This document shows, one piece after another, positions 1 to 64,000 of a stretch of DNA of 64,000 nucleotides. Positions within the stretch are counted from its first letter, which is position 1; every line of letters begins with the position of its first letter. This stretch comes from Anthoceros angustus (lineage: Eukaryota; Plantae; Anthocerotophyta). The stretch covers positions 434,001 through 498,000 of the forward strand of contig MU008192.1 of assembly GCA_010909165.1 (NCBI GenBank), in the 5' to 3' direction. Under the pieces are notes generated by a model that was given only the letters and a program-made list of their open reading frames with translations, was not told where the DNA came from and did not search any database. The translations under genes were made by a program, and so were the position numbers.

Positions 1-10768: not shown

Positions 10769-13546
10769 TTAGAAGGTGCCACTGATAGCAAGAGCCCTGG
10801 GTTTGCTGAACTGCCGCCTTTCCCACAGTGCTGACTGCCGAGCTAGGCTGTTGCCTCCCAGGAGAACACATTGCAAACTGTCAGTCCCTTCATCCTGGTT
10901 TTGTGCAGATGAGTCCACACAGTGCGACATGTCTTCCTCTGAGACATCGTTTAGAAGGAGATGGCCTGAATGGAGTCCTGCTGGTTCCTGGTGGACGGGG
11001 CTCTCCCCACCTCTGTCTCGATCAGTTTCAGACACTTCTGGCTCGTTTGTGCCCTGTTCTGGCACACCTCCCAGGTGCGACCCGAACCTGTCGAAAGACG
11101 TCTTCCTACACCTGCTGAGACAGACATCTCTGTTGGGTTCTTGAAGTGCAGAACTGTTCTCCCCGGCAGCCTTCGATCTGTACAAGCCGAGAAGGGCTTT
11201 CCATCGTCCGTGCTTTACCTGTGGCACCAAGGGCACGGGAGCTTGTGGGGCCTGAGGACCTGAGAATGGGGCTTTTGGCTGTGCCCGGGCCTTCCTTGTA
11301 CCGGAGACTGCAGCAGACGAAGTATGGTGCAGTGAATTGGATGCTTCCGGTTTCTCAGAGACATCCGACCTCACATCACCTTCCCTGCTGCAGCGCGGCG
11401 CTCTTGCCCGCACCCTGCCAATGCAAGTGACCTCCGGAGATGTTGGTTCTTCTCTGCCGTTGTTGTTTTCCTCTGTTCCAGATTCGGTGGACACATCTGT
11501 GAGAGAGTATAGAGAACCCCAACCGTTCCCACCTCGTCGGTGGTCTCTAACTGGACTCCCAATGCCCCCCAGAAAACCCCATCTCTGGTCGTTAGTTCCT
11601 GCACCACCAAGACCTCGTCCCCTGTCAGCACCAGGACTTCCTACCAGCATTCCAGACCATCGTTCTCTCTCGTGAAGTGGACTTTCACCACCTGATCCTG
11701 CGGGTTTCTTCTTCCTCCTTATAGACTGCAAGACCCCAAAATGTCTTGCCTTGTTTTTTGTTTTCTCAGCCTTGGCCTCTCCGCCCAAGTTAGCAGGCCC
11801 AAGCCGATCCTCGAAACTGTGCTGCAAGGCTCCTCTTCCGGGGCTTACGAACCCAAAGAATCGTCCCTGAGTCTTCTCATTACCACTTCCTTGTGTGGAT
11901 CGATGCCTACCCACCGACGTCGCTCTGTGCAGAGTTCGAGCAGGCGTGGCCAAGAGCCCCGCGAAATATCTGCTTTTGCTCCTGGAGGTTCCAACAGAAT
12001 CAGAAGGCGCATCGAACACAGCTGGACTGGAATTAGCGCTTCTCACCCTTCTGCCTTGAGCATCACGGACGTCGTCGTCTCTCACCCGTTCCCCACTACC
12101 CAGCTCAGGTTTGCCATCTGAGATACCTCTTGAACCAAAGCTTACGTCCCTGCTTGGGCGAGTGGACTCCTGCCCCCATGTTGCAGCCAAGTACTCCCTC
12201 ATGTGGCCACTGAAGACCTTGCTGCCATCATTGAAGTAGCCACTGTCGAACATTGCACTGTCATAAGTCTGAGAATCAAAGTCATTCCCAGTGCTACTGG
12301 ACCTATCACTGGCCTTCTGCCGACTCTTGCTCCGAGCCTTGGATGAGAAGGCCTTCTTCAGAAACGTCAGCAGGTTAGGGCCCTTGAACTGGAAGTGATA
12401 CTGCTGCCGCTTGGTACCTTCAGAGGTGTCGGTCAGGACGGTATCCTGTGTCCCTAGCTTGGAGCTCAAGGTCTCACATATCACTCTCGCATGGTCCCTG
12501 CTACTGCACTTCATCAGCACAATTGGCCCCGTCTCACTGTCATCCATCACCCTCACTTGCAACCTAGGAAGGTTTGAATCGGTCAGAGCCGGATCCTCAA
12601 GATCTTCCATCAGCCTAGCCACCTTCTCTGCCAACTTGTAGTGGCTTGCTGATCCGTCCTTGGAAGAGCCCTTGTTGAAAGCCTTACTCGGCACCTGAAT
12701 TGAGTCCTCCTCAGGATAGGCAAGCAGCTCGGAAGAAGACATCCGTTCTCCCTCCCGACCGTCGTTGCTTCCATCACCGGTGGGCCCCTTCATCGAGGTC
12801 GCCGACTCCACAACGTAGATATCCTTCACTGCGACATTGGACTCCTCACCAGCAGCCGACGGCAAGGCCCTGCTGTCGCTCACACAAACGTTGTTCGAAC
12901 AGTCAGCTCCGCCATACCCTGCAACCGGGCCCTCCGTCCCTCCGACCTGCGCTGCATCAGGACGGGCAGTGAGCTCGAGAGGAGGTGACCCAGACACGAT
13001 CACAACCGCCTCCTCCTCGCTCTCCGTCTCCTGCACTTTCACCCGCTCCGCACCACGGTTGCCCAATTTCCCCCGCTGCTCGCCTCCATCCGCAGCCCGC
13101 CTGCCCTCCAGCGCAGCCTTCCTCTCCGTCCTCCTCACGTGCGCTTCAAGCTTGAATCGAAGCAAGGCAAGAGCCTCCTTCCTCCTCTCGTTCTCATCCC
13201 TCACCCGGGGCCTCTCCTTCCCGATCTCCTCCCTCTTCCGCTCCACGTCCTCCCTCCTAATGCTGCTAAGATCTCTATCCATCTTCATCCTCCCGTCCAT
13301 GACTCTCGTGCTGCGATCAGAGCCCACAATCTGGTCTCGAACATCCCTCTTCTGCAAATTTGGCTTCAGAACTTCAAGCATGACAGCCGAACCCGCGTCC
13401 CTCACAGCCTTCCCAGCATCCCTCCCCGGAGGCCTTGACGTCCCAGACCTGCTCCTCTCCATACCTCCATCCCGCACCCCACCTTCTCCAGCTTGCTTAG
13501 GGGCAGCCAACGGCTGCCGCTCCCCGTCCACCCTCACAGCCGTCAT
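10769..13546 (-). CDS. Large low-complexity protein (~925 aa) with EPTSPEVTCIGRVR and C-terminal LWERR motifs (syringolide-induced 14-1-1-like motif family)
   Basis: Uninterrupted 2.9-kb ORF with first in-frame ATG at 13546. EPxSPxVTCIGxVR is characteristic of that plant family of unknown function. Confidence 0.8.
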   Translation of the reverse strand: MTAVRVDGERQPLAAPKQAGEGGVRDGGMERSRSGTSRPPGRDAGKAVRDAGSAVMLEVLKPNLQKRDVRDQIVGSDRSTRVMDGRMKMDRDLSSIRREDVERKREEIGKERPRVRDENERRKEALALLRFKLEAHVRRTERKAALEGRRAADGGEQRGKLGNRGAERVKVQETESEEEAVVIVSGSPPLELTARPDAAQVGGTEGPVAGYGGADCSNNVCVSDSRALPSAAGEESNVAVKDIYVVESATSMKGPTGDGSNDGREGERMSSSELLAYPEEDSIQVPSKAFNKGSSKDGSASHYKLAEKVARLMEDLEDPALTDSNLPRLQVRVMDDSETGPIVLMKCSSRDHARVICETLSSKLGTQDTVLTDTSEGTKRQQYHFQFKGPNLLTFLKKAFSSKARSKSRQKASDRSSSTGNDFDSQTYDSAMFDSGYFNDGSKVFSGHMREYLAATWGQESTRPSRDVSFGSRGISDGKPELGSGERVRDDDVRDAQGRRVRSANSSPAVFDAPSDSVGTSRSKSRYFAGLLATPARTLHRATSVGRHRSTQGSGNEKTQGRFFGFVSPGRGALQHSFEDRLGPANLGGEAKAEKTKNKARHFGVLQSIRRKKKPAGSGGESPLHERERWSGMLVGSPGADRGRGLGGAGTNDQRWGFLGGIGSPVRDHRRGGNGWGSLYSLTDVSTESGTEENNNGREEPTSPEVTCIGRVRARAPRCSREGDVRSDVSEKPEASNSLHHTSSAAVSGTRKARAQPKAPFSGPQAPQAPVPLVPQVKHGRWKALLGLYRSKAAGENSSALQEPNRDVCLSRCRKTSFDRFGSHLGGVPEQGTNEPEVSETDRDRGGESPVHQEPAGLHSGHLLLNDVSEEDMSHCVDSSAQNQDEGTDSLQCVLLGGNSLARQSALWERRQFSKPRALAISGTF

Positions 13547-16107
13547 GATCTCTCTCTCCAACACCCACAAAAGCCTCTCACCCTCCCCTGCTACGAAATT
13601 CCTCTCAACACCTCCCTCCCATCCCAAACACACACCGACCCGACATCCCTCATCCTGCCTCCCAACGCCCCCTCCCCACACCACACAAGAAACCTCCCAG
13701 CCCCGGCTGCAGCGGTCAGAAAATCTGAGGCCTCAGAGACCAAATTGGCTGTCTCGAATTCTGCATATCTGCAAGGGCAGCAACACCACCTTCCCTCACC
13801 CTGACCTGATCCAACTAGCCTGAAGCAGCGACATAACTACCACTCAGACCTCAAACCAAATCGCCCGAATCACCATCTCCGGCACAAAGGACAGCAGGAC
13901 CACCGTACGAGTAGAAGTGAAAGAAGAAGAGCAGCCCTGTCCTGCCCTGCTGCCTGCCTGCCTGCCTGCCTGCCCTGTCCTTCACTGAAAGCTGAAGAGG
14001 CCGTGATTGCCTGAGCTCGGAGACGGGGCTGGAAACGCCAAGGCATTTAAAGCTTCTCCGGTCGGTCGTAGATCGGATTGCCTTGAGCCGTGGTCAGCAG
14101 GGTCGTGCGCGGATGCTGCTGTGCAACACGCTACAGACTACAGTGCAGCAACGAGCACAAATGTAAACATTACACACATTCCTTTTCTGCACCTACGGCT
14201 ACACCTCGTGGCCTTCACCTGCTCCAGCCCATGCAGCCGGAACTGAGCCTTCGTCAGTCAAACAGCGTATGACAGACTACTGGGGAATCGGCATGCGCCA
14301 GGCGGGGTGAAAACGAAACCGGAAACCCGAAACCCGAAACTCAAACCTAATCCACTACCTTGAATCAAACATTTAACTATTAGCAATTGCTATTTTTGAC
14401 GGCCCTGGCCAGCTTCCGGGATTCGAGCTCGGGATCTGCGCTTCCCAGGCGTCGCTTTTATCTGGGAAGCCTGCTTTTAGGAGGGAGACCATCTGTCCTG
14501 TATCGCTCGTCCTTGCCGAAGCGCGGTAACTATTCATATCAACAACATCCACATCGGTAAAACTGTACATACATACATACAGTATCCCTTCTCGCTCAGG
14601 TGCACGCCCGAGCAGCGCGCACAGCCGGGCAGGCGTCGGTCGTGCGACGGCGACCTGCGGTCAGGGCAGCACGTCGCGGTCGCGACCCGGTCACGGGAGG
14701 CGGAGGTAGGTGAGCAGGAATCGGGAAGCCAGACGCACCGTTGGCCCAATGCCAAGAGAGAGAGTAGTCGCTGCGCGCGACTTGACCTGACCGACTCTGC
14801 CAGTGGCCAGTGGCCAGTTGCGGGCCGCCCGGCCCACAGAGTATGTACGAATCACGATACGCAGGCCCCAAAGCTGTCCCAAAGGCCAGGCCGCCACAGT
14901 CCAAAAAGGGCTCTGGGACCGGGGCCAGCGGGCGCCGTCCTTTTCACCCAACCCACTTCCCATTTAATAACGCCCCACCGTCCGCCGGTCCGCGGCCGAC
15001 CCCTTGCTTTGATTAAATGCGTTTGAATTACGCGTGTATTTATGTGTGAAGAACCATAAACGGACGCCCAGGATTCCAGGACGGCGTTCCGCCTCGGTCC
15101 TCGGTAGGGAGCGCGGGAAACATGTAACGCGTTCCCCATTCTTCTTGCTTCTCATCGACTTGCTCCCATGCAGATCTTTCCATCAGCGGTCACTAAATCG
15201 TTGCGCGCACGAAGATATGTGCCCAGCTTTCCCTAAAATCTCACGCACTCTCTCCTGTCCCGGCCTCTTGTGGCTCCACGTAAGGTATTGTAGCCTTCGG
15301 TGAATCGAATCCACGTAAGGTCCGCTTTTGCAGTGTCCAAAAGGGCTGTGTCAGCATGCAAGACTTCGACCCCAGTTTCGATCGACCGATGATTTTATAA
15401 GGCCATGAAACTGGGCGCTGAGCGAAGTGTTTACGTTTAGCACTGGATGCTGGTTGCTGGAGCAGGAAGCGCCAATTGGAGCGCACAATTGAGGCAGGGG
15501 TGGGAGTACAGAATTGTATTAAATGCGGGGCTACGGACAGCGTGGATTTGTGCAGAGCACGAGGCGCTTGTGATAAGGTTGAAGGGTGAAGCCATGGCGC
15601 ATTCATGGCCCGGGCTGGAACTGGGTCCTGGTGTCTTTGCTAGACGTTCGTTGACTCGCTCCTCCATTTGCGGCTTCGGCTTGATTCTTCGACTACACAA
15701 ATATTCCGCGGAAACTAGGAACTCGCTTCATACTGCAAGTGCAGCACATGGTAAAGCAGGATATCAGGATGCATGTTCATTATTCAGGATTCTTGTGACC
15801 AGCATGTTGACACCGTTTTGATCTAAGTATGCGAAAGATTGGTGTAGAATTACTTCTTGTTCTGTTTAGACTTCCCTCTTGTCTCGAGACGCCCGACCGA
15901 CGTGCTTTATGGGTAGATACCAGTCATCAAAAGGAGAACTTGTGAAACCTTTTTATATGAGATGTGAGTATGCCAGATACTTTGGCTCTAGTGCGAAGTT
16001 CCTTTTTCTTCTTTTTTCAAGAAACTAGACTTTATAAGTAGGAAGTTACAAAATGTGTGCAGCACGTGCTGATTTGCAAGAGGGGGCATTATTGGACAAT
16101 TTGAAAG

Positions 16108-16341
16108 ATGGTGTGCCTAAGCTACTTGCACCCACTTCATCTAAGCACCCTTCCTTATCAACTTGTAGCATGGTGTGCCTAAGCTGCTTGCACCCACTTC
16201 CTCTAAGCACCCCAACTTCCTCTAAGCACCCCAACTGGTAACATGGTATGCCTAAGTTAAGTTACTTGCACCCACTTCCTCTAAGCACCCCAACTGAACT
16301 CAGGATGCTTAGTAACGACATTCTTATAAATGTGTGTCCAT
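16108..16341 (+). repeat. Dispersed repeat family copy with internal tandem amplification
   Basis: Three iterations of GGT(G/A)TGCCTAAG..CT(A/G)CTTGCACCCACTTC..CTAAGCACCC, ending TTCTTATAAATGTGTGTCCA as in the other copies. Confidence 0.88.
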
Positions 16342-18060
16342 GTGGCTGCCCACCAACGGGACAGCGAGCAAGGTGGGTCCCAAGTCGTCGAGAGGGGGCC
16401 ACAGTTGCAAGCCTGGAGAGAGCACGCCAGAGGCTGGACCAGGCATCGCAGTAGATAGAGAAAGAGGCTGGTGCGATTCGGAAAGCTTGGATGTAAGGCC
16501 GAGCCAAAAGCCATGAACCTGCTCCTTTCCTCGAGCAAGATGAAAACGGGCTCGAGCAGTCATAGGGGGATGGACGAATCCTGAAGAAGAACCAGCTACG
16601 CCTGCCAATATGGCTTCTCCATGAGGGAGGATTGAAGCCCGCGAAACCTAACCTCGGGGAGCGAAGCAAACCCAATATGCGCAAAGAGAGAGCCATATGA
16701 GACATAATAATTTATATGAGACTCATACTCCACAATCCTAAACGCGATTGGGTTGAGGAAAGAAATGCAAAATTTAATCTCCCTTATAATTTGCGCTAAA
16801 TGCATCGATCACGAGTTGAACCCGAATTCTATGCTTGGATGACTGTGTGCTTGGATGACACGAGTTCTACCTGTTGGAACCAGCTATACAGATGGACGGC
16901 TCCTCACCTTTATGCTATCTAAACTATAATCTGTGCGAACTGCGAAGCATCCTTTCCGCCCTCCATCCTCTGTGTGGTCCTTTCTGAGCTAAATAGAATT
17001 CTTTTTCTTCTTGTGTTGGGCGCAGCAATGGGAGGCAGCACAAAGGGCGTACCTTCCCCAACGACACACAAAGCGAAAACGCCACGGAATGTGCGTCCTT
17101 AGGGGAGTCATTGCGTATAAGGGTCATGCGTGTGGGGTTTCTCATGAACCAGCCTTTGGCCGACGGGGGTCCCGCGTCCTTAGAAACCATGTAGAGCTGG
17201 CAATCTTGGCCGCAATTGACCGATGGGTTTCTTGACAAGAGCCTGTTGCGAGCGTGTGGTACTGGAGTCCTCTGCAGGGTAACTCATAAGGTACGTCATC
17301 CTGTCAAGAAGCCGGACCGGCCAGCCAGCCAATCGAGGGCAAGGCAACTATGTAGGCACAGGCTCCTGAAAACTCTCATCAGGGCCCCCTCAGACTTCGT
17401 GTTGCTACTTGTCCATTGTGGGTATAAAGTGGTGGATTCCATGAATCCATGGAAGGTTTCAACTATCTATGCGGATTCTAAAAGCTTGAGCTCAAGATCA
17501 GGGAGTGCACGCCTCCTTGTCCTGCTTTTGTGTCGTAAATCTTTTACCACCCAAAGAGATGTGGCAACAGGAAAGAGGACTTTTGGGTACCACTGTAAGC
17601 ATCTGTTACGGTAGACTTCTCAAATCGCATGCTTAGCATCGTCAGTTCAGGAAACTTGCGAACTGGCCAATGGTATGGGTAGGTCAAATATGGGCCTTCT
17701 TGGTGGGTGCTAGGCAAAAATGCACACAAATCGATGGCGGATTCTACAAAGCTCAAACAACCATCAACGGCCGAACGCAGGCTTCATATGAAGTTGGCAC
17801 GGGTAGCAGGTAAGGAGATGGTAAGGAACGGCAACTTCCCTATCAAACCTCACGAGGCACCATTCTTCACTGTTCCCATACACAGGAAGACAAATCAATA
17901 TTTGGGTGGCTCGTCTCCATCGTCTTCACCTCGGTTGCGCACTTCCGGGACCCGCAGGTGCATTTCTTCGTGCTGTGGAAATACCATTTCCCGCGATAAG
18001 CTAGGCTTGACAGTTTTACACTCGCCTGCAGAACACTCACTGAACAGTAGGTTGTGAGGT

Positions 18061-18540
18061 ATGATCACCTCCCAGGTCCCAGTGAAGGAGGAACTAGAAG
18101 CTTCAAAACATGAAGGACGTCCCATCACGAAAGACGAATTGAGGAAGAGTGCTATTACCTGGACAGGCCACGAGGAGAGCTTAAAGATGGCAGCAGCTCT
18201 CATGGAAGAATTCCAGCTCCCCGGAGGCCTCTTGCCTTTGCAGGAAGTGGTGGAGCTTGGCTTCGAAAGGGCCACAGGCTACTTCTGGATTGTGCAGAAA
18301 AAAAGAGTTGAGCATCATTTTAAGGTTATTGGAAAGCTCGTGGCTTACGCCCCTGACATCAGTGGCTTTCTGGAAAAGCATCGCATCAAGAAAGTGTCTG
18401 GTGTCAAAGGCAAGGAGTTTCTGATCTGGGTACCTGTTGGAGACATCTCGCTGGATCCACCCTCAGGGAAGATCCACTTCAAGAGTCTTGCAGGTATCAC
18501 AAAGACCTTTCCCGTGGAAGCATTTGCTGTGGGACAGTGA
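18061..18540 (+). CDS. DUF538 family protein
   Basis: Intronless 159 aa: LMEEFQLPGGLLPL..GYFWIVQKK..YAPDISGFLEKHRIKKVSGVKGKEFLIWV..F.VEAF, typical of DUF538. Confidence 0.95.
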   Translation: MITSQVPVKEELEASKHEGRPITKDELRKSAITWTGHEESLKMAAALMEEFQLPGGLLPLQEVVELGFERATGYFWIVQKKRVEHHFKVIGKLVAYAPDISGFLEKHRIKKVSGVKGKEFLIWVPVGDISLDPPSGKIHFKSLAGITKTFPVEAFAVGQ

Positions 18541-18893
18541 CACCATGACAGGCTTTCCATCCATAGCAGTTCACGAGAAAGAGCCCTACCTTTGATTTTG
18601 ATGAAAGAATTATAGATGCACTTCCAACAGCAAAACTTGGTCTGATTCTGTTGGACGCCAGCAGCGAGGACATCTGAACCACTAAGTTGAAGTAATGTCA
18701 ATCTGAACTTGCAAGCAATGGATGAGGTGAATTTCCCTCGTTCCTAATAAATATTTTCTACACTAGTCTAAGCAAGATAGCGACACAGTCCCTTTTTCAC
18801 ACATTGCAACGGACTCTTTGTCGTCTTCTTCTCAACATGGAAAGCAGACGAGCTCCAACCCTTTCAATTCACCACTCGGCGTGCACAGGAGCA

Positions 18894-20673
18894 TTAGCAT
18901 ATAAATATACGGCGGTCAGGCACGGCATCCACAAGATTGAAATAGTTGACATCAGCCACCACGTTACCAAAATCATCTGTTGCACCCATTGCAAACCTTC
19001 AGTCGGAATCAGAACAATCTGGCAGACGAAGCTGATTCAGCCCTAGGCATAAAACACTCACACTCAGATATTGTCCGCACAAGGTCCAGATATTCAGGAA
19101 TAAGCTCCTTAAACAGTACACCCGCAGGATTCGCGTCTAGTATAAACAGAGCACCTGCATGCCAGTTTGAGAGCAAGGGGTAATGGAAAGACAGAAAGTA
19201 CAACAAGCATGACAGTTTCATACAAAGTTCTTATCAATACCTGGAGCAAGCCACTGTGCTGAGCCGGTTGCATTCGAAAAGCCAGGATAGGGAGCTAACC
19301 ACAGAATATTTCGAAGATCCATACTCTCATCAAAAGCCACAGTTGACCCTGATTCAGAGTAGCTAGTCAGAACTCCAGTGCAGCCTGACTTCGGGGTATC
19401 AATGACGACAAGCAGACAAAAAATAGTTCGATGCTCAAACTCAACTGCACATAGATTGCCTAACATGATAGAGCTAAATGCTCATACCTGTTTGGCAATA
19501 CCCAAGGTTGTAGGGAAAGTTCTTCTGATCTAAGGCTGGATATTCACGGGCATGAAACCTGCACAAGAATAGGTCTAGATTCATGTCAACCAGCTGTTCC
19601 GAAGAGCCTTCCGAAAAGCCTGCTTATTTCACAAGGCACTTACAGAATTCCCAGTCTTCCAGTGTCAAAAGCAAGAAAAACATGACCATGAAAAAGGTCA
19701 AAACGGCTTAATGATACATTGAAGCCGGCAGCTGGTGCAAGCACATTGATGGCCTGGAAGAGCGTTGCCATGTATGCATTCAGCTCCTGCAATGGTGAAG
19801 GAATCCCATGAGGTTCTTCTCACGGCTCAAAGGCTGCGAGCACCCAGAAAGGAGGAAATGCATAAAACTTACACTTTCATAAAACCTCAGGCCGTAGTCA
19901 TACTTGGTCAGCGAGCAACGGTTTGCGTACGATCCTTGTACATCTGGGATCTGCAAAGGAGATCATAGAGCCGCAAAGTCGGAAGTCAGGAGACCTAACT
20001 TGGGCTTCCCAAGCTTGCCAGATAGTGAGAAATCACTGGGAGCAGAAGTCACCGGAGGAGAGGATATTGCAGTGACAGTCTGTCAGGGAGAGGCACAAAC
20101 ATCAATTTTTTCAGGACTGAGAGCGGTCATAAAGGCTGATGGATCTCCTCCGAATTGCACTACTCTCCTGGCCAAGTCCATCACAGCTCTCGGAGGCCAT
20201 CGAATAAGGCGTTCCAGAACCCGATGAGATCCCTGTCTGGCCCTCATGGTGCCATAATGTTTTCCTACAGGATCCTTGAGTTTAGTCCACGGCAGATCCA
20301 ACCCATCTTCGTCAACGAACTCTGTCATAACCCGTCGTTGCAACGGGACGAGCAGACGGACACAGGATAACAGGTCCAAAGACCTTGAACTGTCTACAGA
20401 AGCTGCCAATTCTGCTCCGCTGAACAAAGCAATCAACTGGGATGTGCATTTTCTAGCAACCTCAGATTGCTGTGCAGAAGAAGACAACGTGGCAGAAGAC
20501 TTGGAAGCAGAGTATTGTTGTGCAACCCTTGGCAATCCAGGAATCTTTGGGACAGTGTTTCCTGGCGAGCGGACGGTCTGAAGGCGGGGTAACCATGCTT
20601 TGGTCGCTGCCTGTGCATCAAGAGGCAAACGGCAAGCAAGCAACATCACCAGGAGGATAGAAATCTGATGCAT
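18894..20673 (-). CDS. Conserved uncharacterised plant protein, multi-exon, N-terminal signal/anchor
   Basis: Spliced exons join in frame: MHQISILLVMLL.. ; IPDVQGSYANRCSLTKYDYG ; FDLFHGHVFLAFDTGRLGIL|FHAREYPALDQKNFPYNLGYCQT ; MDLRNILWLAP..WLAPG ; LIPEYLDLVRTI ; DDFGNVVADVN..IFIC*. Junctions are canonical GT-AG. Confidence 0.85.
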
Positions 20674-20834
20674 ATTAGCAACTTCAGCGCATCCCAAGAC
20701 TCTGTGATCTGCGGCGCAGATGCTGGACGGGCTTATCAGTGCTGAGATCGTTTCCACCGATCCCTTTTCACCCAGAAAGCGCACTACTGCTTTTTAGGTT
20801 AGAGGCCATCGTTTCCAGCAAGTGCGTCCAGCCC

Positions 20835-22392
20835 ATGTCCAGAATGACGGAATCCTCGGCTTTGGAGCTGTGCTTGCCATGGCTAACAGCCCAAGAGCTA
20901 GCTTCGGTGGCCTTGGTGAACAAAGCCTTGGCTGCAGCAGTGAGGCAGGTGACTTGGGCACGCTTAGAGGACGTTGCACAGGGCAGAGAGAAATGGAAGG
21001 TTCCCATCCTCAACCAGGTGGATGCGTGTCGCTATCCTTGCTTTCAGTATACAAGACATTCCCTGGTGTTCTCGCCTTCACATCTCGAATCCAGGAATCC
21101 ATGGGGCTCACTGCGAGCTGAGCCATCCAGAGTAGTCTCTGACTCGACTGCTTCATCTCCTGATTGCCATGGAGTCGGCATGCAGAACGAGTCAATGGGG
21201 AAGCTCGCAGAATATTCCAGATCAGCAGAGGCAGATAAACACCGGGAATACGATCTGCTATCCTGCAATGGAGATGCGGTTGGGTGCAATTGCTCAGAAG
21301 ATTGCGCATTGGATCAAAGGAATGATGTGACGCCATTTGCTGGAGGTTTGTGCTTCAAAGGTGCTCTTTGCTTAGTACCAGTTCACTGAACTCGCAGCTC
21401 TGATGTTTACTCTGTAGCTCATGCGTCCTGAGGCCACTGTCTTTGCAGGTAGCTCAAGAGAGGATTTTAGAATCAAGGGGACTGTAAGCGGAAAGAGGAA
21501 GGTGAAAGAGGAGGCAGAAATGAAGAGGGACTACGGGGCTGTGCCCTCCTGTGAAAGTCTCTGTAGATGTGGAAGACTGATCGGAGGCGAACTGGCTTAT
21601 GACAGGAACTCCAGGCTGCGAGTACTAACAGAATCTTTGGAGACAGAAGACCCTTCCGCTAGAAGTAGCCTCCCTGACGAGATTGACAGGGACCTTGATG
21701 AAGATAGTAACGACGGTTCAGAGATTGACGAGGGCCCTCCGTTGGTGATGGAATGTGGAAGTGGTTGCTCTTGCAGATCTTGGTGTGCCCTCAGGGTCTC
21801 GCAACACGGGCTGGCGGTTCGAGTGAGCCTTGTGAGAAGCCTCCTGAAAGGGTGGTGCCTTCATGCAGGCCAGTTTATTGCAGCGGGGTCATTTGTGTGT
21901 GAATATGCAGGTTAGCGCATGTACGTTCTGGTGACAACCTTATGTAGAGTGCTCTGGACTGGAATGATTGTCTCACGAATGGTGCTTTTGGCAGGTGAGC
22001 TGCTGCCCACTAAAGAAGCTAGACAGAGGCAAAAGGTTTATGAAGAAGCTCTGGCACCTGGGAGAAGACGCCATGGCCCTGCTCTCCTGGTACTCAAGGA
22101 GCACTTACCATCAGGTCGGGCTTGTCTGCGGTTGAATGTGGACGGCACGAGTATAGGGAATGTGGCTAGGTTTATCAATCATTCATGTGATGGCGGAAAC
22201 TTATACCCTTGCTTGATTCGGGCTACTGGTTCTTTCATTCCAAAGCTAGGCTTGTTTGCTAGACGAAACATACTGGATGGAGACGAACTATCGTACTGCT
22301 ACGGTGTAGATACGACCGACGGTGCAGCCTGTCGCCTGTGTTTTTGCGGATCTCCTGCTTGCCAGGGAATGCTACCGTCAGAAGCTACCTGA
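20835..22392 (+). CDS. SUVR3: SET-domain histone lysine methyltransferase, SUVR3/SDG20-like
   Basis: Exons 20835-21345, 21449-21910 and 21995-22392. Motifs: LPWLTAQELA, pre-SET Cys clusters, FVCEYAGELL, ALLVLKEHLPSGRACLRLNVD..GNVARFINHSCDGGNL, ELSYCYG and post-SET CFCGSPAC. Confidence 0.92.
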
Positions 22393-22532
22393 TGAAGTCT
22401 TGTGTCTGTTCACAATGCGATGAAGTCGTGACACTAAGACTCGGAAACAAGAGATTTTTCCTCCTGTATTGGCATATGCAGGTGGGTGATTCTATGGAGA
22501 AGCTCAATGTCTCCTAGCCCGAAAACTCACCA

Positions 22533-22660
22533 AAGGTCCCTGCCTGCTCTGGCTTCCAATCTCAGGGAGGCTGCTTGTAGCGGAAGGGTCCTCTGTCGCC
22601 GAAGATTCTGTTATACTCGCAGCCTGGAGTTCCTGTCATAAGCCAGTTCGCCTCCAGTCA
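22533..22660 (-). repeat. Inverted partial copy of SUVR3 exon 2 (matches 21578-21696)
   Basis: The reverse complement reads GGAGGCGAACTGGCTTATGACAGGAACTCCAGGCTGCGAGTA-TAACAGAATCTTCGGCGACAGAGGACCCTTCCGCTACAAGCAGCCTCCCTGA, about 90% identical to the coding exon. Confidence 0.95.
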
Positions 22661-23339
22661 GCCTTTTTATCTAGGAAGGCTTTTCACAGGAGGCAAATCT
22701 TCCATATGTAGATAGATCGTAAACCAAGCAGATGTCTGTGGGTACATTCACCTGCAGTCGGTCGAACTGCTACATTCACCTACACTGGAACTGAGCACTG
22801 ACGGCAAACATATGTAGATAGATTTATAGGGTAGATAAGTGCGGGGGCACGCCCCCCTCGCCTGGTGGGTTGTCCCCTGCCGCCTCGGGGTAGATGGGAT
22901 TTCCCATATCGTGCCTTTTATAAAGTCTTAACGTCTCCCCTGATTTAGACCAAGCCAGTCTTGACGTGATCCGAGATGTGCTGCACCCTCGGCTTACCCC
23001 CCAGAACCCAGGATCCTCTTCGACTTATCCATATTCCCCCTTCCCCACTAGCCCCAGCATTAGATCTACTCCTGCACACTCTCTTCGAAAAACAGACTGT
23101 ACTGGCCTCGCTCGACGAGGCCCTCCAACAGTGGCAGCGCATCTCGGATCAAGCTCGCAAGGACTTCACAGATGGCCTGCAGTCCGCTTCTGAGGCACTC
23201 CGTGCCGACTGAAACCTATTACTTGATTTAGTTTATTGGCAACCATTCCCACCAAAAACAAAATCTGATGTTCTTGTACGTTATTGTCTTACATCTAGAC
23301 ACTTGCAAAAGAGCAGAGAGATCATGTGTTTACAGGCCT

Positions 23340-24132
23340 TCTACTATTCACAAGTAAAGAGGATGCAAAGCACAAACTTGAGATTCATGGGTGTGATGGT
23401 CAAGGCTATTATGCGGTTTTGCAGACTCGTTTGTGCATCCGTGGTGGGTTTCCTACCGGCTTTGGACAACGGATTGTGGAGTAACATCTTACACTGATAC
23501 TACAACAACCAGGTTTGCTATCTACCCTCACTCAGTGCTTCCACACCTGCTAATCAAGACCGTATAATATACGAAATCGTAAAACACCTCCATGGTCTGG
23601 CGGAGTTCCGGAAAACCGGTGTGATTTGTTTTGGCCCCTTGCTCAAGGGTGACGCGGGTTCAAACTCCTCCAAAATACTTCAAATCTGTAAAGTCTCGAT
23701 ACTCTTTAAAGTCCGGATCAGTTTTCTATAGGTTGTGAAGCTGTCCGTAGCTTCAGAGAATTAATTTGTTGGTGCCTAAGTTTCTACTCCTAGTACATGA
23801 AACTCTTCTGCAATGCGGTATCTACGCATATTCACGACAACAGGACTACGGGCGGGTGCTGAAGCCGAGGCAGGACTGTGGGCTGGTGCAGAAGCTGAGG
23901 CAGCCTGGGTGCTCAATGTCTCGGGCATCTCCGTGCCTTCCCCGCCAGATGTCGGTGTTTCGGAGCTCCCCTCTTCTATCCTTGATTCTGTTTCTGATGG
24001 AAAATCGTACTTGGCAACCCTAACAGCGTCCCGGCCATTTCTCTGCGACTCGAATAGCCAGACGTTCACAGTTGTGCTTACAGCAAGTAATCCGAGGAAG
24101 AGACCGCAGATTAGCCTCCTCGTTGGGGCCAT
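23340..24132 (-). pseudogene. Type II membrane protein (glycosyltransferase-like topology) with an in-frame TGA
   Basis: Exon 24132-23797 is exactly 112 codons (TM helix plus S/A/P-rich stem). Exon 23725-23573 is exactly 51 codons with TGA at 23660-23662. A probable third exon starts at 23499. Confidence 0.45.
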
Positions 24133-24388
24133 GTCCACACCAGGTCGATGGATGTACTCTGAAGTTATGGGGTGATAACTTATAGACGTGGCCGAAGGAT
24201 GCAGCAGATGTGCAAACTGCGTGATGAAGGTCACAGCGATGGCACTGAGCTGCTGGGGAGCGTAACCTGGTGGTGAGGTGTCTTACCGTAGCTGAAGGCT
24301 GGTAATTTTAGGTCACGGCCATGTTCACTGGCCATCATAGTTTCGGTCACACTCCCACTGTGGCAAGCGAGGAGCTCCATCGGTTTAG

Positions 24389-24614
24389 CTTCCATGATGG
24401 TGATCTTGACTGGGCATGTAAGCATAATGTTCTGTTCTTTGAATCCACTGCCTGCATACTTCCTTCCCCAATCAGAGTGCTGACAGCAGACCCTGAGCCT
24501 TCCATGATGGTGATCTTGACTGGGCATTGTTAAGCATAATGTTCTCTTCTTTGAATCCACTGCCTGCATACTTCCTTCCCCAATCAGAGTGCTAACAGCA
24601 GACCCTGAGCCTTC
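24389..24614. repeat. ~110-bp tandem duplication covering the BAC2 stop codon and 3' UTR
   Basis: Units 24389-24498 and 24499-24610, with a few substitutions and small indels. Confidence 0.93.
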
Positions 24615-25589
24615 TCATATGCTACAAAAATGGCACCATTCACAATGAAGGCACGTGTCAATGTAACTCCCAGCCCACGCCATAGGAACGCATGCCCCTC
24701 CGCCTGGATACTCTGCCGCAAGCAGTCCAGGCTACTGGAGTACCTCAGGTTCGACGAGTCCTGCGCCTGCATCCTGCTCTTGATCACATCCACCGGGTAA
24801 ACTGAGAGCCAGGACATGACCCCGGCAATGCCACCTGCAACAAGCTGGGTCGTCAGACTGGACTCCCCATGCGTTCGGGAACCCGGAGAGAGCACTTCCC
24901 GGGCAAACTCGTTGGTGGCGAAGTAGACGCCATAGCTAGGCGCGTCTCTCAACGCCGTCAATCCAAAGCCCCGGTACATGCCTCTCCATCCCTCTGTGCT
25001 CAAAGTCTTTCGGATAACAAACAAAGGTCCCGTTGCACTATGCTGGAAAGAAGACATGGCAAACAAAGGATGCGGTGTGGCTGCTTGTAGTTGCAGTCGG
25101 ATCTTAACAAGCTCTACAGGTGTCATAAGCACACACTGGACGGAGCCTGCTGCCGCACCAGCTAGCCACACCTTGGAATAGGAGAGGGGAGCATCTGAAG
25201 AGGGATCCGACAGTACACGCTGGCAAAAGGACTTACTTACAAAAGTCACGGCATTCTGTGAGGCAGTCAACGATAAGAAGGCAGCAAGGAAAAGGTGCGC
25301 GAGGAATCTGCTCAATGAGAAAAACGGCTCGATGTCTTACCTGAACAGCAGCGGTGGCCAGTGGCGATAGCAGGCCTTTGAACAGAGCCTGGGGACCCTC
25401 GGAAGTCACAAGATGTCGGAACAATCCAGAAACCGTAGGAGCACTAGATGCAGAGCGTCGCGGTTGCTGCAGCTGGATTCTAATTGTGTCCAGAGGATGG
25501 CCAGTAATCACTCCAGCCATGCCTCCCACTCCTCCAGCCAAGAACTCCCTCACGAGAGTCGATCCACCAAATTCTGGCCAAGTCTCCAT
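24584..25589 (-). CDS. BAC2: Mitochondrial basic amino acid (arginine/ornithine) carrier BAC2-like
   Basis: Exons 25589-25341 and 25255-24584. METWPEF..REFLAGGVGGMAGVITGHPLDTIRIQLQQ; three carrier signatures (PLDTIR, PVELVK, PVDVIKSRMQ). Confidence 0.92.
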
Positions 25590-26212
25590 TTCATTATTTG
25601 TCCTCATTGCAAGTCCCGTTCACGATCAAGCAAACCAGAATTAGAGGACTCTGTAACCACAAGTAACGTCCCTGTTGCGAAATCAATCGTAAGCAAGCTC
25701 CCTCGCACTCCACAGGACAACCCCGCTCTTCATATACCAGAGAGGATTCCGTACCTTAGAGAATATCAAATCCTCGCCCCTTCCAATCTAGTCTACATTC
25801 GCGCTAACAACTTACATATCACAATTCATGAAGCATTCTCGGTCCTACAGATGTGAGGGAATTCGTGGTGCAGGAGCAATTGATCGAGAACGTCCTCCAT
25901 AGCAATGGAATGCGAATGCGAAATTTGTTCAAATTCCAAAGTGACTGGTGAGCAGAAACGGGAAGGTGGAGAGGATTGAGTCCCAATCTACTGCCTCTGC
26001 TGTGGCAGTCTTTGTCACTAATGGTCGGAGCTGAATCAACACGCCACTCCGCAGACGGCGAGCAGCAATGGCAGGCGGGCTCCAGCACCACACGTTCCAC
26101 TGCTGGCGTAAAGAGAGTGCTTAAAGAGAAAGCCGTACAATAGGAGAAGAACTTTATGTAGTTTGGCTGAGACTCTCCTACCAACGGATCAATTTAGTCC
26201 CTGCCTGCCGAC

Positions 26213-26291
26213 TTTTAGTCCTTCGATTCCCTCAAAACTTTTAAGGGAATCGAAGGACTAAAACTCGAAAAGGAATCGAAGGACTAAAAAA
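26213..26291. repeat. Perfect 20-bp inverted repeat (fold-back) with an extra copy of the right arm
   Basis: TTTTAGTCCTTCGATTCCCT (26213-26232), an 11-nt spacer, then AGGGAATCGAAGGACTAAAA (26244-26263). A further AGGAATCGAAGGACTAAAA follows at ~26271. Confidence 0.92.
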
Positions 26292-26410
26292 GCAGCATCG
26301 GCCTTTACATTAGAACAGTGAAACCTCACATTCTGTTTACCACCAGCCCAAGCCCACGCAGAGCAGAGAGCACTCCAAGGACTCTTCCATGCAGAGTTTG
26401 TGGAGCTCGA

Positions 26411-26613
26411 GTCCTTAGGTCTCTGTAGTCTACACTCCAGTGGTAGGTACATCCCAGTCCTTAGGTCTCTGTAGTCTAAACTCCAGTGATAGGTACGTCC
26501 CAACAATTTTATTTATTCATTACAGATACCTACTCCCGACACTTATAAATCGGTAGCCTCCCCCCTTATAAATCGGTAGCCTCCCCCTTCATAAATCGGT
26601 AGCCTGTCCCCCC
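26411..26613. repeat. Short tandem repeats: 46 bp x2 (26411-26502) and ~22 bp x3 (26543-26613)
   Basis: GTCCTTAGGTCTCTGTAGTCTA..; TTATAAATCGGTAGCCTCCCCC. Confidence 0.9.
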
Positions 26614-26837
26614 TAGTGTACACACCTATATGCAATTCTGCATCCTAGTTCTTCGTATTTTCACATTTGCCGACTCCCTTGGGCCAGTGAGTAAAGAGCA
26701 TTCGGTCCTCATAGCCGAGTAGGGTACTCCTATCAGCTAGTCCGTCTTCCGAAAGATACCTTCGGATTGCCTGTGCAGGTGTCTATAGGTTGATGGGAAG
26801 CTCTTGGAGGATGCGAGCCAAGCCCTTGTTCACGGCG

Positions 26838-28098
26838 TCATCGCTGTGAATGCATGATTCGAGATACCCAGGCGCTCCTTCCGAAGTCAGCAGATATTTG
26901 GACTCGCATCACTTCATACCTTGTTCCCCTCTCAATCACGTCAAACACCTGCTGGCCGTCAGAGTCCAGAAGCGATGCTAAAGGCGCTGTCTTCACTTGA
27001 ATATCGTCACCTTTGCGAGAACCATGAACCCACCCACCAAGAATCCACCATCTCAGACAGATCTGTCTGTTTGCGATGCCGCTGGATCTTAAAGCCTCCC
27101 TCAAATACTTGTCCTGAAAAATCAGATGGCGCGTCATGTTTGCTTGCTGAGGTTACATCATGTCCACAGAGACAGAGAAGCATGCGGCCTCAAGTAAGTA
27201 AGTACAAGTCAGATTGCAGGGTTTAGGGTTTGAGGAGTGACCTCTATGCCGAGGTGGTAGAGACAGTAGTGAAGGGCTATCAGGTTGACCAGAACACTCT
27301 GAGTGGGTTTGAACAAGTTCACCACCACATCCTGGTAGTCGAAACCAAGGGCGCACAGTAAAGCCATTGCCTTATGGTAGTCAATAACTTCCACCGATTC
27401 TTGACGGGCTGCACACCGGTTCACGATCTCAATTACAGCCCTAGACCGGCTCGCCATCTCGGTGTGAATGCGCTTATATGCCTCCCTCCACCCCTGCACT
27501 TCATAGCAACAGCGGACCTTGAGACTCAGTCCAACAAAACCTTTGTGGTGATGGTAAGCCTCCAACACCTAGATTTCGCCAGCAGATGGCAGCTTGGAGC
27601 TGCTCCACCTCAGACAAGAAATTCTACAAGGTCCTGGACACCAACCTCATTTGGTTCCTTGGCAACGTTGATCTGGTTGCAAGCTCTGCCAAGCAGGCAC
27701 AAACAGTCCGGCTTCTTTCTGGCACAGTCCACCGGATAAGACCGGCCCGACATGGGCCATCGCACGCGGAAAATCTGACCCCAAACATCCTCGGACGAGC
27801 ACGACTCATGCCAAAACCGTGAACAGAGCTGAAGGTGGCAGACGTCTCGTGCCTTGAAGGAAAGAAGAAAAAGACTTCTCAGCATCTCCAATTACCTTCC
27901 CCACCCTTATGGCTGTTGTTTGAAATTGACATCGTGCAACCAAAAGTGGTCCAACCAAAAGACAAAAAGCGAAGGAATCTGCTAGATAACCTGCAGCAGG
28001 GCGACAATATGCCGGACTATGTCATCAGGCACCTGGTAGCCCTCCACGCTCCAGTCCCTCTCCCCTTCACTTGAACTCTGAGAGTCCGCCTCCGCCAT
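26838..28098 (-). CDS. F-box protein, 4 exons
   Basis: Exon 1 (28098-27991, 36 codons) ends VPDDIVRHIVALLQ and joins ARDVCHLQLCSRFW..SEDVWGQIF..RWP (F-box). Later exons include GWREAYKRIH and ICLRWWILGGW..RGTRYEVMRVQIS. Confidence 0.85.
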
Positions 28099-29161
28099 GA
28101 TATCCCACCTACGGCAGGCAATTGTGCATACAGGTGAGGAGGAACACCTTGAATGCGCTACCGCTCCATCCATCAGGGAACAAGCAGCCACGTGCTGAAG
28201 CCCTTCCCCAACCCTCACCAAAGTGCACCCACGTCCACAGACCTACAACCTCTGGTGCCTGTTGCTACCGTCTACGCATAAGCCGCAGACGAGATTCCAC
28301 CCAACAAATGCCCCTCACGCTCCTCCTGCAGCAAAACGGACGGCCCCACCTCCACGACTGAAGCAACTCACCGAGGTCTCAACAGCAGAAACAGACCAAG
28401 AGATTCCTCCACCACATCGCCTGTCTCTTCACCCACAGACACAATCAACTACAACACGCTCCCCCCACCAGCAAATTGGCCTCCAACCTCAACTCCACAT
28501 GCCAATCCCGCCATCCAACAAACGCACTCATGCAAATTCACCTAAGCGCAAGCAAGCGCAGGAAAAAGAAGAGAAGAGCTTCCTTCAGAGAAAAGATTAA
28601 GAAAAGAAGGCAAAGAAGAATGGGCAACCTGGGAACAGAGCAAAAGCTGCGCTCCCGGCCTGATCAATTGATTTTGCAGATATTTCGAGGGCCAAAGCGC
28701 ATGATTCGGGGGAGCGCAAAGACTTAATGCGCGTCGGGCTGGGCTTCGCTTTCTGCGCGGACAGGCGGGCTAGGAAGACACCCAAGAGCCAGGTTCAGGC
28801 CCCACTGCAACGTGGCCCATATTCCCTCTGGCCCGCCTCCCTCTACACACAATACCTGGCAAGCAACTACTGGCGCGGCCAGAGGGCACGGCCACGGGCC
28901 GCGCAAAGATGCTCCACGCGGGCACCTGTGGAAGCAGATTCAGCAGGCATGAAATGAATCCGCTTCAGAAATCCTGGCACGGAATCGAGGTGCCAACGCT
29001 AATCTGCTCAGCACCTGCAGGAAAGGGCAAGGAAGAGCAGGGATTCGGAAAGGACTGCGTCTCCGACGGAAGATTCGCGTCTCAATCCCGGCCTCGTGCT
29101 GGAGAAGTGGAAGGGGATCAAGATCGGGAGTTTCTTGCCTGCCGTGCCGGGAAGGGATCGA

Positions 29162-30415
29162 TCATAGGCGGAAGTTGTCAAGAATGTGCGCAATGACATC
29201 CGCGCCGTCCCCGTGCCTGGCAGCAACCTTCACCTGAATCGTGTTGTGCGCGGCGAAGGATCCGAAGCTGATGTCCACTCTTCGCCAACTCATCTGGCTG
29301 AGCCCGGACACCATCTCCTCCTCCGCGTCCTCCACCCCGGGCTTGTCCCCGTTCAGCAAGGGTTTCAGATCCGCCGTAACCACAGCCCCAGCCCCAGCCC
29401 CAGCCCCAGCCGCAGCCTCCATGCCACCATCCGGCGCCTCCTCCACCCGCATCACATGCGGGTACTTCTCGCTCACCGGCTCCTGCTTCACGGGCGGCAC
29501 GTCGGACTCCCGCCGGATGGACGCCGTCCGCCATCCCACCAGATGGTCGAAGGACACGTTCGCATAGGCCGCCCGGGCCTTGAACGCCTTCAACCCCGCA
29601 AGAAACCTCCCCTCCTGGCAATCCGTGGCCATCCTCCGGAGCAGCGGCAGCCTCCCCCCGTCCCCGTCCGTCAAGAAGAGATGCCTCCCGGTCGGGCCGA
29701 CGAACCAGTGCGCCATGGCCGGCGCCAGGGCCTCCAGCGCCCGCACCCCGAACAAGAAAGGCAGCTGGCCGTTCCCCCGCGACCCCAGGTGCGGGGTGGC
29801 CAGGGTCACGAAATTCATCGCCTCCAGCCCCGCGATCCTGCTGCTGCCATCCCCTCCTCCTCCTTCCCCGTCTCCCTGCACCAGCTGCCCTACCGCATAC
29901 CTGGCCACCAAACCCCCGAGCGAATGCGCCACGAAGGAGATCTTCCGCGCCCCGGGCGTCCGATCCACCACCTCCTGCACCTCCTCCGCCAGCCGCCTCC
30001 CCATCACGTCCACCCCGTTGAAGGTCTTGAAGGCGGAATTGCACACGCTGCAATGCACCACAACCTTGTCCGGCAGCCGCTCCCGGAACTGCTCAGCCGC
30101 AAAGCGCCAATTGTTGGCGCTCCCGACAATGCCGTTCACCAGCACCACCAGATGCTCCGCCGGCTCGATCCTCCCCGCCGCTGCATCCTGCGCGGAATCC
30201 ATCGCTCCTGCCGGCGTCCTCGTCGTCGAATTGACGCTCCTCCTCCCGGATCCCGCAAAGCAGCACCAGGAAGCATTCAAATCCGCGGCTGCAAGAGCAG
30301 CAGCAGCGACAGCGGCCTCCCCAGCGTCTTCTCCGGCGTCTCGCACGTCTCGCGCGTCTCGAGCGTCTCCCGACCCGGCCGCGAGCGTGCCCAATCCGTC
30401 CCCTCCTGTCCCCAT
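29162..30415 (-). CDS. DUF676 alpha/beta-hydrolase (putative lipase/serine esterase), intronless
   Basis: HLVVLVNGIVGS, TFNGVDVMGRRLAEEV, ISFVAHSLGGLVARYA (nucleophile elbow), NFVTLATPHLG, YANVSFDHLVGWRTASIRRE, AHNTIQVK. Confidence 0.95.
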   Translation of the reverse strand: MGTGGDGLGTLAAGSGDARDARDVRDAGEDAGEAAVAAAALAAADLNASWCCFAGSGRRSVNSTTRTPAGAMDSAQDAAAGRIEPAEHLVVLVNGIVGSANNWRFAAEQFRERLPDKVVVHCSVCNSAFKTFNGVDVMGRRLAEEVQEVVDRTPGARKISFVAHSLGGLVARYAVGQLVQGDGEGGGGDGSSRIAGLEAMNFVTLATPHLGSRGNGQLPFLFGVRALEALAPAMAHWFVGPTGRHLFLTDGDGGRLPLLRRMATDCQEGRFLAGLKAFKARAAYANVSFDHLVGWRTASIRRESDVPPVKQEPVSEKYPHVMRVEEAPDGGMEAAAGAGAGAGAVVTADLKPLLNGDKPGVEDAEEEMVSGLSQMSWRRVDISFGSFAAHNTIQVKVAARHGDGADVIAHILDNFRL

Positions 30416-30752
30416 TCCAGCGCTACCCGAGCCGGTAAACGCTCCGCTCAGGGCGACACGAGTATGAAGCTCGTCCGGCCTTCCCGCAGCGCCACCTCAA
30501 TATCAAAAATACCTGCATGCATATATATATGCATATGCGGCAGGAGCCTAGTCACCCTAACCGCCGTAAGTTAGTAAGTTTAGCGAGTTAGGAAGGTTAC
30601 CAAGTTAGTTAGTTGCACTGAATGCCGGAGAGCGTTCTGCGGTCTTGATGGAGTCGTCTAATTGTGCAAGACTGATGTGAGTAAGTCGCGCGACTTCTGC
30701 ATGCGGGAAATGGTCTCAAGCGCGTCTCCAACAGTCTCACGACTCGCGCGTG

Positions 30753-32220
30753 ATGGCGGCCTCTTGGAAGCTCGGCGATGGCGTGTGGAGGGGCCAGGTG
30801 GTAGGGAGGGAGAAGCGGTGGGCGGCGGCCGGATGCACGCGAGACAGGTGCCTGGTGCGGGTGCGGAGCGCGGGGCGTGACGCGCGTCGGAAGGCAGGTT
30901 GGTGAGAGCCGGTTGGTGGCTTTGGCAGATGGAGGACGGTGGATTGACTGTCGGGTGGACCAGAGGAGGAGGATCTGGAGGGGAGGCTGGAGAGGCGGCT
31001 GCAGCGCACGCTGGCGGAGCGGCAGCTGCTGCGGCCCCGGGAGAAGGTGCTGGTGGCGGTGTCCGGGGCAGGACTCCGCGGCGCTCATCCGCCTGCTGGC
31101 GGCGCTGCAGCCGGGCTGGGGATGGAGGTTAGGGATTGTCCACTGCGACCACCAGTGGTCTGCGTCTTCCCGCTCGCAGGCCGCACACGTCGCGCAGATC
31201 GCTGCGGGCTTGAAGGTGGATTACTTCCAGGTGAGGCCTTGAGGCGCGAAACCTTCTTTAGGTCTTCAATATTCGGCGTGAATTGGAGAAGAGAAGAGAA
31301 GATGTATAATGTGGAGTAGTGAATTAGAGTATTGGGCCCAAGGATGTTGGAGTGATGAAGGACATGAGGTTGCGTGCAGGCTGTGACCACGAAGCCCGTG
31401 CTCGGGGAGGGGGTGGCGCGGGTGTGGAGGTACGGGGCGCTGCAGAAGATAGCCATCTCGCACGGGTATGGAGTACTAGTGACGGCGCACACGGCGAGCG
31501 ATCGGGTGGAGACAATGCTGTACAATCTCTTCAGGGGGAGCGGGCTTCGGGGGTTGCAGTCCTTGGCGTGGAAGCGGGAGCTGGCTGCGGCTCTGTGTCT
31601 GTGTCCGGAGGTTGCGTTCGGCGGGGAGGAGGGTGGTAGGGTTGCTGGGGCCGGGGGAGGGGGAGAGGAGAGTGGAGGAGGGGAGGGTGGAGCTGGTCAG
31701 GCCTCTGCTTGACACTACCAGGACGGAGATCAGGAAGTTCGGTCGGCATGTGGGGTTACCATTGTGGCCGGATCCTAGCAACCACTCTCTGGAGATAGAT
31801 AGGAACAGGATCCGGCACCAGTTGCTTCCCTATCTTAGACACCACTTCCAGGCGGAAATAGATAAGTCTCTGGCGAGGTGTGCGGAGATTCTGCAAGGTG
31901 AGGATCTGTACCTGGATGGCTTGTGCCACAGTATAAGAAGCAAGGCCGAAACACCGCACTATTCTTCATCCGGGGAGGAAGTAGGCAGGCGGCTCAACGT
32001 CTCGCTGCTTCAAGCTCTTCCAGTTGCTTTGCAGCGCAGGATTCTTAAACAGTTTGTAGAGGGCTTTACTGGTAAGAGTACCACCTTTGATCACGTTGAG
32101 CGACTCAGGATCACAGTTCTGCAGTCACAGAGGAGGGTAATAAGAATGTCCTTGCCTGGGGGATTTTGCTTACAATTTTGTGGGACCCATATGGTCTTAT
32201 CAGAAGCAAGATTTGATTGA
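30753..32220 (+). CDS. tilS: tRNA(Ile)-lysidine synthase of cyanobacterial/plastid (ycf62) type; two apparent frameshifts
   Basis: Predicted exons 30753-30897, 30964-31230 and 31380-32220. Motifs: KVLVAVSG/[frameshift]/[67 protein letters not shown]. Frameshifts fall at a G-run (~31065) and in a G/A-rich tract (~31620-31690). Confidence 0.88.
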
Positions 32221-32584
32221 TGCCTCTTAACTGTAGTAACTGGAGTCCTGTCCAGTCCGGGATGCCCCACCCTTCTTGCTTCAGTACTTCTTGAGGATAT
32301 TCCTGAGTCTGGCTATTTTTATTCTTTTCCCTGAAACTACATACGCTTGAGATCGAACATAAAGACTTCAGATGTCGCAAGTGCCAATCCTTGCTAAACT
32401 TGAAACTTGCTAGGACCCGAGGGAGTGGAGAAAGGTCTACACTTTCTCACAGAGCGGGGTACCAAGCAATTATTCCTCACTCTCTCATTACTTGACAACC
32501 TTGAAGAAGTATGAAGGATATACATACTGAAGAAGCACATTCTCAATGAGATCACTTATCCGAACTCCGGGGGGTAGGCCAGAC

Positions 32585-35500
32585 CTATTCATTAGAGTCT
32601 TCCCTTCTCGCCAGGATCGGCTTGTTTTCCGGTATGGGAGAAAGCGTTCGTTGTATTCTTTTGGAAAGTTCTGTTTCTGTGGTCCAGCGTGAAACAGCCG
32701 TAAACTTGGAAGACCTCGAAAAGAACCTAGCCCATGGAGCATAGCTGCAACTCTGTTGGACCCAGACTACAAGAGCAAGGACCAAGGAGAATGTTGGGAT
32801 CACAATGTCAGCAGCCCTTGAGAAGAAATCATAGCTTGGGTCCGCATACATGTGCTCTGCATTGTTGAAGTAGGGGAAGGGGTGAGACTTCCTGTACCGG
32901 TCATAGAAGTGTGGCAACAGCCGAAGCACTGTTATGCCTACATAGTACAACTTGCGAAGTGGTTTGCCTGTGCACTTCCAAGTGAACCCACCGAAAACCT
33001 GAGGCAAGAGGAAAAGGTCTTGGATCAGGCCTCCATACTCCAGCACCTCTTTTTGCCAATCCCGTGCCCCATGTGCAAAATCCATCTCTGCCACATTTGC
33101 AAAAGGAATCGCTGACTCACTTGCAAAAGGCATCGCTGGCTCAATTGCTGTAGGTGTTCCTACCCAGTATGCTGCATCTTCGGATCTTGGATGACTGACT
33201 AGTACCACTACAATCCCGACAATGTGGAATACTGCCCACAGCGCAAACACCTTCTTTTCTGACGGAACCGAGATCCATTCCTGTGACGTGGATGCCTGGC
33301 TGCGAGCCTTCCACACTTTCTCAAAAAGCCAAGCAAGCAAAAGGAATGCAGTAAGTGTCAAGACCTTCCCAACGTACAGGACAGGTGCATCTCCCTCCCG
33401 TGAAAAACCTGTCACTGATGCAGCTTTGTTTGCAAACAAAGCCTCAGCACCAGTGATCAAAGGAATGGCAAAAGCAACAGCCTGTATTCCTAACATCAAC
33501 AGCGAGATGAAAGCGGTTGAGCTAGGATTTTTTTCCATGTGCCTCCACTGACCAAATATACAAACCACCATGAAGCTCAATGTAACAACGCTTAGGGCAC
33601 CCTCCAGACTTTTCTCGGACATCATCCCTTCTCTCTGGGTTTTATATGTGATTGCTGTGGTGGACACCGTTATTGGTGCAAAACGTATAGGGTCAACGTT
33701 TGTCCTAGTGCTAGAGATGGTGATCTTCACTGATTGAGGCGCAATCCACATCAACGTGGCTGCCGGATACTCAATTACCACCTCCACATAGCAATCCAAA
33801 CCTTGGTGCAGATCGTCAATGCTGCGTAATGTGGACCACTCCTCCTTCACATTTCGGCAACCCATCATATACATTTTGCCACTCTTTGGATTGTACAGGC
33901 CTTCGGTACTGATGTTGGCAATTGTACCAACTTTCAACTCCCCAGCCACTCTCAAAAGCTTGAGCTCATCCAAGTACTCCTTATCGATTTCTTGTTGTCC
34001 AACAGATTCCTCTCCTGCACCTGTGGATCCATTTAAGAATTCTGGGACCCAACTTCTGAAGAGGATATCATTGATGGCAATAAGTGTGAACTGAACAAAC
34101 AAAGGAGTACCATCAACATTCCCCGAAGTTTGAATGAGAAGGTCTTCCCTGAGTGTATCATAGTCAGGATAACTGTTCCCTAGCGAAGGGTACCTGAATA
34201 GAGATGAAGTCGCTCTCGAAATCCTATTTCGAACATTACTTGTTGGTTCATGTCTGTCGAGAAGTGCCAGAGCCAATTTGATCTTGGAGTACTCATATTG
34301 GATCTTTGTCCTCCAAATTACACCTTGTCCTTGAGGGTTCAAGGGCAGGAAGAAGGAGAGGGGATGGAAAAATTGGGGAACAGTGCTGGTGTCATTGGCG
34401 TCAAATTGGCGGGTGCTAGAGATGTTGCCCACTAAAGTGCCACGCTGCAAGATAGTGAGAGCCATAGGCATGTACAGACAAATTCTCACATCACAATCTT
34501 CTCGTGTTGTGGTCTGCAGCTGAATATCACTCTCGTTGCCCCGACAAGCTGCCATGCAAAGAACACCAGATTTGCTGTCCCATGACCCCTCGGCAGTCAG
34601 TGTCATGCCATTGTTGCAGCCAGTCTTTTCATAAGCTGAGTAATCGTCCTCCGAGCTCCCTACTAGGCCAATCACTGCACTCACTACACTGGTGTAACTC
34701 CCTGATCCATTTCTCTGGGCTTGACTGGAATTGTCATACATACAGAGTAGGTTCCTCATAAAGAGTTTGGCCTCAGTGACAGACTTGTAGTCCCGAGCGT
34801 CTGAGAAAGGCCCAATCCTACTACAGAAAGAGTGAGAAACATTGCATGGCCAGTTCTGCTGCACGGAGAAGCCAACCCACCCCTGAGCCACCTCAGCCAG
34901 AATGGAGCAAAAGGAAGGATCTCTGTACACATTCCGTTCCTGCACAGACTCCGTGACGGAGGCCTCATTACATGTTGCGGCAGTCAGGTTTTGTGCATCG
35001 AAACGGTAAGGCAATCCGCTGCCGAAAATCAGTGATGAGAGCTTGATATCCGCAAAACTACTGTCAAGGCTTCGCAATTTCCCCCGAACGGCCGGTGTAG
35101 CCAGAGATATGGAGCTAGGATAGTGAAGCTGCAGAAAGTAACTACAATCCTGCTGGTCCTTGTTTTTATCATCCCAGGAATACTGAGTCGTGTGGTTTCC
35201 GTCCAAAGCCGAATAGATGGGACGAGGCACAGTGCAACCAAGCATACAAAGCACCCTCTGCGTTTTGGTCGCAACATAGTACCCTTCCATAGCAATGCTC
35301 AAAAGGGAAAAGCCAGGATAGGCTCGAAAGTAACGGCTCTCATACGCTGATTGGTCACTGAACGAGAGACTCATTGATGTGGTCATGGCAAGCTCTAAAA
35401 CTCCACGTAATTTGCTCCTCAGAACTCCATTAAATCCAGTCACAAGAAAGTTTGTAAGCTGCTCAACCGGCCGCTGAGATGCATCATTACTGAGAAAGGG

Positions 35501-35752
35501 CAGAAAGGATTTTCCGGATTCCTGTATCCAGTCACCATTCACAAACGAAGGGTTCCAAGCCTCAACATCTGAATCCTCACTCGAAATAAGCTCCCCCTGA
35601 ACTGTGCATAGCTCCTTCAACTTAGCTTCACGCTCCCTGTCAACCCCATCGGCTCCCCAAGGAGCCAGCAACAGGAGCACACACAAAAGGGCCACCATCC
35701 CTGTCTTCGCAAACCTCACAGGCATCCTGACACCCGCCCCGGCGGCGTGCAT
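32585..35752 (-). CDS. DUF2921 family multi-pass membrane protein (1055 aa)
   Basis: Signal peptide, large luminal region (AEGSWD..G.LCM.AC, GLYNPKSGKMYMMGCR) and C-terminal TM region with DLFLLPQV..YYVGITVLRLLPHFYD. Intronless. Confidence 0.93.
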   Translation of the reverse strand: MHAAGAGVRMPVRFAKTGMVALLCVLLLLAPWGADGVDREREAKLKELCTVQGELISSEDSDVEAWNPSFVNGDWIQESGKSFLPFLSNDASQRPVEQLTNFLVTGFNGVLRSKLRGVLELAMTTSMSLSFSDQSAYESRYFRAYPGFSLLSIAMEGYYVATKTQRVLCMLGCTVPRPIYSALDGNHTTQYSWDDKNKDQQDCSYFLQLHYPSSISLATPAVRGKLRSLDSSFADIKLSSLIFGSGLPYRFDAQNLTAATCNEASVTESVQERNVYRDPSFCSILAEVAQGWVGFSVQQNWPCNVSHSFCSRIGPFSDARDYKSVTEAKLFMRNLLCMYDNSSQAQRNGSGSYTSVVSAVIGLVGSSEDDYSAYEKTGCNNGMTLTAEGSWDSKSGVLCMAACRGNESDIQLQTTTREDCDVRICLYMPMALTILQRGTLVGNISSTRQFDANDTSTVPQFFHPLSFFLPLNPQGQGVIWRTKIQYEYSKIKLALALLDRHEPTSNVRNRISRATSSLFRYPSLGNSYPDYDTLREDLLIQTSGNVDGTPLFVQFTLIAINDILFRSWVPEFLNGSTGAGEESVGQQEIDKEYLDELKLLRVAGELKVGTIANISTEGLYNPKSGKMYMMGCRNVKEEWSTLRSIDDLHQGLDCYVEVVIEYPAATLMWIAPQSVKITISSTRTNVDPIRFAPITVSTTAITYKTQREGMMSEKSLEGALSVVTLSFMVVCIFGQWRHMEKNPSSTAFISLLMLGIQAVAFAIPLITGAEALFANKAASVTGFSREGDAPVLYVGKVLTLTAFLLLAWLFEKVWKARSQASTSQEWISVPSEKKVFALWAVFHIVGIVVVLVSHPRSEDAAYWVGTPTAIEPAMPFASESAIPFANVAEMDFAHGARDWQKEVLEYGGLIQDLFLLPQVFGGFTWKCTGKPLRKLYYVGITVLRLLPHFYDRYRKSHPFPYFNNAEHMYADPSYDFFSRAADIVIPTFSLVLALVVWVQQSCSYAPWARFFSRSSKFTAVSRWTTETELSKRIQRTLSPIPENKPILARREDSNE

Positions 35753-36697
35753 GCCTGGATTTCTCTCACTCCCGCTCCAGCATTCTTAACCTACTCAGCG
35801 ATGCCCACTTCCAGAAACAATAAACCCATCATACATAGCTGCAGTTTTCGCATTCCGGCGGCTCACAAGTCTCGACCATCTTGCACTACCATGAGGCCGA
35901 TTAAAACTGAGACCTGCGGCAACGAGATGGTCAGAAGCCGTAAGGTAGCACTGAGCTGACAGTCCATATCGAGGGTGAACAGCAAGGACGTCATGAAAGC
36001 ACCAGGAGTGCACTGAAGGGCAAAAGCAGCTAAAAAACCACTCCAATCCTCTACCCAACCTGGTCTTCCTTCATCGGCCTGTAAGCTGCAACTGCAAACC
36101 GTTTTCCTTCCTCCGCCGCCAGCTATCCTGAGGCCACAGCGCAAATGCTGGTCGCTTGGTGGGCAGCGAGCGCGCATACAACTCCCTGGTGAGTAGGTGA
36201 AAGGACTTCTTGGCATGCGTGGGAATGCGCTATGGACAAACGATGACATCAGCTCGCAGAACTCTTCAACGCTAGGCAGTGCAGCTCCGAATTCACTAAA
36301 ATAGTCAGTCCAGCTTCATTCCTGATTCCGGTTGGGTTTAGCGTCCACAAAAGAGACGAAGTTAGCATAACAAGGCCAAGTGCAGCAGCTAGTTGGCCCA
36401 CCTAAATCTTATGATTCCCACGTGAATTCCTCTGCTGTTTTTCAAACGCATTACGATGTACGCAAACGTCCAGAAAAAAATACAAACTACAAAAAATGAT
36501 GGAGATTCAAACCCCTCAAGGATCTTCAGTACCCAACTACGTAGGGCACTCGACCCGAGTTCCTCTCTCGCTTTGGTTCACACTGTCGTGAGAAGTAGGT
36601 AATGAGAATCTATCTAGTCTCGCCAAGTGAAAGTCATCCAGTATTCCCGTGCTTTTCTGCATCTAGCATACTCAGCATGAAGTAGTCTAGTTCAACC

Positions 36698-37854
36698 TTA
36701 AATTTTGAAATCAAACGGCTTGCCCATAATCCAGGCTCTTCTTGTCCATCTCTCATTGAAAGCTATTAGCACGCTGTTCAGTCTCTCCAGAGCAGATAAC
36801 TCGCCAGGATGGGATGTCAAGGGAAACCTTTCCTCGTCCGTATAACCCTCCTGATACGGCAAGACATCGTGTTTGACACTGTGCAACCACTTCCTCGCGG
36901 ACGTGATAGCCCTGCTTTTGGAATTGGGGGTTTGCAAGGACTCTTCTCTTCGCTCATCGTCGGCATCCCCATTCTCCGAACATGGAGCACTCGACCAAGA
37001 TGCTGCCTCCTGCGCAGCTGCCATGGTGTGGAAGTCATCTATATGATCATTGTTCCCGCTAAGCAGCTCCAGTGTCCGTTTCCGCTTCTTCTTCTGACTG
37101 TCCTCATCCGAGACATGATCCCCATTCCTAAGTGAGCAGAGCTCCTCCCCCCGTCCCTCACCAAGTGCTTCCCCTGCGGACACATTACCAGCTTCAAGTT
37201 CATTGTCACCATCACTGCCTGCTGCAGGTTCACCGACATGAGTGTCTGCCTCTAGTCGCTCCCCCTCTTCAGCTTGAGACATCTGGAGCTGATCACCACT
37301 TCGCGTAGAGCTCGATGCGAGAGGAGCCATCGGAGAGTCACTGAAAGACGGGACCCTGAGACCATCCAAAAGCATGCCTGACATCCTATAACCTTTGGTC
37401 TCCGATAAAGACGAGTCTGCCGTATGTAGCTGTGCTGTTGGAGTTTTGTACTCAGTGGCAGCCGGTCCTGGGGTTTGGAAATACGAAGGTGTAAAGAAGG
37501 GCGTGCTTATCACACCAGGACCGCCGCTGGATGCCTTACTCGGACTGGAAGTGGCAAGATCCTCTGTGAGATGAACCAAGTCAGTGCGAAATCCCGCAGC
37601 TTCAATTCTCCTTTCCATGGTATGCCTCGTCCCCGGTGGAGTCTGTAGACAACCATGAGATGCATCCTATCTTCACCAAAACTTCCAGTCACCAGAATTC
37701 CTCAACTCATTATTATGCCAGACCTATCCCTCACCAATTCACACCAAGCCAACATAAGCGTGGAAGCATGACTCACCTCCAAGGGCACGAATCGGACTCC
37801 GTCCGCCATCTCCCCCTTCTCTACAGCAGTTGCTAGCAGCGCCTCTTCCTCCAT
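36698..37854 (-). CDS. Unknown protein (340 aa), S/T-P-rich and acidic, 2 exons
   Basis: Exon 37854-37777 (26 codons, GTGAGT donor) splices in frame via a CTACAG acceptor to exon 37642-36698. No family recognised. Confidence 0.7.
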
Positions 37855-39010
37855 CGTGCTGCCGGAAGGAAAATGAGCGCAACACAGAGGGCCACAACTT
37901 CTTCCTGCTACACTACACTGCACATTCGAAAAACATGAATCAAAATCTTGTCCAGCCTCAAGACAGGATTTTCTGAGGTGACTGTGGCTGAAGGAACAAC
38001 AACATTAGCTCGCGATCAGCCTCACCTGAATCCCATCCAACTACAGCACCAAATGCAAGATGTCCAGCGCAACGTCCAGCATACCCTGTGGCAGATCCGT
38101 TTGCCGTAATCTGGAAAATCAAACGGAATTGTCGGAAAGGCCTTGTCAGAATTTGAAAACGGTCTGGCGGGCGCGAATCGCTCAGGAAACCGGCAGCAGC
38201 AATGTAGGCGTGATCACTTGTCTAAACAGTCAGGAAAGTTGAAACCGTCATTAGAAACGTGCCCTCAGCTCGTCCGTTCTAGAACGAAAGAGCCGCCACC
38301 TGTGCGTCGCTTTATGCTTTTTTATAATGGGAAGACTCCGTCCCTCCCTGCTTCCTCTGGCGTCGGGGAGGCTCGGCTCGTCCATGGGATTTCTGACGAG
38401 CACGAAAGGTGCAAGTGGCGGCTTCAGACCAGCCAAGTCGTAGGCCATTTTCCGGCTGCGTCTCTCGCACGCAGGCTGCAGTCCAAGGCTCGTTCCTCGA
38501 ATCGTGGTCACGTACATTACGCGTACAGATGTGGAATCCTGTGAGCTCTTGACAATGTGCTCTACAGCGGGAATGTGAATGGGATGATGCAGCTCTGATA
38601 AGCGGCATGTCCTGTGCTGAAGTGACCTTGTTGGCTCTTTGAAGCAGCGTTTTGTGAACTGGTGTGGTGGAAGAGGGATGCAGCATATTTGGATTCAGGA
38701 CAGAATCTGAGGTTCGCTCTGCACACCTTTTCAGTGATGACTGTGTGTTGCTTGCTGGGACACTCTCTCTGAATCTTGAAAGTGGGAGCTGTGGTGGCAA
38801 CGTTTCTGTTGAGGATAGCCTTCTTACATGTTCCTGAGTATGACTTCAGATTAGGATGAAGTGTCCAGGGATGTCTACGACTCCGCTGAATTTCAAGGTG
38901 AACTGTTGATAGAATACTTACATTCAGACTACAATGGACAGGACAAGTCTGCTTGCAGGTTGAGCGAGCACTTCACATCTGGGATTCTGATCAGAGCCAA
39001 GTTGCCAGCC

Positions 39011-39808
39011 ATGTCAGCAACCACACCCGCAGACCTGGCGAAACTGGGAGCCTTGCGGGCCAGCAATAACCAGGTGGTAGGTGATCCTCCAGGGCCCAGC
39101 CTGAAGCAGCCGCTGCTCACGGAAGGAGCGTCTGTCACCATTGATGTGGGTGATGAATCAGACGACTTCGACGACAACAATTTTGTTGTCAGAGTGCTCA
39201 ACACAGCTTTACGGTCAGCCGCCAGGCTTGCCAACCTGCTTCCCACCGGCACCTTCCTCTTCTTCCAGGTTTTGGTACCCATCGTCTCCAACAGTGGGAG
39301 CTGCGAGACAGACTTGGATACGTATCTCACACTGGGCCTGCTCATCTTCTGCGGTCTTCTCTGCGTCCTGTCTTGCCTCACCGACTCATTCACCACCAAA
39401 GGCGGCAAAGTTCACTACGGTTTTGTGACCTGGTTTGGCCTCTGGACCCCGCAGCTGGACAAGAATTATGCCACTTCGGACAACTTCAAGCTGGAATGGA
39501 TTGACGTTGTCCACACCTTTCTCTCCGTCTTGGTGTTCTACACCTCTACCATTTTCTCCCCAAATGTGCGGTACTGTTTCTACCCTGACCTGGTAGACCG
39601 CACCTCCAACTTGGTAGCCAACCTAGTGCCGCCTCTGACGGGCTTCTTCATCAGTATCATCTTCATCCTGTTTCCCTCCAAGAGACATGGCGTGGGGTAT
39701 CCAGTTACTGCCGCCCTCCTGCTGTCTGTGCAGGAAGCATTAGGGTCCGATGAGGATGCTGAAGGACGCTCTGGGAATGGAGATCCTCCTGTTTCCAGCG
39801 TACCGTGA
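39011..39808 (+). CDS. DMP: DUF679 membrane protein (DMP family)
   Basis: ARLANLLPTGT.L.FQ.L.P..SN.G.C, LSCLTDSF, IDVVHTFLSVLVF, CFYP, FPSKRHGVGYP. The likely ATG is 39011; the ORF is open from 38861. Confidence 0.95.
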   Translation: MSATTPADLAKLGALRASNNQVVGDPPGPSLKQPLLTEGASVTIDVGDESDDFDDNNFVVRVLNTALRSAARLANLLPTGTFLFFQVLVPIVSNSGSCETDLDTYLTLGLLIFCGLLCVLSCLTDSFTTKGGKVHYGFVTWFGLWTPQLDKNYATSDNFKLEWIDVVHTFLSVLVFYTSTIFSPNVRYCFYPDLVDRTSNLVANLVPPLTGFFISIIFILFPSKRHGVGYPVTAALLLSVQEALGSDEDAEGRSGNGDPPVSSVP

Positions 39809-40159
39809 TTCCCTTTCAGTTCCTGTTTATGGTTTTTTGTATAAGTTATTTCAGAACTCGGTATCTGCTGGCCTCTACCGGATCTTACTACAGGATTTCT
39901 GTCAAATTAAGAGTGTTAAGAGTGTGACTTTTGGGGATGAGCGAGCAGTGTCTGTAGAGCTGTTAAGTCAGCAGGCACAAAGTTTGGGGATTGCACCAGC
40001 CGTCACCTGGCAAATCACTGCATCAAAAAAAAGACAAGCTACGAGTTCCCCAATCAAAACAACCAATCAACCTGCTGTTGAACATAACTGTGCATCTCTT
40101 TGACAGCTCATTTAGGAACATTGGGGATGACATTTCATCCAAAACATGGTTCTCTCCCA

Positions 40160-41671
40160 TTATGCATACTCGTAGTAATGTAATCTATACAGCAACACTC
40201 GGCCTGCAGCATTCCCGGCTGCAAGATACCCTCCTCCAGGACTGAAGTCCAAGGCGTGGACATACTGCAGAGGGGTCCTTGCTGTGGGCCAGTTAGAGAA
40301 AACTGTGTAAGAAGGCAAGTGCACGAGCCTCAAAGCCTCCTTCTTCATCCGCGAAGTGATGGCCAAAATCTGAGAGTCGGAGTTGAACTTAACATTGTCT
40401 ATGCTGGTGACAAGATTCATGAGAGTCTTTCTGGGCTTTCTATCACCTCCCAAAAAAGAGTCCCTGTCATACACATTCACCACCCCACTGCCTGACCCGG
40501 TGGCAAAGAGCGTGCTATCCGCCGAGACACCCAAGGCCGTGCTTTTCACATTGCCTTCATCTCGAGCTTTGTGGATGCACCTTCTGGTCCTCATGTCCCA
40601 AGTGTACACCTCTCCATCTTCTCCAATACTCAGCAACTCCCTACCATGTGCCGCAAAAGACATAGCCCTAACACTGCCATTCATCTTCAGATTCCCAATC
40701 AGCTGCCTCGAACTGAGGGACGTCAGCAATATGTACCCCTCATTCCCTTGAAACGCCAAAACCTTGCCGTCAGGAGATACCTCAAACGACTCCAAGCTCT
40801 TCTCCTCCCGGCCTATCAACTGGTGAACTTTCTCTACTTTCCCTCCATGCATATCGTACACGTAGAAATACTTCCGCCTCCCACTAGCCACAACCTTGGA
40901 CCCATCCGGCACAAATGCAGCCTTGTGGACCGGAAAATTCTCCAGGAAAATACTCTGAACCTTAGGGTTCCTCTTCCCATCGATCTGGAAAAACCTAATC
41001 TTCTTGTCAAATCCAGCCGTCATCAGAATCTGCGCATTCCGGTGGAACTCAACAGACTGGACCACGCCCCCAGACGGCTCTTCGCTATTAGCATCCCGCA
41101 TCCGGGAAATACTGATAATCCCCGGCGGCAACCTGGACTTGCTCGGCACCACGAGGTCAGCATCATCCCTAAGAGAAACCAGCGCCGCGCTTCCCGGCAG
41201 CTCACTATCGTCCACCTCCGAGCCATCGTCCGAATCGTCAGCCCTAATTCGCCTCGTCCCGTCCTTCTGGAAGGGAAGCTCCGCCCAGCCGGTGTCCGGA
41301 TTAATCTTCCTGTGCTGAGCCCTGAGCCTCTCAACGTACTCTGACCCGGCCACAACGCTTTCGCTTTCAGCCTTTCTGAGCTTCCTCAGCCTGTTGACGG
41401 TGGAAATGGCGACGGACGACTGCGCCTCCTCCTCATCAACCCACGCAGGCTTCCTGACTGGCCCCTCCTTCTCATCGTCCTGCACCACAGCCAGCTCATC
41501 ATCATCTTCAAGCTCTCGGCCCAACCTGTCGGCTACCGTATCTTCGAGTCTCCCGAAAAGCAAAGACTGCAGGCGCGCAGCCTCCTCCTCCTCACGCCTC
41601 AGCAGGGCGTCTGTTTGCACATGTTTGCGCTTGCGCTTTTTCTTCTCTGCTGGGACGAGGTCCAACTCCAT
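40160..41671 (-). CDS. UTP18: U3 snoRNA-associated protein 18 (WD40), intronless
   Basis: PAWVDEEE..RLRKLRK..EYVERLRAQH, QSVEFH..LMTAGFDKKIRFFQIDGKRNPK, GRRKYFYVYD, LVHLPSYTVFSNWP, FSPGGGYLAAGN..GRVLLYRLHYY. Confidence 0.96.
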   Translation of the reverse strand: MELDLVPAEKKKRKRKHVQTDALLRREEEEAARLQSLLFGRLEDTVADRLGRELEDDDELAVVQDDEKEGPVRKPAWVDEEEAQSSVAISTVNRLRKLRKAESESVVAGSEYVERLRAQHRKINPDTGWAELPFQKDGTRRIRADDSDDGSEVDDSELPGSAALVSLRDDADLVVPSKSRLPPGIISISRMRDANSEEPSGGVVQSVEFHRNAQILMTAGFDKKIRFFQIDGKRNPKVQSIFLENFPVHKAAFVPDGSKVVASGRRKYFYVYDMHGGKVEKVHQLIGREEKSLESFEVSPDGKVLAFQGNEGYILLTSLSSRQLIGNLKMNGSVRAMSFAAHGRELLSIGEDGEVYTWDMRTRRCIHKARDEGNVKSTALGVSADSTLFATGSGSGVVNVYDRDSFLGGDRKPRKTLMNLVTSIDNVKFNSDSQILAITSRMKKEALRLVHLPSYTVFSNWPTARTPLQYVHALDFSPGGGYLAAGNAAGRVLLYRLHYYEYA

Positions 41672-42171
41672 CGCTGTGTAGCCAGCGACCTCGTCTAGTC
41701 TCGCCTTTCTTGTAGCTTTGAAGCCAACTCGTATTATAGAAAATGAGGGTCCTAAGTGATTTTGTTGATCTATACGGCTAATATTGCTCGCTAGAGTCAC
41801 TGAAGACGGTCTCTCTAGTATGTACATATATAGCGCGAAGACTTGCAAGTGAAGAAGCATAACTATAGAGCATTATAAATTTAGTACGTACATATTATAG
41901 GGGGTTAGCCCATGGCTCTTGGCCCTTTAAGTGCGTTGGCCTGTGTAAGGGGTAGATGAGTTTTTTTCTCTTTTTTCTTTTTAATAAAGTTTTTATTATT
42001 TTATATATAGATACTTAGACTTGGGAGTGTTGTTCTCGAAAATGATATATTATGAATTTGAAATAGTCTAGGACTTGAACTAATTATCGAACAATAGTAT
42101 TTATAAATCTTTATTTGTAAATAGTATTGTTTAGTGATCAGTTCAAGTCGAACTGAACTATGTCCTTCTAC

Positions 42172-42320
42172 GTCAGCGAGCTATACCCTTCCATGTCAAC
42201 AAACGATACCCTTCCACATCAGCAAAGTGTACCCTTCCACATCAGCAAACTATACCCTTCCACATCAGCAAACTATACCCTTCCACGTCAGCGAACTGAA
42301 AGACTATATCCTTCCATGGT
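42172..42320. repeat. 23-bp minisatellite, ~6 copies (TATACCCTTCCACATCAGCAAAC)
   Basis: Read directly; copies degenerate towards the edges. Confidence 0.9.
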
Positions 42321-42953
42321 ACAAATCTATGGTTGGTACAAATCACTTGGTCACGTGATGAACTGAAAGTTGAATGGAGTTCGATCTCTACTTGAATTGT
42401 GAGTTCGTAGAAGTCCTTAAGTAATAATCTTGAATCCTCCCTGTGATATTAAAACCGAATGTTTTACATATCCTAAATTAAGGCTGTAGCTCTACTAGTG
42501 TCGTTGGATGGCACATGCTTATTAGCTTCCACAATTTGGTGATTTGAGAAACGTCACTCTCTTACATTCAATGGAAACATTGCTGCCTATTATATAAATT
42601 TAATGTACTCTCGAGCTTTTATACAAATCATGCTTGGACATCAATATTTGGAAATTCAGATTATAATTATACTACTGAAACCTATAGAGTTTTAGTTACA
42701 TAAAGATATGTAAAATAGTTACGTGCAAATAATCCTTTGCATGTTCTACTGAGTCTTACATACTCATTAATTATTATTTATGGCCACTTTTCACTTGAAA
42801 ATTGAAAAGTGTTGCACACGAGTGGTTACTTAATTTGACGATCATGTAATTTTGAGGTTATCATTCCAATTTTTATAGATAAATATAAATACATCAATAA
42901 TGTATCCCTTGACTAGGTATGGTTATGGATCACTTTTCACCCGAGAAAGATTA

Positions 42954-43176
42954 GAAGAAGAAGAAGAATTTTATTTAAGTCCACTAAGGACGGATTTCCG
43001 TCATGGGACTTGGTACTTAACAACTTATACCATGGTATGCCTAAGCTACTTGTACCATGGTATGCTAAGCTACTTGCACCAAGGGGATTTCCATTTCCTT
43101 TAGGCACCCCATCTAAGTACCGATCCAAGCGCAGGATGCTTATACATGTGTGTCCATTTGGCCTAAGCCATTTGGA
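42954..43176 (+). repeat. Dispersed ~220-bp repeat family, full copy
   Basis: (GAA)n then TTTTATTTAAG..GGACGGATTTCC..GGCCTAAGCCATTTGGA; colinear with 8556-8770. Confidence 0.92.
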
Positions 43177-43532
43177 TAAGATATGAAAGTTCACCAAATT
43201 TTGTAATCATATAACTTTTAAGTCAATTATTATAGATGAATGCAAATATATTGGTAATAAACATAAAATGGTTTCCATATATATCCTTTTTTCTTTCCTA
43301 ACTAAAATACTTAGCTCTCATATACCTTTTCTTTCCTAACCAAAACTTTGAAATATATGTAAAGTGGGAAAAGAGATTTCAATGTATACTTTAAAATATA
43401 TATATAAAGGCTCCAAATTCTCGAGAAGGAAAATGACAAACTGAACATCGCTGTATACTTTGAAACATCTACATAAAGTCTCTAAATTCTCTAAAAAGAA
43501 AATAGCAAACCTGACATAACAACAAACTTTAA

Positions 43533-43704
43533 AGATTATATTACTGGTTTGAAGATTTATTGGTTGGTTATGATCTCAGTAAGCCTCTAGAGATTATATT
43601 ACTGGTTTAAAGATTTATTGTCTGGTTATGATCTCAGCAAGCCTCTAGAGATTACATTACTGGTTTAAAGATTTATTGGCTGGTTATGATCTCAACAAGC
43701 CTCT
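43533..43704. repeat. 58-bp tandem repeat x3
   Basis: AGATTATATTACTGGTTT(G/A)AAGATTTATTG..TGGTTATGATCTCAG.AAGCCTCT starting at 43533, 43591 and 43649. Confidence 0.93.
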
Positions 43705-43773
43705 GGCCAAAGAAAGCGAGGTTAGGGTGTTTTAGAGAAAGGCAAGCTTCGGGTGTTTTAGAGGAATTTTATG

Positions 43774-43972
43774 AGCCATTTCATCCAAAGCCTAAGCCAC
43801 TTCATCCCAAAGCCTAAGCCACTTCATCCCAAAACCTAAGCCACTTCATTCCAAAACCTAAGCCACTTCATCCCAAAGCCTAAGCCACTTCATTCCAAAA
43901 CCTAAGCCACTTCATCCCAACGCCCACGTTACTTCATCTCAACGCCTAAGCCACTTCATCCCACAACCTAAT
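43774..43972. repeat. 22-bp minisatellite, ~9 copies (AAGCCACTTCATCCCAAA(G/A)CCT)
   Basis: Head-to-tail copies with no spacers. Confidence 0.93.
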
Positions 43973-44601
43973 AGCTATGTTACATTCACCTAGGCGGTCA
44001 TCAAACTAGAAGCTAGCATGGAGAGACTTGGATAAGATAGCAAAACCTCGAATCCCTACTAGGAACACTCCCTGGCCAGATCCCTACCGGCACTGGCCAA
44101 CCCTTCGAGTGTCCTGCCTCGTTACCACGACACTACTCGACTGAGAGAATTAGTCCAATCCAACATAACTTAAAACTACAGACAGAAGCGTCGTGGTCAG
44201 ACAAAGATTCTCGGTACCAAGCTCGTCACGGAATGCTTGTCCAGCAGCACCGAGGGAGCACAGTCCAAGAAAGCACTTCCTTACGGCTCAAAGCTTCCGC
44301 TCAGAGCACGCTCACCTTTGCAAATCCGCACGCTGCAAACCCGCCTACATCGAGACAGCTCAAGCCCAGTCAATGGAGACAAGGCTCCATAACCTCATGA
44401 GCCTGAGCTGGACATCGGCAAGCGAGCAAAGCAACAAGCGGTTCCAAAGGCTCAGAACAATGCTTAATTCTCAGACCTGATCCAACGGTGCTGCGAATAG
44501 GACGGCCCTCTCGGCTTTGGCTAAAGCACATCATACCACACACTTGCTGCCGAAGGAGGAGAAGAAAGGAGGAGGAAGAAGAGATGGAGACAAATTTTCA
44601 C

Positions 44602-44706
44602 AATAGGTAGCCCTAAATATCAGTCTCGCAGGTGGTGTCTATATACCTGTCATTTCCGTAATAGGTAGCCCTAATTATCGGTCTCGCAGGTAGTGGTCTA
44701 TATATG
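44602..44706 (+). promoter_or_regulatory. Duplicated core-promoter-like module upstream of RPS19
   Basis: AATAGGTAGCCCTAA(A/T)TATC(A/G)GTCTCGCAGGT..GT..TCTATATA occurs twice. It contains a telo-box-like GCCCTAA and a TATA-like TATATA; telo-boxes are typical of plant ribosomal-protein promoters. Confidence 0.5.
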
Positions 44707-44784
44707 TAGGTGCAGGTCACTCCTAATAATCCTGGACATGTCTCTACAGATCGTGGGCTCTTGGAGATCTCTGTCTTTGCAGCC

Positions 44785-45599
44785 ATGGCGGCTACGGCGA
44801 AGACCGTGAAAGATGTGTCCTCGCACGAATTTGTGACCGCTTACGCTGCGCATCTGAAGCGTTCGGGCAAGGTAGCCTCACTTTCACGATTCCTTGCCTG
44901 CTTGCTGCTTCCAGCTGCAATGGTTGCGGGCAGCTGTGCCGGCCTTGATCTGACGCGGTGTGGTCTTGTCTTGTATTGTAGATCAATGTGCCCGATTGGG
45001 TGGATATAGTGAAGACTGCCACCTTCAAAGAGTTGGCACCATATGATCCTGATTGGTACTACATCAGGGCTGGTACGTTCAAGGCTTTGATTTTGTGTTT
45101 GTGTCTTGGTTTTCCAGTGGCAGTATGTTTCGCTGTATCTTTTGAGTTGTTCCCTTGTCTCAGGGATTTAGGTCTGCCGATTAAGAGCAGGAAGCTTGTG
45201 TCCAGTCTGCTTCTTCTAACCCTAAACCTTGGGGTGCGGTGCTGGTGGCTTGAACAGCATCTATGGCGAGGAAGATTTACTTGCGACAAGGAATTGGGGT
45301 GGGTGCGTTCCGGAAGATCTATGGAGGCCGCAAGAGCAACGGTGTAAGACCCTCGCACTTCGCCAAGAGCAGTGGCGCCATAGCGAGGAGTATTTTGAAG
45401 CAGCTGGAGACCTTGGACATCATCGACAAGGATCCGAAGGGGTTAGCATCCCTGCATTCTCTCCGGTCTCCGTGTGTTGTTAGGTTTCTTGTCTTCATGT
45501 CTTCTGATGTTTTTTTTCTGCAGAGGAAGGCGTATCACGTCGAGCGGGCAAAGGGACCTGGACCAAGTTGCCGGGCGCATCGGCGTGGCTGCTGCTTGA
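44785..45599 (+). CDS. RPS19: 40S ribosomal protein S19 (eS19)
   Basis: Exons 44785-44871, 44982-45072, 45258-45441 and 45524-45599 give [89 protein letters not shown]. Confidence 0.98.
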
Positions 45600-46851
45600 G
45601 GGGCTCCCTTATGAAATTTCGCCTGAGTTAGGATAAGGATAGGCAGGTTGGAAACATTTTTTGGGCCTTCCCGTATTTGGAGTGCACAATGACAGGCTCC
45701 TACGTATAGTTGTCTCCATACTCTAATGACTACTACGTCTTTCCTGCTGCCAAGTACTTCCATTCTAGCAACATGAACCCTCTTCCCTCGGGCTGTTCAT
45801 GTCATGTTCTTGTATTATAGAGGAGTGACCAATATGACCAGCCTGAAGGTTGGTCTGGGCTATTTCAATCAGGACAGCCCGGCGTTGTTTGTCGATTTCG
45901 TATAATTTGCTCGCTAGCTGTTTGTCCGTTGCTTGGGTGGTGATGTTTCGGGGATTCAGATTTTGATCCAGCTCCAGTGATGCGGACTGTCCTGGATGGC
46001 CCTTTCTGCTTTTTGTTTTCCCTTGAAACTGGATGATGACTAACACGTAGTCCTGTGCCGATCCTGATGAGGACACAACATGCATCGCCATTCAGCGGAC
46101 AGATTCAGCCAGGGCAGTTTTATAGGGTTGGCAAATGCCTAAACCTGGTTGACGTAGCTTGCAAGCTGTGTGGTTGGTCTGTCCATGTTCGTTGTGTGAT
46201 GGGTTTGTTTATGAGGATTTGTCAGGTTGTCCTTATCAAGTCAGGAATGATTTAAGACTTTTAGAGCTGAAAGGTCTGTCCGAGGAATGGAAATGGGAGC
46301 TTGTATTGTGTTTTACTTTCTCACTGACCTGGACATCCTCGGTGACTTGCTCCAAATACCTCGCGCTCTGCAGTGCAGTCTCCCCGCGCGCGAGCCTCAC
46401 AAAGGCATATTATCGATATGCATACATCATATGGACTTAAGATTGTTGTACTACTAAGGATGGCTTGGACAATGGCGGCTCGTATGTACACATTCTGGAG
46501 TGGGCCAACGTAGTCGACAAGTTGCCACCTGCCACCTCCTCATGTCCCCGTCTTACCCATGCGTGCATCGCATCGAAGACAACTCTCCCAGCCTTCTGAT
46601 TCTCATCCGTCTGCAAGTCAAGGCACTTTTTTGCATCAAAAGTTACAGAGCTGACATCACCCAGTTGAAGATTCAGCACAGTCTTTCTCTAAGCAGCAGA
46701 GAGTTTGGGGTGCTTTGGTGGTGCTGTGTGACTGGAATTCCCCTGAGCTCGTAGCTTGCTGGCAACAATTCGGATTTCCCAAATGACGTGCTGTCCAGGT
46801 GAAGGATCTCCTGGGTCCCGACGCTAAGCTCAGATCCGTTACATTGGGCCG

Positions 46852-49800
46852 ATGTTGCAGCACCCGGCCTCCTTGGGAGGCTGGAGCCGGCTACAGTACC
46901 GTAGGCCGGATGTTCTAGTCCTCCGGCAGAGTGGTCGCCCACGCTGCCTGCTGCAGAGCCCCGCGCAGATACGAATTCTGAAGAGGGTCTTGGGGAATGG
47001 GGATGTGCAGTTGAAGCGTGCTACAGTGGAGCTGGGTGCAGAGCAGCCCAATGAGGCCGGGGGGCAGATTTCGGCTCTTCTGTCGCAGTTGGTGGGTGTG
47101 TTTGGATGCCTGGTGGTTTGCGTAAGCAGCGGGGCCGATGCCGGGGTTATGTTGGCAGGTTCAGGTCGTGAGAATGGTGTGTGCCAGGCAGGTGGGCCTT
47201 ACGAGGCTGCTGGGGCTCCCCCGCTTGTGGCTATGGCAGAGTGGAGCAGCATTAACCTGCCGTTACCGCTCTGTATGGACACTGGGATGCCTGATGCTGA
47301 TGGTGAAGGAGGGCAGAGCGGGTTGCAGAGGGAGGTGGCTGCGTTGCCTGTTCTGCCGAGGTACAAGAGGACGCTGTTTCATGAACCTGGGTTGCACTAC
47401 CGGGTTCCTGGTCCGGAATTTGGGATCCGGGAATGGGAAGGTGAGAGTCTGGGGGGCATGAATTACGGGGAAATTGTAGCTGGACTGCGGGACAGCAGGG
47501 AGGGGAGGCAAGAGATGTTCACACGTGATGCCTGGATGGGGATGATGAGGCTGCAGCAGTATAGCAAGTACATTGATAGTTTGGAAGATCAGGAGGCCAA
47601 GTGCAAGGAGTGCGTACGCAATCGTAGGTTTGTGGCATTTGGTTGGATGGTGTTGTGTTGTTTCTTCGTCCTTTGCATTGTGTCGTTTGGAGGTTACAAG
47701 AATTTGGTGGGCTGTCGCAGGTTGCTAGAGCAGGTGTGGCAGACGGTGTCAAATGTACTTTCCTTTCTTTGACCTATCCTGCTGTGTTTTTGCTTATCTG
47801 TGAGATTTGGATGGTGTGCTGCATAGTTCGTGAGGTCTTCGTTGATGTGATGTGGCTTTCAGAGAGTCTTGTGCCAGTTGCCAGTCAGTTGCTTCTGTTG
47901 CTTGGGCATGTCAAGTTGCTTACGGAGTAGAAAAAGCCTGTGTAGAAGCAAGGCACTCTTCGTTAGGTTGCATGTTGGAAATGTGGCCAGCCTGCTGCTG
48001 AGCCTCAAGGTGTCGCTTGTCATGCATGTAGTGATGGCACCAAAAAACCTTTCGAGGTTCTGGCTAGTTTTTGGGTCAAGTGTTCTGAAGTCTGGCTGCT
48101 TTGATCTCCCGGTGTCCGCATATCGACCTGCTGCAGGAGTACTATGATCATGATGGCAGGTGATGACGCCGAACTTTGAACTGGACATGTGTTCTCTTGT
48201 ATGCTTTTGTGCTCAAGCTTCAAATAAATTGTTCTCTTATGCAGCTTCTCTCAATCTCAATGGGCAGGGGAGTTGTATCGGGCACTAAGAGGAGCTGGAG
48301 GTCTTCTGCACACGAAAACCGAAACGTAAGGTGTCGCACAGCGGAGAGAAATTTGAATACCTTCTGACTCTGAAGGACGCGGGTAACACGTATCTAAGCT
48401 GGGCTTGCAGGTATAAAGCGGCAAAGGGCATGGTTGCAAATCTTGGTGACAAATACAGCTCGTTTCTGAATCCTTTCGAGTATCGGCTTGCTCTTCATAG
48501 ACCAATTCCTTCTGAACTGAAGTATCTTGCGTACCAATATATTGGCATTGGCGTAGAGGTGGGTGTGTTCAAGAGTGTCTATGGTGTCTCCATGTTGTAG
48601 ACAGGACTCGAGTCTCATGCTCCAGTTCCTGTGACTGTGTGCAGCTTGGAAGGCGAACCTCGAGTGGCTTCACAATTGTGGCCCCTTTGCTGGCTCTCCA
48701 GCCGAGGAGGTAAAACCGGTGACACCATGTCTAGACGTTCTTGGTTGTTCCTGCTTCTAGGAGGTGAGGTTGACATGTTCCACTGCAGGCTGGCATCTTG
48801 GCAGGAGAACAGTTATTGAGTGTGGACGGCTTGGAACTGGATTCTTTCACCAAGGGGAAGTTGTGGCATTCTTAGGCCCCATTGGCTCTACAGTGAGTAC
48901 TCGTCTTTGCACTCTGCAGTTCTTCGATACAAGCCATAGTCATCTATTCCATTGCTTGGTTTAACATAGAGCCTCAGCACATCTGATTCCCTGGATTCCT
49001 ACTGTTGAGCTAGAAGAGATTCATCCGTGAAGTGCTCTGACTGATCTTGCTCAGGTGGAAGTAGAGGTGGCAGGACCGACGGGGTGCGCACGCTACAGAT
49101 AGAAAGGCGACCCTGCCTTTACCACCCCTGAAGATGAAGCTATTGGATGCAGGAGCCGGCCAGCTTGGTCAGACTACACTACTTTACGCATGAAGGCACC
49201 AAGCAAATGGCAGCTGCGATCAGAAGGAGAAGCTCTCGGCGTGGATGGCTACAGTAGGTTTCTTTCCTGGCCTATGGGTACACAGCTCTTGCCATTCCAT
49301 CTCTCACTCCACAGCACATATTCCACTTACTTGTCTTCCTGTGCTGCAGTTTTGGACTTGCGGAACAATCCTGGTGGTGTGTTTGAGGAAGCAGTAGCCA
49401 TGGCTGTGAGAAAGCTCCTGCTTTGCTCTCATTTTGCCATGTTGTTGCTTACGGAGTAGAAAAAGCCTGTGTAGAAGCAAGGCACTCTTCGTTAGGTTGC
49501 ATGTTGGAAATGTGGCCAGCCTGCTGCTGAGCCTCAAGGTGTCGCTTGTCATGCATGTAGTGATGGCACCAAAACCTTTCGAGGTTCTGGCTAGTTTTTG
49601 GGTCAAGTGTTCTGAAGTCTGGCTGCTTTGATCTCCCGGTGTCCGCATATCGACCTGCTGCAGGAGTACTATGATCATGATGGCAGGTGATGACGCCGAA
49701 CTTTGAACTGGACATGTGTTCTCTTGTATGCTTTTGTGCTCAAGCTTCAAATAAATTGTTCTCTTATGTTTGTATGCAGCTTCTCTCAATCTCAATGGGC

Positions 49801-52110
49801 AGGGGAGTTGTATCGGGCACTAAGAGGAGCTGGAGGTCTTCTGCACACGAAAACCGAAACGTAAGGTGTCGCACAGCGGAGAGAAATTTGAATACCTTCT
49901 GACTCTGAAGGACGCGGGTAACACGTATCTAAGCTGGGCTTGCAGGTATAAAGCGGCAAAGGGCATGGTTGCAAATCTTGGTGACAAATACAGCTCGTTT
50001 CTGAATCCTTTCGAGTATCGGCTTGCTCTTCATAGACCAATTCCTTCTGAACTGAAGTATCTTGCGTACCAATATATTGGCATTGGCGTAGAGGTGGGTG
50101 TGTTCAAGAGTGTCTATGGTGTCTCCATGTTGTAGACAGGACTCGAGTCTCATGCTCCAGTTCCTGTGACTGTGTGCAGCTTGGAAGGCGAACCTCGAGT
50201 GGCTTCACAATTGTGGCCCCCTTTGCTGGCTCTCCAGCCGAGGAGGTAAAACCGGTGACACCATGTCTAGACGTTCTTGGTTGTTCCTGCTTCTAGGAGG
50301 TGAGGTTGACATGTTCCACTGCAGGCTGGCATCTTGGCAGGAGAACAGTTATTGAGTGTGGACGGCTTGGAACTGGATTCTTTCACCAAGGGCGAAGTTG
50401 TGGCATTCTTGCGAGGCCCCATTGGCTCTACAGTGAGTACTCGTCTTTGCACTCTGCAGTTCTTCGATACAAGCCATAGTCATCTATTCCATTGCTTGGT
50501 TTAACATAGAGCCTCAGCACATCTGATTCCCTGGATTCCTACTGTTGAGCTAGAAGAGATTCATCCGTGAAGTGCTCTGACTGATCTTGCTCAGGTGGAA
50601 GTAGAGGTGGCAGGACCGACGGGGGTGCGCACGCTACAGATAGAAAGGCGACCCCTGCCTTTACCACCCCTGAAGATGAAGCTATTGGATGCAGGAGCCG
50701 GCCAGCTTGTGGCTTACATCAGACTACACTACTTTACGCATGAAGGCACCAAGCAAATGGCAGCTGCGATCAGAGAAGGAGAAGCTCTCGGCGTGGATGG
50801 CTACAGTAGGTTTCTTTCCTGGCCTATGGGTACACAGCTCTTGCCATTCCATCTCTCACTCCACAGCACATATTCCACTTACTTGTCTTCCTGTGCTGCA
50901 GTTTTGGACTTGCGGAACAATCCTGGTGGTGTGTTTGAGGAAGCAGTAGCCATGGCTGTGAGAAAGCTCCTGCTTTGCTCTCATTTTTGCCATGTTGTTA
51001 CCATGTTTGCTACCAGTACCTGGGTTTTCTTCAAAGATCGAAGCTGAAGCAAATGTGCTCCTCCGCAACAGGCTCTGTGGCTGGACTGCGAGAACTGCGA
51101 TGTAACGGAAACGGTCCGCAGCAACGTAGCGGACATCGAAGACCTTGTGTACACTGCGGGAAAACTTCCGGTTGGTTATCTTGGTCCAAGCTTTTTGCTG
51201 TTCTGCCGATTTCTGCCTCAGTCTGTGCAAGTTAGGTCAAGCATCCATGCTCTGATCCTAAACCATTCACGTGACTGCACGCAGCGAGAAATATTTTCTA
51301 GGCATCCGGGAGTGCTGTCACATGCTCCACTCGTCGTTATCACAAATCGCAGCAGCGCTAGTGCAAGCGAGGTAGCCAGTTGGCTCAAGTCATGTCAATT
51401 GCAAACTTCCAATCAAGGCCATCTCCAGAGCGTCGCTTTTCGTATTCTAACCACATTCATTCTGCTGGATGCAGGTTCTGACAGGAGCTCTACACGACAA
51501 TCATAGAGTGGTTACAGTTGGTGAGAAAACTTTTGGAAAAGGCGTTGTGCAGGTCAGTGGTGTCATGCAGTGAAGCTGAAGTTGATGTGGAGTGTATCCA
51601 GACCAGCCTAGGTTGCATCGTATTGCAGCATTCCAGAAGGTTGAACGCTGTTGTGGCATCTTGCTGTTGTGGCATCTTGCTGCTAGTAACCTACCGTGCA
51701 TCACTCACAGTACTACTTCCCGATGGACGATGGCAGCGGGCTCAAGCTGACAGTGGCCAAGTATTTAACGCCTTCCCGCTACGACATCTCCAGGCAGTAA
51801 GCTTTCCACCACCAAACCCTACGCAAGGTGACAAAAGTATTGGTATGAGAGCTTGGTCTGTGCGTCTCGGTGGCCTCTGATCCTTGGGTTTTGCTGGACA
51901 TGACCTGGCCGCAGGGGTGGTTTGGAGCCAGACCGTTCGTGCCACGACTATCCCCACGGCACGGCAACGCTCTCAGACCAGTGCATTAAAGAGGCTCTGA
52001 CGAGCCTGCCGTCCATGGAGGGAAGGGTCGGGGGCGGGCCTAGCCTCCCGCTGCCCTACCGCTGGACGCCTCCCCAGGAGCGGGGGGTTTGGGCTGTGGG
52101 CTCCTACTAG
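46852..52110 (+). CDS. Divergent CtpA-like C-terminal processing protease (S41, PDZ), ~15 exons; 5' end uncertain
   Basis: Spliced path: NRRLLEQVWQTVSN|EYYDHDGS|FSQSQW..|YKAAKGMVANLGDKYSSFL..YIGIGVE|..VAPFAGSPAEE|AGILAGEQLLSVDG..LRGPIGST|..AYIRLHYF..|ILDLRNNPGG..|..LVVITNRSSASASEV|LTGALHDN..TFGKGVVQ|..DGSGLKLTVAKYLTP..|GLEPD. The catalytic Ser and Lys motifs are intact. Confidence 0.9.
47915..50999. repeat. ~1.5-kb intragenic tandem duplication inside the CtpA-like gene
   Basis: Copy 1 is 47915-49443 and copy 2 is 49444-50999. I found only 1-9-bp indels between them; copy 1 exons are frameshifted and copy 2 exons are intact. Confidence 0.95.
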
Positions 52111-52322
52111 TAGTAGTGTGTACAGACATATTCCATGGACCAGATTTGCAGGCAGGCAGCATCTTGCGCATCTTTCTGTTACAGGAGGGCAAAGCGAAGC
52201 AAAAGCAAAGCCCAGCAGAGCAGAGAAGTGAAGAGCCAGCAGAGCGCAGTGTCCGAGATGCAATCGCATTGCGGGCGTGCCGGCGTGGAAGAGGTGCAGC
52301 TGATCTTTAGTGTATACTAATT

Positions 52323-55284
52323 TACATGTGTAGGAGTGTGGGGGGGACGGACAGGTGCATTGTTCTGTGCTGTATCGTGTATTTTGTTTTGGTGTCATAA
52401 AGAAGTGTGGTTGCCGGGAGATGAGTGTGCCCCCAGCTCGTGCATGCACCAGAGTGATGGCTGATCTGGAAAGCAGTCAAAGGGCTGCTTCAGAGTCCAA
52501 GGAGCAGTCCAGGCAGGTAGCGAGGCGTGCCGGTGGCAGCTGCAGGGGAGCCGGGGATTTCCCTCCTGCACACGGTGCCTCCTGCGGCTGCACACGACTG
52601 CAGCAGGCAGTCCAGTCCTGGCCTGGCCGGAGCCTGAGCCGAGGCCGAGGCGGAGGCCCTGCCCCGCCCCCGCCCCTTTGCCTAGTTTTGCGTTGTTTTG
52701 CTTTGTTTGGATGGCGCAAAGTTGTTCAGGCAGGTACACAACCGTGGAGGTGGTGGTGTGCGCTCTGCTGCTACTGCGGCTACAGTCGCCCTTTGTTGCC
52801 GCTGCTCGACTCTTTGTGTGTGCTGCTGCTGTTGGTGCCGTTGCCGCAACATGAGTTGTTGGGTGTGTCAGGGGAGGGGCGGGGGCCGGGGAACAGCCTC
52901 GACGCAGCAAGCAACTGGAGCCTGCCTGCGTCCATGGTTTGTGCAAAAGCGTGGACATACCCAAATATCCAAGCTCCCCTCCACCAACAGGGGCAGTGCA
53001 GAGTGCAGAGTCCAGAGCGACGCGGTGGAAGGTGGCAGCGTGGATACTGTATAAAGGTACCCTCTCACCCGCCGGGAACCCGCTGCAGCAGATTCCAAGC
53101 AGCCGCTGCTGTTGTGCGCACCGAGCGCGTCCAGCCCATTTGTGGCCATCCGCTGCCCTGCCTGCGCTGCGCTGCGCTGCTCCCAGTGCAGTGCAGTGCA
53201 GGGGAGGATGAAGAAGTGGGGATGCGATGCCACCTGCCCGAATTTGGGGACTTCTGTTGTTCTCGGCCCTCGAGGCAGATTCCCGTCACCTCTCCCACCC
53301 CCACCACGCGCGCCAGTTGCCAGTTTTAGCAGCAACCAGCATCGCAGCCGCAGGGCGTAACGGAGCAGGGCGGCCAGGTGTTGGGACCGTTCGCCTTTTG
53401 CTCCGGGCACCTTGTGTGACACCGCCCACCCTCCTGTCAGACGCAACCCCTTCCCCTTCCCCTTCCTTCCCGTTCCCCTTCCCCACCGCCTTGCGTCCCT
53501 GTCCGCTCCCACGTACTTCCTCTGTAGCTCCTCCTGCCCTGCTTTTCATTTCCACGATTCCCTCCTCCAGGGCCAGGGCAAGCCATGGCTTGGCGTTGGA
53601 GAACGTCGCGTACCCTGGCCTGCGGCAGCTTGCAGGAGGAGGGACGGTCGACACTACCACCACCGGCCGTGGCTCGGCGTTCGACACATCATCCATTGAA
53701 CTCCACATCATCCATTGAACTGAACTGGAACAAGCTCTCCCCTCCCATACGGAGATATGTATATATATACATGTAGGAGTGTGGGGGACGGACAGGTGCA
53801 TTGTTCTGTGCTGTATCGTGTATTTTGTTTTGGTGTCATAAAGAAGTGTGGTTGCCGGGAGATGAGTGTGCCCCCAGCTCGTGCATGCACCAGAGTGATG
53901 GCTGATCTGGAAAGCAGTCAAAGGGCTGCTTCAGAGTCCAAGGAGCAGTCCAGGCAGGTAGCGAGGCGTGCCGGTGGCAGCTGCAGGGGAGGGATTTCCC
54001 TCCTGCACACGGTGCCTCCTGCGGCTGCACACGACTGCAGCAGGCAGTCCAGTCCTGGCCCTGGCCGGAGCCCGAGCCCGAGGCCGAGGCGGAGGCCCTG
54101 CCCCCGCCCCCGCCCCCTTTGCCTAGTTTTGCGTTGTTTTGCTTTGTTTGGATGGCGCAAAGTTGTTCAGGCAGGTACACAACCGTGGGAGGTGGAGTGG
54201 TGGTGTGCGCTCTGCACCTGCTGCTACTGCGGCTACAGTCGCCCTTTGTTGCCGCTGCTCGACTCTTTGTGTGTGCTGCTGCTGTTGGTGCCGTTGCCGC
54301 AACATGAGTTGTTGGGTGTGTCAGGGGAGGGGCGGGGGGCGGGGAACAGCCTCGACGCAGCAAGCAACTGGAGCCTGCCTGCGTCCATGGTTTGTGCAAA
54401 AGCGTGGACATACCCAAATATCCAAGCTCCCCTCCACCAACAGGGGCAGTGCAGAGTGCAGAGTCCAGAGCGACGCGGTGGAAGGTGGCAGCGTGGGGTG
54501 GATACTGTATAAAGGTACCCCTCTCACCCGCCGGGAACCCGCTGCAGCAGATTCCAAGCAGCCGCTGCTGTTGTGCGCACCGAGCGCGTCCAGCCCATTT
54601 GTGGCCATCCGCTGGCCTGCCCTGGCCTGCCCTGCGCTGCGCTGCGCTGCTCCCAGTCCCCAGTGCAGTGCAGTGCAGGGGAGGATGAAGAAGTGGGGAT
54701 GCGATGCCACCTGCCCGAATTTGGGGACTTCTGTTGTTCTCGGCCCTCGAGGCAGATTCCCGTCACCTCTCCCACCCCCACCACGCGCGCCAGTTGCCAG
54801 TTTTAGCAACCAGCATCGCAGCCGCAGGGCGTAACGGAGCAGGGCGGCCAGGTGTTGGGACCGTTCGCCTTTTGCTCCGGGCACCTTGTGTGACACCGCC
54901 CACCCTCCTGTCAGACGCAACCCCTTCCCCTTCCCCTTCCTTCCCGTTCCCCTTCCCCACCGCCTTGCGTCCCTGTCCGCTCCCCACGTACTTCCTCTGT
55001 AGCAGCTCCTCCTGCCCCTGCTTTTCATTTCCACGATTCCCTCCTCCAGGGCCAAGGGGCAAGCCATGGCTTGGCGTTGGAGAACGTCGCGTACCCTGGC
55101 CCTGCGGCAGCTTGCAGGGAGGAGGGACGGTCTGGCGACAAACGTCGTACTACCACCACCGGCCGTGGCTCGGCGTTCGACACATCATCCATTGAACTCC
55201 ACACATCATCCATTGAACTGAACTGGAACAAGCTCTCCCCCTCCCCATACACAGGGAGATATGTATATATATATACATGTGTAG
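52323..55284. repeat. ~1.45-1.5-kb tandem duplication of GC-rich low-complexity sequence
   Basis: Copy A is 52323-53767 and copy B is 53768-55273. TACATGTGTAG recurs at 52323 and 55274. Differences are predominantly small indels. Confidence 0.93.
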
Positions 55285-56440
55285 CGGCGTGACGGAGGAT
55301 GCCGCCGTTTGTTGCGTCGGGGACGAAGGTCTTGAGAAGCGGCGTTTGATCACGGGGCGGGCCGTCCCGTCCGATAGTCCGGCGCCTGGGGCTGGGCTGT
55401 CTCGTCCCCAGCAATGCGCCACTAGCAACCAACCGAGGCGTCCTTCCCACCTTCCGCCAGGGCAGCCTGGAGCCTGGGTCGATGCGTATGGTCGATGCGG
55501 GACCCGGTAAACGTTACGTACTGCAGCAGTCTGCAAGCGACCTGCACCTTTGGTGCTTGCTGCACAGAACAAAGAACGGAAGGGCGAAGCTGGCACGGGA
55601 TACAGAGTGGGTCCCGTAATCATCCACGGGCCCCGTCGTGGGGCCGATGCTCTCGTAAACAAGCCCATCCAATGATGCGTTCTAATCCCCTTCCCGCAAA
55701 AGGGCAAAGGCAGCCAGACATGCAACAGTGCGCCATGCTTTTGCATTACAGCCGCCGTGCCGTTCTAATGGTGGACCCTTCCCTGCCCCTGCCCCTGCCC
55801 CTCCCCCTCCTGCGCTTGTAACTTGCAACTTGCAACTTGCAACTTGCAACCAATCCTTCACTTACCACTCCAGAATCCAACACCTTTCTGGTATCACTCC
55901 AAGGAGGTGTTCCAGAACACCGACTTGGGGGAAGCCCAGCAGCCCTCAAGCCCACAACCCCAGGACCCAACACTGAGTCTTTCCTTTCCAAGGGAAACGA
56001 TCTCGCCCACAAAGCGACACCACCAGCACCAGCAGCCGCACCCTCCTTCCCCTCTCATCAGTCGGGCCCCGTGTGGCTCCAAATCGGGCGTCGGCCATCA
56101 TCACACCTCTGCGTCTCGGAATCGGCCAACTACCTGCACCTTCTCTTCCGCTGCAACCTCGCATGCATACCGCACATGTACATGTGTAAGCGAGGAAAGG
56201 AATTTGGAGTCGTAAGGCAAACAAAAACAGAGAATCCCAAGCACCGGGGCCCGGCAAAGGCAAGGGCAGCCCAATCCCTGTTCATGTTCCCCGAGACCAG
56301 GCTGTACCTTACCTGCGCCCCTGGATTGGAGGCCGCTGCTCCCGCTGCCGCTGCCGCTAAATGACGTCCTCCGTGCCAGGACCGACACGCTCTTTTTCTT
56401 GTTTTCGTTTTCTTTAGCGGTAGCCCGACACACACTCTAT
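53840..56440 (-). other. Possible unknown minus-strand transcript overlapping the second duplication
   Basis: A CAG|GTAAGG donor near 56312, a TTCCAG acceptor near 55228, and a downstream ATG reading MDDV..SNAEPRPVVVV..ATFSNAKPWL. The frame is broken differently in the two copies and no family is recognised. Confidence 0.2.
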
Positions 56441-58045
56441 TTTATCACCTCTCTAAACAGGACTGGATTTTTTTGAACTGGATCCGAAAGCAGAAGCATG
56501 GGTTCCACGTATCCAAGTCTTCTCTATCCCCGCAACTCGCCTTTGTCGAACTCATCCCAACCACCTCCTGCCATTGGCTGCCGCTCCACCCGCCTGGCCG
56601 TACCACCCGTCTTCTGCCAACCAACCACAAACATTTTCTCCCATACCTTTCTTTCTGCACGACGGAATAATCAACATATGAATAGTCGCTCCAAGACAAT
56701 GCACCCAGCATTTCTTTACACACCCCATGAGGGTGACAGAAATGTGCGGGTAGGCGTAGAAGCTGGAACAGACAGGCTTCGTTTTATGAGACAACGTCTG
56801 CAAGGTCGAAGAGGGAGGAAGCGGTGCACAAGCACAAGCACAAGCAACACGAGTTGTTATCGAAAACGACTCGGAATTCCCAAGAACGAGGCACTCCTTA
56901 TCCCGGGCATCAAGGTATGGATTTGTCGGGTTTTTATGGAGCAGAGGTAACGTAATGTGAGCGCGGACTCGGACCCGTCCACGTTCCGTGACAAGGGAGC
57001 TTGTCAGCAGCAGGCCGTAACGGAAAGCGGCGTAATGCCAACGGAACGGCTAGCTGGCTGCATGGACAGCGGGCAGCCCACCGCACGCTTTAAGGCGCTT
57101 TCCGCCAGCAGGGCCTCCTGGGCTGGCGCCGTCGCCATCGCCATCGCCATCGCCGTCGCCGATCCACCGCACCGCCCGTCCCGTCCCGTTCCGTTACCCC
57201 CACCAACCCCCCGTTTCCTACGTCGCACGTGCGACGCACCTTAAAGAAACGCACGCGGGCACAGGGTGGCGACACGGGGGCAGCTGGCCCGGGGCCGGGC
57301 CAATGGCTGGCGACAATAAATGCGCGTGCCGGAAGCGACGTCACCACTTTTGGCTGGCTCTGTAATGTCCCGTTCACGCAATGCAGGCCGCGGGGAGCTG
57401 CTTTCACACCGCGGCCCCGCGGGCCGGGCTCGTTTCTTTGACCGCGTTCGTGGAGGCAATGATGGCCCGCTTGGGCTTGGGCTTGACTGGGCAGTGGGCA
57501 GGAGAGAAGTTACCACGGTGTGGCCAGCAATCATGTGGGCGATCATGAACGTTGCTGTACGGAAAGCGTAACAAAAGTTTAACCGGGGTTGGGAGGTGGG
57601 AGATGGATAAAACCTGACCCCTGACTCCTGACCCCTGACCCCTGACCGGGGTTCTGTATCCAGTTCCTGTATGAGCCACTCCGTACGTAGAGGAAGCAGT
57701 GGGCCCGGGTGGATGGAAATCTGACCCACGTGACCGGGTGCTGGCTGGGCCAATCGCACAGCGCCGCGCGATTGCTGAGGTGGCCGTGTCGGACGCATCC
57801 CTCGACAACCGCCCGCGCGTGCTCTCTGCACGCTCCGCCCAGTCCGTCGGTCGGCCATGCTTGCGCCCATCGCCCACCATCCCTGCATACATATACATTT
57901 CTACATACTGTATGTATACAACTCACTTGCATCACTCACATACTCAGCTTAGGGAGTTGTGTGGGTGAGACTATTCTTATTGAATTGAATTTAATGTAAA
58001 TAATATTTTTTGACAAAATTTATAAAGATTGGAACCTATTATCCA

Positions 58046-58067
58046 CTCTCTCTCTCTCTCTCTCTCT
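58046..58067. repeat. (CT)n microsatellite
   Basis: Read directly. Confidence 0.95.
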
Positions 58068-60309
58068 ACGTATATACTTTATGTGTTTTGTTTACATAGT
58101 TAGACAAGCCCGTCTAATCGGTATAATCATAGAAAAACGAAGTTAAGTTTTACGGGAATAACTTAGATAAGCAAAGAATATTTGGTGAATCATCAAATAG
58201 TTCATTAAAAAGATTCTGAACTCACCAAATAGTACCTGAATCAACAAAAAATTGCGCAGAGATTTTCTTGTTATGTGGATTAATAAATATGAGCTAGCCT
58301 CATTAAATAAAATACATGATGGAAAGAGATTCACGACTATCGAAAAAAAACGTAGAAGTTGGTTGTGTTAGATGACCCATATGAATGAAACATTCAAATT
58401 GTGATACGATGAAATGATGACAAAAGTCAAGGGTAAAGTTAATTTTTGAGCACTTCAACTTGAAGTTGAAGTTTTGGTTGGCCCATATTGCTAGAATTTG
58501 TCAGAACTAACCTTGTTTGAGTTTAAAATAATCTAAATTAAATATTTAAAATTACAGTTTAAACTTGAAAAAGATCGTGCTATATTGACCTCTGTGATAT
58601 CTACTTGTTTTTTTTAATGGTAAATAGATGAGATCTTTACATTCCATCTAATGTAAAGGACTCCGAAGGATCTTACGACAGCGGGGAGATAATCATCTAG
58701 TCTAGGATGTCCTACAGGCCTGGAGATTCTATTCTCCAAGTTACAATATGAGGTCTATTCTACTAAAAATATATTCTAAATGATAATGATTAGATTGATG
58801 TGTAATACATGTACATTTTTGCATCATGGGCTTGCTCCATCTCTCCGGTCCTTTTGGCATATCAGCTTGATCTCATAAGTTTGATATCAAACCTATGGAC
58901 CTGTGGAATCTTTTATATTAATAAAATTGATACATAATATCCGACCAATTATCCATTAAATTTTATCACATACTATGAAGGGTTTTGATGGTGTAATTCC
59001 ACACATTAGCTTACCAAACAAAAGCGCAACCACACAGTCCCCCAAACAAAAAGGTTGTGCAAATGGCATTAGCTCGTTTGGTGTTTTGTCGGGATGCGCC
59101 AGGATGAGATGAGGGAGGGCCGGTGCCGAGAAATACTGGTGCAGATGCAGGGCGAAGGACGCCGATGATGGGATGATGGCAGGATGATGCGCGATGGGGC
59201 GTGCACCCGCTGGCATGCATGGTTATGGGTTAAGGCCCACGTGGCCCCAACCTTTATTTAGCGTCCTGCCACCCGCGCCGTACGTTTCCGGATAGATCCA
59301 ACCGCGAAGCCGAGCGGAATTCACTGCGGTCTTGGAAAGTGAATGAGTCTCATCACAGCGCCCGTCCGTGAGCCGTAACATAACACCGCGACATTGGACC
59401 GTTGCTACCGCGTACCGCATGCGCATCACATGAGCGTACCGCGACACACCCACCCGCTGTGAAAGTGATAGTGAAAGTGAAAGTGAAAAGGACGCCGGGG
59501 AATCTATCTCCTCGTCTCCCTAGGACGACCCATTTACGTCTACTAATCCCAACCAGCGGAGGCTTCACACGATCCTTCATTCCCTCCTCCCCAACCCGTA
59601 GCCTAGAAAATATTTGCTCACCTCACCGGGCGAGCGAAGTGACTAGGAAAATCTGCTTGGCTTTTTCGGGGGCTGTGGAACTCAATATTTGTCTTACGTA
59701 TCGTATCTGGGAGACGGGACAAATAGGAGTTGGTGGACTCTCACTTCATCTCTCCCAGAAAGGGTCCCTCAAGTACCGGGTCTGCCTGCCGGAACTCAAG
59801 AGTCGAGGTTACTCCTCCTGCTAGTTGACAAGATTAGGGTATCCGAAGGTTGAGGAATTCCACCTCAAATGGATTGGAAGAAGAGACAAGGGAGACAAGG
59901 AGACAGAAAAGTTGGTGGGCTTGGGTTTGGTGGCTTCAACTAAGTGGAGAATTAAGCTAACATGGCGTGCTGTGATGTAGTAGACTAGCTTAGCTATCCT
60001 ATCCAAGGTGAAATAGAGTGTACAGTACGCGGAAGGAGGAAAGAAAGAGAGGGAGGGAGGGAGGGAGTTAAGCGGGACCGTTAAATGGAGGCAAAGTACA
60101 GGGTGAGATGGGGAGGATGATGAGGTTAATGATATAGATGCTCCCTCCGGGGTAGGGGGTAGGGTTTGGGGAGTAGGTGGAGGTGGCCATAAAGAAATTG
60201 TGGGACAAGAATGGAATCTGGAGGTTATGGCAACCCACACTGACACAGGCAATGGCCTTATTTTTAATGGCCCGGCTTGACCTGCGCGCCCTTTGACCTG
60301 GTGTGCGGG

Positions 60310-60376
60310 GGCAGCGGCCGGGCAGCGGGCAGCGGGGATCGGGCAGCGGGCAGCGGGCAGCGGGCAGCGGGCAGGG
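60310..60376. repeat. (GGCAGCG)n heptamer repeat
   Basis: About 8 copies with two interruptions. Confidence 0.9.
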
Positions 60377-62751
60377 ACTTAACCGCTGCTGCCCGGGGCT
60401 CGGTGGAGGGTTGGGGGGCCTGATCGAGATCTGCGGAGCAGGCAAATCGCGGGCGGGCAGCGGATTGTGGCCCCATTGGAGGGGAGACGCGCACGCGCAA
60501 ACCCTAATTCCCAATACCTAATTCGGCCTTTCCCCCTCCTTTTCGGGACGGTAATAGCGGGAGAAATTCCGCCTTTCGGCAGGCATGCCGCCTTTCTTAC
60601 GTTAATTACTGCGCCTTTTCCAGGCGGGCCAGTAATGTTGCAGGAGCGGCGGGTGCCTGAGCCGGTCTGTCTGTCTGTCTGTCTGTCTGTCACTTGGAAG
60701 AAGAAGGGTCGGGTGATGGCGGAAGGCGAGGCCGGACAGGACAGGAAGGGAAGGGCAGGGAAGGAAGGAGGGAAGGAAGGGAAGGGAAGAGAAGGGCAAC
60801 AACTGTTCCCGAAAATCTCGAGCTGCAATATGGCTGGCTGGGTGTGCTGCGTGCACTGCTCGGCAATCCCAGCCCGCCACAAGATCGACCAGGGCCCTCC
60901 TTCACGTGGCTTCGGATCTGCTCCGCCCAAGTACAAATATCTGATGCGATTAACCCCCGCCCGCCTGGATGAGCCGCTCGAAGCTCCGCCTCCCATTGGC
61001 CCCTCCTCCTCCACATGTGACCCACAACGTCACCCTCCTCCTCGCCTGCTCCCCCTGCTGCTCCACCTCGCCCCCCGTATCCCGCAACCCAACCCGCCCT
61101 CCTCCTCCTTCCGCCCCCTCGCCGCTGCTGCTGCTGTGCACGAGCTTGAAACAACCCCGAAGACGTCAGGGGAAGGAAGTTGGATGCACTCGACATGACT
61201 TCGTTCCGACTCCGCAATCGCTTACAGGCGTGATCGATATAAGAAATGCATAGATTCAGAATCAGAACTCTTATTCACATCGTCCAACCCTTTGGGACTT
61301 CTTTCCCTCCACCCGACCCTTTCACATTCCCCTAACCCTTGGAGGAGCTCATCATCCACCCTTGAAGATGTTGCTGCTGCTGCTCCCTTCCGCACCCAAC
61401 ATGGAGGGGTGAAGAAGGGATGGCGTCTTCACTATTATAATTAATTAAATATGTATTACGATTGATTACGATTGTTTGTTGTTGTTAGGAAGGAAGGGCG
61501 ATGTGAGTAATCCGTCGTACTGCGAGGGAGGAGGGGGGGGTATGGGGGATGACTCGAGTGACGTAACCAGCCCTGGTTGTTCTCAGGTGGGCCTGGAAGG
61601 GTCAGGGCGGGTCAGGTCGGGTCCGCGGTGGTCCCATGGCTACGGCCAGCCGGGGCCACCCAGTGGCCAGTGGCGCGGGTGCGCGGGTTTGCTACAGTTC
61701 TCTCTCTAGGTTTTCTCTGTCGTGCTCTGTCAGCCATGGCCCATGACTCATCATTGCACTTGCTGGGAGTAGCTGGGGAGTGTCGGGGATGGGGGCCATG
61801 ACTGCCGGCCATGTGTGCATGCGAGGCTGCGCGTGCTCATTGGCGGACGCGCCTGTCGGCCATGCCATCATGCCGCGGTAAAGACGCACGAGGTAAAAGT
61901 AAAATCTTCGCTTTTACCCCAGGGGGTGTAGAGTCACCGGTACAATGCCAGGATGCAGGGGAGGAGAGGAGAGGAGAGGCGAGAAGAGGAGAGGAGGAGA
62001 GAACGGAGCGTGCAAGTAGCGGCTCTTGGGCCTGGGCCGGGCTGGCGTTCCTTCCTTTCCTTCCCTTTCCTCGTTGCTTCCTTAAGCGCTTTTGTGGGTG
62101 GTGTGGAGCAGTGTGTCCGCCTGTCGTCTGGCCGCCCAGCCTGTGAAGGTGCGGATGCGGGAGCGTGCGATCCGATCATGGCCTCCGCCTCCGCCTGCCC
62201 CTGGCGCCGTGGATTTGCTGAGGTGTTACACCAAATCTCCCCTCTCCCGGAGCCTTAACACCCACACTCCCGTCTGGGCTGCAATTGGATGTCCTGGCCA
62301 TGTCGCCCTGCCGTCACCCTTGACGTGGGAGGGACGTGGGCGCCAGCCTCGCCTTCTCCTCCTCCTCCTTCCTCCTCCCGCCATTCGCCCTCGCCCTCGC
62401 CCTCGCCCTCTCCTCCTCACTGCACCCACCTTCCTTTCCTTTCCTTCTTGGCTGCCCCGCTTGGTGCGCCAGCTGCTCCTGCTTGCTTCCTGCGCGCAAT
62501 CGGCGGATGCCTGGAAGCCATGGCGTACTCCAGATACAGAGATTTCAAATTCCGGTGTTGGGTCCTGGAGATTTGAATCGGGTGCGGAGGATTCCGGGGT
62601 CAGGTGGAGGGCGGAGTTTAGTGCCGAAATTGTTGCAGGAGTGGAGAATGCGGGGGTCGTGGAGAGGGGAGGATGTGAGTTGAGGCGTTGGGCTGTTTGG
62701 GTTGGACCGGGCCGAGCCATGTGCGGCCGGCTGGTCCAGGAGGGAATTTAG

Positions 62752-64000
62752 ATGGCGTCGCTGGCACATCCCTCCGCAACCGCAAGCAATTGCCACTTGC
62801 AATCTCTGCCTCGCATCTGCAACTTGAAGATGAACCCGCTGTCCAACACAAATTACAGCCGGAGTCTGGCAGCCATAGCTCTGGCTAACCATTCCGCTGC
62901 CTTGAACCAGCTCTCCGCTCTCAATTCCGCCTCCTCTTCCCTCACCTCGCATTCCGCCGCCGCGGTTGCAGATCTGTCTGGTTCTGTTTCTGGGTCCGGG
63001 TCCGGGTCCGGGTGTGGGGCGGGAGGAGATGTCAGAATGCCTGCCTCCGCTTTGCTGATGCGGGAGGCCATGGATGTGTCGGTCACGTCTTCCCCGCTGG
63101 GATCTCCCGGAACAGCGCCATGGTTCGCTGGTGCCAGCCCCGGGTCTGGAGGCTACTTCTCCCCGGACCTCAGATCCGTGGGAGGAGGAGCAGGAGGAGG
63201 GGGAGGATTTCAACCCGGGTCCATGGAGATGGCCTTGAAGAAGCTCGGGGAATGCGGGAGGATGGGCAGCGATTTCCATGCCGCTCTCCCTCACCGACAA
63301 CACTCTCTCCCTTCTGTTCAACAGCAGCAGCAGCAGCAGCAGCAGCGGCTGAGATCGTCTGATTCCAACGTTACCAGATTTGGCTCTCTGCAGCACCAGC
63401 AGCACCAGCAGCAGATGCATCAAGAGGCCTCCGGAAACGACTGGGCCATCGGCGGCAGCAACATCCACGGCCAGCAGCAATGCACGGATGCGAATCTGAG
63501 CTTCGCGTCCTCCATGGCCGCGGCCCTGGTCCCGTCTTCCGGGCGGGGATCTCTAGCAGCCAGGACTGTTCTGCTGGGAGGTGCGAGCAACATGCAGAGG
63601 CAGCAGCAAGAGAGCTACAGCCGGGCCGGGAGCGGGGACGGGGACTCCCTGTCCGCCAGGATCATGCGAGCCATCGGCGAGGGCAGCAACCAACAGCAGC
63701 AGCAGCAGCAGGTCCTGGGAGGAGAGGACAGCAGCATGCTGCAGGAGATGATGGGCTGCGGGAGCTACAACGTCACTCCCCAGAGCAATGCCGCCCAACA
63801 TTTCCTCACCTCGGCCAGGCCCATGGCCATGCCCGCCATGCCCATGCAGGGGAGCATGGAGGCGGACTGGACATCGCTGCTCATGGACGCGGCAGCCGCC
63901 GATGTCAGTGTCAGCCTCCAGGCTTCCCTGCCCAAGCCATCGTCTGCCAGCCTTCATTTTATCCCGGACTCTACCTTCCCGGACACCAAAATGCTCTACC
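62752..64000 (+). CDS. N-terminal part of a Gln/Ser/Gly-rich, probably disordered protein (likely transcription factor; GRAS/HAM-like is a guess); runs off the window
   Basis: Open from ATG 62752 to the window end (416 codons, no stop, so absent from the ORF track): MASLAHPSAT..QQQQQQQQQ..MEADWTSLLMD..DTKMLY. DWxSLL recalls the N-terminus of HAM-type GRAS proteins, but no DNA-binding or GRAS domain is visible. Confidence 0.75.
   Translation, partial: MASLAHPSATASNCHLQSLPRICNLKMNPLSNTNYSRSLAAIALANHSAALNQLSALNSASSSLTSHSAAAVADLSGSVSGSGSGSGCGAGGDVRMPASALLMREAMDVSVTSSPLGSPGTAPWFAGASPGSGGYFSPDLRSVGGGAGGGGGFQPGSMEMALKKLGECGRMGSDFHAALPHRQHSLPSVQQQQQQQQQRLRSSDSNVTRFGSLQHQQHQQQMHQEASGNDWAIGGSNIHGQQQCTDANLSFASSMAAALVPSSGRGSLAARTVLLGGASNMQRQQQESYSRAGSGDGDSLSARIMRAIGEGSNQQQQQQQVLGGEDSSMLQEMMGCGSYNVTPQSNAAQHFLTSARPMAMPAMPMQGSMEADWTSLLMDAAAADVSVSLQASLPKPSSASLHFIPDSTFPDTKMLY

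Follow-up and report, generated by a model that had tools for sequence, protein, structure and literature searches.

We identified a SUVR3-like gene on the plus strand of a 64-kb window of Anthoceros angustus DNA (the window being the whole stretch that was analysed), and an inverted copy of part of its second exon in its own 3' flank. The gene has three exons, and its introns of 103 and 84 nt carry GT..AG ends and are both in phase 1.

20835 to 21345, plus strand: exon 1 of the SUVR3-like gene, from the ATG at 20835 to the donor GT at 21346, with the open reading frame and splice sites read from the sequence.
21449 to 21910, plus strand: exon 2, in phase 1 at both ends, with the pre-SET cysteines, an acidic insert and the start of the SET domain.
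21995 to 22392, plus strand: exon 3, with the remainder of SET and the post-SET region, ending in the TGA at 22390-22392.

Protein and profile searches were run exon by exon, with the exons unjoined, and the closest comparison locus was found on a syntenic hornwort contig (L001, from Logan SRR33208241). In Pfam, exon 3 scores 39.5 bits for the SET domain (E 8e-10; cut-off 22.4). Its identity to the L001 orthologue is 70%, and its named matches are SUVR3 proteins. Exon 2 gives a Pfam Pre-SET match that lies under the curated cut-off (E 2e-5, 25.4 bits; cut-off 29.1) and aligns with the SUVR3 proteins of Riccia, Diphasiastrum and others. The cysteine patterns GCxCxxxC, CxCG, ECGxxCSC and, at the C terminus, CFCGSPAC align with those of named SUVR3 proteins, and the motifs NHSCDGGN and ELSYCYG (NHSC and the catalytic tyrosine region) can be read in the translation. 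The LPWLTAQELASV motif in the N-terminal part of exon 1 aligns with SUVR3 proteins and the L001 orthologue; an N-terminal LPWL..ELA motif is shared with the named SUVR3 matches, which come from Physcomitrium, Selaginella and many angiosperms. As judged from these features of its sequence, the gene is a SUVR3/SETMAR-type SET-domain histone methyltransferase gene, SUVR3-like. An earlier note on this DNA had already called it SUVR3, with which both the Pfam SET match and the named relatives agree.

Purifying selection on the gene is strong, with dN/dS of 0.05-0.15 against the L001 orthologue. Given this constraint, and the retention of NHSC, post-SET and other motifs, we conclude that the SUVR3 gene is not disabled. 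The acidic insert of exon 2 contains a 16-nt direct repeat, its copies 42 nt apart (21679-21736; EIDRD and EIDEG codons), which suggests that this insert grew by in-frame slippage.

The inverted repeat has one arm within exon 2 and the other behind the stop codon:

21545 to 21696, plus strand: arm A, the original coding copy, which encodes exon 2 residues PSCESLCRCGRLIGGELAYDRNSRLRVLTES... and then a portion of the acidic insert.
22533 to 22693, minus strand: arm B, an inverted copy that is derived from arm A; its minus strand reads sense-like, and its plus strand is antisense to exon 2.

A repeat search returned two adjoining inverted pairs, 21573-21624 with 22614-22665 (52 nt, 94%) and 21626-21677 with 22562-22613 (52 nt, 90%). 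Gapped local alignment joins these and extends the repeat to 21545-21696 against 22693-22533; its 146 aligned columns hold 15 substitutions (11 transitions and 4 transversions), giving 89.7% identity, with four small indels. An extra block of about 13-14 nt is present in arm B, and a protein-level echo of arm B, seen by tblastn, reaches to about 22706. In a self-BLAST of the window the two arms pair with E = 6e-38, and no further copies of the repeat occur in the 64 kb, such that arm B is a single extra copy. Arm B begins 140 nt past the stop, and about 840 nt of unique, conserved coding sequence lies between the arms.

These results bear out what the earlier note had described, an inverted copy of exon 2 sequence that is about 90% identical, carries an insertion of about 14 bp and starts about 140 bp after the stop at 22392, and they make the repeat slightly larger (21545-21696 against 22533-22693). 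That note had also placed the copied segment in the long insert of the pre-SET region. This holds for the part that covers the acidic insert but not for the first half of the segment, which encodes a conserved Cys/GGxLAYD motif. Fold-back artefacts, such as fold-back chimeric reads, generate inverted repeats in long-read assemblies. However, the arms differ by the 15 substitutions and four indels, the unique coding sequence separates them, and both are internal to the window, which makes an assembly artefact scarcely credible, in line with the earlier judgement that a simple assembly echo is improbable.

The polarity of the repeat can be read from the protein. Arm A encodes the motif CxCGR..GGxLAYDxxSRLxxLT, which is common to the SUVR3 proteins of liverworts, mosses and lycophytes and to the syntenic hornwort contig; its carriers include Riccia (P0125), Diphasiastrum (P0123), a Logan transcript (P0124), a EukProt transcript (P0130) and the L001 exon. 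As this motif is conserved in the SUVR3 of other land plants and of L001, arm A is the ancestral copy. Read on the minus strand, arm B gives the same peptide, but interrupted by one stop codon and by a 1-nt deletion that shifts the frame, indicating that arm B is a dead, non-coding fragment. There is no minus-strand open reading frame over arm B. L001 was also tried as an outgroup for polarizing the individual differences between the arms, and was dropped since synonymous sites are saturated and the DNA cannot be aligned reliably there.

The orientation of arm B and its place directly behind the gene would fit the last remnant of a tail-to-tail inverted duplication of the whole SUVR3 gene, all but about 150 bp of which would have been deleted or eroded. 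Such a duplication predicts about 700 nt between the stop codon and arm B (inverted versions of exon 3, of intron 2 and of what remains of exon 2), whereas 140 nt are available. Moreover, we found no trace of exon 1, exon 3 or the rest of exon 2 outside the gene, and no other SUVR3 remnants, at the DNA or protein level, in the 64-kb window. We therefore regard a whole-gene remnant as improbable.

Comparison with L001 places the repeat in a region that has been rearranged. The contig is collinear with the window for a DUF538 gene, an unknown minus-strand gene, SUVR3 and a mitochondrial-carrier gene (Mito_carr), and it carries in addition a JmjC/RIOX1 gene between SUVR3 and the mitochondrial carrier. 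This gene (L001:6231-7932, minus strand; Pfam JmjC_2 and WHD_RIOX1) is of JmjC/RIOX1 type, is convergent with SUVR3 and lies about 220 bp from the SUVR3 stop. No JmjC/RIOX1 gene is found anywhere in the 64-kb window, and the 2.2 kb from 22393 to 24594 show no similarity to L001 and contain no open reading frame recognizable by Pfam. Thus, the intergenic region that holds arm B was rebuilt in one of the two lineages.

The inverted repeat is absent from the L001 SUVR3 locus. Likewise, none of 15 further metagenome SUVR3-like loci has an inverted repeat between exon and 3' flank (0 of 16 together with L001). The presence of the repeat in related species had been proposed earlier as a check; at the syntenic hornwort locus the answer is negative, with the qualification that synonymous sites between the window and L001 are saturated (pS 0.68-0.75). 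Since the arms themselves differ by K of only about 0.11, the repeat arose long after the split from L001; the saturation also means that absence from L001 sets only an upper age, and that the copy is comparatively young. Searches for nearer relatives gave little. A word search with the exon 2 and exon 3 reading frames returned no relative above 70% identity, an exhaustive search of representatives with exon 2 returned nothing below E 1e-30, and a metagenome scan for SUVR3-like genes reached at most 63% identity. In a profile search, separate exon rows were combined with full-length relatives, and no full-length hornwort protein was recovered; exact look-ups of the exon 1 reading frame and of that of the DUF538 neighbour found both unrecorded in the collections. 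None of these searches turned up a protein from a transcript of the gene or from a close relative.

The sequence next to arm B bears short direct repeats:

22703 to 22823, no strand assigned: direct-repeat patch, in which a perfect repeat of 15 nt starts at 22703 and 22809, and a second repeat, of 14 nt, lies at 22743 and 22771.

This patch is compatible with a patchwork repair junction or with slippage. Microhomology is limited to a trivial 2 nt at one repeat junction. Short direct repeats adjoining arm B could also be taken as signs of a transposon (Pack-MULE, Helitron or MITE-like) that captured the gene fragment and landed behind SUVR3, and a dispersed repeat family does exist elsewhere in the window. 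Against such a capture, arm B is bracketed by neither terminal inverted repeats nor a target-site duplication, arm B and its flanks are single-copy within the 64 kb, and the source is as near as about 900 bp, a distance more usual for copying from a local template than for capture by a transposon. We consider transposon capture very unlikely.

Given the small size and single copy of the insert, the lack of transposon features, the direct-repeat patches and the remodelled intergenic region, we favour a templated insertion, and think it rather probable that arm B is a lineage-specific, inverted product of break repair that is now decaying as a non-coding relic. Templated 'filler DNA' insertions occur at double-strand-break repair junctions in plants. 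In the proposed sequence of events, a break would have arisen in the region between SUVR3 and the mitochondrial-carrier gene, which on this reading was remodelled in this lineage, and would have been repaired by a templated filler insertion or a template switch, during which about 150-175 bp of SUVR3 exon 2, some 900 bp away, may have been inserted in reverse orientation downstream of the gene. The exon copy would have stayed under protein-level constraint while the downstream copy decayed. Accordance with filler DNA extends to several properties, as filler tracts are short, often inverted, drawn from a nearby source and single-copy, with patchy repeats at their junctions and an otherwise rearranged surrounding region. 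Filler tracts are, however, typically shorter than 150 bp, unlike the SUVR3 copy. We infer a repair origin for arm B, and its neutrality.

The stop codon and arm B are separated by the following stretch:

22393 to 22532, plus strand: stop-to-arm stretch, 140 nt, a succession of UG-rich, A-rich and U-rich sequence with a possible poly(A) site near 22468.

When an RNA of the unspliced genomic stretch 21449-22720 was folded, arm A and arm B paired from end to end, in the minimum-energy structure as well as in the centroid structure. For the duplex of arm A and arm B alone the predicted energy is -246.5 kcal/mol, and it includes a perfect stretch of 42 bp followed by a 1-nt bulge and then 12 pairs. 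An RNA covering both arms could thus fold into a stem of roughly 150 bp, and the predicted structures uphold the earlier proposal that exon 2 could fold against its downstream copy. Hornworts encode homologues of DCL1, DCL3 and DCL4 (PMC11799827). With arms that fold together and these enzymes in the lineage, the physical premise of a self-hairpin is sound. If RNA polymerase II ran at least 300 nt past the stop, exon 2 would pair with the relic in an imperfect duplex of roughly 150 bp, which DCL enzymes could dice; on the templated-insertion reading, any such dicing would be a by-product of structure.

A functional self-hairpin would go further, with arm B lying in the SUVR3 3' UTR or pre-mRNA and leading to dicing by DCL3 or DCL4, or to nuclear retention, as a selected form of negative autoregulation. 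Besides the strongly paired arms and the DCL homologues, the 2.2 kb to the next recognizable gene would leave room for a long UTR. Sequence signals on whether arm B would fall within the transcript are ambiguous. No AATAAA-type hexamer occurs between the stop and arm B, the only match being a TATAAA at 22919, and a first, strict poly(A) heuristic found no site. A relaxed and uncalibrated version of the heuristic puts its top site near 22468, upstream of arm B, and weaker ones near 22673 and 22820. A poly(A) site near 22468 would exclude arm B from the transcript, and the heuristic weakly suggests one. The absence of arm B from L001, the only related locus reached, also counts against a selected hairpin. 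Furthermore, in plants, arms of about 100 nt are enough for a hairpin to silence strongly, and the tight purifying selection on the gene suggests that any silencing here is weak or absent. The Anthoceros genome paper makes no mention of small RNAs, a literature search for hornwort small-RNA data gave nothing usable, and no Rfam families were found across 19000-26000.

By eye, a consensus-like splice donor can be placed at CAG/GTGGGT (22480/22481) and an acceptor at TTTTCACAG/G (22689/22690). These splice-like sites bracket arm B and could mark a candidate 3'-UTR intron of 209 nt, or may be due to chance. The region of the donor at 22480 resembles the exon 2 donor (a 19-nt direct repeat, 79%).

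Arm B on the plus strand is antisense to exon 2, and a separate plus-strand transcript over arm B, or a read-through RNA, might pair with the SUVR3 mRNA in trans. However, upstream of arm B there is only SUVR3 itself, with no other promoter-like features or open reading frames, and the sole TATAAA lies downstream. A trans-acting antisense RNA therefore appears highly improbable.

Divergence between the arms is distributed unevenly around a conserved stretch:

21583 to 21637, plus strand: substitution-free core of 55 nt, with its partner at 22602-22655, broken only by the 1-nt deletion in arm B.

The core includes the 42-bp perfect duplex, and the codons it spans are the conserved ones for GGELAYDRNSRLRVLTES (p of about 0.012 in a permutation test). 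Differences reach 27% in the outer 37 columns (21545-21582) and 4.6% in the remaining 109 (Fisher p = 4e-4, in a post hoc comparison). Divergence that tracks codon conservation is unexpected for a neutral relic, so that gene conversion or selection on pairing is possible. The edge of the insertion may be an error-prone, mosaic junction; alternatively, the core may have undergone gene conversion afterwards, or the duplex may be under selection. If pairing were selected, differences that preserve it as G:U would be favoured on the plus strand. No such excess is seen among the 11 transition differences, of which seven give G:U and four A:C (p = 0.27), and thus pairing is not visibly protected. 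The mildly unexpected core speaks for a functional self-hairpin and the lack of a G:U excess against it; with the position of the predicted poly(A) site, the evidence leaves such a hairpin unlikely. The more specific form, in which an antisense copy in the 3' UTR (or in its putative intron, 22481-22689) would pair with exon 2, be diced or retained in the nucleus, and have its core maintained by selection as cis self-regulation, seems to us quite unlikely.

The templated insertion, which we prefer, leaves arm B beside its parent gene, and this arrangement can be compared with known systems. Natural long inverted-repeat silencers include rice Lgc1 and Arabidopsis PAI1-PAI4, and in work attributed to Jia and colleagues (2020) the inverted CHS repeats of soybean are reportedly processed by DCL2 and silence the gene. 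As in these natural silencers, such as soybean CHS, gene sequence at the SUVR3 locus lies tail to tail, and read-through would give double-stranded RNA. The silencers, however, involve whole genes or kilobases of nearly identical sequence and have demonstrated silencing, whereas the SUVR3 repeat spans 150 bp at about 90% identity and the gene is kept functional. Inverted repeats in 3' UTRs (plant MITEs and human inverted Alu pairs) can give rise to siRNAs, translational repression or nuclear retention. They share with the self-hairpin idea an intramolecular duplex that involves the 3' UTR and acts as a post-transcriptional brake, but the MITE and Alu pairs have both of their arms within the UTR and come from transposons present in many copies, whereas the SUVR3 repeat has conserved coding sequence as one of its arms and is not multi-copy in the 64 kb.

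In the model of Allen et al. 2004, as outlined in a later account (bioRxiv 10.1101/2024.07.25.605110), young plant MIRNA and hairpin-siRNA loci originate by inverted duplication. The SUVR3 repeat resembles such loci in that a fragment of a protein-coding exon is inverted, the fold-back is long and near-perfect, and the parent gene would be matched by any small RNAs produced. The extended similarity that the arms keep to the parent corresponds to the 'smoking gun' stage. The repeat differs in that the model has two copies with a short loop at a separate locus, while SUVR3 has one copy and the parent exon 2 itself serves as the second arm; and its loop of about 840 nt contains SET-domain coding sequence, in place of the short loop of the model. 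The locus thus has the inverted arms similar to a coding gene that mark hairpin-siRNA and proto-MIRNA loci, and does not stand apart from its parent as those loci do.

The SUVR3 inverted copy adds one example to a familiar class of structural events. Should it prove to be no more than a scar of repair, it would count as an ordinary structural variant. If arm B were transcribed with the gene, the locus would amount to a naturally occurring version of an RNAi hairpin construct, set in an endogenous chromatin-modifier gene; and if cis self-regulation were true, that gene would have a built-in, self-limiting hairpin. Hornworts are a lineage with poorly known small-RNA biology.

Several other repeats occur in the window. 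A tandem duplication at 24389-24614, with a unit of roughly 110 bp and 95.7% identity, immediately follows the final exon of the mitochondrial-carrier gene, which is on the minus strand, and is probably within the 3' UTR of that gene. The dispersed family (2335-2458, 8548-8775, 16154-16346 and 42946-43176), whose members are 75-93% identical and occur in both orientations, is probably a small transposon and has no relation to the SUVR3 repeat. Sequence units of about 1.5 kb are duplicated in tandem at two separate places, 47915-50999 (98% identical) and 52329-55280 (94%), and a local palindrome of 59 nt at 26209-26267 is 91.5% identical to its own reverse complement.

Follow-up and report, generated by a model that had tools for sequence, protein, structure and literature searches.

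A nuclear gene for tRNA(Ile)-lysidine synthetase in the hornwort Anthoceros angustus: likely descent from plastid ycf62 and two frame breaks at G runs of the assembly

Nuclear homologues of the bacterial gene tilS, which encodes tRNA(Ile)-lysidine synthetase, have already been described in plants. RSY3 of Arabidopsis (At3g24560, UniProt F4J7P7) is predicted to reside in plastids and mitochondria and is indispensable for the development of embryo and chloroplast (PMC11938285; bioRxiv 10.1101/2025.11.24.690252). A function in both organelles is expected of it (bioRxiv 10.1101/2025.11.24.690252), and plant organelles reportedly process lysidine further to ava2C (PMC11938285). In the seed-free plant Selaginella kraussiana, a nuclear TilS homologue with a conserved catalytic domain has been reported to be devoid of a targeting sequence, and a nuclear-encoded tRNA-Ile(CAU) has been proposed as its substrate (PMC11573648). 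In several streptophyte algae the gene, called ycf62 or tilS, is located in the plastid DNA; its loss from the cpDNA has been dated to the emergence of land plants or shortly before it (Turmel et al., PMC1277820). The TilS proteins of cyanobacteria and of Aquifex aeolicus (1WY5) comprise an N-terminal PP-loop domain and one helical domain, without the second C-terminal domain, TilS_C.

The window analyzed here, i.e. the whole stretch of 64,000 nucleotides from the hornwort A. angustus, contains a TilS coding sequence at positions 30753-32220 of the plus strand, which in the assembly is spread over three reading frames. We consider it quite probable that, all parts of this reading taken jointly, we are dealing with an ordinary, expressed nuclear gene for an organelle TilS, that it originated from the plastid ycf62, and that both breaks in its reading frame are assembly errors. 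Like RSY3 and the S. kraussiana gene, it is a plant homologue of bacterial tilS that resides in the nucleus, and like the S. kraussiana gene it belongs to a seed-free plant; unlike the S. kraussiana protein, its product has a putative leader. Our gene model, which gives a protein of about 418 residues with X placed at both breaks, is listed below together with the neighboring genes.

29162-30415, minus strand: intact gene for a DUF676 putative serine esterase (PF05057, E = 1.6e-59), upstream of TilS and divergent from it
30753-30897, plus strand: exon 1, an open reading frame in frame 0, with the ATG plus 48 codons for an Arg-rich N-terminal extension, a putative organelle-targeting peptide
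30898-30963, plus strand: intron 1 as supported by comparison, 66 nt, GT..AG, phase 1, with frame-0 stops at 30903 and 30945
30964-31230, plus strand: exon 2, the start of the PP-loop ATP-pyrophosphatase domain including SGGQDS (PF01171/TIGR02432 positions 9-61)
31065-31068, plus strand: break 1, GGGG in place of GGGGGG, an assembly error
31231-31379, plus strand: intron 2, 149 nt, GT..AG, phase 0, its splicing seen in contigs
31380-32220, plus strand: exon 3 (the last), with the remaining PP-loop domain, the insert and the substrate-binding domain; stop codon at 32218-32220
31590-31692, plus strand: coding insert of about 30 residues before LVRPLL
31623-31626, plus strand: break 2, a change from frame 0 to frame 1 at a GGGG run, probably a compressed GGGGGG
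31993-32160, plus strand: TilS substrate-binding (helical) domain, PF09179
32585-35752, minus strand: intact gene for a DUF2921 protein (PF25333, PF11145), downstream of TilS and convergent with it

The assignment of the coding sequence to TilS, originally made from the sequence alone, is borne out: all motifs on which it was based were found in the alignment, and the profiles PF01171, TIGR02432 (lysidine_TilS_N) and PF09179 match the predicted protein. The first two profiles match the pieces encoded at 31066-31230, 31380-31610 and 31693-32217, which correspond to profile positions 9-61, 80-139 and 144-189 of 189. All three PP-loop pieces exceed the Pfam cut-off of 27 bits, and the TIGR02432 scores (36.5, 59.9 and 41.8 bits), each of which is below the cut-off of 93.6 bits when taken alone, surpass it when summed. 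The match to the substrate-binding domain of TilS reaches 27.5 bits against a cut-off of 21 and covers residues 101-156 of the piece encoded from 31693 onwards. The protein has the short architecture of the cyanobacterial type, in which a PP-loop ATP-pyrophosphatase domain is followed by a helical tRNA-binding domain without TilS_C. With this respect the hornwort protein resembles TilS of cyanobacteria and A. aeolicus; on the other hand, the bacterial proteins possess neither the leader nor the insert that precedes RPLL. The closest solved structures matched by the orthologue P0002 are those of TilS from A. aeolicus (1WY5), Geobacillus kaustophilus (3A2K) and Escherichia coli (1NI5), and the Atlas model of the Picea orthologue superposes on a short cyanobacterial TilS cluster, also without TilS_C, with TM scores of 0.75/0.91.

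The gene had been predicted to be nuclear, and this conclusion holds, because a spliceosomal intron is spliced in RNA contigs and because the flanks are nuclear genes in conserved order. The order is kept in L001, the syntenic locus of a more distant relative (Logan run SRR33208241), whose TilS shows about 70% protein identity to that of the window. An encoding in the plastid is not what we found: the context is nuclear, the introns are spliceosomal and the G+C content of the exons amounts to 51-73%. The streptophyte plastid genes (Zygnema, Closterium, Roya, Spirogyra, Chaetosphaeridium, Nitella, Chlorokybus) come next after the land-plant nuclear genes in relatedness and have a common set of motifs with the window gene, but they reside in plastid DNA, are AT-rich and lack introns and leader, whereas the window gene is nuclear, GC-rich and spliced, and encodes a leader. 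The arrangement of DUF676 (minus), TilS (plus) and DUF2921 (minus) extends over 29162-35752 in the window and over 2002-8135 in L001, with a short intergenic region common to the divergent TilS and DUF676 genes. Within the gene the G+C content drops steeply in the 5' to 3' direction, from 0.73 (30753-30897) and 0.70 (30964-31230) to 0.65 (31380-31610) and 0.51 (31693-32220).

Public contigs from four runs (X1, X2, X7 and X21) were aligned to positions 30500-32500 of the window. X1 represents the same organism (A) and sample as the window, and all of its pieces are at least 99% alike to it; X7 comes from a close relative, organism B, and X21 from another, organism D. X2 is from the same organism as the window, perhaps from its DNA, with a depth of about 7 and many single-base deletions, and looks like error-prone long-read data.

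These contigs allow the two GT-AG introns of the original prediction to be told apart in standing. For intron 2, splicing is evident from X1 and X7 contigs (joint 31227>31377), with retained forms also present, and L001 has an intron at the same place. Intron 1 stands on comparison with L001 and on the pattern of substitutions, and its spliced form was not seen in any contig of X1, X7 or X21. L001 has a 78-nt GT..AG intron with in-frame stops, of the same phase and at the same place (GRKS|ERAEDLEG, compared to RRKA|EEEDLEG in the window), and its exon 1 peptide is homologous to that of the window. Among the substitutions listed for exon 1 against relatives B and D, five of six are synonymous, third-position changes. 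An X1 contig begins at 30868, i.e. 29 nt before 30897, which is the expected start of a graph-branch arm at the donor. The X1 contig confirms both frame-0 stops, at 30903 and at 30945, and no in-frame ATG occurs downstream of them; therefore, a frame that starts with AUG requires intron 1. Comparison thus supports an intron at 30898-30963, and only if it is spliced does the 48-residue Arg-rich leader exist. The N-terminal exon is indeed rich in Arg, as had been predicted, and its role in targeting is putative. We also considered an alternative acceptor of intron 1 at 30928|30929, which creates a TGA at the junction and leaves the stop at 30945 in frame, and the ATG at 30929 as the start codon, which is in the wrong frame; both candidates were rejected. 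The depths of contigs with intron 2 retained and spliced are similar (15.8 vs 26.6 in X1, 33.9 vs 31.1 in X7), which may indicate either extensive intron retention or the presence of DNA or pre-mRNA in the libraries.

According to the original prediction, the reading frame is interrupted by two frameshifts in G-rich runs, which may be errors of the consensus; this is now proven for the first of them and likely for the second. At break 1 the window reads TCC GGGG CAG GAC TCC, two bases short of the motif S-G-G-Q-D-S. Contigs of X1 (depth 43.8), X7 and X21 all have GG inserted behind 31064, which restores SGGQDS, and the extra GG is missing only in the X2 contig, i.e. in the indel-rich data of low depth. 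Break 1 is therefore an assembly error, in which six G residues have been written as four. For the published A. angustus genome, Nanopore reads were assembled with wtdbg, and Pilon was used for polishing (PMC7027989). X2 further shows a bubble of 57/58 nt over the G run at 30872-30875, next to many single-base deletions elsewhere in the gene, which suggests more homopolymer uncertainty in exon 1.

The second frame change, predicted to lie within 31620-31690, is present in the assembly and its actual site is at the very start of that range. Frame 0 ends with PEVAFG at 31622, and we place the shift at the GGGG run 31623-31626, because the peptide read in frame 1 from 31624 (GRRVVGLL...) is homologous to the corresponding peptide of L001 (GRVVSGL...). 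In the contig of relative D, GT is inserted behind 31622 (GGC GTG GGG AGG) and the frame reads through. The signature is the same as that of break 1: four G residues in the window and two more bases in the relative, at the left edge of the run. A hypothetical GGC GGG GGG AGG at break 2 would differ from the sequence of D by a single T-to-G change. The contig of X1 agrees with the window up to 31624 and ends inside the G run, and the next X1 contig begins at 31683, so that 31625-31682 is not covered by any reliable contig of organism A and GGGGGG at 31623 is our proposal for this organism. On this comparative basis we regard a compressed GGGGGG, and thus another assembly error, as the likely cause of break 2.

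Should break 2 be real, the gene would be a recent pseudogene or would encode a protein that is truncated by the stop at 31710-31712 and retains no more than the first two thirds of its PP-loop domain, with another enzyme taking over the formation of lysidine. The agreement of X1, from the same organism, with the window up to 31624, without the GT of relative D, is compatible with this explanation, as is the lack of a reliable contig of organism A that spans the rest of the G-rich stretch. However, the 175 downstream codons are free of stops and keep every conserved residue, the changes with respect to relatives are mostly synonymous, the transcript is present and spliced, and the other break, with the same signature of GGGG in the window and two additional bases in relatives, is a proven error. 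We therefore find a genuine frameshift improbable.

The remaining alternative is a third intron at 31611-31692 (82 nt, GT..AG), which would bridge the two frames by joining LCLCPE to LVRPLL. It is prompted by the GT and AG located exactly at in-frame positions, and by the NCBIfam profile, which leaves just four positions unmatched between the flanking pieces. Against it, all land-plant nuclear orthologues aligned, including those of Riccia, Sphagnum, Diphasiastrum, Ceratopteris and Psilotum, encode the approximately 30 residues of the insert at this place, and the equivalent of exon 3 in L001 is one unbroken open reading frame (3938-4798), in which the insert region reads ...LCPQVAFVAGRVVSGLEDCQGRKEATGGAALELVRPLL and gives a homologous peptide. 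Moreover, the segment 31611-31692 has 72% G+C and no pyrimidine tract, and the X1 contig passes the supposed donor by 14 nt without a branch, with no joint reported. Since coding sequence occupies this place in L001 and in the orthologues, we rejected the third intron as the cause of break 2 and consider it very improbable.

The gene appears to be under constraint and working rather than decaying. Among the 69 columns conserved in the family (at least 85% identical among the 67 other TilS proteins in the alignment), 68 keep the consensus residue in the window protein, and the single miss is the X (Gly) at break 1. In the frames of our model, the differences listed between the window and relatives B and D comprise 23 synonymous and 14 non-synonymous changes. 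It is these two counts that indicate a functional gene, and they speak against the suggestion that the frameshifts fit decay after loss of the substrate. The connection once drawn to the loss of tRNA genes from Selaginella plastomes does not apply, the host being a hornwort. The analysis supplies a corrected gene model for the hornwort TilS, and it implies that, in this assembly, a frame break at a run of G is not to be read as the mark of a pseudogene.

An exhaustive search with the last exon yielded eight cluster representatives with E < 1e-47, followed by a gap to 1e-29. The best group includes nuclear proteins of Riccia fluitans and Sphagnum (from chromosome-scale records), a transcript of Psilotum, and Logan and JGI sequences, and the second group (E ~1e-29) consists of ycf62/TilS encoded in the plastids of Closterium, Zygnema and Chaetosphaeridium. 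With the Riccia protein as the query, Marchantia, Calypogeia, Ceratodon, Diphasiastrum and Ceratopteris were obtained in addition; the plastid copies of Roya, Chlorokybus, Spirogyra, Nitella and Nitellopsis ranked behind them, ahead of cyanobacteria. The P0008 cluster holds B8LL25 of Picea sitchensis (410 residues), and therefore the clade extends to seed plants. In the look-up for relatives B and D, the proteins of the collection searched were at most 66% identical to the query.

Hence, the gene is not unique to the hornwort lineage, as orthologues are already annotated in bryophyte, lycophyte, fern and conifer records. The original prediction had named the documentation of an equivalent nuclear gene across seedless plants as an argument against it, and in part this is the situation: such genes exist in Riccia, Marchantia, Calypogeia, Sphagnum, Ceratodon, Diphasiastrum, Ceratopteris and Psilotum, and also in Picea. 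What was already known of nuclear TilS in plants thus includes, in addition to RSY3 and the S. kraussiana protein, the annotated orthologues of the window gene. The land-plant nuclear proteins (R. fluitans KAL2653088, Marchantia polymorpha, M. paleacea, Sphagnum, Ceratodon, Diphasiastrum complanatum, Ceratopteris, P. sitchensis B8LL25) belong to the same clade as the window protein and have the same domain order, the insert and an N-terminal extension; their identity to the window in the last exon is 56-61%. The genes differ in their structure: at the window and L001 loci the gene carries two introns and encodes a leader of about 48 residues, whereas M. paleacea (L002 3001-4371) and D. complanatum (L003 3001-4395) have a single exon and leaders of 85-100 residues. 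Because of these single-exon genes, we interpret the two hornwort introns as later gains.

In the phylogenetic trees, green plastid-encoded TilS and land-plant nuclear TilS cluster together to the exclusion of cyanobacteria, with a support of 97 (SH-aLRT) in the quick tree and of 99/97 in the careful one. The nuclear proteins of land plants form one clade nested within the green plastid TilS and composed of the window hornwort, liverworts, mosses, a lycophyte, ferns and Picea, with support of 96 in the quick tree, 91 in FastTree and 74/96.8 in the careful tree (the bootstrap being 74). A constraint that joins the land-plant nuclear proteins with the plastid TilS of zygnematophytes was not rejected (p-AU 0.51); the constrained and the free tree are equally likely. 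The plastid TilS of Zygnema and Chaetosphaeridium also contains the insert before RPLL, which Chlorokybus and cyanobacteria lack, although this site is prone to insertions (see below). The trees, the common insert and the loss of ycf62 from cpDNA (PMC1277820) support a scenario in which the window gene descends from the plastid ycf62/tilS, whose relocation to the nucleus took place close to the emergence of land plants. The origin of this plastid- or cyanobacterial-type TilS had been ascribed to endosymbiotic transfer, with horizontal transfer as the other option, and the grouping with green plastid TilS (99/97) favors the former. The idea that hornworts acquired the gene independently, by horizontal transfer from a cyanobacterium, for which one could quote the high overall similarity to cyanobacterial TilS (36-41% identity of the Riccia orthologue), is hardly credible in view of the grouping of the window protein with the green plastid and other land-plant nuclear proteins, apart from cyanobacteria (99/97, 97/93), and of the insert common to the window and the plastid copies of Zygnema and Chaetosphaeridium.

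If land-plant nuclear TilS is, as we propose, the relocated plastid ycf62, it would represent a cleanly dated late transfer of a gene from the plastid to the nucleus, because it is intronless in a liverwort and a lycophyte, has gained two introns in hornworts, and has an insert in common with the closest algal plastid copies.

The relationship of this clade to RSY3 is a separate matter. No angiosperm protein was found among the best 120 matches of the Riccia orthologue (all with E <= 1.4e-65), which include ferns, a lycophyte and the Picea cluster; this may be due either to fast divergence in angiosperms or to a different origin of their TilS. There was likewise no angiosperm TilS among the 30 cluster representatives named, and a long chlorophyte query returned only chlorophyte plastid proteins and no angiosperm. 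In the Atlas, a 701-residue Streptophyta TilS cluster is found near the Riccia orthologue with a score of 0.95 and 181 of 256 features, a proximity that is not a placement in a tree. It is tempting to speculate, although we find it rather doubtful, that the plastid-derived nuclear TilS distributed from hornworts to conifers is not the orthologue of RSY3, and that flowering plants have lost it and use a different, dual-targeted lineage of TilS, e.g. the mitochondrial type of other eukaryotes. If true, this would mean that an essential enzyme of organelle tRNA modification has been replaced within seed plants without the change having been noticed.

Land-plant plastomes carry trnI-CAU. By analogy with other members of the family, the leader of the hornwort protein would direct it into the plastid, and perhaps also into the mitochondrion, where the PP-loop domain would use ATP to adenylate C34 of the organelle tRNA-Ile(CAU). 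Lysine would then displace AMP on C34, and the tRNA so modified would presumably switch from AUG and Met to AUA and Ile.

Two further observations concern the family at large. The loop between RGSG..GL..W.R and RPLL is a hot spot of insertions in TilS of the plastid lineage, with about 190 inserted residues in P0054 and about 400 in P0048, a plastid protein of a chlorophyte. P0054 (EukProt, 682 aa) and P0113 (786 aa), both with an amino-acid composition that looks nuclear, pair inside cyanobacteria (100/99), away from the green plastid TilS.
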